From: Eledone cirrhosa
Taxonomy: Eukaryota
Assembly: GCA_964016885.1 (NCBI GenBank)
Contig: OZ024740.1
Span: forward strand, 202,306,001 to 202,370,000
DNA: 64,000 nucleotides
Direction of reading: 5' to 3'
In this document: one piece after another, positions 1 through 64,000 of the stretch
Position numbering within the stretch: the stretch's first letter is position 1
How the letters are laid out: each line of letters starts with the position of its first letter
Made by a program: the position numbers and the translations under genes
The notes under the pieces: generated by a model
What the model was told of the DNA's origin: nothing
Databases searched by the model: none
What the model saw: only the letters and a program-made list of their open reading frames with translations

Positions 1-2935
1 AGGGTCGGTTTCAGGTGTGGAAAGAGTTAACACCACTACCTGGCCCTTAGATGCCTCTAGTGGAGTCCACATACTTGCAAGCATTTGAGCCAGGGTTCTG
101 GTTTGATTACACCTTCCTCCTTCTCTTATACCAGTCTTGGGACTCCTAAAAAGGGTCATCACCACCCCTCCTTGGCTAAACAGTAAATACAAAAAATAAT
201 TATTTCTACTATTTGGCATAAGGCCAGCAATTACCCCAGTGCATTACTGGTGCTTTATTTTATCGACCCTGTAAGGATGAAAGGAAAAAAGCTAACCCAG
301 ACCGTAAAGGGCCGTAACTCTATGTTGCAAAGCATGGCGTCTGGCCCTCTACCGATACTGTCAATCCATACCAAATGTCAGTTGTTCCTCTTATATCTGA
401 AGTATTTCCAAATATATATAAATTGACCTATCTTCTTGTTTTGTTGTTTCCTCTCCAATAACAATAGTCATTAAGAATGTAGGACAAAATACCTTGTGGT
501 ATTTAATCCAGCTCTATGCACTTCAAGTTCAAATCCCACTGTGGCTTACTTGAGTGGTAGCTTTAATCTGTTATCCAGTTTAACACCACCACCAGGCTCT
601 CATGTGGCTTTAGAAGAATCCACTCTGTTTCACATATTTGGAGTTAGTCACTAGTTTACAGACACCTTCTCCCTTCCCTCTCACCAGTTTTAGAGGCCCT
701 CACTATAAACAATGAAAAAACAAAATTTCTGAAGTGGTATAAAATTGCTAGGGATTTTCACATTATTTCAATTGTGATGATTGCTGTTGTTGTCTTATCA
801 AATGCATGCGTGCATTGATGTTCTCTCTCTTTCACTCACTGCCTCCATCTCTCTTGCTCTCCCCATCTCTCACTATAATATACAAATGGTCCCAGTGGAC
901 AGAATAGAGAAGTTATCTGAAGTATTTCCCAACATATACTAACCTCTTGTATTATTATTGGATACGGTCTGAGTTCAAATCCCGCCGAGGTTAACTTTGC
1001 CTTTCATCCTTACGGCGTTGATAAAATAAAGTGCCAGTAATGTACTGGGATAATCCTGGCCTTGTGCCAAAAGTAGAAACAATTATTATTGGATTGTCTT
1101 GAGTTCAAATCCTGCCGAGGTTAGCTTTGCCTTTCATCATAACAGTGTTGATAAAGCACCAGTAGGTACTGGGATTGATTTAATCGACTTTCCACTCCTC
1201 TTCAAATTGCTGGCCTTGTGCCTAAAGTAGAAACAATTATTGGATTGTCTAGAGTGGTGGTTTAGCAGAATCATTTCGGCATCAGAAAAAATGGTATATG
1301 ATATTTGTTTTGGCACTTAACGTTCTGAGTTCAAATCCCAACCAAGTCCAACATAAAGCACCAGTTAAGTACTGGGGCTGATGTAATTAACTTATGTCTC
1401 CTCCCTCAAAATGACGATATTTGGAGAGTTTACCCTCTTTGGCATGAAGTAAGCAGAACGTGTGTTAGTTGCAGACTGCACCAGATTGTCACTGGAGAAA
1501 GTGTCGCAGCATCTGGCATTCTAGTTATATTACTAAATTACTCCAAATTCTTGATAATTTTAAATATCATAGGCAATATCTTTTAATAGGAATAGGGCAA
1601 TGAGATAGTTAATGGAATTAATAACAGCAAAATGTAAAGTCATGTTGGTATCACAAAAACACCCAGCCCACACTGTAAAGTGGTTGTGTACGTGTCAGGA
1701 GAAAAAGCACTGTCCACACTGTAAAGTGGTTGTGTAGGTATCACAACTAAAAGCACCCAGTACTCACTGTAAATGTGATTGGCATTAGGAAGGGCGTCCA
1801 GCTGTAAAAATCTTGTCACAAACAGTCCTATATGAGCAAGATATGGTCACCTGACCGAACTTGCCTCAAATGAGACAACCCATCTAACCCATGCTAGTGT
1901 GGAAAGTGGACATTAAACGATGATGATGATGGTAATGAAAAGGTTAATGGAATTAATAACAGTAAAATACCTATCAGTTCTTATTTTTCATGGTGTCCTA
2001 TCGAATATGTTTCAGTAAAACAATGTGTAAGATCTAATTCCATACAGATTAAGTTAAAAATTTAAATGAAATTCCTCACACAAGGTTAATCTATCAAATA
2101 TTGATGGATTTTGTATTTTAGAGTATTTTCTATAAAGGATAAACATTCCTCTAGATTTTCACTTCATCCTTTTTTAACATAACAACATTTTCCCCCCACC
2201 TCTTCCCTTTTGTTGCCTCCAGGGAATTCTGTGTATATATTTTAAATATATATGGAGTTATTTAAATATCTCTGGAATTATAAGTTTTATTAAGTCCACT
2301 CAACCTGATAAAGTAGGAAGCTTTTGAAAATTAAAGTTGCTACATCATCACCACCACTGTTTCATGTCTATCACCACCACTGTTCCATGTATAAAGAGGA
2401 TTATTGTAATACAGGAAGCCTATTTTATTTTTTCAAAGGGGATTATTTGCACGTGTGTGTACATATGTATGTGTGTATACATTTGTATGCACTTGTATAT
2501 AATTATAGGGGATGAAAGATAATGTTAAATTGTAACCTAAGCAGAATTATAAATAATCTCCAGAGACGGTTTCCTCTTCTAGAAATATCTATATATTTAG
2601 TTTGAGTAATTTTTATGAAAATGTTTATAAATTTATTTTAATCATTTGAACTGAGAACTCTTTTGGTTTTACTATATTTCAAATGAAATATACTGTCTAT
2701 AATTTTCAAGATTTTGGAGGGATTTAAACATAGATATATAACTTTTTGTTTTTTTGTCAATTTAACTGTCATCATAATATTATAAATAAAAAGAAAAAGA
2801 AAAGGAAAAAACACAAAAGCAGGTAATACACACGTCTAGGACCACATACAATGAAAGGCTGGTGAAAGGGGTGGACAAACGAACCACTACTAGAGCAAAA
2901 GATAACAGTATCGTAAGGAGCACTAAAAAACCTCT

Positions 2936-3092
2936 CTAATAATTTTTGAGGCAAGACAGCATGCTTGCAGCATTACCTCGTATGATGGCGAGGTTGATGC
3001 CCTTGAACAGCCAAGTGCCTTCATGAGCATCATCAGTTACCGTGGTTAGGCGAGCTGCCAGTGAAGACAAGAACCTCGCAGTTAGCAGCCCA
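2936..3092 (-). mobile_element. CRE-like non-LTR retrotransposon C-terminal (restriction-like endonuclease) relic
   Basis: VGLLTARFLSSLAARLTTVTDDAHEGTWLFKGINLAIIRGNAASMLSC*, resembling the 'FL..L..RL...WLFQR.S.AI.RGNAAS' tail of CRE-clade elements. Confidence 0.7.
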
Positions 3093-4427
3093 ACTCACCC
3101 AAAATTGTTAAACTGTAATATGGAACATAACAAGATTCCTATATTAAATTTATGGTGGAGGATATTTAGATAAATATAAACACTCATAACAGGATCCCCC
3201 AGTTTTACACTGTAAACGGGGTTGGTGTTAGGAAGGGCACTCAGCTGTAAAAATCCCAGCCAAAATACAGTTCTGTTTGAGCAAGGTACAGTGCAGCCAA
3301 CTGGCCAGACTTGTACCATAATATGGACGACCTGTCTAACATGGACAAATAGACATTAAATGGTGACAACGACTTCAACCCTTCATTACAATATTTCTAC
3401 TGAAACACACTAACACTTTACAGAGTTACAGTGTACTGAGAGCAGTGCTGGATTTACCATTGTGCTTAGGTGTACTTAAGCATCTTCTTGCCAAATCTTT
3501 TTACCTCCTTCGGGGCCAAGTAAGGGAGTCCATAACTTAACTAGCACAGGGTCTTATTTGTCCTAAATCTGGCACTGAGTGCATTTATTGTGACACGAGC
3601 ACTAGAAATGTTATGTATTTAGGCCAGACTGATGAGTCCTCTTTGCTCTATATTGTCACCACTTAATTGATGAGCACTTTGCAGAGTGTCCTTGGTGCAT
3701 CTTATTGTTTCAATAGCACTAGAGAGGCTGTTACGTACTTATGGTGAGCTCTCATTCTTTGCTCTATATTATTGTCTCTGTTGGATGACAACCATGTACA
3801 CACACACATTCTCTCACACACACACAACACATACGCACACACACACAGAATCACCAGTCTGAGGGTTCCTTCCCTACTTGATCTTGTCACCTATTTTTAG
3901 AGTGAAAGGTCAATAGGTAGGATATGATTAATATTCTTTAGTGTGTTTGGTATCTAACCTAGTTCTATCACCCCACCCTCTCTCTGACATACCTACTAGC
4001 CAAGTGTTATATATGTGTGTGTGTGTGTGCTTGTTTATATTTGTGTGTGTATATATATATGTATATGTGTGTTTGTGTATGTATATGTGTGTTTGTTTGT
4101 GTATATATGTATATGTGTGAGTGTGTGTTTGTTTGTGTGTGTATATATATATGTGTGAGTGTGTATGTATGTTTGCGTGTGTGTATATATATATATATAT
4201 GATTGTGTGAGTGTATGTTTATGTTTGTGTGTGTGTATATATGTACATATATAATTGTGTAAGTGTATGCTTATGTTTGTGTGCGTATATATATATACAT
4301 ACACACACAAACACTTACATATATACACCATCTCTGATGTCATGTATTCATTGATAATTGTTTCTACTTTTGGCACAAGGCCAGCAATTACCCAATGCAT
4401 TACTGTATAGTCCCTCATTATTAGCTC

Positions 4428-4815
4428 AAGGGTGGTGAATTGGCAGTATCGCTAGAGAGTTGGACGCCATGCTTTACAGCATAGTTACGTCCCTTTACGG
4501 TCTGAGTTCAAATCCCGCCGAGGTTAACTTTGCCTTTCATCCTTACGAGGTCGATAAAATAAAAGTACCAGTAATGTACTGGGTAATTGCTGGCCTTGTG
4601 CCAAAAGTAGAAACAATTATTAGATCAACGTCGGACATGCTTAGTGGCATAGAGTTGCGGCCCTTTACGTTCTGAGTTCAAATCCTGCCGATGTTAGCTT
4701 TGCCTTTCATCTTTATGGGGCCAATAAAATAAAGTACCAGTAACGCACTGGGGTCGATTTAATCGACTTTCCCCTCCCCCAAATTGTTGGTCTTGTGCCG
4801 TATCAGAAACCGTTA
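4428..4815 (+). mobile_element. Two tandem tRNA-derived SINEs (abundant family)
   Basis: B-box gagttcaaatcc, core gcctttcatccttacggggtcgataaaat..agtacc (Deu/Nin-like), tail ggccttgtgccaaaagtagaaacaattat. Other copies near 197-366(-), 963-1410(+), 5405-5510, 15740-15915, 19148-19257, 19477-19563, 27333-27540(-), 36710-36890(-), 41968-42155, 44133-44285. Confidence 0.88.
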
Positions 4816-5578
4816 TTAGCTCATTGTTATTTTTTCTATTACAATTTGCACAAGCTATCAAGTCATTTTACATAGTTACTTAGCTAATAAGATATTGGTA
4901 TGTTAATGTTTTGTTTTAATGCTATACTCTACTAAACAAGATTTTAAACCAATATTGTATGCATAGATAGATGTAAACATCTTATCTTCATATACAATAT
5001 CTTTGTAGATCATGATAAGTCTCATGATGATGATGATGATGATCATAATCTTCATAATCACGACCATGACGATCATCATCATCATCATCATCTGGTTTAA
5101 ATTAAACAATATATTTTCCCTACACCAGCCAGTGTACAATGTTGTACATTTGCTATTTTGGCAAAGGCTAATGAGGTCAGAATAAGACCGAAACATATCT
5201 AAAGTTGTCTCTCATATGTCAGTAAAAAGGGGGGGGGGGACAAAAACAAAAACGACCATCAATTCACCGCCCCAGTTTTTGCTCCACCACCTTTTTTTCT
5301 TCTTTCTCTCGCTCTGGTCATATATTTTGGTGCGTTGTTTTTGTGAGGTTCCTAGCAATGGTTAATTGTATTTGTTATATGTGTTTATACTGGTGTTTAT
5401 CAACGACGTTCAAATCCCTCCGAGGTTAACTTTGCCTTTCATCCTTACGGGGTCGATAAAATAAAGTACTGGGATAATTGCTGGCCTGGTGCCAAAAGTA
5501 GAAACAATTATATTTGTAATTGTTTCTACTTTTGGCACATGTGAGCAATTTGTAATGTTTTATATATATATATATATA

Positions 5579-5793
5579 GGAAAAGAGTCGGGACCCCGAC
5601 GGCTGAGTTCCGGCCGTTTCGACAGCTAGATCCGAACAGTTCGGATCACCCACTCTACTACCCTGAGTATCGAGTACTCCGGTGCGTTATGGTCCACCTG
5701 GTATCTTATCACACCTTCTTTGTTACACACACATGTTCGGACCTAGCTGTCGAAATGACTGGAGCTCAGCCGTCGGGGTCCTGACTCTTTTCC
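5579..5793. mobile_element. MITE-like element, 60-bp terminal inverted repeats, in (TA)n
   Basis: ggaaaagagtcgggaccccgacggctgag... (5579-5638) pairs with 5734-5793; TA on both sides. Confidence 0.8.
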
Positions 5794-5796
5794 TAT

Positions 5797-5838
<42 letters not shown>

Positions 5839-6001
5839 AGACTATATTTATGTGTTTGTGTCTATATTATATCTGTATTTTTGACCGTTGGTCAGTCAAT
5901 GGTAAACATTGAGGACCGAATAAATTAACTGATATAAAAGAAGCGAAAACCAACCAAACAGTGAGTGTGTTCTGTTATTAATTCTGGCAATATTATTACA
6001 A

Positions 6002-6033
<32 letters not shown>

Positions 6034-7104
6034 CAAAGGAATTGTGGTAAGGAACCAGGTGGACCATAACGCACCAGAGTACTCAATACTTAGGGTAGTA
6101 GAGTGGGAAATAGGAAAAAGTATGGAATAGGAAAGGAAAAGTATGGAATAGGAATATGAAAAAGTATGACCCCTTTAGACAATATAACCTTTGTTTATAT
6201 TTAGACAAATGCATATATCTAATTTAATAATAAACTTTTTAAAGTTTAATTATAAGGCCTTTTGATGCTTTAAGGCATTCTAATTGTTAATCTTAATTTT
6301 TAAAATTATAACTGTAATTATTTTATAAATTATATAATGCGAATTATCTTCAATATAATATAAATAATTAATATATTATAATAAAATTAATAAGAATTAC
6401 CTTCGTGGTGATGAAAATATGTATTCTTTCTCATGTTTTGCAAATAGTTTAAATATGAATTCATAAAATATGATTTTATAAATTAAATATGATAGTATAT
6501 TTTTATAAACTTTTATAGCCTGAAATATTATACACTTTGATTAATTCATTACTCTGAACTAACTTAATTGATTTGAAAGTTAACGGTCAACCGGATACGT
6601 TTGGATAGTATATATAACTAATTAACTAAGGAAATTAACCTTTATTAATTACACCCAGTTGTATTTAGGATTTTGATTGATGAATACTTCTAGATAATTC
6701 AATAATTCAAAGATTTGAGTTTACTCTATCGCATAGCTATGCCCAAATGTATAGTTATGTATAGATATATATAATTCATCCCTCCCTATAATTTAGTCTC
6801 TCTTTCCTTGATCAATTCTCTTTTGCTCTCTTTACCTCTACTAGCTATATTTTCCCCTCATCTGTTTTCTCTCTGTCTTTCTTTTTTTTCTTTCCTCTTT
6901 CTTCAATAATTATTTGAATCTCTAACAGTTATGTAAATTGCTGTTATGTATTTTTAAGCTTTCTTACACGCACCCTCTGTATTATATGTAAGTTGTTTCA
7001 TGTATCAATCTTAAGGTATATTAAATGAGTTTTATCATATCTTACTCACTACCATGACTGGATCTTAACCATCTACTATGTCAGGGTATGTCATGCATCA
7101 TCTT

Positions 7105-7169
7105 ATTTTATCTGATGAGGACGTACTGTTGAAGTTAGCCCAGTACCTCTGAAATATGTATAATAAAAT
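7105..7169 (+). ncRNA. Minimal type I hammerhead ribozyme motif
   Basis: attttat CTGATGA ggacgtactg-loop-cagtacctct GAAA tatgta TA ataaaat. Confidence 0.7.
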
Positions 7170-7284
7170 ATACTTGATCACAAGAAGTTCTATTTTTGTT
7201 AATATTTTGAATTTATATATATATATATATACACGTACATGAAATTTCGTTTCATTTTTTCCGTTTATATATATATATATATAT

Positions 7285-7599
7285 ATTAAAATACAAATAT
7301 TAATAAAATAGATGTTCTTTTTATCAATTACATTTTATTATACATATTTCGGATGTACAACAGTACGTCCTCATCAGACAAAATATAATGATATATGACA
7401 TACCCTGAGATGTTAAATGGTTAAGATTTAATCAAGGTAGTCACTACCTTGATTAAATCTTAACCATTTAACATCTCAGGGTATGTCATATATCATTATA
7501 TTTTGTCTGATGAGGACGTACTGTTGTACATCCGAAATATGTATAATAAAATGTAATTGATAAAAAGAACATCTATGTTATTAATATTTGTATTTTAAT
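7285..7599. repeat. Near-perfect palindrome, 157-bp arms, 1-nt spacer
   Basis: 7285-7441 is the reverse complement of 7443-7599 (one mismatch seen); lies between (TA)n tracts. Confidence 0.95.
7500..7552 (+). ncRNA. Minimal hammerhead ribozyme motif (mirror copy on - strand at 7332-7384)
   Basis: attttgt CTGATGA ggacgtac tgtt gtacatcc GAAA tatgta TA ataaaat. Confidence 0.75.
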
Positions 7600-7713
7600 A
7601 TTAATAACTCTGGAAAATTATTTTTCATAGAGTGCTTCCAATCTACTGTAAAACTCATTCTTTGATATACTCATTGAATATTGTTTAACTCTTTAATATA
7701 TATATATATATAT

Positions 7714-8009
7714 ATGATATTAAATAAATGGAAACTATATTTATAAAACCATATTTATTTCATTATATATATTTCAGGGATATCATATTAACAATATGTT
7801 ATGCCTTCATCAGATAAAATACAATATAAACAGTCTTATAAATAAATAGATATGACATACCTTTCAATCGACTTGCATTTGATATAAGACTGTTTATATT
7901 GTATTTTGTCTGATGAAGGCATAACATATTATTAATATGATATCCCTGAAATATATATAATGAAATAAATATGGTTTTATAAATATAGTTTCCATTTATT
8001 TAATATCAT
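7714..8009. repeat. Fold-back, about 127-bp arms
   Basis: 7714-7840 pairs with 7883-8009; lies between (TA)n tracts. Confidence 0.93.
7903..7966 (+). ncRNA. Minimal hammerhead ribozyme motif (mirror copy on - strand at 7757-7820)
   Basis: attttgt CTGATGA agg.ata.catatt-loop-aatatg.tat.cct GAAA tatata TA atgaaat. Confidence 0.7.
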
Positions 8010-8095
8010 AAATATACTCCAAATACTTGTTGAGTGCTTTTATATCAGTTATAAATATTTACTCGTTGTTAACCCAACAATTTAAATATAACTTT

Positions 8096-8130
<35 letters not shown>

Positions 8131-8135
<5 letters not shown>

Positions 8136-8445
8136 AAAAAGAGATGAAATCGAAAATGCAACTGGAGTCTTATTTTTTTGAAAAAATATATATATTTATT
8201 TGGTTCCTTTACCGGTTTCGCAGTTCTTCTGCTTTTCAAAAGGTGAGTTGAGATGGAGGGTCTGTGGTTTTTCTCAGATGTGAGAAAAACCACAGACCCT
8301 CCATCTCAACTCAGACCCTCCATCTCAACTCACCTTTTGAAAAGCAGAAGAACTGCGAAACCGGTAAAGGAACCAAATAAATATATATATTTTTTCAAAA
8401 AAAGAAGACTCCAGTTGCATTTTCGATTTCATCTCTTTTTCTTTA
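8131..8445. repeat. Fold-back, about 146-bp arms, 4-nt loop
   Basis: Centre ttctca-gatg-tgagaa at 8271-8286; the right arm has a 19-bp tandem duplication. Confidence 0.93.
8333..8370 (+). ncRNA. Minimal hammerhead with U3-A8 variant core (mirror copy on - strand at 8206-8243)
   Basis: cctt TTGAAAA gcag aagaa ctgc GAAA ccgg TA aagg; perfect stems I and II, palindromic stem III loop. Confidence 0.72.
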
Positions 8446-8802
8446 TACTTTCACTCGTGTAGGACACCGGTTATTTTTCATTTTGTAAAAAAAACCCTCA
8501 CTTTCTAATATATATATATATATATAATGTATTATTAATTAATAAGAAATATATGTCATTGACTAATATTGTTGTTTATTCCTCACCAAATAATATAGTC
8601 ATTGACTAATATTGTTGTTTATTCCTCACCAAATAATTATATCTAGTAAGAATTTTGAGTTCCACATATTAGATATATATTAATATCAAGTTACCTATTT
8701 GCCTGTCTGTACTTATCAATCTATCTGTTAGTCTGCCTCTCAGCCTGTCTTTCTGACTATCCCTGCATCTATCTCACCTTATATTCATATATCAAGTTAG
8801 CT

Positions 8803-8960
8803 TATAAAATAGAGTGAGGACTTTTAAAAGACAGAAAAGTAAGTTGCCGTCGGCCGCTGTGAGGATTTGAACCGACCTGGAAGATATGGGGTTGAATTCC
8901 CCACAGCGGCCGATGGCAACTTACTTTTCTGTCTTTTAAGTGTATTCACTCTATTTTATA
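8803..8960. repeat. Fold-back of a tRNA-SINE fragment
   Basis: tataaaatagagtga...aaaagacagaaaagtaagttgccgtcggccgctgtg inverted at 8901-8960; B-box-like ggttcaaatcc / gttgaattcc near the centre. Confidence 0.7.
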
Positions 8961-9153
8961 GTATTTCTGCGTTTGAGCACTTTACACACACATACATATA
9001 CGTACATACATACATATATTCTCAGCGCTTCAAAAGCCGAAAATTCGGCTTTGTTCATCGTTTGTTTACATACGGACATCTAGTTGGTTTTTTAACACTA
9101 TATATTAAATATGTTAACACTAAAATTTCCTGTCTAGGACATTAATAGCCACA

Positions 9154-9240
<87 letters not shown>

Positions 9241-9895
9241 TATATAATACATTTAGTGAGGTGTGACGCGCGTTTCGCGATTGATCCACTCATGGTTCGA
9301 TCTGTATCGACCGGGTCCGACACTGGAATCAAAAGCTCACCGAACTTATATATATATATATCAAATATGCTAACACTAAAATTTCCTGTCTATCTGCTTT
9401 TAGCCCGTTAAACAGCCATCCTGTGTGTTTGTGTGTGTATATAATATGTATGTACATATGTATGTACATATAACAGTCCAATTACTATTGATATAAGTTG
9501 GATGTGTATGTTAGGTGTCACTAAGTAGATTACTTTAACAAGTCAAAAGGTATTAAAATAATAATAATCTGCTTTTGTTGTGGAATGTTGTTGATCTTGT
9601 AATGAATGTAGCCTTATACTTCCGCTATTTTAACTTAAATACTACAACTACCGCCGCCACTTACTACTACTGCTACTACTACCACCACTACCACTACTGC
9701 TGCCTCTGCTACTACTACTACTACTACTACTACTACTGATGAAGTGTAATTAATATTTGGGTTTTCAAACCAAATTGGTAATTTAGGAGCAGTAGTTGGT
9801 CGTGCTGACGGTGCTGTTGTTGTTGATGGTGTTGTTGCTGTTGTGGTTGATTAAGCCTTGTCTTTTGCTAAGGAAGCTGTCTATGATATCAGACA

Positions 9896-10080
9896 TAGCA
9901 GTGGAGACTTCTGATAACCTTGGCCCCAGGACCAGCTCCCTACTCAACACCATCGGCACAGAGTTGGCTACTCACAGGTGTGAGCCTCGCTAGCTGGAAT
10001 GGTTCTTCCAGCGCGTCTCCCTCACCATCCTCCGGCGAAACACCTGTTCTATTCTGTCCGCTGGGGCAGCGCGTGGGCCA
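9896..10080 (+). mobile_element. CRE-like non-LTR retrotransposon C-terminal relic
   Basis: IAVETSDNLGPRTSSLLNTIG...EPR*LEWFFQRVSLTILRRNTCSILS. Confidence 0.7.
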
Positions 10081-10421
10081 CCATTTGCTTATAATAGTGA
10101 GAGATGGGGAGAGTGAGAGATACGGAGGCAATGACAATGGGGGTTTGGTTCCTTTGTGTTTAAACCTGGTGTATATGTATATATATTTATTTACCGCACC
10201 ACATTATCACCTTGCTTTTTTCATTATTTCAAACATATTAAAAACAATATATGCTATACCTTCTATCCCTTTCATCCCCTCTCTCTTCTTCTTCTCTGTT
10301 CATAGGCTGTTTGTTCACCCAATTCTTTAGTGGTCGATTTAATCGACTTTCCCCTCCCCAAAATTGTTGGTCTTGTGCCTAAATCAGAAATTATTTATAC
10401 CAGCCGGATGTTTTACAGCTG

Positions 10422-10601
10422 TCTGCGTTTGAGCCCCATCTCTCTCTCTCTCTTCATACAAGTTTGTATCACGTGAAAAATATAGTTTTCCCATTTCATT
10501 CATTTGTTTACGTTAACTAGCTGCTCAGAGAGCCATGTGTCTGTTAAATATGTTTATTATTGTTCTTCAGACCATAAGTTATATCCGGATTTAATGTGAG
10601 T
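10422..10601 (+). promoter_or_regulatory. Possible promoter / non-coding 5' exon of HSL
   Basis: E-box ATCACGTGA (10468-10476), forkhead site TTGTTTAC (10504-10511) and a splice donor aat|gtgagt at 10596, 1.9 kb upstream of the first identified coding exon. Confidence 0.3.
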
Positions 10602-12467
10602 GTGTGGATGGGGGGGGGGGGATTTCCCTCTGCAGTGGGGTGCCCCAACAGCGACGATCGTAGCAATTTATCTGTGCCCTCAGCTGGGCTTTTTAGTTTT
10701 AGAACTGTGAGGATTGGTGTTATGCTGTACTGGTGAAGTTATTTCTTAGTGAATATTCTCACCATCACTGTACACCCCCCACCTATAATCTATCCGGGAC
10801 TAAGTCAACCCCTCTCCCACTCTACTCAGGATCACCTCCTTCTTTAAGATTCTGACACACCAGTGATGCTCCTCTCCCATCTTAGAAGCTCTTATCATCA
10901 CAGTACCTCCCATACTATAGGAGCTCAACCCCTCCATTCTATCAAATCCCACCTCTTGCCATACACCCATGGCATCATAATTATCATCTACCCACCGTAG
11001 GGTAAAGCGGGCTCTCAGTGGTTTCCATTAGGAGAGGCATCCAGCTGTAGAAACCATGCCAGATATGGAATGTATAAACAAGACATTCCCCAGCCAGTCT
11101 TGTTACAGACCTTCACAACTTGTCCAGCCCATACCAACTTAGAAAATGGATATGAATTGTTGTTGATGATTTTTGTGTGTTTTTTAAAGTAATATTTTGC
11201 CTTTGTTTCACTCAGAAATACTCTTACATATTAATGTTTTGTCCCCTTCCTGTTGACACTTTAAGATGATTAACTGGGAGAGATAAGTGACAAGAGATAA
11301 TCCAGATGCTATTGTCACTTATATACAGATAATCTAATATACTTTAATCTGAATAATAATTGTCTAACTTCCTGGTTTTCTGAGAAAGAGCGGAACAAAA
11401 TCAAGCTCACTTTAATCCTTCTTAACAAAAATTTCAAGGGCTCTAAGCATTGTATTGATTTAGAATAAGGTCGTTAAATCTCAGATTAAGGTCCATATTG
11501 GAACCTTCTTATTTTTTTACAGAATTTATCATTCTGTTTTCATAGTTGATCATATTGATGCCTAGTTATACGACTAAATCCTTATAAATTAATGGTTATT
11601 TTCAAGATGTTTGAAAATAATTAGTTTCTTTCATTAGAAATATGGTAACAGAAGGGTTACACACATCTGATGATGAGTGTTCCAATTCAATTGATGGTAC
11701 AGCCTGCTCATGAAATTAACGTATAAGCCTTCCATAGACATGTGCACCCTTAACATAGTTCTCAGGGAGATTCAGCAGATACAATGTGTGACAACACTGA
11801 CCCCTTAAATTTACAGGTACAACCCAATTTTGTCTGTTAAGTGGACTGGAACAATATGAAATAAAGTGTTGTGTTCAAGTAGATAAAAAGCTGCCTGATT
11901 TGTGATTTGAACTCATGATCTTACATTCATGAGCCGAATACCCTAATCACTAAGCCACATGCCTTCGCTAGAGTTATTTTACTAAACTTGTTTGTCTCAT
12001 TTTATTCACAGAAGTTGGTGATCAGAACATAATTTAACCCTTTAGCATTTACATTACTTTATATTTACTATTATATTTTCATGGTAAAGGCTTTATCTCA
12101 TATAATATCTCGCATAATATTGAATCTATGAGATTTTGATATTATTTATTTTGAGAACAATACCTTAACATCAGCATGAGCAGCCGGTTACAACCAGTTT
12201 GAACAGAAAGAGGTGAGAGAATTCTGGCTGGATATGGTTAACAAAACTTCTGACACAAGTATAATGGAAGGGAAGATGTTTAGATTAATATAAACATTCT
12301 AAAATGTATAGTTTTGTATTGTAGAACAAGTGGAAGTTTCAGGTTATTAGGTATCAAAACATTAAATGCTGTTTTGTCTTATTCTATCCACAGAATGTTT
12401 TCTTCAAAAACATATTACAATTAGAATTATTGTATTAAATATGATTTGTTTTATATTCTCCTTGCAG

Positions 12468-12842
12468 CTAAATATACTTCTACCTCGTCTCGCCAATTAT
12501 GATGTCTGTCCTGAAATTCCGGCAAATGGCTACCGAAGTTTACTTATGGTTATACAGAAATGTAGTCTCCACTTGTTACAACTGAGTCGCCATATTATGA
12601 TAAATAGGAACTGTGTTCTCTTCCGTATTGTTCACTATACACGAGAACTGGAATCTTATGTTACTGTTCTTGGACAGCTACGAGCTTGTTTGTATTTCTC
12701 ATGTCGGCTAATGAATTATTGTCCAAAAGATTCTTTGTTCATTGACAAGGATCTCCTAGAAGATCCAATTGCCTTTAGACTTTTGAAAGAATTTGATTCC
12801 CTCGGTCAAGACTGTTTTTATGGACGCTGCCTTGGATTTCAG
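12468..12842 (+). CDS. LIPE: Hormone-sensitive lipase, coding exon (HSL N-terminal domain)
   Basis: Acceptor ttctccttgcag, donor cag|gtaaat, 375 nt, phase 0-0. Translates LNILLPRLANYDVCPEIPANGYRSL...QDCFYGRCLGFQ, matching the HSL_N motifs PANGYRSL and CFYGRCLGFQF. Confidence 0.95.
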
Positions 12843-13099
12843 GTAAATATTGGTTTTGTTCATATTTCTGGTTGTTGTTGCTGCTTCTGCTTTTGTTGTT
12901 TAGCTCCAGATCAATTCTGATCAAGTAGACCTAAAATCGGAAACTTTCCAATCATGACCATCTTATCTTTTTCATATGTGCAAAAAATCAGGAGAATATT
13001 ATCCAATGTTATATACATTTTTTTAAGATGATGGGTTGTTATTTGAGGAAGATTTGGCCATTATTTCTACATATTTTGGTGACAGAGAGTCACAATTGG

Positions 13100-13330
13100 A
13101 GAACTCTATCTGGATAATCCTCCCATGTCGGATATTGTTTGTCTAAGAAAGATGCATTTTGCGGGACATTGTTACAGAATAAAAAACAAGTGTGTCGGCC
13201 GTGTTCTTTTATCGAAGCCTGCACACGTTCATAGAAGTAGAGGTCGTCCTGCAACAATGTTTCTGGATATGCTATGTGTTGACACGGGAGGAAATTTAAC
13301 AGATCTTGGAGTAATAAGCTAGATCGAAAT
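13100..13330 (+). mobile_element. Decayed RTE/RTE-X 3' fragment
   Basis: RKMHFAGHCYR...KPAHVHRSRGRPAT. Confidence 0.6.
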
Positions 13331-15540
13331 AAATGGTAAGAGTGCTGTTCATTGGATCGAGGAAACTCAACTTGTGAGTGAGTGAGTAATTCAATAAACT
13401 CATTATTTATCTAAAGTTTGGAACACTACTTAACAGAGGTTCCTACATAAAATTATGATAGAAGGGTTTTAGATAAATATAAACACTTTAAAATAAGCAG
13501 TTTTGTATCATGAACCAGGGGAAGTTGTATGTGGAGTGATATCAAGAAGTTAAGGCTGTTTATGAAGATGTCAACATCATGGTAACTCTCACATCAGATG
13601 TTGATATTGTAGTTGCTTTTATCATCTAAATTAATATTTTATTAGTTGAAAGGCCTCTCTCAATCACATCTGCTTTGGAATAAGGCGATGTCACTAATGC
13701 TGGTGTCACTATAAAATGCACCTAGTATACTCTGTAAAGTGCCAGGGCTGGTGTCACAATAACATTTTAACCAGTACACTTTCTAAAGTGATAGTGCTGG
13801 TGCCATGATAAAATTCACTCAGTACACTTTATACAGTAGTTGACATTAGGAAGGGCATGTAGCTGTAGAAATCTTGCCCCAAAACAGAACATATGGGCAT
13901 GGTGTGGTCCCCTGCCATGTTTAATATCAGACCATACCAACCAATTTAACCTATGCCAGCATGGAAAACAACTGTAAAAAAGTGATAACAATGATGATGA
14001 TGATGATAGGTAAAGATAATTAAAGAAAGGGTACCAGTTTAAAAAAGATATGTAATTGTCTAGAGCTTGAGGGTGAATGACATAGAAACATTTGTACACC
14101 TGTTCATACCCCCCCCCCCCCCCCTCACCAATTCTTCTAATCCTGCCAGGGATAGTCTACAATTTTTTACACCTTTACATCTCAATTGCTGTTCTATATA
14201 TAATCAGTAAAAATATCTTTGAGTTGGTTCTACTTTGGCAAGCTCCTGTATACTTTGATTCATGTTTAGTTCTGTTCTGTTCTGATGGAATAAGTTGTTT
14301 ACTCATGTGAACAAGATGGTTTCATGTAGAAATAGTTTCATACAAGACCACAACACTAAAACACTGACGTCAGTGGCTTTTATGTTTCACATAAACTAAT
14401 ACGCTAATTTAGTAATTAGTGTTGTAACAGTTAATTACTACTACTATCACTGCCACCACTACCACTACTACTACTACTACTACACAGTTGGTTATACTGT
14501 GATAACAGTAAAGTCAATTATTGATTTAAAGATATTCACCTCTCTCTCTTTCCTCCTCTCTCTTATATATATATATATATTGGTAGTGCTGATGCCATCA
14601 TAAAATATACCTAGTACACTCTGTCAAGTGGTAGTGCTGATGCCATAGTAAAATTCACTTTGTAAAGTAATAGTGACAGTGCCATGATAAAATTACACCC
14701 AGTTTGAATTCTGCATAAATTCTTCTGAATTGACCAAATCTCTTGATATTACAAAGAAAATTAAAAACTTTGTCTTTGTCTTAGAAATAACACTTGGAAT
14801 TCCTGTTGTCAAGGGAGAGTTCTTTTAAGTTTTCTATTTTCTCAATATTTCAACTCCGCCAATATTTTAAATTCTTCTCTATTTAAAATTCTCTATTAAA
14901 TTCTATGCTATTTAATGAAACTGGGTAGATGGAAATAGTTTGGAAGCCCATCAAATGGATTGTATGTGTAATTCAAAAAGACAGCCATGTCACACACTGT
15001 GTAATGCTGAATTTATTAAAGGTACACACGTCTGTAGGTTTCTCAGCCATTTACACATTAATTCCAATAGCAGGCTGTCCTGTTGATTCAACAACTAGAA
15101 TACTCATCATCGAAACTGACTGAGATCCATTCCAGTTTTTCTACACTACTTAAAATTTTCTCCTATTAAATTTTAAGCCATTTTTTGTATGTCTATTAAT
15201 TAATTTACAGTAAGTTTGTTAATTATAATAAATCTGTTGATTTCTTCTCCTCCTCAAGAGGGTTGTAGGGGTAAAGTCCTCAAACACTCCTTCCAGTGGG
15301 TCCTGTCAGAAGCAACCATCTCCAACTGATCCGGCTGGATCCCCAAGTGAGACCAGCCAAGCTCATGGATGTTATTTAACTATCTTACTTGGGCTCTAGC
15401 CCCTGGGCCTCCTGCTGGATGGTTTTGCCCGAAAAATCTGTTCAGTGATTCTATCCTGATACATGTTAACCACATTCCCACATGTTCATTACTATAAGTT
15501 TCAAATTGACCCAACATTTTAAATCTGGCCTGGATTTGGT

Positions 15541-15672
15541 GGTAGTGGTGGTGTACATTTTACACCCGACTAACACCTGTTACAGGTAGTGGTGGTGTAC
15601 ATTTTACACCTGACTAACACCTGTTACAGGTAGTGGTGGTGTACATTTTACACCTGACTAACACCTGTTACC
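15541..15672. repeat. 44-bp tandem repeat x3
   Basis: ggtagtggtggtgtacattttacacctgactaacacctgttaca. Confidence 0.9.
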
Positions 15673-18004
15673 ACCTTTGGGTCCTGTCTATGACATAATT
15701 CATAACACTTTCTCCTTTGATTTCATTATTTTCTTGGCAGATTGGCAGTATCAGTACAGGGTCAGACGCCATGCTTTGCAGCATGGAGATATGGCCCTTT
15801 GCAGTCTGAGTTCAAATCCAGCCAAGGTCAACTTTGCTTTCATCCTTACGGGGTTGATAAAATAAAGTAATGTACTGGGATAATTGCTGGCCTTGTGCCA
15901 AAAGTAGAAACAATTATTTTCTTGTTCCTCTATTTCTTAGTTCACTATTTCTTCTGATCTCCTGTTTCTGTCAGCTTATCTCTTGGTTGTTGCCACCTTA
16001 CTCTGCACAACCTTGCTACGTAACAATCTGGCTGTATTGTTGTTCTGTCTTGACCTGAACTATTTTGTAAACCAGTAAAAACCTTACTCAAACTCTAGAT
16101 ATTTTCTAAACTAACAGAAAGCCCACCCACACAACTCTAGATATTTTTTAAACCAGTTGAAACCTCAACCACATCCACATCCTATCAAAAGATAAGAGTG
16201 CTTGAGACCTGACCATATTTAGGATATAATGGACTTTCATTGGTTTTGATGATCAATGTTTCAACTGTTTAATCAAGAGAGCAGCTTGCTCATGAAATTA
16301 AAGTGCAAGTGGCTGAGCTTTCCACAAATAAATGTGCTTTTAATGTAATCATCATGGAGATTCAGCATGACTTAGTGTGAAGTAAGGATGACCCTTTGAA
16401 AATACAGATACAACACATCCCAGTATAGAAAAACAGACATTAAATAATGATAATGATGATGATGATGATGATGTACAATCCATCCATGGGCTTCCAAACA
16501 GTTTCTGTCCACTCAATTTAACTGACAAGGCTTGGGTTGAACTGAAGCCACATTAAATGACACGTGCTCAAGATATCACACAGTGGATCTAATGATTGCT
16601 AAGCAAACTTCTTAACCATTTGGCCATGTTGCATCCACCCTGAACTAGTTATTTTCTAAATCAGTAAGCACCTGCTGAGTCAAAAGATAAGAGTGTTGAT
16701 CTATTTATTTTCTAAACCAATAGAACCCCAGCCTAGACTATCATGAGATAAGAAAGTGTCTGAGACCTGTATGGTTGCTGTGAAATGGGAAAATATTTGA
16801 AGTAAGTGTGAGAAGTGATAGAGTTTTACATAACAAAAAAGAATGAAGTTTAAGAAGGAAAGGAGTGGATTGTCAGATCTGGTCTTTCCATTGCTGATAA
16901 TATCTGCCAGTTATAACTCTTGGCAGAAGGAGGTGGGAATTGAATTCAGAATGCTCAGAACCAGACCAGATATGCAAAGCATCCTGTCTGACTCTTTAAC
17001 AATTCTTCTAATCCATCGCTCCTTAATTAGTACTTTATTTATTGACCCTGAAAAGATGAAAGGCAAAGTTGACCTCAGAGCCCAGTAAGCTGGAACTAAC
17101 ACAGACATTTAATCCAACATCCTTACAACTCTGCCAATTTGCCACCAAACATTTACAGACCTTGTGCCATAGTCTCCAGTTGTTATAAATAACACTACAT
17201 ATTATATAATATGAAGGCTTATGGCCTAGTGATTAGGGTGTTGGGCTCATAATTATAAGGTTGTGTGTTCTATCATAGTTTAGGAAAAGAAACAGAATGT
17301 TAATGATGTGAATGAGAAGTTGGTACACAGGGTAGGATCACATCCAATTGCCTCATAGAGTTGTTGAAGAGGGATTTTTGATGGTTTCTTTTCTATACTT
17401 CACACAAAATAATGATACACATTTCATATTGTGTAATTAAATGCAGACATAGCTGTGTGATTAAGAAGTTTGCTTCACAACCATGTAGTTTCAGGTATAC
17501 TCCCACTGCATGACACTTACCCATAAGTGGGATTTGGTAAATCTCAGTGGAAGGAAGGAAACTATAGTAGAGGGAGGCCAAGGAAGACCTGGGAAGAGGT
17601 TGTAAGAGCTAATCTCAAATCACTGAAGCTCACAGTTGAGATGAAGGACCATGACGAGTGGAGAGATGCTGTACTGGAAAAGACCTGTCCAACCCATACA
17701 AGCATCGAAAAATGGATGTAAGACAGTGTTAGCAATGAGGTGTTTGTCTTCATGCCTGTGCTTATTTCCCATAACTCTGTGGTTTGACAAAAAATGTTTG
17801 ATAAGATATGTAGCAAATTAGAAAAAAATAAGTACAGGGATTGATATGAGCGACTAAATCCCTTTAAAGCAGTGCTCTAGCATGGCCATAGTCTAATGAC
17901 TAAAAACTGCAATAGAATAAAAGATTAAAAGAACCTGAAACTAACATTGAAAGCTATAAATATTGATACATAAGCCCTACATGTTGTAAGTGGTGTCATC
18001 ATTT

Positions 18005-18600
18005 TACATCTGCATGTTTTCCATGGCTGAATGCCCTTCCTAATGACAACTGTCTTATGCAGTGTACTGGGTGCATTTTTTGTGGCACCAACACTAACAC
18101 TTTACAGGGTGTACTGGGGGCATATTATCATCGTACCAACACTAACACTTTACAAACCATATTGGGTCCCTTTTATTGTGGCACCAACACTAACACTTTA
18201 CAGGGTGTATTGGGTACATTTTATCATGGCACCAACACAAATTCTTTACTAGGTGCAATTTGTCATAATACTAACACTACGTGTACTGGATGCATTTATT
18301 GTGGTACCAACACTATCACCTTACTGGATCTACTGAGTGCATTTTATCATGGTACTAACATTACTACTTTACAGAGTGTACTGGGTGTACTTTTTCATGA
18401 TACCAGCACTAACAATTTACAGAGGGTACTGGATGTATTTTATTGTACCATACCACTTTACAGAGGGTACTGGGTGTATTTTATTGTACCACGCATGCTA
18501 CCACTTTACAGAGGGTACTGGGTGTATTTTATTGTACCATGTGTACTGCCACTTTACAGAGGGTACTGGGTGTATTTTATTGTGACACCAGCTGTACAGT
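18005..18600 (-). repeat. Degenerate minisatellite of the same SINE module
   Basis: Repeated tttacagagggtactgggtgtattttattgtacca; this explains the overlapping spurious ORFs. Confidence 0.8.
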
Positions 18601-18633
18601 TACTATAATATAGATTATTATTTCTATTTCCAG

Positions 18634-18789
18634 TTTTGTGAGTCAATGCGGAAACCACTGTTGTGTGTAGTTGTGGCTCTGGCTTCGTTCAGTGAAGGGT
18701 ACAACGAGACAAGTAACTTTATGAAGTTTGCCTACTCTGTATTGAGTACTGGCAAGTATTTGTTGGATCCAGAGCTGAGGGCACGTCAG
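18634..18789 (+). CDS. LIPE: Hormone-sensitive lipase, coding exon
   Basis: tttctatttccag acceptor, cag|gtatgt donor, 156 nt. FCESMRKPLLCVVVALASFSEGY...STGKYLLDPELRARQ continues the previous exon in frame; DPELR is an HSL motif. Confidence 0.93.
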
Positions 18790-19754
18790 GTATGTAGTCA
18801 TTATTACTACAACGGTAATGTCATCATTGCCATCATCTTCATTATAACATCATAAACATCATCATCATCATCATCACACCACTAGCACCATAATCATCAT
18901 TACACTACTACCTCCATCATCATCAGCAGCATCATCTTGATTATAAGATCATAAACATCACTAATCATCATCATCATCACACCACCGCCACCATAATCAT
19001 CCTCATCACACTGCTACCAACATCATTACATTATCATCATCACCATCACCACCATCATCATTGTCAATATCATCTTAATCATACAATCATAAACATCATT
19101 GTCATCACCACCATCATCATCATCATCATCATCATCACCTTAATCTTACATTCTGAGTTCAAATCCCGCTGAGGTTAGCTCTGCTTTTCATCCTTACAGA
19201 GTCAATAAAATAAAGTACCAGTAATTGCTGGCCTTGTGCTAAAAGTAGAAACAATTATCATCATCATCATCATCATATTATTATTGTTATCATCATTATC
19301 ATCACCACCATCATTCTTATCATCATCATCATCATCATCATCACCTAAATTATAACATGGAGAGATGCTGTGCTGAATGGGACCCGTCCCACCCTTGCAA
19401 GCAGGGAAAAGCGGACATAAAATGATGATGATGATGACAATCATCATCAACATAATAATAATAATCATATTATCTTGCCTTTCATCCTTACGGGGTCGAT
19501 AAAATAAAGTACCAGTAATGTACTGGGTAATTGCTGGCTTTGTGCCTAAAGTAGAAACAATTATTGTTATCATCGCTATCATTATTATTATCATCAAAAT
19601 AATGATATATCAATATCGTCGTCGTCGGCGTCGGCGGCGGCGGCGGCTAAAGCAATATATTAAATACCTTGTGGTGTTTATTCTGGCTCACTGACTCTGA
19701 GTTCAAAACCTTGGTGAGGTCAAATGTCCTAATCTCTAGTTGTCTTGTTACCAG

Positions 19755-19832
19755 GTGGTCCATGTTGCTAGAAGTGCCGACATTCAGTTCTGTAAATCCT
19801 TTTGGTCACTCCTTGAGACTGATATTTCTTCA
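19755..19832 (+). CDS. LIPE: Hormone-sensitive lipase, coding exon (not in ORF track)
   Basis: cttgttaccag acceptor, tca|gtaagt donor, 78 nt. VVHVARSADIQFCKSFWSLLETDISS corresponds to HSL 'DVHFWKAFWNITE'. Confidence 0.92.
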
Positions 19833-21383
19833 GTAAGTATTTCCAAATTCTCTACTTTGTACCCAACCCACTAAAAAAACACATTAAGGAACATTTTTGA
19901 AAATTTTTTTTAAAGATGTTCTTTTGTATTACTGTTTTGTATATTTTCCAGCATTATCTGTGTGTGTGTGTGTGTGTTGATGAAAATATGCCTGTAGTTA
20001 TGTGTGGGGTAATTCACTTGTAGATACATACATAACCAGGCCTGCACAGTGCAGGTAATATGCTCAGACTAAATGTGAAATATAGGTCTACAAAGCTGAT
20101 AATAAACCTAGGTCAGATGTAAAATATAGATCTTCAAAGCTGGTAATATCCCAGGCCAGATGTAAATATAGCCTACCAAAGCTGATAATAAACCCAGACC
20201 AGATGTAAAATATATATGTAGTGTATATCATGTAATTACAAGGGTTATACATGTACATGTCTATATGATGTACTTGCAGAGCTTACATGTACATGTAGGT
20301 GCAGGGTGTGGTGGTTAGCGTGCTGGGCTCATGATCAAAAGGTCATGAGTTCAATTCCCAGGCTGGGCGACACATTGTTTCCTTGAATATGATACTATTT
20401 CATGCTGCTCCAGTCTACTCAGCTGGCAAAAATGTGTTGTGTCTGTAATTCAAGGGCCTAGTCTTGTCTCACATTGTGCCATACTGAATCTCTCTGAGAA
20501 CTACGTTAAGTGTGCACATGTCTGGGGAATGCTCAGCTACTCCCACATTCATTTCATGAGCAGGTAGTTCCATTGATTGAATCAACTGGAGCATTTGTTA
20601 TTGGAAATGACAGAGGTTCAACATATATTGTACATGATGTATATGATGTAATTATTGATGCATATATAGAAGTGCCAAGAAATCCCAGTAGCAGGAAGAT
20701 GCAGTAGAGGAAGATCGGAGGTGGTGAGAGCAGACCTCAGATCGCTGAAACTCACGGAGGAGATGACAAAAGACCTTGACAAGTGGAGAGATGCTGTGCT
20801 GAATAGGACCCCTCCCACCCTTGCAAGCAGGGAAAAGTGAACGTAAAATAATGATGATGATTATATATATATATATATATCTATATATATATATATATAT
20901 ATATGTAGCTGAAGACAAACCTAAATGTGCTTGTGTGTGTACTTTCTTGCATAGATAAACATTGTAAATGAGGTTGGTGCAAGGAAGGGCATCCAGCTGT
21001 AGAAACGTAGCCAAAATCAGTTCTGTATGAGCAAGACATGGCCACCTGACCTGGCATAATTTGGTATGTCACTACAGGACAATTTGTCTAACCCATGCCA
21101 GCATAAAAAAATGGATGTTAAAAGGAGATGATGATGATGATATTTATGTGTGTGTGTGTACTTTCTTGCAGAGATAAACGTTGTATATATTTGTGTTTGT
21201 GTATGTGTATAGATAACTATACTAATATATATGTCTAAATAACTTTGGCAATTTTATTTTTATATGTTTTTGTTTTGTTAATTTTAAAATATGTTTGCCT
21301 TTTGCCAATTTGCTGCCTTGCTGTTACTACTGTTACTGCTGCTGTTGTTGCTGCTGCTGCTACTACTGCTGCTACTACTGCTG

Positions 21384-21435
<52 letters not shown>

Positions 21436-22130
21436 TAACATTTTTACAGTAAAGAAAGGAGAGCAGCGACACTATCTGCGGGCCCCATTCTTGACAGAAG
21501 GAGCAATGCAAAATAAAGTAGTTTACAATGCTGCCCAATCCAGGTCTACTGGACCCACAAAACCTCACTTCAAAATATATAGATCATTGTAAATATTGTA
21601 TATAAATATATATAGTATATATGTACACACATGCCTGTATGTGTCTGTATACATATATACAATATATATTTATGTATATATTGTACATTTTCTCACGAAA
21701 CTGTGACCATAAAAACTAGCATGTGACATTTCTACAAAACCTTAATTCAGAAAATACAGTACAATTAGAGTTGTATGTAAAATTATGGCATGACTTATCT
21801 ACTGGTGTGACTTATATATAAGTAATATATGGTATTTTTTTTTCTTGTAAAATGTTTGGTAATTGAAAATCACAAATGATATATTGTGATTATTCTCTTC
21901 AACCCAAATGGTTTTGTTCTTGTGGTAATGGGAACAATGTGAGTCCAACCTCTCTGCTTCTTAGAAGCAGAACAACAGAGACACTATTGATGTCAGATAA
22001 GAGGAAACTAAAAGCATTGGCTCAATGCAGGGCATTGAACTGTAGAAGATTGCCTCAAAAAAGAATCCATGATACGAAGCTTGTCACGTGACCCACACAT
22101 CTAAACCCAGCTTTAGCAGGGAAGATGGCC

Positions 22131-22341
22131 TTAACTCTTAACATCCTCTAATGATTTAGTAAAAAATGTCTAAAAATGGCTTTGTTAATTCAAATGCTTA
22201 TAGTATCTTTATTTGTGGATAGATCATTGTGAAAATTTTCAGTAAACTAAAGATTTTAATTTTTAATATGATGTAATATAGTGCTTCTCAAAGATGTCTT
22301 TTTAATGCAGTTTCATGTAGTACAAGATGTTAAGAGTTTAA
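22131..22341. mobile_element. TTAA-flanked MITE (third family)
   Basis: ttaa|ctcttaacatc ... gatgttaagag|ttta. Confidence 0.55.
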
Positions 22342-22781
22342 AAGTGGAATTAGTTTTTCTCAATAAGTTCTCCTAAATATTCTTTATTTAAATGATCCTT
22401 TTCTGGCATAAAGTTCCTGAAAGTTTACATTTATGGTCAGATGTATTTCTTTCTCTACAGAACTGGCTGGAAATTATTTCTGTATTTGCATAGTGTTTGA
22501 TAATTTGGTATGTAACTAAGAATTTCCTTTTCACATCTTGGGGTGAGGTAGTACATCTTCATGGTAGAACATCATTCATGGATGCTGATCAGTTCTCATT
22601 AATCAATAACATTTATTTGGAAAGGGATTTCAATTTTCTGAGCATTCTTTTGTCAATGGAATAGTGTTTTGGTTTTACCCTTTTTTTATTTTTTTTAATT
22701 TTTATCTTCTAATGTTGATATGAAGATTTCTTGGTGCAGAGATTGAAAATAAGTTCACTTCTGATTTTGTCTAACCACTCA

Positions 22782-22812
<31 letters not shown>

Positions 22813-22869
22813 CTTTTCGTGATGCTGGCTGAACGCCGCAACTTCAATTTTACTCACTTCCACTCTGAG

Positions 22870-23125
22870 GAGACTCCGATGGTATGGACATGTGATGCGT
22901 ATGGAGGATGACCGATGAGTGAAGAAGTGCCAGTTGAAGGAAGACGTGGTAGAGGTAGACCACGAAAAACATGGGTGGAAGTGGTGAGAGCAGACCTCAG
23001 ATCGCTGAAGCTCACAGTAGAGATGACGAAGGACCATGACAAATGAAGAGATGCTGTGCTGCATAGGACCTGTCCCACCCTTGCAAGCAGGGAAAAGCGG
23101 ACATAAAATGATGATGATGATGATT
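22870..23125 (+). mobile_element. RTE 3' fragment with (TGA)n tail
   Basis: RRLRWYGHVMRM...GRGRPRKTW. Related fragments at 17515-17720, 19360-19440 and 20660-20860 (+), 44290-44650 (-), 49180-49640 (+). Confidence 0.8.
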
Positions 23126-23164
23126 GCTGATGATATATATAATCAAGGCATAAACCACAATCAG

Positions 23165-24410
23165 ATCATGATAATGACCTGCTTTACGATGCATCTGATC
23201 CCTCTTATGCCCAGTTTCTCTCTCAGTTCATTTGTGCTTTGCCATTCATGTATATTATTATTACACATCCATCGAAGCATGCAAGTTTCATTTCTTTCAA
23301 TCTATGCAGGTCCTCTGCACACAGTGTTCAGCTCTCACGACCATGCAACATTGCTATTTGTATACACGCATCATACAATCTGCATTTCATTTTGAAGAAA
23401 AAGCTTTTTGTAACTAGCAGTGGTAGTAGCTCTCTGAACTTCTTCCATCCTGTTCTCACTCTGGCTACTGTACTTTCAGAACACCCACCTCCACTGCTAA
23501 TTTGGTCACCCAGGTAGCAAAGGTTGTCTACTGCTTCTACAGAACCTTCCAAGAATTTTATAGTGCTTGTTTCCTGTGGGTGTTTGCTGCTTACTTCTCC
23601 CATGCAATGGCCACATGTAAAACTTACATTCTTAGCTAAACTATGTGAGATCCCACTACATCTATTGTGTACCCATAGTTTGCATTTGGGACAGAGGTTG
23701 GAAGTTTTACCTATGCCTTTCCTACACACTGAGCATGGTCATTTCCTTGAGTGGATTAGGGCTCTGTTTTCCCTTGTACTTACTAGGACCTTAGTCTTTG
23801 TCAGGTTGACTTTAAGACAATAATAAACAGGAGAGGGCTAAGAACAGAGTCCTGATGGATGCTACCTGCATACTAAATTCTTCACTATAGTCATTGTTAA
23901 TCCTAACTTTGCTGACTGTTCCCCTATACATGGCTTTTACAGCCTTTACAAGCCACTCATCTACTCGTAGTTTTCTAAGAGCACATCAGATTATAACGCA
24001 GAGGACTCTGTCAAAAGCTTTGTCCAGATCAACAAATGCCATTTAGAGCAGCTTACTTTTAGCTAGAAACCTCTCCAGTAGCTGCTTCACAAGGAAGAGA
24101 GCATCTGTGGTACTTTTTCCTGGTACAAATCTGAACTGCATCTCATCTAGATTAATCCGGTCCCTAATCAGCTTTGCTATAACTCTGTTACTTTCATGAC
24201 CTGGTCCATCAACTTTATACCTGTATAGTTTTCTCTACCTAGTGCATCTCCTTTACCCTTGTAGCAGTTGACAATGATGCTGCTGCACCAATTATTTGGT
24301 ATGATGCCATCTAATATTACTTGATTTAAAATATGTGCGGTTATGGTGTGACCTACCGAACCAGATGCTTTCAGCAAATCTACTTGGGGTAGACTATCTT
24401 TCTCTCATGC
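23165..24410 (-). mobile_element. Older RTE LINE RT fragment
   Basis: NCYKGKGDAL, QFRF, VDLDKAFDRV, CRKGIG..CPKCKLWVHNRCSGI, ARVRTGWKKFRELLPLL. Confidence 0.88.
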
Positions 24411-27400
24411 ATTCACCTCATATATATATATATATATATATATATACAGTGACCTTTTTTACCTGCCAAAATCTATCATTGTCAAATAGGTTGATAATAA
24501 ATCCCAGATGTTGTACTGTTGGTCAAGTTCATCTTGTTTCATTCTCTCATTCCTCTACCCTAGATAATAACCATCTCACCTGACAAATACTTGTGCATTG
24601 TCCAATCTTCATTAGAAATACTAATCTGTGTTATCTCTGCACTATTATATAATTGGAGAGCCTGTATACAGCCATTAATTAACATGCTAAAAACAACAGC
24701 CAAATCTCCTCAAACCACTACTCATTGTCTTAAAAACAGAAGGAAGCATGAAAGCAATAAAAAGAAGTCTAGCAAAATGAGTTGAAGATATAATTAATTT
24801 GGATAAGATGCAAATTTTATTTGCATAAGGACATACCAGAAATTATAAATATCTGATGTAATTGCAAGAGTAATTAATAATAAACAACTCAATCTTGTAT
24901 TTGTTGGTTTGGAACTGGTATTATCATTTAATGTCCACTTTCCATGTTGGTATGTGTTGGATAGCTTGTGATTAGAAAAGTAAGAGAGACCACATCTTGC
25001 TTATATGTTCCATATTTTGGCATGGTTTCTATGAGTGGATGCCCTTATAACACCACCCACTTTACAGAGTGTTCTGGGTGCATTTAATCATGACTACTAC
25101 TTCAGAGTGTAGCGGTTGCATTTTATCATGGCTCCAGCACTACCACTTCAGAATGTACTGAGTGCATTTTATCATGGTATCAACATTAGAGAGGTTGTCA
25201 AAATCCTTGACAGGACACCCTGCATTGTCTTGATAGACAGAAGTCCTTACATAGCAGATACGATTTTAAACAGAGTTTTCAGTTAATTCTGTTGATACTA
25301 ACTCATCTGAAATTACCCCATGGTTCCATGATACAAAACTATTTTATTTAAAATGTTTATATTTACCAGAAAATCTTTAATCATAATTTTATGTAAGAAC
25401 CTTTAAATTATGTTCTATCCTGGGGCTAAAGAACAACAACCACTTCATTCTGAAATGGTGATAGACTTATATGGAATTTCTTGTTCCAAACTAAAGTGTA
25501 AAGATTCCAGAGGAAATAGGGAATTCTGTTAATGGAAACAGTTTTAAACTGGAGTAGAATAAACGATCTCACACACACACACATATCTACAAGTGTGCAT
25601 ACATACACACACACACATCTACAAGCATGCATACACACACACACATATCTATAAATGTGCACACACATCTACAAGCATGCATATACATACACACATATCT
25701 ATAAGCGTGCATACATACACACACACATATCTACAAGCGTGCATACATACATATCTACAAGCATGCATACATACACACACATATATACAAGTGTGCAAAC
25801 ACACACCTATCTACAAGCGTACATATACATACACACACATATCTACAAGCATGTATGCACATACAGACATATATATATAAAAGTACACACACACACATTT
25901 ACACACGCGCATATCCTCATCCCTTACATTCATGCTTACATATACACATGTATACGGACCTAGACATACACACACTCACACATACATATATTTACGCACA
26001 AAATGGAAGTCATTCAACGGCATATGGTGATTGTTGGAATGTAAATATTTAAAATTCCCAGATGTATAAATAAGGTCAGAATCATTAGGAGATCGGAGAA
26101 AATGTTTTGTGGTATTTATTCCAGCGCTCTTTGTTCAGAGTTCAAATCCTGCTAAAGCCAGCTTTGTATTTCATCCTTTTGGAGTTGAGAAAAAGAGAAA
26201 AAAAAAAATGTACCAGTTAAATACTAGGGTCAATTCTTTCTTTCTCCCTGGAAGAAATTGGTTGAGGTGTAATTGGAGAGAGGTGTAAAACATCCAAGAC
26301 ACACTGTCAAGATAGCAACCCTAGGACACCATTAGAAGTTAAGTGGTCAATGAGTGATTTGTATAGATGGTGACAAATTGGTAGTCATTAGTGCAGTATT
26401 TGTTCCTGCTCCCTGTACTCTAAGTTCAACTCTAACTTTCACTCTTTTGATGTTGATAAAATAAAGTACCAGTCCAGAGTAGTGGATTGGTGGAAATTTT
26501 AGAATGCCAGATAAGATGTCTTGGAGTATTTGTTCCTGCTTTTTGCATTCTGAGTTCAAATCCTGTTGTGACCTACTAGTGTGGTAGACTTAATCCATCA
26601 TGTAGTTTAACACCACTACATGGTCTTGGGTGCCTTTAGTGGTGTCTATTCTGTTGCAAGCTGTTGGACCAGGTCGTTGACAATACTTTCCACTGTCCTA
26701 GCTGTCTTGGATGATCTCCAAAAGTTCATGGGAATTGCTCATCCTTCCCTGACTAAACGGAAAAACATTATTAATTGATATACTCTGTGATTGCCCCTAA
26801 TAAAACCATGATTGCTCCTAATAAAACCTTTTCTTGTTACATGTGGGACTAACTACAATATCTCACACTAACATTCTGCTGTGTGACTTAATGTTAACAT
26901 ACAGCTTGCCCACAGCGTATACAGTTAATTGGTTCCTCAACACACTTTGTTATTAAAAAAAACTGTGTATATTGGAGACCGTTATATAAAAGTGTCCATG
27001 TCTATTGATACTCTGGAGGAAGCATAACATCAGGTTCTCTGGAAGTTGAGATAGCAGTAAGTGTTCAGAGTTTTCTCCCTTACACTAGGTGATGTATTTT
27101 CATGTGGAACAGGATGTTAAGAGTTTTACAGCTATTTTGAATTAAGAAAAAAGAAATCTCTGACTGCATATGTTCAAAACCATAAGATGTGAGCCTACTG
27201 TATATGCTTTGACCATTTTGATACTAACCTGGCCAAAACGGGCTTCGGTTCTATGAAACAAGCAACCCATTTAAAAGAATTTCTGTTTAAATTGTTTTCT
27301 AACATAATTTTATATAAGAACCATTTGTTACTGATAATTGTTTCTGCTTTAGGCACAAGGCCATCAATTTGAAGGGGATGGGAAAATCAATTAAATCGAC

Positions 27401-27921
27401 TCCAGTACATTACTGGTGCTTTATTTTATCAAACCTGTAAGGATGAAAGGCAAAGCTAACCTCGACAGGATTTGAACTCAGAACGTAAAGGGTTGTTTCT
27501 CTATGCTACAAAGCATATTGTCCGACGCTCTATTGATACTAATAATAAAATGTTTATTAATTTTCGAAAATCCCTCCAAATTCTTCATTAATCAATTGAA
27601 ATACAGTGTGTCATTAGAAATATAACAAAATGGTTAAATATATCTCATAGTGCGATAACAATATATTATAGAAGATTAAGTTTAATCAGTTGAACTGCTT
27701 TAAACAACAGCTGATGTTGTTATATCAACAGCCCCCCCCCCCCCCCCCCACCCCACACACACACTCATTTCAACAGCTGATGTTGTTATGTCAGCTCTAC
27801 GTATGTACTGTTAGTTGACTCGGCTTATCTTTCTCTTCTTAGTGTGTATTTTTAGATTAGAAAACAACTTATGTCCAGATAATACAATGATACTGCAAGA
27901 ACAGAATTATTGTAAAGAAAA

Positions 27922-28320
27922 TCTTCTTCGCCCACTTATTCCTGAGAGGCTTGTGGGGGCAGAGTCCTCAAACACACCTTCCAGCGGATCCTGTCAGAAG
28001 CAACTATCTCCAACTAACCTGGCTGGATCCCCAAGCGAGACCAACCAAGCTCATGGATGTTATCCAACCATCTTGTTCGGGGTCTACCCCTGGGTCTCTT
28101 GCCGGTTGGTTTTGCTCATAAAATCTGTCCAGTGATTCATTCCTGAGACATTCTAACCACATGGCCATAGTATCGGAGCTGTGATCTTTCAATTTGCAGA
28201 AGCAGCGGCTCTACCAAGAGTGACTCTCTGACCTCCGAGCTACACACTCTATCGAGTAACGTTACTTTAAGGACCCTTCGGAGGAACCCCATTTCGGTCG
28301 CTTGTATTTGTCATTACCCA
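27922..28320 (-). mobile_element. 3' end of a second RTE-type family, (GAA)n tail
   Basis: Minus strand ERSQLRYYGHVVRM...KRPRGRPRTRW. Homologous copies at 15241-15480 and 49974-50320. Confidence 0.78.
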
Positions 28321-29212
28321 AGAGAAAATATGTTTAAGTTAATGAAGTTATGATGAATCTATACAAATAAAAGTGATCGATTTGGGGATATTTGTTCAAA
28401 TCATGCTGAGGTCTACTTTGCCTTTCATCCTTTCGAGTTGATAAAGAAAGTACCTGTCCAGCATTGGTGCAGACTTCTGATGTCCTTGACAGAAATCTCA
28501 CTGGACAAAAGAATAAAACAAAATAAACACAATAAGAAATAATATAGTAGTTGAATATATCGTTTTAGTTTGTTCTTTAACATGTAAATAATATTTAATA
28601 ATGTTAGTTATTGAACATTATATATAGATTTTGTTTTATATTTTTATGTTTTACTATTTGGGGATTTTATCCAGTTGGAGTTGGGATACACATACATACA
28701 TAGACACATTCATGCGCACACACTCGCGTGCACACATGCACAGACACAGGATTACACACCTGAGTTGTCAAATTTATTTTTCGTCATAATGGTTTCTATT
28801 TTACTGTTACTTCATGATCCTATCTCTCACAATGGTTAATATGTTACCCTGGGGGATAGTGAGGGTGATGCACAGAAAAAGTCAGTTCACCTCCCAGGGC
28901 TTGCAGATGGCTAGCTCCATTCTAATCACAGTAGGGAGGACGCACACACACACACACACACCAAAACACACACACACACACAAAGCCAGATGTTTCCACC
29001 ATTATAGGCTTGATGTGAAACCTATTTGAGAGCATTTGGTACTTTGTCAGCTTGTCATCTTCAGCCTGTCAGGTTAGTAAATTGTAAACACAGTACCTGA
29101 ATTGAACTAATGAACTGCTATTGTACTACAAGACTATTTGTTGGCTTTCAAACACCAATGGAGATTTATGTCGGAAATATTGGATTTTTTTCTTATTTTT
29201 AATCTAGATTTT

Positions 29213-29477
29213 TTAACCCTTTTGATACCAAATTACCTAAAACCAGCCCTGGCTCTATCATACAAAAGCTGTTTATTTTATGATATTTATATTTATCTAA
29301 AAACTGGTCATCGTAATTTTATCTATGAACCTTAGTTAAGTTAGGTTCCAAACACTAGCTTAATAACCACAAAGTCACTTATATTACTTAATCCTTCCAA
29401 ATTCTTGATTATTTTCAAAAAGATTTGAAAATTATAGGTAGTGTCTTTCATTAGAAATATGGTAACAGAAGGGTTAA
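29213..29477. mobile_element. piggyBac-type MITE
   Basis: TTAA|cccttttgatacca ... tggtaacagaaggg|TTAA. Related copies near 11500-11660, 27200-27660 and 41890-42305. Confidence 0.75.
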
Positions 29478-29658
29478 ACCAAAAATAAAAACAAAAAAAT
29501 AATATTCTGTGATAGAAAACAGCCTTTATCTTCAGACAAGCATCCTGAAATATTGCTGAACCAATCTTCCCCAAGATGTTTTATATGCGTGTATCACCAT
29601 TGTTATGAAATCAAGCCAAATGTAGGTGAATTATAAACTGAATTTTCACCAATTTCAG

Positions 29659-29769
29659 GGTGTAACTGATTTTGTTAGTTCTTGTAACAAATCTGTTATA
29701 AATGTGGTTGCTTCAGCGGGTAGTAAAGTTGTGGACGTTGGTTCAAAACTGATGAATGCCTGTATGTCG
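29659..29769 (+). CDS. Candidate cassette exon of HSL (37-aa amphipathic insert)
   Basis: aattttcaccaatttcag acceptor, tcg|gtaagt donor, 111 nt, stop-free, phase 0-0 like the host intron. Encodes GVTDFVSSCNKSVINVVASAGSKVVDVGSKLMNACMS. No counterpart in vertebrate HSL that I recognise. Confidence 0.6.
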
Positions 29770-29882
29770 GTAAGTTTGTCATTGTTCTTGGTTGGTGTCT
29801 ATACAACATTTTTTATACACTCACTCAGTCCCCAAGTGTCTTTGTAGTAAACATTGTATGTATATATGTATGTATGTATATA

Positions 29883-29925
<43 letters not shown>

Positions 29926-29932
<7 letters not shown>

Positions 29933-30240
29933 TATCATTGCCAACAGAAGTAATAAAACACTGTTTATTACTTGAATAAAAGAATAAAATATTAAAACAT
30001 TGTTTATACTTTGAGTCTAGCCCTTTCATCCATCAAAGAGACTTATCAAGATATAAAGTTAGTTGTTGTCAAACTTCTTTTAACAACAATGAATATATTT
30101 TGATAAGCCCCTTTGATGAATGAAAGTGCTAGATTCTAAGTTTAAACAATATTATAATACTATATATATATATATATATATATATATTTTATTTAAGTGA
30201 TAAACAATGTTTAATTACTTCTTCTGACAATGATATTTTA
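29926..30240. repeat. Older, diverged fold-back cassette in (TA)n
   Basis: tatcattgccaacagaagtaat.. pairs with ..attacttcttctgacaatgata; both arms contain TTGATAA...GAAA. Confidence 0.75.
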
Positions 30241-30470
30241 TTCTGTACACTACTGAAGTCATATATATATATATATATACCAAATATACTCGTGTACAAG
30301 TAGCACCTTTTTCTATAAAAATATGTGAAAAAATCAACTTATTTACTGCACCTACAGAACATCAGTTCAAATTACATTGTAAATGTTGTATATAAAATGG
30401 TGATCTATCTACCACAATGCATTTTTATACACGAGTATATACGATATATAAGTGTGTGTATAAGTGTGTC

Positions 30471-30522
<52 letters not shown>

Positions 30523-30614
30523 CTCACTATTTTATACACCTATTGTCAATATAATTTACTTGATGTGCATGGCTTCTACACCCGCTTGCTTTTATTCTCA
30601 TCTAGCACTTTGTA

Positions 30615-31520
30615 AAATTTCTAGCCCTCTTAGATAGACACTTCCCCATAGGTCATAAATACCGCTCCATCTTTAACCGACACAAAGTTAAACTAGGATA
30701 CTCCTGCGCTAAGAACATGAAGGCCCATATCACCAGCAGCCCTAGGAGCAATACCCCACCAGGGTGCTCTTGCCGTAAGCCTGAAGCTTGCTCCCTTCAA
30801 CAGCAATGCAACACACCAGCTGTAATCTATGAAGCTGTGGTCACTTCCAACCGACCAAACGAACCACAGGAGGTCAAATCCTATGTGGGTATGGCGGAGG
30901 GCCGATTCAAGGAGCGTTTCCTGAACCACCAGTCTACCTTCAGATACCCGGACAGTCGTTCATCCACAAAATTTGCGAGCCACGTATGGTCCCTCAAGGA
31001 CTCAAGTATAGGCTACTCCATTCAATGGAAAGCCATCACTAAGTCCAAGCCATACGCAAGGGGAAATACGACGTGTGGCTTATGTATTGACGAACGAATA
31101 ACTATCCTAAAGAGATTACGCAATAGTGATTGCCTAAACACGAGAAGTGAATTTTTCACACGTTGTCCACACGTCACCAAACATCTATTGCATAACTACA
31201 AGGCTCCGGACTGATTCTTTGTAATTTTATTTTTAATTCTTTTTATTTTATTTTCAACCTAAAAACTTTCTGGACTTTCGCAGTTATCTCCCTTACACCT
31301 CCCGCACGCAGTCTAGTATTGCCTGTATGAAGTGACCGAGTTTCTGCGCGTTCGTACGGTTGTCCTTCCTGTTCCTATAACCATACACATCCCGAGCTGA
31401 AGATCTGCGAAGGTGAAACAATTGTTCTTGGTATGGTGAACTAACTGTTGTGTAACCACTTCTACCTAACTCCTCCCTTGGACTGAGTGCTCTACCACTA
31501 CGGATATTACCTTCCAGTGT
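30615..31520 (+). mobile_element. 5'-truncated Penelope-like element (GIY-YIG end + 3' hammerhead)
   Basis: KFLALLDRHFP...IFNRHKVKLGYSC...CSCRKPEAC...VIYEAVV...SYVGMAEGRFKERFLNH...CGLC...LNTRSE. Hammerhead at 31392. Ends at a (TA)n tract. Confidence 0.88.
31381..31436 (+). ncRNA. Minimal hammerhead motif at PLE 3' end
   Basis: ccatac..ccgag CTGAAGA tctgcgaaggt GAAA caattg TT cttgg tatgg. Confidence 0.7.
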
Positions 31521-32180
31521 TCCACCACTATATTATATATATATATATATATATATGGCTGAAAAATTCTAGGATTTATAAAATGGCCTCCTTGTCCCTC
31601 TTAATCTTTACCCCACCCCCCCATATCGTATTACGCGCCTGCTGGTTCACCCTTTCAATCACTCCCTTCTCTCACCAAATATAAATAAACCTGTTACGAG
31701 GTACGAATCTCAGAAATTGTCAACGCTTATTGATGGCCAGACCTGCCCCCCCCCCCCCCCCCCCCCCGAACGAAATGTAATGTAAAATGCCATTTTTTTT
31801 CTTGTCTCTCCAGCCTCTCGGTCCATTCATTCATATATCTGTATCATCGCTCAGAATCCAATCTTTTGCTCTCTCTCAATGCTATTCTATAATTCAGTCT
31901 GGTTGTTCTAAATAATGTTCTTGTATTTTAAAATCACATTATTCGCTTATTATTACTGTTATATGCTTGTCCAATTATGCCCAAAATTCGAAGATTTTAT
32001 TTAAACCCTCTTGCTAACTACCCCATACCTCTCCCACCTGCCCCCACTCTCCACCATTATTATTAGGACCAATCATAAGTCAGCGGCCTATGCTATCACT
32101 TCTGGTTGCTTTTCGATATGATGGATGGACTAAGGAATTCTGGAGAGTCTGAAAAATTTGGACACTCAGTGACAATGCCA

Positions 32181-33646
32181 AAGATAAAGACAAATTCACC
32201 TCATGCTGCCGGACGAAAAGGCAAGGACTCCCCCTCTTTGTTTCGGCCGCGGATGGCCAACATAACAGAGGAGTTCAAGACCGGCTGCCCATGGGAACTC
32301 CTATATGCAGATGATCTAACGCTCATAGCTGAATCAATGGCCGAGCTAGAGAAGAAATTCCAAACATGGAAGCACGGCCTAGAATCAAAAGGCCTTAAAA
32401 TTAACCTGGCTAAGACTAAAGTTCTAGTTTGTAAGAAAGAAAATAAGGCGGCGGTCCCCTCCGGGAAGTGGCCATGCGCAGAGTGTAGGAAAGGCGTAGG
32501 TAGAAATTCCATTTTGTGTCCCAAATGCAAAGTTTGGGTGCATAAAAGATGTAGTGGGATCACAGGTAAGCTAACTAAGAACATAGATTTTACATGTGGC
32601 CGGTGTTCTGGGGCAATAAGTAGCAGCAAGTGCCCATAAATACTAGCTCTTTCAACTGCGCAGAGGGTTCTATAGAAATAGTGGACAGCTTCTGTTACCT
32701 GGGTGACAAAATCAGCAGTGGGGGAGGGTGCTCTGAAAGTACAGTAGCTAGAGTCAGAACTGGGTGGAAAAAGTTCAGAGAGCTTATACCACTATTAGCC
32801 GCTAAAGGGTTCTCCCTAAAAATGAAAGGCAGGCTGTACGATGCCTGCATACGAACAGCAATGTTGCATGGCAGTGAGACCTGGGCATTGTGTGCAGAGG
32901 ATATACGCAGACTAGAGAGGAACGAAGCTTGCATGCTCCGCTGGATGTGTAATAGTAATATACGTGAACGACAAAGCATAAACGAACTAAGGAAAAAATT
33001 AGAAATAAGAGGGATCAGATGTTGTTTACTAGAGAGAAGGCTACGTTGGTATGGTCACGTGATGCGCATGAAGGACGATAGCTGTATAACAAAGTGCAGG
33101 GCAATAAAGATAGACGGTAGCCACGGAATAGGCAGACCCAGAAAAACCTGGGACGAGCTGATAAACTCCGACCTCACACACTTACACCTCACCAAGACAA
33201 TGTCACTGGACCGAGACCTTTGGCGGTACTCAGTAATAGAGAAGACCCGCCTTACCTAAATACAAAGTAAAACCTACTACAGTCAGTAGGCATCTCTAAC
33301 AAAATACACCCCCGTCCCACCACCCCCACCCCATCCACACCGCCCCCTTCTATGTAAAGTTATGTTGGTGCCACACCATCCAGGCCGAAACAAATGAGAT
33401 CGTGTAGGTGTCACGACAAAAAAACACACAGTCCACGCTGTAATGTGGCCGTGTAGGCAACACGGTAAAAACCTCCCAGACCCACACTGTAAATGTGGTT
33501 GGTGTTAGGAAGGGCATCCAACTGTAGAAAACCTGCCAGACAGTCCTATGCGAGCAAGACAATCACTCTTGCCTCAAGTGGGAAAACCCCCGTCCAAACC
33601 CATGCAAGCGTGGAACACGGACGTTAAACGTTGATGATGATGATGA
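32181..33646 (+). mobile_element. RTE-clade LINE, internally deleted copy
   Basis: The 5' end (..FRPRMANIT) is joined to the RT C-terminus (EEFKTGCPWELLYADD), followed by a Cys-rich insert, MLHGSETW, RRLRWYGHV, GRPRKTW, the 3' UTR and a (TGA)n tail. Confidence 0.92.
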
Positions 33647-33649
33647 TAT

Positions 33650-33686
<37 letters not shown>

Positions 33687-34808
33687 TATATTATATATAT
33701 ATTATATTATATATTATATTATTTATATTATATTATATATATATATATATATATATATTATATTATATTATATTATATATATTATATATATATTATATTA
33801 TATATATATTATAATATATATATTATATATATATTATAATATATATATTATATATATATTATAATATATATATTATATATATATTATATTATATATATTA
33901 TATTATATATATTATATATATATTATATTATATTATATATATATTATATTATATATATATTATATTATATATATTATATATATTATATATATATTATATT
34001 ATATATATATATATTATATATTATATATATTATATTATATATTATATATATTATATTATATATATATATATCATATATATTATATTATATATATATATAT
34101 CATATATATTATATTATATATATATATATATATTATATATATTATATATATATATATATATTATATATATTATATTATATATATATATTATATATATTAT
34201 ATATTATATTATATTATATATATTATATATATTATATTATATATATTATATATATTATATATATTATATTATATATATTATATTATATATATATTATATT
34301 ATATATATTATATTATATATATTATATATATATTATATTATATATATTATATTATATATATTATATTATATATATTATATTATATATATTATATATATAT
34401 TATATTATATATATTATATATATATTATATTATATATATATTATATTATATATATATGATATTATATATATATGATATTATATATATATATTATATTATA
34501 TATATTATATATATATTATATTATATATATATTATATATCTTCTATACATATTATATTATATATATTATATATATATTATATATATATTATATTATATAT
34601 ATATTATATTATATATATTATATATATATTATATTATATATTATATTATATTTATATTATATTATATATATTATATATATATTATATTATATTATATATA
34701 TATTATATATATATTATATTATATATATATTATATATATATTATATATATATTATATTATATATATATTATATATATATTACATTATATTTATTATATAT
34801 ATTATATA
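33647..34808. repeat. TA/TTA microsatellite tract
   Basis: About 1.2 kb almost exclusively A/T. Confidence 0.97.
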
Positions 34809-35000
34809 CATATGTTTGATTTTTGGAAGTAGTTTCTCATGAATCTACTCACGATCAACTGGATGATATCAAATCAGAACAACATGACAGTAAATCATTT
34901 GTTGATTGTAAAGAGCAGGGGTTTTGAATCTTTATCTTCTCACCTTTTAGTGTGTTACTGATACTGTCTAGGTGTGTTGTGATACTTTAGTGTGTTGTGA

Positions 35001-35655
35001 CCCATTAGTGTGTCACCACTAATCTTTAGGTGTGCCCCCGAGCCTTTAGTGTGCCACCAATAATTTTTAGGTCTGCCCTGACCCATTAGTGTGTCGCCAA
35101 TAATCTTTAGGTGTGCCCTGACCCATTAGTGTGTCGCCAATAATCTTTAGGTGTGCCCTGACCCATTAGTGTGTCGCCAATAATCTTTAGGTGTGCCCTA
35201 ACCCATTAGTGTGTCGCCAATAATCTTTAGGTGTGCCCTGACCCATTAGTGTGTCGCCAATAATCTTTAGGTGTGCCCTGACCCATTAGTGTGTCGCCAA
35301 TAATCTTTAGGTGTGCCCTGACCCATTAGTGTGTCGCCAATAATCTTTAGGTGTGCCCTGACCCATTAGTGTGTCGCCAATAATCTTTAGGTGTGCCCTA
35401 ACCCATTAGTGTGTCGCCAATAATCTTTAGGTGTGCTCTGACCTATTAGTGTGTCGCCAATAATCTTTAGGTGTGCCCTGATTCATTAGTGTGCCACCAA
35501 CAATCTTTAGGTGTGCCCTAACCCATTAGTGTGTCGCCAATAATCTTTAGGTGTGCCCTGACCCATTAGTGTGTCGCCAATAATATTTAGGTCTGCCCTG
35601 ACCCATTAGTGTGTCGCCAATAATCTTTAGGTGTGCCCTGACCCATTAGTGTGTC
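35001..35655. repeat. 40-bp minisatellite, about 16 copies
   Basis: Unit acccattagtgtgtcgccaataatctttaggtgtgccctg, built from two related 20-mers, with degenerate flanks. Confidence 0.95.
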
Positions 35656-36477
35656 ATCAGTGATCTATAGCTGTGTCGCTGATAACTTGTGTGTTTTTGA
35701 AAATCTCTGGGTATGCTGTAACACTTTAGTGTGTCACCAATAATCTCTATGTGCATCATGACACTTTAATGTATCGCTAATAATCTATAGTTGTGTTGTG
35801 ACATTCTAGTCCAGTAATTTCTAGGTATTTCACAAAATTAAGTGAAATCTGATCAGTTTTCACAAATATTAATTAGATATGTAGTATGATAGTTGTTTGT
35901 TTGAAATAAAGTAGTGCTGGTGCCACCATAAAATCCACTCAGCCTATACTGTAAAGTTGTAGTGCTGGTGTCATGAGAAGAAGCACCCTGTCTTCTCTGT
36001 ACACTCTTTAAAGAAGTTAGGAAGGGCATCTAGCAATAGAAACCACACCAAACAAAGGACTAAAAGGACTCTTCAGTTGTATCAAGGACATAACCATTTT
36101 TCTAATGATGGTACCACAATAAAATGCACCTAGTACACCCAGTAAAGTTGTTGATGATAGGAAAGGCATTCAGCTGTAGAAACGATGCCAAAATCCGAAT
36201 GTGTGTGAGATGTGGTATCTGGTCCGTTTAGGAGGACACTAGCTCTGATTAAATACTGATGTGGTCCCTGACGACCCTTTTGAATCATGCCAACATGAAA
36301 GAACAGATGTTAACTGATCTCAGCTCAAATGCCATTAGCATTGATTTTCATTTTATCTAAAGTTTACACTTCATTGATCTCAGCTCAACTCCTATTAGTG
36401 TTGACTTTGATTTTAATCATTCTATAGTGAAAGAAATAAACATTAGGATATATAAGTAATATGTAGAAATAATTAAC

Positions 36478-36710
36478 TAATATTGAGTGTAGATTAGTAA
36501 TAGTGTAGATTAGTGATACCTACTGAGTGTAGGTTAGTGATACCTACTGAGTGTAGGTTAGTAGTAAAATACTGAGTGTAAGTTAGTAGTAAAGTATTGA
36601 ATGTAGGTTACTAGTAAAGTACTGAGTGTAGGTTAGTAGTAAAGTATTGAGTGTAGGTTAGTAATAAACTGTTGAGTGTAGGTTAGTAGTAAAGAATTGA
36701 GTGTAGGTTA
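36478..36710. repeat. About 25-bp degenerate tandem repeat
   Basis: tactgagtgtaggttagtagtaaag; interrupted by a SINE at 36710-36890. Confidence 0.85.
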
Positions 36711-37490
36711 ATTATTTCTACTTTGGCACAAGGCCAGCAATTACCCCAGTGTGTTACTGGTTTTTTATTTTATCGACCTCGTAAGGATGAAAGGCAAAGT
36801 TAACCTCGGTGGGATTTGAATTCAGAACGTAAAGGGCCATAACTCTGCTGCAAAGCATGGTGTCTGACGCTCTACCAATGCTCCCAATTTACCTAAAGTA
36901 TTGAGTGTAGGTTAGAAGTAAATAGAAGTCAAGGAGATTGTTAGTGTTGGTCAACATTAGTAAAAATTGCATTTATTGATTTTAAAAGTAAAATTATTTA
37001 AATTGGTCTCTTATTGGGAATGGGAAATATCAATATTTCAGACACAAGTCTTTTATCAGAAAGAGAGAAAAAAACCCAGTCCTCACAGAGCAGTTATTTC
37101 CCTTCATTTGTTGATATTTGCTATTGTTACCACACCAGCTAAATACATAGCTTCCACTGTCCAACCCATGCCCAACCAATGATGATGATGATATCAGTTG
37201 TCACATGTAATCTCATATACACACGTGTATCGCTGTGTTTATGGTATTTTTCCTGGCCTCCAATGAAGTTGCATCACATAGATTTCTCAAGCATTTCAAT
37301 GGTAGGAACTCCAGTTTTATCATGAAAAGCAACATGTAGGTTTAACCCTTTAGCATTTATATTACTCTATATTTACTATTATATTTTCACAGTAAAGAGT
37401 TTATCTCACATAATATCGAATCTATGAGATTTTAGTGATAGTATTTTATATTTTGAGAACAATACCTTAATGTTGTTATGAGCGACCAGT

Positions 37491-38136
37491 TTGAACTGAA
37501 AGAGGGGAGAGAGTTCTGACCAGATATGACCGGTTTTAACAGAAAGAGGGGAGAGAGTTCTGACCAGATATGACCGGTTTTAACAGAAAGAGGGGAGAGA
37601 GTTCTGACCAGATATGACCGGTTTTAACAGAAAGAGAGGAGAGAGTTCTGACCAGATATGACCGGTTTTAACAGAAAGAGAGGAGAGAGTTCTGACCAGA
37701 TATGACCGGTTTTAACAGAAAGAGGGGAGAGAGTTCTGACCAGATATGACTGGTTTTAACAGAAAGAGGGGAGAGAGTTCTGACCAGATATGACCGGTTT
37801 TAACAGAAAGAGGGAAGAGAGTTCTGACCAGATATGACCGGTTTTAACAGAAAGAGGGGAGAGAGTTCTGACCAGATATGACCGGTTTTAACAGAAAGAG
37901 GGGAGAGAGTTCTGACCAGATATGACCGGTTTTAACAGAAAGAGGGGAGAGAGTTCTGACCAGATATGACTGGCTTTAACAGAAAAGGGGAGAGAGTTCC
38001 TACCAGATATGACCGGTTTTAACAGAAAGAGGGGAAAGAGTTCCTACCAGATATGACCGGTTTTAACAGAAAGAGGGGAGAGAGTTCTGGCCAGATATGA
38101 CCGGTTTTAACAGAAAGAGGAGAGAGAGTTCTGGCC
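37491..38136. repeat. 44-bp minisatellite, about 14 copies, derived from a MITE end
   Basis: Unit aacagaaagaggggagagagttctgaccagatatgaccggtttt. Confidence 0.95.
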
Positions 38137-38864
38137 TCCTATGAAGTTGTATCTCATAGATTTCTCAAGTGTTTCAATGGTAAGAACTCCAGTTTTATCA
38201 TGAAAAGCAACATGAAATGAAGAGTTTTGCTCAAGAACACAACACACCATTTGGTGGAGGAATGAAACCCATAACCTTATTATCATAAGTCCAACACCCT
38301 AACCACTAGGCCACACATCTTCACTGCTACTTCCTGGTTCTTAATTCCCTTCCTTCCAATTACAGAAGCAAGGTTTTCTGTTCACATGGTCCCCTTATAT
38401 TTGAACTCCCTTCTTCTCTGCCTTCTTACAATTATTGTTTCATATCTCTCCTACCTCCTTTATTGACACACACTCTCTCCCTCTCTCTGCCTCCATCTCT
38501 ATTCCATCACTTTCTTTTACTTTTCCTCTCTATCCCATCACTTCTACCCCTTCCCTCTCTCTCTGTTCCATTACTTTTATCCTCCTCCTCTCCTCGCCTC
38601 ATCACTTCTCTCCTCAGCCCCTCCCACCCTTTGTGTCTTATCACTTCTCCCCCTCTCCTTCCACCCCTCTCTCTTTCTCTCACTGTCCCTGTAGCATCAC
38701 TTCTCTCCTCTGCCTCTCTCCCACATGACCAACTCACCAACCTCTATTCTTCTCTCACTTCCTCATCATCTATTCTGTAAGGAATCCCCTGTGTAATTAC
38801 TGGTAATATATAACAGTAGTTCATTTAGATATTGATATTATCAGTGAATGCCAGCATAACAAAG

Positions 38865-39320
38865 CTGTTGTTGTATGACTGCTGTTGTTGTTGTTGTATG
38901 GCTGTTGTTGTTGTTGTTGTTGTTGCATGGCTGTTGTTGTGTGATTTGTGTTGGATGTTGTGGTGTAGAATGGTATAGTGGTTGTTCTTAGGGGTTGTTG
39001 TTAGGCAGTGGTGTTGTGTTATGTGGTAGTTTTTTTTAGGTGTTGTTATGTGGTGTTTTTATGTGCTGTTGTGTTGTTAGGTGTTGTTGTAATGATATGT
39101 GATGTTGTTGTTGTAATGTAATGTTAGATGTTGTTATATGGTGTTGTAATGTTGTTATATGGTGTTGTTGTTGTAATGTTGTTATATGATGTTGTTGTAA
39201 TGTTGTTATATGGTGTTGTAATGTTGTTATATGGTGTTGTTGTAATGTTGTATGGTGTTGTTGTAATGTTAGATGTTGTTGTTGTAATGTTGTAATGTTG
39301 TTGTTGTAATGTTATATTAT
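38865..39320. repeat. (GTT)n-derived low-complexity tract
   Basis: Direct reading. Similar trinucleotide tracts at 18820-19345, 21320-21435 and 40150-40352. Confidence 0.9.
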
Positions 39321-40690
39321 TTTAGTATGTTTATTATAGTGGCATCCTGTATTGTTTTCTGAAAGCCTTCAATATCTTTTACATTTTTGTATTGATTTTA
39401 TATTTTATTGTTGTTCTGTCATTACCGAACCAATATAAAGTCATCACTTGTGGTCACTTGTAGTCACTTTGATTACTTGTGGTCACTTTGATTACTTGTG
39501 GTCACTTGTGGTCAGTTCCTGTTATCATTTGTGGTCACTTGTGGTCAGATCCTGTTGTATCAATATTTCAGACACCAAACTTAGCTCTCTGTTTCATCAT
39601 CATCATCATCATTTCTACATCTGTTATTATTTCAAAGCTTTCATGGATTAGATGTCTTTCATGGATTAGATGTCTTTTTCTATTATCATCTCCTTTGTGA
39701 GGTTCAATATCCTGAGATTAGCTTCCCTCCATTTGAAGTTCCTGGTATTTCATCATCTAAGGATCACACTTCATATGCCTCATATGTCCATAGCATTGCA
39801 TTCTTCTCTCCTGCACACTACATATAATTCCTCTTATATGTAGGTTTTCTCTCAACTCATCTATATTGACCAATGCCTTGTTAGTAAAATTTGGTAGACT
39901 GAAACTGGGCAGAAGCTTGTTGTATATTCATGTGTGTGAATATCTTCATGTTGATATCACTTAAACAACCGGTGACATTTGTTTATGACCTGCAGCGTAG
40001 CGGTTTGATGTGTGAAGTTTGGAATAACTACCACACTGAAAAATAATGTATGGGTTGGCATCATGAAAGGTATCTGGCTATGATATATTGCCCCAAGAAA
40101 GATTTGTTCAACCCATACAAGCATGGAAAAAATAAAATGACATAAAATTGATGATGAGAATGGTAATGGTGTTGATGGTGATGGTGATAATGATGAGAAT
40201 AGTAATGTTAGTGGTGACGGTGATGATATTGATGTTAATGGTGATGGTGTTGATGGTGATGGTGATGGTGTTGATGATGGTGATGGTGTTGTTGGTGATG
40301 ATGTTGATGGTGATGATGATGAGAATGGTGACGGTGTTGATGTTGATGGTGATCATACTAGCTTTAGATGGAATATGTAAAATAATATCATCCTAATAAA
40401 TATTTTCATTTTGCAGCATTTCCACCCCCCCCCCCATTTACTAAACTCAAACCTGTTTAAATCTGAAATACTTCTCACCTCCTTCTATTCCTTACACCTC
40501 ACAGCACTCATAATAGGCTTTTTATTCTCTCACTGCATGCAGCACATTTTCCTATATCTCTATAGTTCTCTTTCATGCATGTGTGTGTATGTGTATATAT
40601 ATATATATATATATTACCCACTCTACTACCCTAAGTATTGAGTACTTTGGTGCGTTATGGTCCATCTGGTTCCTTACCACATTTCCTTTG

Positions 40691-40726
<36 letters not shown>

Positions 40727-41185
40727 CAAGGAGACAACAAACAGAGGTACACACATATATGAAAAGTTCAAAGGCTGGCCAAGATACTGTCATGAAATGA
40801 CCAAATGAGGTTTCTTTTTCAAAGAAACAATGCAGTTATTAATAAGAAGAGTTGAAATTAATGCATGCAAGATTTCACAGCTCTAGCATCACTCCTTCAT
40901 AGTCAGCCTATGCACTTTTCACCTTACCCGCATACACACACACTCTCTCACACACGCACACATATATATTAAATGATTTGGGAAGCATTAGTAAAATTTG
41001 AAATGTGTGTATTCCAATATAAGTGAAGACGGTAGTAATGGAGACAATCTGATCAAGTATCTTTGGTGCAGGCAACTTTGTCTGTTATTTCTTGGGATCT
41101 GGGGGTACTTCACTCGATTTTCTCAACTATTATTTATCGTGATTGATTATTATTGTAGTCATTTGTGTTGGGATGCTCACATTTC

Positions 41186-41218
<33 letters not shown>

Positions 41219-41730
41219 TCATAGTGAATAGTAACTTTGACTATTATAGGCTTTCTGATAAAGTGTAATAAATAATTAACTATTGCATATGATTGAACAA
41301 TATATATTTTAGTCAGCATATGTAGACAATTATAATAGACAGAGAAACATATGTTAAAGCAAATAAATTCCTAATCTCTTTCACGCTGACATTTTATTTT
41401 TCTTTGTGAAATACTTGCTTATATATATATACACACACACACAATGGTCAGTGCAATTGATATCTAGATGCTTTCTTAAATCACTTTTACTAAACTCTTC
41501 TCTTAACACCAACACTAATGTGAACCCTTTAATTCTTATTTAATTATAGCACATTTACTACATTCACTGTCTATATGTAATGGCTATATGATACATTTAT
41601 ATATGTCTTCTATATTTTGTAGTTATATAACAAACTTATATATATGTCATGTATGTATTTAAGTATGTGTATGTGTGTGTGGTTTATTTCTGGGCTATAT
41701 AACACATATTTTCTATAGTTCATTATTGTG

Positions 41731-41764
<34 letters not shown>

Positions 41765-42379
41765 GTCTTCTATATTTCATACCTATATAACAAGATGTCT
41801 TATATGTGTTATGAATTATCTACCCTTTGTCCCTTTATAAGTGATTTTTCAGCAAACCTATCTTCTGTTTTCAAATTATATGTATTTAATTAACCCTTTT
41901 TATACCAAACTATGATACAAAACTGTTTATTTAACATTTTTAATACCTGAAAGCTTTCCATTATATAGGTGGATTGGCAGTATCGGTAGAGGGTCGGACG
42001 CCATGCTTTGACGTATAGAGTTACGGCCCTTTACGGTCTGAGTTCAAATCCCGCCGAGGTTAACTTTGCCTTTCATCCTTACGGGGGTTGATAAAATAAA
42101 GTACCTGTAATGTACTGGGTAATTGCTGGCCTTGTGCCAAATGTAGAAACAATTATAATTTATATAAGAACTTTTGTTAAGTTAGGTTCCAAATACCAGT
42201 TTGATAATGAGAAAATTAATTATATTACTAAATCCCTTCAAATTCTCGATTATTTTCAAAATGATTTGAAAATCCTAAGCAGTGTCTTTCATTAGAAATA
42301 TGGTCATTGTGGTTGGTGAATTTGCTAGAAATAGTAGCCCAAATTTTCTCAAATCACATCCTATCATCTTAAAAAAAGC

Positions 42380-42852
42380 TCAGTGTACTCTGTAAAGTGG
42401 TAGTGCTGGTGTCACAATAAAATGCACTCAGTGCACTCTGTAAAGTGGTTTTGCTGGTGCCACACTAAAATGCACTCAGTGCACTCTGTAAAGTGGTTTT
42501 GCTGGTTCCACAATAAAATGCACTCAGTGCAATCTGTAAAGTGGTAGTGCTGGTGCCACAATAAAATGCACTCAGTGCACTATGTAAAGTGGTAGTGCTG
42601 GTGCCACAATAAAATGTACTCAGTGTATCCTGCAAAGTTATTGTGCTGGTGCCCAGTCAACCTTGTCAAATGGTAGTAGCAATGCCATGATAAAATGCAC
42701 CAAGTACATACTGTGAAGTGGTTGGTGGTAGAAAGGCCATCCAGCCTTAGAAACCATGCCAAAATATGACATATAAGCTAGATGTGATCACCTGGCAGTC
42801 TGTCTAACCCATGTAACTGTAAAAAATAGACATAAAATGGTGTTGATGATGA
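42380..42852 (+). repeat. 48-bp minisatellite running into an RTE-3'-UTR-related SINE tail
   Basis: Unit ctctgtaaagtggtagtgctggtgtcacaataaaatgcactcagtgca. The related tail (ggaagggcatccagctgtagaaa...(TGA)n) also occurs at 1650-1930, 13690-14005, 20970-21140 and 35910-36310. Confidence 0.8.
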
Positions 42853-42972
42853 AATAAAGAAATACAAGTGGAGTTTTTTACAAGTTCTAATTAGTTGAAA
42901 AGTTAGAAGGAATGAAATCAGTAAAAATATACTCTAATATGAAAGGTTTCTTTCATAAGACCATTTGTGGCT

Positions 42973-43345
42973 TTAACCCTTTAGCATTTACATTACTCTA
43001 TATTTACTATTATATTTTCACAGTAAGGGCTTTATCTCACATAATATCGAAGCTATGAGATTTTAATAAAGAACAATACCTTAACATCAGTATGAGTGGC
43101 CGGTTACAGCTGGTTTGAACAGAAAGAGGTGAGCGAATTCTGGTTGGATATGGCCGGTTTAACCCATTAGCATTTACATTACTCTATATTATATTTTCAT
43201 GCTAAAGGCTTTACCTCACATAATATTAAATCTGAGATTTTGATGTTATTTATTTTGAGAACAATATCTTAACATAAGTATGTGTGGCCAGTAACAGCTG
43301 GTGTGAACAGAAAGGGCTGAGAGAATTCTGGCAGGATACGGTCGG
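42973..43345. mobile_element. Two tandem piggyBac-type MITEs (second family)
   Basis: TTAA|ccctttagcattta... ; copies at 12034-12240 and 37342-37540. Confidence 0.7.
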
Positions 43346-43460
43346 TTTAAATTCTAAAAAGTTAAGGTCCCAGGTTCTCCACCCTTCAACTAGACACCTC
43401 AGTAGTCCAGTATATATATGTCTGTCGCTTCTAATATTGGATATTTTGATTATTTTTCAG

Positions 43461-43649
43461 CGGATGTCATTACTGGCAGGTTTTGCACTTCAAGTGAACT
43501 CTGTACTGAAAATAGAACCAATTCCTATTGAGTTGCCAAAGACAAATTCCAAAGGAAAGGAAACTGTGTGTATTGAAGCACCATCTATCTACAGTGGCTT
43601 AACCAATGTTCAGTTTCGTTTGTTGTCCTTTGATCTTCTTCAAGGACAG
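43461..43649 (+). CDS. LIPE: Hormone-sensitive lipase, coding exon
   Basis: tatttttcag acceptor, cag|gtaaga donor, 189 nt. RMSLLAGFALQVNSVLKIEP...VQFRLLSFDLLQGQ corresponds to HSL 'VLVRLISYDLREGQ'. Confidence 0.92.
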
Positions 43650-44732
43650 GTAAGATCACCACTTTCTTTTTCTTCTTCTTCTTTTTTCTTCTTTTTCTTT
43701 TTCTTCTTTTTCTTTTTCTTCAGAAGTTAAGGCTTCATTAGAAATATTAAGATAATTGATGCCCCCCTCTCTCTTTCTCATCATCACTATTTAATGCTAG
43801 CATGGGTTAGATGGGTTGTCCTATTTAAGGCAAGTCAAGGTCAGATAACAATGTCTTGCTCATACAGAACCGATTTGGGCTTGGTTTCTACGGTTGGATG
43901 CCCTTTCTAACACCAACCGCATTTACAGGGTGCTTTTTGTTGTGATACCTACATGACAACTTTATAATGTGGGCTGGGTGCTTTTTGTCGTGACACCTAC
44001 ACAACAACTTTACAATGTGGGCTGGGTGTTTTTTTTTTTGTGATACCTACATAACCTCTTTACAGTGTGGGCTGGTGCTTTTTGTCGTGACACCTACACG
44101 ACAACCATCATCATCCATCTCATATATCATCGTCATGCTTTGACGCATAGAGTTACGGCCCTTGCCATTCTGAGTTCAAATCCCGCCAAGGTTAACTTTG
44201 CCTTTCATCCTTGCGGAGTCGATAAAATAAAGTACCAGTAATGCACTGGGTAATTGCTGGCCTTGTGCCAAAAGTAGAAACAATTATTTTTCTGCCTATC
44301 TTTCTGTGCTTGCATGGGTTGGATGTGTCTTCTTTAGCACAGCTTTCCTCCACATGTGTCCTGTCCTCTGTGAGGTTCAGCTATTTGAGATCATCTCATA
44401 TCACTACTTCTGCTCAACTTTTCCTCGGTCTTCCATTTCTGCAGCTTCCCTCCACTTGTCATCTTCCTTTGCCGTCTCCTCTGTGAGGTTCAGCATGTCC
44501 CGATCAGCTCTCATCACTCCTACCCAAGTTTTCCTTGGTCTTCCCTTTCTGTGGCTACCTTCCACTATGTCCTGACACTTCTTCACCTAATGATCATCAT
44601 CTTTATACCCCACATGTCTATACCAGCACTGTCTTCTCTTTTGCAAACTACACCCGGTTCCTCTTTGTTAAATAAAATTCATATAAAAAATCATAAATGT
44701 TCAGAAATTTTCAATTCATTTCAATTTTCCAG

Positions 44733-44855
44733 GAAAAACTTCTAAAAGATCATCTGATAATCCGTTTACCAAATAAATCACAGCCACCATCACCTAGCCT
44801 CCTCTTCCATATCCATGGCGGAGGTTTTGTTGCTCAGTCGTCAAAGTCCCATGAA
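44733..44855 (+). CDS. LIPE: Hormone-sensitive lipase, exon with oxyanion-hole HGGG motif
   Basis: caattttccag acceptor, gaa|gtaaga donor, 123 nt. ...SPSLLFHIHGGGFVAQSSKSHE. Confidence 0.96.
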
Positions 44856-45081
44856 GTAAGATTTTTTTTTATTAATTCTTAATAACATAAACATATTTCT
44901 TTTTGTTATTATTAGACCAGCAGGATTGGTAGCTTCCCCTAGACATGTAGGGTGGAAATGGTGGTGCTTCACTCCTGCCCTACTTTTAAGTTGAGTCAAC
45001 ATATATGGCTTCATATGCAAATGAGGCTAATTAGCCCACCTACACAGGCAAAAATACTATATATTCTCGCCTGTTTATAAG

Positions 45082-45174
45082 TTTCAGCAGAAAGCAGCAG
45101 GGAAACACTGTCCTGATGAGATCCATTAGCTTGAAATGCGCATAGACAGTTATCCCTCGCTGCTTTTGCTGGAA
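45082..45174 (+). ncRNA. Hammerhead motif with long extended stem I
   Basis: tttcagcagaaagcagc.aggga..actgtc CTGATGA gatccattagctt GAAA tgcgca TA gacagt..tccct.cgctgcttttgctggaa; stem II is weak. Confidence 0.65.
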
Positions 45175-45231
45175 TCTGCTAGATGGCGCTGGCCATCAGC
45201 TTTTATTCATAGCTGGGCTTTTCCTTTCCCC

Positions 45232-45450
45232 TGTAGCCGGAGGCATTTGGACTTACCTTGTGTCTCTCTGGTCTATGTGGGGGTACTTTCTGCTCGCGTC
45301 TGTCTACACACGTCCGTCACCTTGCAGGCCGTATAGCTATGAGGCCTCTGTTGACTGCCTGGTCCCTCGAGTCGCCCCAGTCCCCCAACTTCCGGCAATC
45401 CCGCTCCCATGGTAGCTCTACAGCTCCCTCTATCTCGCAGTAGCCCCACA
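45232..45450 (-). repeat. 3' LTR of Gypsy element
   Basis: tgtagccggaggcat...cagtagccccaca; diverged copy of 48580-48820. Confidence 0.9.
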
Positions 45451-48400
45451 CGCTCCCCGATCTCAAGGATCAGTCCCCCCCATCACACTGCTCCATCTCA
45501 AAATCTGCCATCCACCTAGGTTGGCGGCGGCTCCATTGCGATCTCCGCACTGTTGGGGCGGCACTTTCATTTTCCTCTTCCTCGGAGTCCGTCACCACAA
45601 CGACTCTACGGACGTCCAAGGCATGGCATTCCGTCCACAGACACGTTGTTTTCGGAATTTACGTGCATTCGGGGGCTTGACCCATACCTCTTCACCCACT
45701 CGTACGAATGCTCTCTCTCTCTCCACCGGCTGCTGTGGTACCATGCACAGATGTCGCCATTCATATCTGTATATTGCCCTGTGCGGCACCGACTCCTCGG
45801 CCTGTCCCATCCGCGGAGACATGTACCAGAACACTGCCTCTGTTGGCGAAATGAGCCCCATTTCCACCATAGCCTTGATCGTGCGATGGTGTCTCTCCCC
45901 AATCCCATTTCCATTCGGCCTGTATGCCGCTCTGAAGAAATGGTTCACCTTCCATTTGTCAAGCATTTCCCTCAGTGCCTCCGAGTGAAACGCCGTGCTG
46001 TTGTCCATCAGCAGTTCTTCCACAGGGCCCCGCTCCAAGAATATCTCTCTCAGCGTTCGCAGGATTTCCTCCGCAGTTTCTGTCTTCATTTCCCTCCATA
46101 TCGCCATCTGCCCTGACCCACAATTGACCATCGAAAGATACGTTCCTTGTCAGTAGTGTGTCATGTCCACCGCCAATTGCTTCCAGTTGTGCTCCACCGG
46201 GGTGCTGCCTGTCTTGTGTACACCCGGGGCAGGGTCGATAGACGGGTATCTGTCACAACCTCTGAGCACTCTCTGGACACTCTGTCTGTTAACATCAGAG
46301 TCGATTCTCCTGTCCTAGCCACCCCCATGTGGTGCATGGCGTGCAGTCCCCTCAACTCCGAATCACTCAGCCGACATACTGCCGCTATCCCCTTCTCTAC
46401 ATCGCCTGGCGTTTCCAGCAAGGCTTTCTTCACCCTGGTTAATACGTCTGCCCTGTTTTTCTCTGAGGGCACAAAAACCACACTCAACTCCAGGCCAAAC
46501 TCAGTGGACAGCTCTCCCAGAGTTGCCAGGCGGCGCTTTATCAAAGTTTCTGCTAACCTTCTCGTTCGCACCCTCCTCTCACTGGTAAGCACTAATCTCA
46601 CCCATTCGAGTACAGTGGCCGAGTCAGTGCTGATTTCTATGGTGCGCAGCCCCACCTCAGGGCGAGATTAACTCCCCTCAGCACAGCATTCAGTTCGGTC
46701 AAGTTGATGTGGTTGTAGTCCTCCTTCTTCCTGAGCCAGGCTGCGTCCTCGACCTCGATGCCCCCTATCTCCAGAGTGACCCCTAGTGATATGCTGCATC
46801 ACACCATACGGTCCCGCTCTCCGATTTGGAGACGTACCACCGTCCTTTCACTGGATCATCCGCCTTTACCCTCTCCACGATTTCCTGCATCATGGCCACT
46901 GTCCTCTCTCCAACCCTGTCAGCCCAGCTCAGTCCGTCTCTTGACATAGCTGCCGTCCGGAGCCACCCTGCGATAGGATAGTGGCCCACCAATTTACCAC
47001 ACATTGAGAAGAGTTCCTGTCTATTCATATCGGGGCCCAGTTACGAGAATTCGTTACCCCTCCGAAACGTAAGTGTGCCCGTGTTATCCCTTTGCAACCT
47101 GAGTCCTAGCGCGGCTCCTCCTTCCATCGCGGTCAGCCCGAACCTTCCCAAGTGGCCTGAGACTTCTGCTGCTGACACTACTGTCTCGTCCACCAACATG
47201 TCGTCGATGTAGAAGTTGGTGGCCTTCTTCACCTTGTCCGCTTTCCCCAGAATGGCCTTGAGGACCGTCGCCATGATTTTTGGTGCAGAGTTCAACCCGA
47301 AGCCAAGCCTGGTCAGACAGTATGTCTGGCCCTTATACCTGACCAGCTGATATTTCCACAGCTTCTCATCCACGTGTAACTGCAGATATGCCAACTTTAA
47401 GTTGACAATTGTGGAGCCCCCCCCTGTCATTTGTCTCCACTCTCGCAAAGTTTCCCCGCAAACATCCGTGACCTCATCGCCTGTGTGGCATGACACGTGT
47501 TTGTTCAGCTCATGAAAGTCCAGCACCGGCCTAACCTTGTTCTTTGTGGGCTGCACCACTGCCATCAGCGGCAACACTCCACACTTCACCTCCTCCTTCC
47601 AAGGAAGCAGTATACCCTCTTCGATCCATCTCTGTACCTCTCCCTGAAACTGGCTTCTGACATTTCCTTTCAGGGTATGCTGATAGCAGCCCACTCTGTT
47701 CTTCAGCGTTGGTAGATCTCCCTTCCAGGACCACTCAACTACCCACCGCCCTGAAATCCTTGTCCTGTGTGGTGTTTTCTTCGTGGATTCTCCCACGCGC
47801 ACAACACATTATGTCCTCTCGCTACCAAACGTCACCTCGACTTCAGTCACTGTAACACCTCCAAGGCAGCCAATTGTGTCCATGCCCATTACTAAATCGA
47901 TTCTGTCCATCACCTGGTCAATCACGATCGCCCGAAGCCTAATTTTTCTTCCCCGTTCCACCATCGACACCTCGCTGGTACCTCTGCATCTAATCTCCCT
48001 GTTGTCGACTGCCCTTATACTGCTCATCCCGCTGCACTTTTTAACCACCTCCATGGTCACTAGTGTTGTTGTGCAACCTGTGTCCACGAGTGCTCACGAT
48101 GGCTTCCTTTCCACCAAAACTTCCACTATGGGCAGCGACTGCAAAGGCGCTTCTACTTGCTTCCAGGAGTGGCTACCGGCGCAGTAGCCCCCTTAGTCCA
48201 TTTCCCTGGTCGCAATTATTTGCGATGTGGCCTGGTCGCTTGCAGCGATAACAGACTATGGCTGGCTTCGGCTCTCTGCAGTCCCTTGCCATGTGCGGGC
48301 CCTGGCACCTGAAGCACCGGCCTCCGAACATACGCGGACGACTATTCACAATGGCTGGTCTCCTTTCGTCATACGTCGGTTGCTGTCGACTGCCATGGGC

Positions 48401-48579
48401 TTCCGTCACTGCCAGTGCTGCAACACTCCATCTCGTGTCCTATGTTATTACACGGGCCTGTGCGATGAGCTTGCTCATGCTCTCATCTCCCTGTTGCCGG
48501 GCAGCTGTTGGAGCATGGCGCATTCGCGTTCTACCGCAAATCCGGCCAACGGGAAATTTCATTAAACGCCAAAATAGCT

Positions 48580-48820
48580 TGTAGCCGGAGGCATTCGGAC
48601 TTACCTTCCGTCTCTCTGGTCCACATGGGGGTACTTTCCGCTAACGTCTGTCTTCGGACGTTTGTCACCTTGCAGGGCGTATAGCTAAAAGGCCTCTGTT
48701 GACCGCCTGGTCCCTCGAGTCGCCCCGTCCTCCTGCTTCTGGTCAGGCATCCCCCAACTTTCGGCAATCCCTCTCTCACGGCAGCTCTACACCCCCCCTC
48801 TATCTTGCAGCAGCTCCACA
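48580..48820 (-). repeat. 5' LTR of Gypsy element
   Basis: tgtagccggaggcat...cagcagctccaca; has about 22 extra nt relative to the other LTR. Confidence 0.9.
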
Positions 48821-48892
48821 TCCCCTTAATTACTAGCTTTGAGCCAATAGTAGAAATTGTTATTGTTATTTTTGTCTTTCTAATTTTTCTAG

Positions 48893-49037
48893 GTTTACCT
48901 CCGTCAATGGGCCCATGAACTCAAAGTGCCAATTCTGTCTGTAGATTATTCTTTGGCTCCAGAAAATCCATTTCCACGGGCCTTGGAAGAATGTTTATAT
49001 ATTTATTCTTGGGTTTTGAAAAATCCTGAACAAGTTG
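48893..49037 (+). CDS. LIPE: Hormone-sensitive lipase, catalytic-domain exon (not in ORF track)
   Basis: taatttttctag acceptor, g|gtacgt donor, 145 nt, phase 0-1. [48 protein letters not shown](G). Confidence 0.96.
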
Positions 49038-51087
49038 GTACGTATAAAAATAGACATCTTATTACTATTAAAGTTTGAATATTTTGTTAAAATTTATATG
49101 GAATTGGTTTTATTTACATTACCTAGATGACTTAATCATCATTAGGGGAGGATGTTCTGGAATTATGGTTGCCTGGGTAAGGACAGACTGGAAGAAGTTT
49201 AGAGAATTAGTACCTCTGCTGACAGTATAGAGCTTTCTTTCAGAGTGAAGGGTACACTGTATGATGTCTGTGTGTGGAATACAGTGCTACATGGCAGTGA
49301 GACTTGGGCCTTGATTGAAGAAAATCTGTGTAGGTTAGAAAGAAATGAAGCGTGTATGCTCAATGGATTTGTAATGTCAGTGTGAATTAACAATGTAGCA
49401 TAAAAGAGCTGAGAGAAAAACTAGGCATACGAGGAATTGGATGTAGAGTGCAAGAGAAAAGATTACGTTGGTATAGGCATGTGATGCTTATGGAAGTAGT
49501 CAGCTGTATAAAGAAGTAGAGAGACATCTCATTTGATTGGGATGAAGTAGTGAAGACTGACATTAGAAAGTTGAACATTACAGAAGAGATGACAAAGGAC
49601 TGCAAGGATTGGTGTCCTGTAGAACAGAAGACTTGACTACCTGGCCCATTCATGCTCCCCCACCCCACCTGCTACTATCACTCCTTAGTAGCTATTCTCT
49701 CCATCACTCTACACTATCACCTCATTCATGATCCCCTTCATTATCACTATTTAGCTATTCTAACCATTACTGTACCTCTATCCTTCTTACCACCTCTCCT
49801 GGTCCTATCCTCCCTTCTGTAATGTTAGAACAAGACAAAATTTCATATTCATCCAGTAAACCCTGTGAGGTGCTTGGCAATAGCAAGAACATCACACTAG
49901 AAATTTGTTACCATATTTCTGATATGAGCAAGTTTAAAAAATAAAGAGGAGATAATCACAAGAAATTCAGAATTTCTTCCTCTTCTTCTTCGCCCATTTA
50001 TTCCTGAGAGGGTCGTGAGGGAAAAGTCCTCAAACACTCCTCCCAGTGGATCCTGTCAGAAGCAACTGTCTCCAACTGATCCGGCTGGATCTCCAAGCAT
50101 GACCATGGATGTTATCCAACCATCTTGCTCAGTGTCTACCCTTGGGTCTCCTGTCTGTTGGTTTTAATCTGTCCAGCAATTCTTTCCTGAGACATTCTAA
50201 CCACATGCTCATAGTATCAGAGCTGTGATCTCTCAATTCGGAGAAGTAGCAGCTCTACCTGGAGTGACTCTCTGATCACTGAGCTACGCACTCTATCGAA
50301 TAACGTTACTCCAAAGATGTGGGAGTATTGCCAAGAGGTATATTCTTTTTTTTGGGAATTCAGAATTTATCTCTCAAAATAAATTTACATGCTGAGAGGG
50401 AATGGTTGATCTTTACATAGGGACAGCTGTTTTGGTATATTAGATTCTCATCAACATAGCATAGTCTTCTCTTATTGACTAAGTCTGTTTTGTTATAAAT
50501 AGGTATTGTGGGGAGATATCATCGCTCACCAATAATTGTGTGATCCAAATACAGTGCCCGTCATCATCATTGTTTTAAAATTGCTTTCCCTGCTAGCAAG
50601 TGTTTGAGGGGTCCATACAGACCAAGTCAGTACTGAAGTAGAGCCACTGATCTCTTAGGTAGGCCTGGGACCTGTGCGTTTATGTACAGTTTCACATTCC
50701 ATTGAGTGCTCAGGAAAGATCATGCCTTTGACACAACTGAAGATCCTCCCAACCCTTTGTTTGGCAAGATTTCTAAGACTGGATGTTCTTCCTATCACCA
50801 ACCACTTTACAGTGTGGACTGGGTGTGTTTATCGTATAGATCACCAACACTAGGGAGGTTGTCATGTCCTTGACATGATTGACGAGTCCTCTCGATCCTT
50901 TGTTTGCTTGGGAAGCTCTCCCTGGCTGGGAGCCCTTCCTATCACCAACCACTTTGCGGGGTGGGTGAATCTGCCAGGAATGTGTGCATGGGGAGGGGGG
51001 GGGGCTGAAGTAGTGAAGCTGAGAATAACTGTTAGGGAGTGCTAGTGGGGAGGGCAGGTCAGCAAACTTTCAATATATATATATATA

Positions 51088-51127
<40 letters not shown>

Positions 51128-51410
51128 TATTAAATTGTTAAACAATATTCGATGATTATGTCAAAGAATGATTTTTACAGTAGATTGGAAGCATGCAACG
51201 GTAAATAATTTTCAGGAGTTATTATGTCTGTGTGTCGTCTTGGTTATTTTCTTTGTCCTTAGTCTCCCTTCTCCTTTTAATCCTATTGCTTTCCCTTATT
51301 TCTGTGATTTCTGTGCTACTGTCATTACTTGTTCTCTGTGTCTGTGTGTTTGTTAAGATTGTGGTGGTGGTGGGAGGCATTAAATGTGTGTGTGTTGTTG
51401 TTGTTGATGT

Positions 51411-53372
51411 GTGTTGTTGTTGTCTCCTTTTGTGTGTGTTATTAGCACAGAAATCACAGAAATAAGGGAAAGCAATAGGATTAAAAGGAGAAGGGAGACT
51501 AAGGACAAAGAAAATAACCAAGATGAACACACAGACACACAAAATAGGGTAGATAACAACAATGAGCCAGTGGAAAGAGACAGGAGTAATTATGAGAGAC
51601 ATAGAAACAACCATGAGGCTGTTGGTGGAAATAGAAATAGAAACAACACAACTAACAATAACAATAGCACTAGTACACATAAAGCAGCAGCCTGGAACTC
51701 TACGTTTTATAATCCCTCCGATAAATCGTTCGACCTGGGACGAGTCCACGCCACGACTCTACCATTGAACAAACGCACGCAATTGCCGTCGCAGGTCGAT
51801 GAACAAACAGAAGCACAATTTAGTATAGCTAGATCCGAACTTAGAAATATTATAGAACAGTATAGCAAGAAGCATAATAGAATGGAGGCCCAGCAACTGG
51901 GAGAAAAATCTGCAAATGGCTTGCGTAAGCTCATGCAGCGCTCGCGTAATGGAGAGATAGCATGCTTTCCAACAGACAAGTCTGGCAGAATGTCGGTTGA
52001 CAGCCTGCCAAACTACATCCAGGCAATGCAACCCCTCATCACTAACACAAGAGAGGTAACACCACAGGAGCATGAGGATAGAGAAAAAGCCCTCAATGCC
52101 CATATGGTGATGTGGACGAATATAATGCAGCCCAACAAAAGGACTGCCAACAACTTCCAGGCCTGGAACAATGATGTGCCGGCGTTGTATGGGCTTCGAA
52201 AAGACCATAAAACAGGCAGTGACCCTGTCGCGGGACCACCAACACGGCCAGTCTGTGGAGCTAACATTGCTAGTAACTACAGACTGTCCTACTTCCTCTC
52301 CCTGATCATACACCCCATCATTGAAATTTCCCCAGATGTATGTGACAGCACGGAGGACCTCCTCAGCAGAATCGGCGTGGGTAACCGATCTAGGGACCTA
52401 ACAAACTGCATAATAGGTAGTATGGATGTTGTGTCCCTGTATCCATCTATTGACGTGGATTTTGCTGTGGAGAAATGCGTAGAAATGATCAGTGAGAGCA
52501 ATGTTGAGTTCCGTGGGATTGATACCAGTGAGCTGGGACTCCTACTTAAACTTAACTATAGTAATAATTACCTAGACACATATGACCTTAGCAACCTGTT
52601 CCCTACAAGACCAGCAAGAGGCAGACCACCTACCATTACCTCAATGGCCAAGAAAACCCACACAGATAGATGGAACGGGTGGACCAGAGCCATACGGACA
52701 CCCGAAAACGACGATGAACTGAAGAAAATGATTGCACATGCGGTAGAGGCCAGCATAAAACTAACCCTTAAGGAACATATGTTCAAATTTAATGGAAAAA
52801 CATATGCCCAAGAGGAAGGAGCAGCCATTGGTGTTAGCATTGCAGGCGACATAGCTAACTTATTCATGGTATGGTGGGACAGTAGACTTAAACTTAAACT
52901 TAAAGAACAATTAGAAGACCCCTTAACCCTGATAATGTACTCCCGCTACGTTGATGATATAAACATCGTAGTTAAAACACTCCCACTAGAGAACAGTCAG
53001 GAATTAGAGAAGAACACAATGGAAAGCATCCAGCAAATAGCTAACTCCATCCACCAGAGCATTAGAGTTACTATAGACTACCCAAGTAAACACCCCAACC
53101 ATCGATTACCTGTACTAGACACAGAGCTCTGGTTAGATACCATTAATAACAAAAAACAAATCCTCCATTCCCATTATGCCAAACCCATGACTTCCAAACA
53201 TCTGATCCACCGAAACTCGGCCGTTTCGGACTATACCAAAATCAACATACTGATTGCAGATTTGGTACGGGTGATGAGAAATGTGTCCCGCATGTGCAAC
53301 CCAGAAGAACTAGAGACACATACAACATTTCATCCACCGTATGCAGTTCTCTGGCTACAATCAGAGAGATAA
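51411..53372 (+). pseudogene. PLE reverse transcriptase (frameshifted near 53315)
   Basis: 653-aa ORF with RT motifs; the reading continues in another frame as HIQHFIHRMQFSGY. Confidence 0.88.
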
Positions 53373-54075
53373 AATCAGAGTGTATAGAGGAGCCAGAACT
53401 AAATGGGAAAAAATGGTAAATAATGACATAAATGGGACCTGCCCCTTGTATAGGAGCAAATTTTGGAATAGAATAGAAAGAACTAGGAACAAGGCTAATA
53501 GAATAAACTCATGGTATGATAGCAATAAATACCAGAGTGTAATGTTCATCGATACAACCCCTAGAGGTGAATTAGCTTACAAATTTAGAAGGGCCCTAAA
53601 TAAACATAAACTCAATATTAAGATAGTAGAAAGACCAGGTACCTCCGTAAAAACACTTATTAGCAAGACATACCCTTTTCAAAGACCCTCATGTATAGAT
53701 AAGAAATGTATAACCTGTAAAATAAGCCCCCATATTAACTGTAAAACTAGAAATGCAGTGTATAGCATAAGATGTACTGAAGGACAATGTAGAGACAAAA
53801 ATATAGTGTACATAGGTGAGACAGCTCGTAGTGTAGGGGAACGGATAAATGAACACTGGCGAGACCTTCAAGATAGTAAAGAATCATCTGTACTCTACCA
53901 AAATGCTAAAATAGAACACAAGGGTAAATTAGAGAACATAGAAATAAAAATAGAATCTACACACAGAAAAGACGCAATGTTTAGACAAATTTCAGAGGCA
54001 ATAAACATAAAAGAATTACAACCAAAATTAAATAGAAAATATGAGTGGAACAGCAACATCACAACTTACAATTAA
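53341..54075 (+). pseudogene. PLE thumb/linker and GIY-YIG endonuclease
   Basis: CIDKKCITC...NCKTRNAVYSIRC...YIGETARSVGERINEH...RQISEAINI...LNRKYEW. Confidence 0.9.
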
Positions 54076-54273
54076 GGACAAAATGAAAACACACACACAT
54101 AGAACAAACAACCAACCAGTAACATGTAAATAAACAAATAAATAAATGAACATAAACACACACAGACACCTGGATGGGGCGCATGCGCAGACTGATCACA
54201 CAACACACACACAGAAACAAAATGGCATAGGACAGAACAAAGGAGAGGCACAGAAACAAAGAAAGGAATCCCC

Positions 54274-54318
54274 AGTCACTGAAGAGGTCACAGAGTGTGT
54301 GACGAAAGAACTATGACT
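54274..54318 (+). ncRNA. Minimal hammerhead motif at PLE 3' end
   Basis: agtca CTGAAGA g gtcac agagtgt gtgac GAAA gaac TA tgact. Confidence 0.72.
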
Positions 54319-54492
54319 ATATATAAACAACTATCTGGTTGTGGAACCAATCAACCAACCAGAAATTTATAAATTTATAGATTTATAAATTTATTATAAA
54401 TTTATTATAATAAATTGAAGTGAAAGCAACTAGTGCGTGTGTTTCTTATTGGCAACATGACCCTCCCAAAGTATAACAATATATATATATAT

Positions 54493-54524
<32 letters not shown>

Positions 54525-54665
54525 GTATATATATGTATATATATATGTATATGTGTATATGTATGTATATATATGTATATATGTATATGTATATATATGT
54601 ATGTGTATATATATGTATATATATGTATATATGTATATATGTATATATATATATATGTGTATATG

Positions 54666-54696
<31 letters not shown>

Positions 54697-55067
54697 GTGT
54701 ATATGTATATATGTATATGTTTATGTGTGTGTGTGTTTGTTTGTATGTATGAGTGTTGCTGTGTGCGCGTGTGTGTGTCGTACGTATAAGTGTCAATAAG
54801 TGATTTTTTTTTTTTTTTTTTTTTTTTTTGCGTGGGGACATAGAAATAATCGGGCTGGATGCCCGATCACGCAGTTAAACCACTGGGAGTGAAGAACCCC
54901 TAGCTCTTGTCAGGGCATTCTTCTAGGAGAAGGCATCTCGGGAAACTGGGTTAACTCCGACATAAAACCTGCGGCTCAGTAGTTACCGATGATGTTGATC
55001 TTTTCTTCTTTTCGGGTTATAGCTACTGTCGCTCAGAGAGTGTGATTGGCTCAGTGCACAGTCTTTC

Positions 55068-57752
55068 CTATTAGCGGCTAATAGTGGTATAAGCTCTCTG
55101 AACTTTTTCCATCCAGTTCTGACTCTAGCTACTGTACTTTCAGAGCACCCTCCCCCACTGCTGATTTTGTCACCCAGGTAACGGAAGCTGTCCACTATTT
55201 CTATAGAACCATCTGTGCAATGGTATGAGCTAGTATTCTGTGGGCACTTGCTGCTACTTATTGCACCAGAGCACCGGCCACATGTAAAATCTATGTTCTT
55301 AGTTAGCTTACCTGTGATCCCACTACATCTTTTATGTACCCATACTTTGCATTTGGGACATAAAATGGAGTTTCTACCTACGCCTTTCCTACACACTGAG
55401 CATGGCCATTTCCCGGAAGTGACCGCCGCCTTATTTTCTTTCCTACAAACTAGAACTTTAGTCTTAGCCAGGTTAATTTTAAGACCTTTTGATTCTAGGC
55501 TGTGCTTCCATGTTTGGAATTTCTTCTCTAGCTCGGCCATTGATTCAGCTATGAGCGTTAGATCATCTGTGTATAGGAGTTCCTATGGGCAGCCAGTCTT
55601 GAACTCCTCTGTTATAGCCTGAAGGGCAATAATAAATAGTAGGGCGCTAAGAACAGAGCCCTGATGGACACCATCTTTTACGCTAAACTCTTCACTATAT
55701 TCGTTGTTAATTCTAACCTTGCTGACAGTTTCTTTATACATGGCTTGTATAGCTCTCACAAGCCATTCGTCAACACCTAGTTTTCTAAGAGTCCACCAGA
55801 TAATGGAACGGGGGACTCTGTCGAAGGCTTTCTCCAAGTCGACAAAAGCTAAGTATAGGGGTTTACTTTTAGCTAGGTACTTCTCCTGTAGTTGTCGTAC
55901 AATGAAAAGAGCGTCTGTGGTACTTTTGCCTGACACAAACCCGAACTGCATTTCATCTAGATCAATTCTCTCTCTGATTAGTTGCGCTATTACTTTTTCC
56001 GTGACCTTCATGACCTGGTCGATTAATTTAATGCCTCTATAGTTACTCCTATCTAGGGCATCTCCTTTACCCTTATAACAGTTAATGATGATGCTGCTAC
56101 GCCAGTTCTTCGGAACAACCCCATTCTGTACGACTTGGTTTACTATCCAGGTGACCATGGTGTGTCCCACCATTCCAGATGCCTTCAGCATCTCAGCAAC
56201 TATTTCCGAAGGCCCAGCCGCCTTACCCGTCTTCATATCTTTGATTGCCTTACTTATTATATTACCCTCGACTAACACTGCTGGTCCCTCTATTGGGTCG
56301 ATGTGGGGGAGACTGTCTTTCTCCCATTTATTCTCCTCATTTAGTAGCCTTTCGTAGTGACACTTCCAAGCTACCTTCTTATCAGCATCGGTGATGGCAA
56401 GTACGCCTTCATCATTAAGTACACACTTCTCCCCGACAATATCACGGTTTTCCTTGACACATTGCCTAGCAATCCTGAACACCTCACGTTTTTGGTCCTC
56501 GCGTTGTAGAACATGCTTGAACTTTCTTTCCTCTGCTTCCCTCCTGGCCACTTGATAGTCTTCTCTACTTCCCCCATCCCTGCCATACTTTCCAAGCCTG
56601 CTTTTTGGCCTTAATTGACTCCTCCACCTTACTGTTCCACCACCATGTTACTCTCCTCCTGCCTACAGGCCTGCTCCAGCCACAGACTTCGTCTGCCGCC
56701 ATCAGCAGGTTTGCTTTCAGGAATTCCCACTGTTCCTCTATATTGTACGACTCTAAATGCTCTTCCTTACTGTCGAAAGCATCAAGTAATATGCTTTGAA
56801 ATTTATTTCTGGCTGTGGGGTCCTTTAGCTTCCATATTTTTCTCCTGAGGATAGTCCTCTTCTGCTGTCGGGTACGTCTCGTCCTGACTATGATGTCGCT
56901 AATTATCAGTCTATGTTGGGAGGTGCATTCTTCATGGGGGAGGGATTTAATGTTTACAACAGACACTCTGTCACGTCTTCTGGTAAGGATATAATCTACC
57001 TGGCTTGTGTGTTCCCCCGATCTATAGGTGATCAGGTGATTGTCTCATTTTTTGAAGTTGGTGTTACAGATAGTTAGGTTATTCGCGTCACAGAATTCCA
57101 GGATTCTGGAGCCTTCCTCATTTCTAGTACCAAACCCATAGCCTCCATGGATTCCGTCGTAGCCGTCACAATGTTGTCCAACGTGACCATTTAGGTCGCC
57201 TGCAATAATTATATAGTCACTGTCGGTTATTTGGGAGGTAGTGAGCATCAGTGTCTCATAGAATCTGTCTTTTATAGTGCCGGGCAGTCCGGATTGGGGT
57301 GCGTACGCAGATATTACTGTCACCGTAGTTCTATTGAGGACAAGTCTTATTTTAATTATTCTGTCGTTCACTCTATTTACGTCTATTATCTTATCTGCCC
57401 ACTTTTCTGCTACCATGATTCCTACTCCACCCAGCCCGTTGTCATTTCCCACCCAGAAAAGCTTATAGCATCGTTTTTTACCCACAATGAATCAAGCAGA
57501 CCCACCCATCCACCTGGTCTCTTGAATACAACAAACATCGACCTCCTTACGTTCAAGCATTTCTACAACCTCGTTAGAGCGACCCTTTAAGGTGCCTACA
57601 TTCATGGTACCAACTCTGAAGTTTTGGATTGGGTTTGTAGGGTGGGAGCGGTGGGGCGCGGGGGGAAATGGGGTTATGTTAGCCATCCGCGGCCGAAACA
57701 AAGAGGAGGAGTGCTCGCATTCTCGTCCACAAGGTGAATTTGTCTTTATCGT
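55068..57752 (-). mobile_element. RTE-clade LINE, inverted 5' portion (APE + RT)
   Basis: GTMNVGTL, CIQETRW, ISAYAPQ, GDLNGHVG, QVDYIL, SQHRL; RT NYRGIKL, QFGF, FVDLEKAFDRV, GVHQGSVLS. Several stops and frameshifts. Confidence 0.93.
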
Positions 57753-57768
57753 TGATATATATATATAT

Positions 57769-58626
57769 CTATTAGCTGCTAAAGGGTTCTCCCTAAAAAT
57801 GAAAGGCAGGCTGTATGATGCCTGCATACGAACAGAAATGTTGCATGGCAGTGAGACCTGGGCATTGTGTGCAGAGGATATACGCAGACTAGAGAGGAAC
57901 GAAGCTTGCATGCTCCGCTGGATGTGTAATAGTAATATACGTGAACGGCAAAGCATAAACGAACTAAGGGAAAAATTAGAAATAAGAGGGATCAGATGTT
58001 GTTTACTTGAGAGAAGGCTACGTTGGTATGGTCACGTGATGCGCATGAAAGACGACAGCTGTATAAAAAAGTGCAGGGCAATAAAGATAGACGGTAGCCA
58101 CGGAGTAGGCAGACCCAGAAAAACCTGGGACGAGCTGATAAATTCCGACCTCACACACTTACACCTCACCAAGACAATGTCACTGGACCGAGATCTTTGG
58201 CGGTACTAATTAATAGAGAAGACCCGCCTTACCTAAATACAAAGTAAAACCTACTACAGTCAGTAGGCATCTCCAACAAAATACACCCCCGTCCCACCAC
58301 CCCACTCCATCCACACCGCCCCTTTCAATGTAAAGTTATGTTGGTGCCACAACATCTAGGCCGAAACAAATGAGATCGTGTAGGTGTCACGACAAAAAAA
58401 ACACACAGTCCACACTGTAATGTGGCCATGTAGGCAACACGGTAAAAACCTCCCAGTCCCACACTGTAAATGTGGTTGGTGTTAGAAAGGGCATCCAGCT
58501 GTAGAAATCCCGCCAGACAGTCCTATGCGAGCAAGACAACCACTCTTGCCTCAAGTGGGAAAACTCCCGTCCAAACCCATGCAAGCGTGGAACATGGACG
58601 TTAAATGATGATGATGATGATGATGA
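57769..58626 (+). mobile_element. RTE-clade LINE, 3' portion of the same insertion
   Basis: Resumes at LLAAKGFSLKMK, where the inverted part stops; nearly identical to 32791-33646; (TGA)n tail. Confidence 0.93.
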
Positions 58627-58636
58627 TATATATATG

Positions 58637-58667
<31 letters not shown>

Positions 58668-58841
58668 GTATATATATGTATGTATATATATATATATGTA
58701 TATGTATATATATATATGTATATGTATATATATGTATATATATGTATATGTATATATATGTATATGTATATATATATATGTATATATATATGTATATATA
58801 TATGTATATATATGTATATGTGTATATATATATGTATATAT

Positions 58842-58875
<34 letters not shown>

Positions 58876-59814
58876 GTATATGTATATATATATATATGTA
58901 TATGTATATATATATATATGTATATGTATATATATATATGTATATATATATATGTATATATATATATGTATATATATATGTATATATATGTATATGTATA
59001 TATATATATGTATATATATATGTATATATATGTATATGTATATATATATATGTATATATATATGTATATATATGTATATGTATATATATATATGTATATA
59101 TATGTATATATATGTATATGTATATATATATATGTATATATATGTATATGTATATGTATATATATGTATATGTATATATATATATGTATATATATGTATA
59201 TGTATATATATGTATATATATATATGTATATATATGTATATGTATATATATGTATATATATATATGTATATGTATATATATGTATATATATATATGTATA
59301 TATGTATATATGTGTATATGTATATATGTATATATGTATATGTATATATGTATATGTATATATGTATATGTATATATGTATATATGTATATGTATATATG
59401 TATATGTATATATGTATATATATATATGTATATATATATATATGTATATATATGTATATATATGTATATATATGTATATGTATATATGTATATATGTATA
59501 TATATATATGTATATGTATATATGTATATATGTATATATGTATATGTATATATGTATATATATATATGTATATATATATATATGTATATATGTATATATA
59601 TATATGTATATATGTATATATATATATGTATATATATGTATATATATATATGTATATATATGTATATATATATATGTATATATATGTATATATATATATG
59701 TATATATATATATGTATATATATGTATATATGTATATATATGTATATATGTATATGTATATATGTATATATGTATATATGTATATATATATATGTATATA
59801 TATATATGTATATG

Positions 59815-59845
<31 letters not shown>

Positions 59846-59858
59846 GTATATATATATG

Positions 59859-59927
<69 letters not shown>

Positions 59928-60107
59928 GTATATATATATATGTATATGTATATATATATATATGTATATATATATATGTATATGTATATATATATATATG
60001 TATATATATATATGTATATGTATATATATATGTATATGTATATATATATGTATATGTATATGTATATATATGTATATATGTATATGTATATGTATATATA
60101 TGTATAT

Positions 60108-60163
<56 letters not shown>

Positions 60164-60205
60164 GTATATGTATATGTATATATATGTATATGTATATGTA
60201 TATAT

Positions 60206-60251
<46 letters not shown>

Positions 60252-60288
60252 GTATATATGTATATATATATATATATATGTATATGTA

Positions 60289-60360
<72 letters not shown>

Positions 60361-61133
60361 TATATATATATATATGTCTATATATATATATATGTCTATG
60401 TATATATATATATATATATATATGTCTATGTATATATATATGTCTATGTATATATATATGTATATATATATGTATATATATATGTATATATATATGTATG
60501 TGTATATATATGTATATATATATATATGTATATATATATGTATATATATATATATGTGTATATATATGTATATATATATATATGTATATATATATGTATA
60601 TATATATATGTATATATATATATATGTATATGTATATATGTATATGTATATATATATATGTATATATGTATATATATATATGTATATGTATATATATGTA
60701 TATATATATGTATATATATATGTATATATATATATGTATATGTATATATATGTATATATATATGTATATATATATATGTATATATGTATGTATATATATA
60801 TGTATATATATATATATGTATATATGTATATGTGTATATATATATGTATATATATATATATGTATATGTGTATATATATATGTATATATATATGTATATG
60901 TGTATATATATATGTATATATATATATATGTATATGTGTATATATATATGTATATATATGTATATGTATATATATATATGTATATATATATGTATATATA
61001 TGTATATGTATATATGTATATGTATATATATGTATATATATATATATATGTATATGTATATATATGTATATATATATATATATGTATATGTATATATATG
61101 TATATATATCTATATGTATATGTATATATGTGT

Positions 61134-61166
<33 letters not shown>

Positions 61167-61668
61167 TATATATGTATATATATATATATGTATATATGTA
61201 TATGTATATATGTGTATATGTATATGTGTATATGTATATATGTATATGTATATATGTATATATATATATGTATATATATATATATGTATATATATATATG
61301 TATATATATATATATGTATATGTATATATGTATATATATATATGTATATATGTATATATATATATGTATATATATGTATATATATATATGTATATATATG
61401 TATATATATATATGTATATATATGTATATATATATATGTATATATATGTATGTATATATATGTATATATATATATGTATATATATGTATATATATATATG
61501 TATATATATGTATATATGTATATATATATATGTACATATATATATGTATATATATATGTATATATATATATGTATATATATATGTATATATATATATGTA
61601 TATATATATGTATATATATATATGTATATATATGTATATATATATATGTATATATATGTATATATATG

Positions 61669-61699
<31 letters not shown>

Positions 61700-61848
61700 G
61701 TATATGTATATATATATGTATATATATATGTATATATATATGTATATATATGTATATATATGTATATGTATATATATATGTATATATATGTATATGTATA
61801 TATATATGTATATATATGTATATATATATATATGTATATATATATATG

Positions 61849-61897
<49 letters not shown>

Positions 61898-62128
61898 GTA
61901 TATATGTATATATATATATATATGTATATATATATGTATATATATGTATGTATATATATGTATATATATATATGTATATATATATATGTATGTATATATA
62001 TGTATATATATGTATGTATATATATGTATATATATGTATATATATGTATATATATGTATATATATGTATGTATATATATGTATATATATGTATGTATATA
62101 TATGTATATATATGTATGTATATATATG

Positions 62129-62165
<37 letters not shown>

Positions 62166-62461
62166 GTATATATATATATGTATGTATATATATGTATATA
62201 TGTATATATATATATGTATGTATATATATGTATATATGTATATATATATATGTATGTATATATATGTATATATGTATATATATATATGTATGTATATATA
62301 TGTATATATGTATATATATATATGTATGTATATATATGTATATATGTATATATATATATGTATGTATATATATGTATATATGTATATATATATATGTATG
62401 TATATATGTATATATATATGTATGTATATATGTATATATATATATGTATGTATATATATGT

Positions 62462-62515
<54 letters not shown>

Positions 62516-62516
62516 G

Positions 62517-62555
<39 letters not shown>

Positions 62556-62613
62556 GTATATATATATATGTATATATATATATGTATGTATATATATGTA
62601 TATATATATATGT

Positions 62614-62653
<40 letters not shown>

Positions 62654-62655
62654 GT

Positions 62656-62695
<40 letters not shown>

Positions 62696-63080
62696 GTATA
62701 TATATATATGTATGTATATATATGTATATATATATATGTATGTATATATATGTATATATATATATGTATATATATATATGTATATATGTATATGTATATA
62801 TATATATGTATATATATATATGTATATATATGTATATATATATGTATATATATATATATATATGTATGTATATATATGTATATATATATATGTATATGTA
62901 TATATGTATATATATGTATATATATATGTATATGTATATATATGTATATGTATATATATGTATATGTATATATTTATATGTGTATATATATATGTATATG
63001 TATATATATGTATATGTATATATATGTATATGTATATATTTATATGTGTATATATATATACATATATATATTTATGTATA
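58627..63080. repeat. (TA)n/(TATG)n microsatellite, about 4.4 kb
   Basis: Direct reading; source of the long low-complexity ORFs. Confidence 0.98.
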
Positions 63081-63082
63081 TA

Positions 63083-63863
63083 CGTGGGAAAGTGAAAAAT
63101 CGGAGAATAGACCGTTAAAACATGTTTATTGAAAATATCACCTACGTACGTTTCGCCCAGTTGGGCTTCTCAAGGGCATAAACAGTCACAAGTGTTCCTT
63201 ATATAGTTTGGAAAGAGATTTGGGGGTTAAATCGACATCAAGATTCATCGCTCGCAAAAATATCTTGTTTTGATTTTGCAGCAGGTCAAGGGAGGTAACT
63301 TTGGCCGGTGTTAGGGCAGTCTTTCCCGGATAATTTTTGGTATGCAGGGATCTTTTTCTGGGTGTTGTTTTGCTGCGCCTGCCCGCCGGGGTGTTAAGAC
63401 TTGTTGCAGGGAGATCCAGTGTGTTATTTCACTCTCCATTCTTAACCCATCTAAAGAAGGATATTTTTAAGCGATGTGTACAACTTATCGCTGTTTCAGC
63501 TCTGCTGTTGATGAGCTCGTGGGGTGCAGTTATGATGTGGTAGAGCTCCATGAGGCAAAGATCGCATTTCCTCTTGAAGTTGTACGGTGCAGCCCTGTCG
63601 ACAATCTCCCAGTGCGTGGAGAAGCTAATGTTTAAGTCCTTTAGTGATGTGATGTAGTCCGCGAGCGAGGTGGAGTGCCTTAGTTTTCTATTTGTGAAAG
63701 AGTGGAGATGTGTTCGAAACCTAATTTTGAACGGGCCGGAGGTGGCCCCTATATAATGTTTAACGCTATTGTGGCTAGTAATAGTGCATCTATATATAAC
63801 CCTATCGGTCAAGCAGTATCCTCTAAGGGGGCACCGTCCTCTGTCGAGGCAGTTGCAATTTCT
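63083..63863 (-). mobile_element. 5'-truncated Penelope-like element (GIY-YIG end + 3' hammerhead)
   Basis: [25 protein letters not shown]...[17 protein letters not shown]...CDLCLME...LINSRAE. Variant hammerhead at 63141-63176. Embedded in TA microsatellite. Confidence 0.88.
63141..63176 (-). ncRNA. Minimal hammerhead with U3-A8 variant core at PLE 3' end
   Basis: Minus strand: (c)cc TTGAGAA gccc aact gggc GAAA cgtacg TA gg; stem I is short. Confidence 0.62.
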
Positions 63864-63916
63864 GTATATATATATATGTATGTATATATATGTGTATATA
63901 TGTATATATATAAGTA

Positions 63917-63982
<66 letters not shown>

Positions 63983-64000
63983 TATATATATATATATATA

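What the first reader, a model, noticed from the sequence alone, without database searches (positions are those of the whole stretch)
7046..8508. Stack of non-coding, ribozyme-bearing fold-back cassettes nested in (TA)n tracts
Seen: three consecutive palindromes (7285-7599, 7714-8009, 8131-8445) are each bounded by TA microsatellite. Each carries a hammerhead in both arms pointing outward, and each has a 60-100 nt unpaired extension only on the right arm. A fourth single-arm relative lies at 7046-7215, giving seven hammerhead motifs in 1.4 kb. Known: Penelope-like elements carry minimal hammerheads in their pseudo-LTRs and often insert as an inverted partial repeat plus a tail. Inference: these are minimal PLE insertions, or a non-autonomous retrozyme-like family, that home into TA repeats and regenerate their own target. 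Transcription in either direction gives a long hairpin that would sequester the ribozyme.
Basis: partly seen in the sequence, partly recalled or inferred. Interest (0 to 1): 0.72.

Follow-up and report, generated by a model that had tools for sequence, protein, structure and literature searches.

The report
Stacked Penelope retrotransposon end-stubs
The seven ribozyme motifs are real, but they are the cut-short, back-to-back ends of four different protein-coding Penelope-like jumping genes piled up in one TA repeat, a known kind of debris, and their fixed end points suggest that each hairpin is likely made by two copying events running to the front end of the element's RNA.

Summary
Observation confirmed: three near-perfect palindromes with one-sided tails, one single arm, and seven type-I hammerhead motifs between (TA)n runs. 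They are not one non-coding family. Each is the pseudo-LTR (pLTR) of a different high-copy Penelope-like element (PLE) family whose longer copies carry an RT + GIY-YIG ORF: A, B and C are Hydra-clade, D is Neptune/Nematis-type. An inverted truncated copy, a one-sided tail, (TA)n targeting, opposite-strand hammerhead pairs and the U3-A8 core are all in print. Copy statistics give a mechanism (inferred): arms have two fixed 3' ends, one of each per palindrome. In family D about half of the 5' ends fall within 10 nt of a TATA(-30)/Inr site, and either arm can be the longer. This fits two reverse-transcription events primed on the two nicked target strands, run off the RNA's 5' end and joined head-to-head. 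Stacking is about threefold enriched over ordinary TA tracts, so such piles are expected. The scan has already reported this architecture, stacks included, at many other places in this genome. One oddity just left of the finding: arm A is fused head-to-head to an arm of a fifth family (2 of 187 joints).

The parts
6033..6172 (-). Family E arm with tail (fifth PLE-type family), inverted and fused head-to-head to A with no TA between; begins at the predicted hammerhead cleavage site; contains a short internal repeat
   Evidence: 28,415 exact copies of a tail 29-mer; Hydra-type EN upstream in L322, L326
6173..7213 (+). Family A (Hydra-type) 5'-truncated copy: 3' UTR plus pLTR ending at the short (tail-less) 3' site; keeps a TATA-like box at 7017-7024 and Inr-like site at 7048
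7112..7162 (+). Hammerhead motif of A (type I, minimal stem III)
7214..7231 (.). (TA)n
7239..7265 (+). 27-nt 3' end of another repeated TA-ending family (F); no ORF link tested
7266..7286 (.). (TA)n
7283..7441 (-). Family B (Hydra-type) inverted pLTR, short 3' end, 5' end exactly at the Inr-like +1; hammerhead 7339-7377
7442..7697 (+). Family B direct pLTR from -1 of the Inr-like site, hammerhead 7507-7545, tail 7602-7697
7696..7715 (.). (TA)n
7714..7881 (-). Family C (Hydra-type) inverted pLTR, short 3' end, 5' end at +19; hammerhead 7764-7813
7883..8097 (+). Family C direct pLTR from about +60, hammerhead 7910-7959, tail 8017-8097
8098..8132 (.). (TA)n
8131..8276 (-). Family D (Neptune/Nematis-type) inverted pLTR, short 3' end, 5' end at about +5; U3-A8 hammerhead 8210-8239
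8275..8508 (+). Family D direct pLTR from -1 of the Inr-like site (2-nt overlap with the left arm), 19-nt duplication 8293-8332, U3-A8 hammerhead 8337-8366, tail 8448-8508
8508..8526 (.). (TA)n

Best explanation
The stretch is a pile of separate, cut-short insertions of four protein-coding Penelope-like retrotransposon families in one (TA)n tract, and each palindrome is one family's ribozyme-bearing pLTR present twice head-to-head, likely written by two reverse-transcription events primed on the two nicked strands of the target. Shown: family identity, ORF link, two fixed 3' ends per family (short and tailed), one of each per palindrome, TA at both outer ends, A/T-rich element sequence at both 3' sites, and a pile-up of 5' ends at a TATA/Inr-like site (strong in D, weaker in B and C). 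Inferred: the GIY-YIG domain nicks both strands of (TA)n; RT starts at the two internal sites of the element's RNA; each cDNA runs toward the RNA's 5' end and often off it; the two ends are joined through 1-8 nt of microhomology. The B, C and D cassettes lack the upstream TATA-like box and the ORF, so they are likely dead ends. Each insertion splits one TA tract into two, which would make later insertions beside it likelier.
For: ORF links: C, unit of 3,774 bp pLTR-RT-EN-pLTR (L091); B, 4 of 4 loci picked because their tail ran on into non-TA sequence have a second pLTR 3.8-4.3 kb away with an EN between; D, 25 of 25 loci found with the ORF end carry the D arm in the same orientation 629-1,100 nt on and L196 is a 4,915-bp unit; A, 6 of 14 loci have Hydra-type EN or RT upstream in the same orientation. 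Exact copy counts: D 6,009, C 6,199, B 2,147, reversed-pattern controls 0. D arms taken in genome order: 53 tailed, 36 short, 1 other of 90; TA at the 3' end in 85 of 90; 23 of 24 head-to-head pairs are short + tailed; 42 of 90 5' ends at -4..+6 of the Inr-like A against 4 of 90 at -35..-5. A second, partly overlapping sample anchored downstream of the ribozyme gave 44 of 89 against 1 of 89, and 20 of 22 pairs. TATA-like boxes start at -31 (A, B), -30 (D), -29 (E). Either arm can reach further 5' (tailed 9, short 7, equal 3; and 11, 6, 2), with mirror-image junctions such as (-1,+4) and (+4,-1); in C the tail-less arm can be 0.6-2.9 kb long beside a short tailed arm (L078, L081, L086, L087), so neither arm can simply be a copy of the other. 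Arms of one insertion are more alike than arms of different insertions (D 1.35 v 2.50%, n=50; C 0.52 v 1.65%, n=24; B 2.15 v 3.23%, n=8; permutation p<=0.001), and both window D arms share a base seen in no other of 197 arms. Papers: PMC11167929 shows in vitro that a PLE cuts and extends both strands and starts RT at two internal sites that bracket the tail; PMC8557442 gives the inverted copy + tail layout and (TA)n targeting.
Against: No transcription start was measured; the Inr/TATA reading is by sequence only. C has no TATA-like box at -30, and in genome order only 4 of 30 C arms and 6 of 30 B arms end at -4..+6, although 11 of 30 best-hit C arms do; the window's own C cassette ends at +19/+60. 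The Drosophila Penelope promoter was reported as internal and TATA-less (PMC2377424). Two earlier versions of the arm-similarity test were weaker or null (D p=0.0004, C p=0.17, B p=1.0; D p=0.94, where the compared segment ran past the short end and biased the test). Arm similarity could also come from conversion after insertion. PMC3846280 explains head-to-head palindromes by self-priming on an antisense template. This locus is not confirmed by long reads.
Confidence: 0.8

Rival explanations
1. Same PLE origin, but each palindrome arises by fold-back self-priming of one template (antisense RNA or first cDNA), not by two primings on the target.
For: Proposed for rotifer PLE palindromes (PMC3846280). 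The two arms of one insertion are more alike than arms of different insertions and the window's D arms share a private base. The D start site is imperfectly self-complementary, and junctions show short overlaps.
Against: Fold-back predicts that the tailed arm always contains the other. The tail-less arm reaches further 5' in 7 of 19 and 6 of 19 informative D pairs, sometimes by hundreds of bases, and by 0.6-2.9 kb in four C loci. Solo arms end at the same 5' and 3' sites. Two cross-family head-to-head joints exist.
Confidence: 0.12
2. The palindrome + tail cassettes are a non-autonomous, retrozyme-like or MITE-like family that is itself transcribed and re-inserted as a unit.
For: A few junction types recur in D (for example -1/+2, -1/+4, -1/+6); short cassettes are very common (16 of 22 compared pairs under 330 nt apart).
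Against: Four unrelated families, each tied to its own ORF; 17 different junction types among 19 D pairs; the same junction occurs with the tail on either side; no tandem monomers, which define non-LTR retrozymes (bioRxiv 10.64898/2026.07.22.740005); cassettes lack the TATA-like box.
Confidence: 0.04
3. The stack acts as a host silencing locus: the promoter kept by copy A (7017-7048) would drive a transcript through B, C and D whose hairpins yield small RNAs against three PLE families.
For: A keeps TATA-like and Inr-like sites pointing into the stack; a 3' pLTR can drive downstream transcription (PMC2377424); the B cassette folds into a 157-bp hairpin, -254.8 kcal/mol, z=-36.
Against: Sequence possibility only; stacks of this kind are expected from the insertion bias, and nothing shows selection at this locus. 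It does not compete with the origin given above, only with 'inert debris'.
Confidence: 0.05
4. The palindromes are fold-back artefacts of sequencing or assembly.
For: No long read spanning this locus could be laid.
Against: Arms differ by 1-2 substitutions, one has a 19-nt duplication, only one has a tail, both outer ends fall on the family's fixed 3' sites; contigs of public runs show joints entering the D arm at 8274-8280 from antisense D sequence (these runs may be the assembly's own sample).
Confidence: 0.02

Closest known systems
Hydra clade of C-terminal EN+ Penelope-like elements (Craig et al. 2021, PMC8557442; section 11 read, supplement rows for Hydra-1_Obim seen)
   Same: B and C ORFs: RT then GIY-YIG-type EN, RWR for RWK, DKT, CxCX5C linker, CxxC and CxH, no CCHH seen; canonical hammerhead; (TA)n insertion. 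A and E link to the same EN type.
   Different: Units are 3.8-4.3 kb with 1.1-1.4 kb 3' UTRs, longer than the 'generally <3 kb' described; tails are 81-96 nt against the 30-40 bp described; the hammerhead listed for Hydra-1_Obim differs by eye from those of A, B and C, so these are other families.
Neptune/Nematis-type EN+ PLEs (PMC8557442)
   Same: D ORF: RT (PF00078) + GIY-YIG (PF01541) in 770 aa, DKG, CX4CxxC linker in most of 25 copies, CCHH.
   Different: Neptune versus Nematis not resolved (no reference tree built); tail about 61-64 nt; U3-A8 hammerhead core.
Standard PLE insertion unit: inverted 5'-truncated copy + direct pLTR + one-sided tail (PMC8557442 passages; PMC3846280 passages and Discussion)
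   Same: Head-to-head orientation, tail on one end only, TCACT Inr-like site in the pLTR, overlap at the junction.
   Different: Here both arms are truncated down to the pLTR, and copy numbers allow the 5' pile-up at the Inr-like site to be measured; the rotifer paper favours self-priming, these data favour two primings.
Minimal PLE hammerheads (Cervera & de la Pena 2014, PMC4209133; parts 1-2 of 4 read)
   Same: Type I, tiny palindromic stem III, U3-A8 variant, and 'dual min-HHRs ~100-700 bp apart on opposite strands' already noted.
   Different: Nothing essential; activity not tested here.
Animal non-LTR retrozymes (bioRxiv 10.64898/2026.07.22.740005, part 1 of 5 read; PMC7229834, search listing only)
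   Same: Non-coding, type-I hammerhead, related to PLE pLTRs.
   Different: Retrozymes are head-to-tail tandem monomers; these are head-to-head stubs of coding elements.

Membership tests
EN+ Penelope-like elements | Arm is the terminal repeat of an element with RT + GIY-YIG ORF | tested here: met
   (A 6 of 14, B 4 of 4 selected, C L091, D 25 of 25)
EN+ Penelope-like elements | pLTR-ORF-pLTR partial tandems | tested here: met
   L091 (C), L092-L095 (B), L196 (D); not looked for in A
EN+ Penelope-like elements | Inverted 5'-truncated copy and one-sided tail matching the sequence just before the ORF | tested here: met
EN+ Penelope-like elements | Type-I hammerhead in the pLTR | tested here: met
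   descriptor scan; Rfam models gave no listed match
EN+ Penelope-like elements | Ribozyme self-cleavage | not testable with these tools
   no enrichment of D 5' ends at the cut site (1 of 16, p=0.55)
Hydra clade (A, B, C) | RWK-like and DKT motifs in RT N-terminus | tested here: met
   RWR and DKT in B and C; not read for A
Hydra clade (A, B, C) | CxCX5C linker, CxxC/CxH, no CCHH | tested here: met
   (B, C); A EN seen only downstream of the linker
Hydra clade (A, B, C) | (TA)n insertion | tested here: met
   TA at 3' end in 30 of 30 C and 28 of 30 B arms
Hydra clade (A, B, C) | Placement in RT phylogeny with reference Hydra families | not tested
   reference proteins were seen only in the supplement text and not aligned
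Neptune/Nematis type (D) | DKG, CX2-5CxxC linker, CCHH in C-terminal EN | tested here: met
Neptune/Nematis type (D) | Neptune versus Nematis by RT tree | not tested
   no reference set on hand
Non-LTR retrozymes | Head-to-tail tandem non-coding monomers each with a hammerhead | tested here: not met
   pairs are head-to-head; same-orientation repeats are 3.8-4.9 kb apart with an ORF between
Non-LTR retrozymes | Abundant circular RNA | not testable with these tools
   no RNA run could be laid

The most novel reading that the evidence does not exclude
PLE integration is a two-ended reaction in which two RNAs are reverse-transcribed from two fixed internal start sites onto the two strands of one cut and run off at the element's transcription start; the thousands of mini-palindromes are the 'strong-stop' fossils of this, and the E-A joint at 6172/6173 shows that the two RNAs can even come from different families.
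Probability: 0.45. Interest if true: 0.55.

Novelty: new member of a known kind. Interest (0 to 1): 0.27.

Why it matters
As a locus it is ordinary retrotransposon debris. Its value is as one sample of a very large natural data set on how Penelope-like elements insert, which PMC8557442 and PMC11167929 both call unresolved. The copies give base-level predictions for the RNA start and the two RT start sites of four families, and these can be tested by CAGE and by an in vitro assay. It also explains why such genomes hold on the order of 100,000 hammerhead motifs (17 in 400 kb of evenly spaced sample; rough extrapolation) without any new ribozyme system.

Tried and rejected
Rfam scans of the window and of two single arms listed no hammerhead family; the motifs rest on the descriptor scan. 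Single-motif folding was weak (z -0.3 to -2.8; only B folds into the hammerhead shape as its best structure, D partly), as expected of minimal hammerheads, so it was not used as support. Pfam found RT and GIY-YIG only in D, plus a weak RT hit in the window's own PLE ORF; the B and C ORF pieces had no relevant hit, so their assignment rests on motifs and on similarity among ENs. Sequencing runs: no RNA holder listed; laying reads gave no piece spanning the stack. Ribozyme cut site as a 5'-end hotspot: D 1 of 16 ends at +71..+75, p=0.55; E 2 of 30 tail arms within 1 nt of the site: not supported. A-to-I marks: A/G differences between paired arms were 12 of 77 in D against 19 of 77 C/T: no excess in this sample. 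Arm-similarity tests were flawed (de-duplication by sequence; segment running past the short end) and were replaced; all three results are given. Counts contained duplicates and were replaced. The first cross-family screen (0 of 180) missed the window's own case because of a strict gap limit and was replaced. Literature searches for the run-off/twin-priming reading or for nested stacks found no paper stating it, but the library lacks most subscription journals, and I did not read Evgen'ev & Arkhipova 2005, Arkhipova 2006 or Lunse et al. 2017 (recalled titles).

Full report
1. Observation. A type-I hammerhead descriptor finds 7 motifs in 7001-8520 and none in 300 shuffles. All point outward from the palindrome centres. 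A, B and C have the usual C3-G8 core; D has U3-A8, a variant described in PLEs (PMC4209133). Rfam listed no hammerhead match. The centres of C and D are asymmetric, and arm A is the end of a 1,041-nt copy.

2. Four families, each the end of a coding element. Searches of the own genome with each arm gave many dispersed copies at 93-100% identity (only the best 40 are scored). Exact short patterns count 6,009 (D), 6,199 (C) and 2,147 (B) matches, with 0 for the reversed controls. For C, locus L091 holds two pLTRs 3,774 bp apart with RT and EN frames between. For B, 4 of 4 loci chosen because the tail ran on into non-TA sequence hold a second pLTR 3.8-4.3 kb away with an EN between. For D, 25 of 25 loci fetched with the ORF end carry the arm in the same orientation 629-1,100 nt further on, and L196 is a 4,915-bp unit. 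For A, 6 of 14 loci have an EN or RT of the B/C type upstream in the same orientation. B and C show RWR, DKT, CxCX5C, CxxC and CxH and no CCHH, the diagnosis of the Hydra clade, which inserts in (TA)n (PMC8557442 section 11). D has RT + GIY-YIG, DKG, a CX4CxxC linker and CCHH: Neptune/Nematis type. In B, C and D the tail is the sequence just upstream of the ORF, and the element reads A/T-rich at both 3' end sites, so it can pair with a TA target.

3. Anatomy across copies. I took D arms in genome order: 90 of the first 100 listed matches to the ribozyme core, and 89 of the first 100 matches to a pattern downstream of it; the two samples overlap in part. Arms end at one of two sites (53 tailed, 36 short, 1 other; 55 and 34), with TA next in 85 of 90 and 85 of 89. 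Head-to-head pairs are one short plus one tailed arm in 23 of 24 and 20 of 22. The 5' ends pile up at one place: 42 of 90 and 44 of 89 lie at -4..+6 of an Inr-like A, against 4 and 1 in the 31 nt upstream. A TATA-like box starts 29-31 nt before that site in A, B, D and E, but not in C. The pile-up is weaker in B (6 of 30) and C (4 of 30 in genome order, 11 of 30 among best hits). In the window, the B centre sits on the Inr-like site, D is a -1/+5 junction with a 2-nt overlap, and C stopped short (+19/+60).

4. Mechanism. A PLE protein in vitro cuts and extends both strands of AT-rich DNA and starts RT at two internal RNA sites that bracket the tail (PMC11167929). The copy data fit two such primings on one target, each cDNA running toward the RNA's 5' end, then end-joining. 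Fold-back of one template, proposed for rotifer elements (PMC3846280), predicts that the tailed arm always contains the other. Here the tail-less arm reaches further in 7 of 19 and 6 of 19 informative D pairs, the same junction occurs in both mirror forms, and four C loci have a 0.6-2.9 kb tail-less arm beside a short tailed one. The two arms still share a source: within-pair divergence is about a third to two-thirds of between-insertion divergence in all three families (two earlier, flawed versions gave mixed results), and the window's D arms share a base found in no other of 197 arms. Conversion after insertion could also give this. The transcription start, the two primings and the joining step are inferred, not shown. 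The ribozyme leaves no clear mark on where copies end (D 1 of 16, E 2 of 30).

5. Not a retrozyme family. There are no tandem monomers, there are 17 junction types among 19 D pairs, and the cassettes lack the upstream TATA-like box. A read-through RNA would fold into a long hairpin (B: -254.8 kcal/mol, z=-36) that would bury the ribozyme; this is untested.

6. The stack. Beyond the 3' TA tract of D, C and B arms, 16 of 137 have another hammerhead within 400 nt, against 21 of 523 sides of TA tracts in 400 kb of evenly spaced genome (odds ratio 3.2, p=0.0013). Regional clustering was not controlled. At about 12% per neighbour and tens of thousands of insertions, four-member stacks would be expected on the order of a hundred times (my rough estimate). 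The pile here is longer than reported: a 27-nt end of family F lies at 7239-7265, and an inverted tailed arm of family E (28,415 exact tail matches; Hydra-type EN upstream in 2 of 30 loci) lies at 6033-6172, joined directly to A. Among the loci held, 185 head-to-head joints are within one family and 2 are between families, one of them this one. It may be a cross-family two-ended insertion or a later deletion. Copy A keeps its TATA-like and Inr-like sites pointing into the stack, so it could drive a hairpin-rich transcript; there is no RNA evidence either way.

7. Reality of the locus. No long read could be laid. Differences between arms, the one-sided duplication and tail, and ends on the family's fixed sites argue against an assembly fold-back.

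8. Comparison and novelty. The layout (inverted truncated copy, one-sided tail, TA target), the opposite-strand hammerhead pairs and the U3-A8 core are all published (PMC8557442 passages, sections 11 and 15 and supplement rows; PMC3846280 passages and Discussion; PMC4209133 parts 1-2 of 4). The families look like further members of known clades; I could not check Repbase or Dfam. My searches found no paper stating run-off to the transcription start with two-strand priming for PLEs, within a library that lacks most subscription journals. Other agents of this scan reached the same reading at many places in this genome; my reading was written down before I looked, and their notes are not independent support. 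Supplements of the bioRxiv retrozyme preprint were not seen and could hold related element structures.

9. Verdict. Real and well explained: new members of a known kind, interest 0.27. The mechanistic reading deserves about 0.55 if the transcription starts and two-template products are confirmed.

Noticed in passing
window 6033-6173: Family E tailed arm fused head-to-head to family A with no TA between and 1 nt of overlap; a second cross-family joint (E-like arm to C arm) is in L221. 2 of 187 joints among the loci held.
   Followed up: partly
L319-L348 (family E): Very abundant family (28,415 exact tail matches) with a U3-A8 type hammerhead whose long stem II contains the TATA/Inr-like site; 12 of 30 tail arms start 33-43 nt before the cut site, so most copies hold only the 3' half of the ribozyme.
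   Followed up: partly
window 7239-7265; L085, L249, L261, L282: 3' end of another TA-ending repeat family (F) with short and longer 3' ends and inverted copies; ORF link not tested.
   Followed up: partly
window 51408-54075 and 54279: Near-complete PLE-type RT and GIY-YIG frames (two frames, + strand) with a hammerhead-like motif about 200 nt downstream; a 95% identical copy is in L081.
   Followed up: no
window 30606-31214: Hydra-type endonuclease fragment with the CxCX5C linker.
   Followed up: partly
window 45113-45144: A further hammerhead-like motif found by the first descriptor but not by the stricter one.
   Followed up: no
window 45592-47808: Broken frames resembling an LTR-retroelement RT and integrase on the - strand (label recalled, not tested).
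   Followed up: no
window 32079-33259 and 54983-58209: Fragments of a LINE-type reverse transcriptase in several copies (label recalled).
   Followed up: no
window 8803-8960: Inverted repeat with 71-nt arms, 89% complementary, 16-nt spacer; no match among the loci held at that time.
   Followed up: partly
window 33646-34813 and 58626-63082: Very long TA-type microsatellites (1.2 kb and 4.5 kb).
   Followed up: no
window 8293-8332 and L032: The same 19-nt tandem duplication in a D arm occurs at one other locus, but not in the window's left arm, which suggests recurrent slippage during copying.
   Followed up: partly

What the first reader, a model, noticed from the sequence alone, without database searches (positions are those of the whole stretch)
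29659..29769. Hidden in-frame HSL cassette exon encoding a perilipin-like 11-mer amphipathic helix
Seen: a stop-free 111-nt segment with strong splice sites (ttttcaccaatttcag / tcg|gtaagt) lies in the middle of the 23.6-kb phase-0 intron. It would insert G-VTDFVSSCNKS-VINVVASAGSK-VVDVGSKLMNA-CMS between ETDISS and RMSLLAG. Hydrophobic residues recur with period 11 (positions 2/13/24/35, 5/16/27, 6/17, 9/20/31), and the peptide is rich in small residues (V, S, A, G). Known: 11-mer-repeat amphipathic helices target perilipins and apolipoproteins to lipid surfaces, and mammalian HSL is recruited to lipid droplets through perilipin. Inference: an alternatively spliced, built-in lipid-droplet anchor in a mollusc lipase. 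The flanking exons align to vertebrate HSL without it.
Basis: partly seen in the sequence, partly recalled or inferred. Interest (0 to 1): 0.75.

Follow-up and report, generated by a model that had tools for sequence, protein, structure and literature searches.

The report
Optional fat-droplet helix in octopus lipase
Octopuses splice an extra 37-amino-acid exon into their fat-releasing enzyme hormone-sensitive lipase, likely only in some transcripts, and it is predicted to form an oily-faced helix that likely helps the enzyme grip fat droplets, a job vertebrates give to a different, permanent helix.

Summary
The exon is real. Window 29659-29769 is single-copy, frame-preserving and the only such candidate in the 23.6-kb intron. 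Contigs from 4 of 4 runs laid (four studies, related species, RNA by guess) join it exactly to both flanking exons. It is not hidden: NCBI models of Octopus vulgaris, O. sinensis, O. bimaculoides and Argonauta include it, and models exactly 37 aa shorter skip it. It is conserved like the catalytic exons (33/37, 31/37) and was seen only in octopods. The 11/3 amphipathic period is real (peak 97 degrees; 1 of 20,000 shuffles), but there is no perilipin homology, and 37 aa is below the length Plin4-type helices need alone. The closer analogue is HSL's own lipid-droplet helix: vertebrates have the H-motif, 41 of 104 HSLs scanned carry a similar helix in the regulatory region, and the octopods tested do not. 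The cassette sits in the CD1 cap/dimer centre (between human S251 and S252). Best reading: a splice-switchable, weak lipid-surface helix working with HSL's other contacts (0.55). Droplet binding is untested. New variant of a known kind.

The parts
29659..29769 (+). Cassette exon of hormone-sensitive lipase, 111 nt, phase 0/0, 37 aa, predicted 3-11 amphipathic helix
29643..29658 (+). 3' splice site (pyrimidine tract and CAG) of the cassette
   Evidence: contig edges at 29659 in 3 of 4 runs, 29662 in the fourth with the junction letters in its loose end
29770..29775 (+). 5' splice site GTAAGT of the cassette
   Evidence: contig edge at 29769 in 4 of 4 runs
19755..19832 (+). Upstream HSL exon (CD1 helices)
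   Evidence: loose ends match its last bases
43461..43649 (+). Downstream HSL exon (end of CD1, start of the alpha/beta hydrolase core)
   Evidence: loose ends match its first bases
12468..12842 (+). HSL exon, N-terminal bundle with the loop equivalent to the human droplet-binding loop 97-103
18634..18789 (+). HSL exon (CD1)
44733..44855 (+). HSL exon with the HGGG motif
48893..49037 (+). HSL exon (CD2); the catalytic Ser, Asp and His exons lie beyond the window (L008, L009)

Best explanation
This is a real 111-nt exon of the octopus hormone-sensitive lipase gene, likely skipped in some transcripts, that adds a 37-residue segment predicted to fold into a weakly hydrophobic amphipathic helix and likely helps the enzyme dock on lipid-droplet surfaces. 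Steps. (1) Shown: splicing to both neighbours in related octopods, frame kept, conserved. (2) Shown from database models, supported by contig shape: an exon-skipping isoform exists. (3) Shown by computation: an 11/3 hydrophobic period with a broad Val/Cys/Met face, both Asp opposite it and Lys towards the edges. (4) Shown by alignment: it is inserted in the last short helix of CD1, between human S251 and S252, the cap that the human structure places at the dimer centre and next to the acyl-chain pocket. (5) Inferred: the segment is flexible in solution and folds on a phospholipid/neutral-lipid monolayer, adding avidity to the conserved N-terminal hydrophobic loop and presenting the cap to the oil surface. 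(6) Inferred: it is a convergent stand-in for the regulatory-region helix (vertebrate H-motif and similar helices in many invertebrates) that octopod HSL lacks, so splicing would set how much HSL sits on droplets.
For: Junction contigs in 4 of 4 runs from four studies, with no cover of the flanking intron. NCBI models with the exon (O. vulgaris/sinensis X1, O. bimaculoides X1, Argonauta) and without it (O. sinensis X3, O. bimaculoides X2), 37 aa apart. Identity 33/37 and 31/37, against 89-100% and 78-100% for seven core exons and 55%/52% for the regulatory exon; all 9 variable positions are conservative (crude neutral expectation 0.003). Moment 0.44 at 98.2 degrees, higher than all 796 37-mers of the skip isoform. 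Hydrophobic/aromatic/charged fractions 0.43/0.03/0.14 lie close to Plin4 (0.35/0.002/0.15) and Plin3 (0.37/0.01/0.23) in Table 1 of PMC5889406, with a higher moment than either (0.26, 0.35). AlphaFold2 builds it as three helices at pLDDT about 37-41 on a confident HSL core (Z 37.4, rmsd 2.4, 562 aligned to 8zvq). 41 of 104 HSLs have a regulatory-region amphipathic 25-mer reached by at most 5 of 100 shuffles (about 5 expected by chance); Octopus, Argonauta and this genome's own regulatory exon have none. The vertebrate member of that set is the tested H-motif (PMC11993637). Precedent for an optional exon as droplet helix: OPA1 exon 4 (PMC13192942, preprint).
Against: No binding data. Two Plin4 33-mers (66 aa) stay cytosolic (PMC5889406). 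The H-motif needs three aromatic residues and loses binding when they become Val (PMC11993637); the cassette has one Phe and eight Val. The discriminant for 18-mers is only 0.34-0.98 (thresholds of 0.68 'possible' and 1.34 'likely' are recalled). Amphipathic helices also pack on proteins, and open frames in a 40-kb genomic scan reach 0.45-0.53 for 33-mers. Sepia and an unnamed relative closest to it have neither the cassette nor a clear regulatory helix, and 16 of 104 HSLs have no qualifying window, so such a helix may be dispensable. The helix filter was set after seeing examples. Low pLDDT may only reflect that 4 of 49 aligned rows hold the exon. The skip junction was not seen directly, and no RNA of this genome's own species was laid.
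Confidence: 0.55

Rival explanations
1. The helix acts within the enzyme: it packs on or replaces part of the CD1 cap and changes substrate access, acyl-chain preference or the CD1-CD1 dimer contact, without itself binding lipid surfaces.
For: The insertion splits the last CD1 helix. CD1 is the dimer centre, the dimer seems to block the active site, and the matching region of EST2 forms the acyl pocket (PMC11993637). The site is otherwise length-conserved: 137 of 146 proteins within -4 to +2 residues.
Against: A 37-residue, 11/3-period, aromatic-poor helix with a very broad hydrophobic face resembles lipid-surface helices more than a globular lid. AlphaFold2 gives no confident packing. This rival and the best explanation can both hold.
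Confidence: 0.22
2. The helix binds another membrane (ER, lipoprotein or yolk particle, organelle bilayer) rather than lipid droplets.
For: Short amphipathic helices of this size and moment target Golgi vesicles or the nuclear pore membrane (GMAP210, 38 aa, 0.48; Nup133, 21 aa, 0.44; Table 1 of PMC5889406), and Val-enriched Plin4 mutants spill onto the ER (same paper).
Against: The host enzyme is a droplet lipase, and other HSLs carry a comparable helix that is droplet-binding where tested (PMC11993637).
Confidence: 0.1
3. The helix is a protein-binding hendecad element (self-association, or binding to perilipin or another partner).
For: An 11-residue hydrophobic period also describes hendecad coiled coils (recalled); the genome has a perilipin gene.
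Against: Few charged residues (5 of 37) and three Gly; six of eleven wheel positions are mostly hydrophobic, wider than a two-helix seam.
Confidence: 0.08
4. The exon is a tolerated or inactivating insertion with no targeting role.
For: It breaks a helix at a site that nearly all HSLs keep constant; a different 35-aa exon is modelled at the same junction in O. sinensis X2, so this intron can yield unrelated exons.
Against: Conserved like catalytic exons from Octopus to Argonauta, only conservative changes, same periodicity in all three versions.
Confidence: 0.05

Closest known systems
H-motif of human HSL (residues 489-538; PMC11993637)
   Same: Built-in amphipathic helix of the same enzyme; the pike H-motif helix also peaks near 98 degrees (0.41).
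   Different: Constitutive, in the regulatory domain, and dependent on three aromatic residues; the cassette is optional, in CD1, has one Phe and shows no sequence homology to it.
11-mer repeat helices of perilipins 1-4 (also apolipoproteins, alpha-synuclein)
   Same: 3-11 period, small-residue and aromatic-poor composition, low charge (PMC5889406, PMC4807253).
   Different: 37 aa against about 90-970 aa; no PAT domain, no Pfam match, no clear sequence repeat, inserted into a folded enzyme.
OPA1 exon 4 (PMC13192942, preprint)
   Same: An alternatively spliced exon that encodes an amphipathic helix; there it is shown to send the protein to droplets, weakly compared with PLIN2.
   Different: A mitochondrial GTPase, exon in an unstructured region; here a lipase with the exon inside the cap subdomain, and binding untested.
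NCBI isoform models of Octopus and Argonauta HSL (XP_029636330.1, XP_029636332.1, XP_014783711.1, XP_014783712.1, GAB1604851.1)
   Same: The same exon, included or skipped.
   Different: Automatic annotation only; no description of the exon or its function appeared in my paper searches.

Membership tests
Hormone-sensitive lipase (host gene) | HSL_N domain plus Abhydrolase_3 with HGGG, GDSAG and the Asp/His of the triad | tested here: met
   Pfam on the orthologues P0001/P0004; motifs in window and flanking exons; fold match to 8zvq
Cassette (skipped) exon | Canonical AG/GT sites and frame preserved | tested here: met
Cassette (skipped) exon | Inclusion junctions to both neighbours | tested here: met
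   4 of 4 runs laid, related species, contigs only
Cassette (skipped) exon | Skipping junction | tested here: inconclusive
   Not seen directly. Two NCBI models lack exactly these 37 aa; 3 of 4 contigs are 170-171 nt, the exon plus about 30 nt each side, as a splice bubble would give
Cassette (skipped) exon | Tissue- or condition-dependent inclusion | not testable with these tools
   Contigs give no inclusion levels; no tissue labels
Perilipin family | PAT domain / PF03036 homology | tested here: not met
   0 Pfam families for the peptide at E<=10; none of perilipin type in P0001
Perilipin family | Sequence derived from the genome's own perilipin | tested here: inconclusive
   Best local score 29 in + strand frames of 20 kb of the perilipin locus, but its 11-mer exon was not located
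Perilipin-type 11-mer amphipathic helix | Hydrophobic period of 11 residues per 3 turns | tested here: met
   Peak 97 degrees in all three versions; 0.44 at 98.2, 0.38 at 100, 0.21 at 102.9 degrees
Perilipin-type 11-mer amphipathic helix | Small-residue, aromatic-poor, low-charge composition | tested here: met
   0.43/0.03/0.14 against Table 1 of PMC5889406
Perilipin-type 11-mer amphipathic helix | Length enough for stand-alone droplet targeting (over 66 aa for Plin4; about 90-100 aa in Plin1-3) | tested here: not met
   37 aa; PMC5889406 section 6, PMC4807253 passages
Perilipin-type 11-mer amphipathic helix | Unfolded in solution, folds on and binds the droplet surface | not testable with these tools
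   Only a low-confidence helical model
HSL H-motif | Lies at the start of the regulatory domain | tested here: not met
   Cassette maps to CD1; the octopus alignment to human ends at 497 while pike aligns through 505-535
HSL H-motif | Three aromatic residues on one face | tested here: not met
   One Phe, no Trp or Tyr
HSL H-motif | Sequence homology beyond the hydrophobic pattern | tested here: not met
   377 of 500 pattern-keeping shuffles score as high on the H-motif-type profile (9 segments), 257 of 500 on the profile of 30 other helices

The most novel reading that the evidence does not exclude
Animal HSLs commonly carry a lipid-surface helix in their regulatory region; the cephalopod lineage lost it, and octopods re-invented one as a new exon placed in the cap at the dimer centre, so that a splicing choice both anchors the lipase on droplets and loosens the closed dimer: lipolysis switched by splicing rather than by phosphorylation.
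Probability: 0.18. Interest if true: 0.72.

Novelty: new variant of a known kind. Interest (0 to 1): 0.48.

Why it matters
If true, it gives a natural pair of HSL isoforms with and without a droplet-binding helix, a direct test of two ideas left open by the human structure: that droplet binding opens the CD1-centred dimer, and how short, weak helices cooperate to target droplets. It also suggests that the H-motif is one case of a wider, positionally mobile HSL helix, and points to splicing as a control of fat mobilisation in octopods. The exon itself is already in public gene models, and the function is a prediction.

Tried and rejected
Dispersed repeat or chance pseudo-exon: rejected. Homology to perilipin, to any Pfam family or to other HSL helices: not found; the Atlas gave no usable hit for the orthologous segment, which shows neither novelty nor absence. 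A search for shorter proteins holding the cassette found 2 candidates, none scoring. Internal DNA duplication at lag 33: 31 of 78 matches, little above lags 12 and 21 (34 of 99, 33 of 90), so not supported. In-register lengthening of the native helix: flank phases differ from the cassette's by 64 and 107 degrees at 97.3 degrees, so not supported. No TGCATG motif in 29301-30100. The O. sinensis X2 alternative 35-aa exon was not found in this window. No listed run is on record as RNA, which is no evidence either way. One call could not span both flanking exons (23.6 kb against a 20-kb limit), so the skip junction stays unseen. No complex prediction was run: a pass would follow from likeness to the solved dimer and a fail would say nothing. 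Earlier scan notes: 0 found. Paper searches listed nothing on cephalopod HSL splicing (listings and abstract starts only).

Full report
1. Observation. tBLASTn with an Octopus bimaculoides HSL maps six other exons in the window, the cassette matching 33 of 37; the first exons and those with the catalytic Ser, Asp and His lie in the neighbouring stretches. The flanking exons end at 19832 and start at 43461, both phase 0. A scan of the whole 23,628-nt intron for stop-free, 3n, 60-200 nt segments with a pyrimidine-rich YAG and a GTRAG donor returned this segment alone. DNA and protein searches of the own genome returned only this place.

2. It is a spliced exon. A run search listed 24 runs from 10 studies, none on record as RNA. 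I laid 4 of the 24, from four studies and four coded organisms, on 29400-29850. Each gave one contig covering the exon, about 95% alike, with no cover of the flanking intron; the loose ends match the last bases of the upstream exon and the first bases of the downstream exon. Exon-exon joins cannot come from the genomic locus, so these are spliced transcripts of related species; no RNA of this genome's own species was laid. Three of the four contigs are 171, 171 and 170 nt, the exon plus about 30 nt each side, which is what a branch on both sides gives in a 31-mer graph (inference); the fourth runs on upstream. NCBI holds models with the exon (O. vulgaris/O. sinensis X1, O. bimaculoides X1, Argonauta hians) and models 37 aa shorter without it (O. 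sinensis X3, O. bimaculoides X2). So the exon is already annotated, and skipping rests on those models and the contig shape.

3. Conservation and range. The peptide is 33/37 identical to the Octopus version and 31/37 to Argonauta; seven core exons give 89-100% and 78-100%, the regulatory exon 55% and 52%, the exon with the N-terminal extension 69% and 60%. All 9 variable positions have BLOSUM62 of 0 or more, against 52% of possible single-base changes (0.003, crude). Of 218 HSL-like proteins in hand, 146 matched profiles on both sides of the site (72 dropped); 137 had -4 to +2 residues there, 4 had this cassette (all octopods), 1 a different 35-aa O. sinensis exon, 1 an 11-aa insert (Lycorma), and 3 were mis-anchored (the set includes redundant cluster members). 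Sepia and four sequences of an unnamed close relative lack it, but a rarely included exon could be missing from such models.

4. The helix. The centred hydrophobic moment peaks at 97 degrees in all three versions: 0.44 at 11/3, 0.38 at 18/5, 0.21 at 7/2. Shuffles reach it 1 in 20,000 times, and none of the 796 37-mers of the skip isoform does. On a 3-11 wheel the hydrophobic face spans six of eleven positions, both Asp lie opposite it and the three Lys lie to either side of them, the class A layout of lipid-binding helices (recalled). Self-similarity at lag 11 (p 0.002) is little stronger than at lag 7 (p 0.009), so this is periodicity, not a repeat family. In a 40-kb genomic scan unrelated open frames reached 0.45-0.53: the moment counts because it falls on an independently proven exon. 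No Pfam family matches, and no likeness to the genome's own perilipin locus was seen (its 11-mer exon was not located).

5. Where it sits. The skip isoform aligns to human HSL (8zvq) from 12 to 497 with no gap at the site; the exon falls between human S251 and S252. PMC11993637 (I read the abstract, introduction, results up to the middle of section 13, and the discussion; no supplements) defines 175-262 as CD1, places it at the centre of a homodimer that seems to block the active site, and relates it to the acyl pocket of EST2. AlphaFold2 with 49 rows gives a confident core matching 8zvq (Z 37.4, rmsd 2.4, 562 aligned), helix 349-358 across the junction in the skip form, partly under pLDDT 50, and three helices at pLDDT about 37-41 in the inclusion form; only 4 rows hold the exon.

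6. The better analogue. The same paper shows that human HSL binds droplets directly through the H-motif (489-538, needing F519, W526, F530) and an N-terminal loop (I100, F101). The loop has an equivalent in octopus; the H-motif helix aligns in pike but not in octopus. Scanning regulatory regions of 183 proteins (104 had both anchors and 60 or more residues; 79 dropped) for Pro-free, low-charge 25-mers, 51 reach a moment of 0.40 and 41 are matched by at most 5 of 100 shuffles, among them vertebrate H-motifs and small-residue helices in insects (a first pass on fewer proteins skipped 10 rows). Octopus, Argonauta, Sepia and this genome's own exon have no qualifying window; the cassette scores 0.48 on the same measure. 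Against this: 16 of 104 have none, Sepia lacks both, the filter was chosen after seeing examples, and the invertebrate helices are untested. Profiles of these helices do not prefer the cassette to pattern-keeping shuffles (257 and 377 of 500), so likeness is by pattern, compatible with convergence.

7. Limits from the literature. In PMC5889406 (passages and section 6) a 66-aa Plin4 helix is cytosolic and 132 aa is near threshold, though added Val strengthens binding; the cassette has a higher moment than Plin3 or Plin4 but is short. PMC4807253 (passages) shows 11-mer regions of about 100 aa suffice for targeting. PMC13192942 (preprint; abstract, sections 6 and 7) shows an alternatively spliced exon of OPA1 acting as a weak droplet-targeting helix, so the principle is known. 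Searches for HSL with octopus or cephalopod, and for a spliced amphipathic exon in a lipase, listed nothing on this exon; the library lacks most subscription papers.

8. Verdict. Real, conserved exon seen only in octopods, very probably alternatively spliced (about 0.9). Most likely a weak lipid-droplet helix that works with HSL's other contacts (0.55); main rival a cap or dimer modulator (0.22), and both may hold. It works like a perilipin helix or the H-motif but is a member of neither. New variant of a known kind; interest 0.48.

Noticed in passing
P0018 698-722, P0023 721-745, P0021 608-632, P0082 656-680, P0118 665-689 and others: Many invertebrate HSLs, notably mosquitoes and a midge, carry a small-residue amphipathic helix late in the regulatory region that could be their counterpart of the vertebrate H-motif; I did not see it described in the listings.
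   Followed up: partly
P0003 (O. sinensis isoform X2), same junction as window 19832/43461: A different, hydrophobic 35-aa exon is modelled in place of the cassette; no match in this window.
   Followed up: partly
L002 (G000:C1576:31902-32102) and L005: The genome's perilipin gene: PAT exon over the Pfam cut-off and several further likely exons up to about 39300.
   Followed up: partly
window 29659-29769: Only 5 base differences to the contigs of three runs, of which 4 would be needed for the 4 amino-acid changes seen in P0001, against 4 silent changes in 20 flanking codons; a weak hint of low synonymous divergence (Fisher p about 0.05, partly inferred).
   Followed up: partly
window 29683-29685 and 29761-29763: Two Cys, kept in all three versions, lie on the hydrophobic face; possible S-acylation sites (speculation).
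   Followed up: no
P0042 (Lycorma delicatula isoform X2): An unrelated 11-residue insert just upstream in the same CD1 helix.
   Followed up: no
window about 45300-48900, minus strand: Broken open frames that look like an LTR-retrotransposon integrase region inside an HSL intron (label recalled, not tested).
   Followed up: no
window about 23300-24400 and 56500-58200 (minus), 53314-54072 (plus), 63430-63800 (minus): Fragments that look like LINE endonuclease/reverse transcriptase and GIY-YIG (Penelope-like) elements (labels recalled, not tested).
   Followed up: no
window about 33600-34800 and 58600-63100: Very long AT-rich simple-repeat tracts that read as spurious open frames of up to 1,501 codons.
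   Followed up: no
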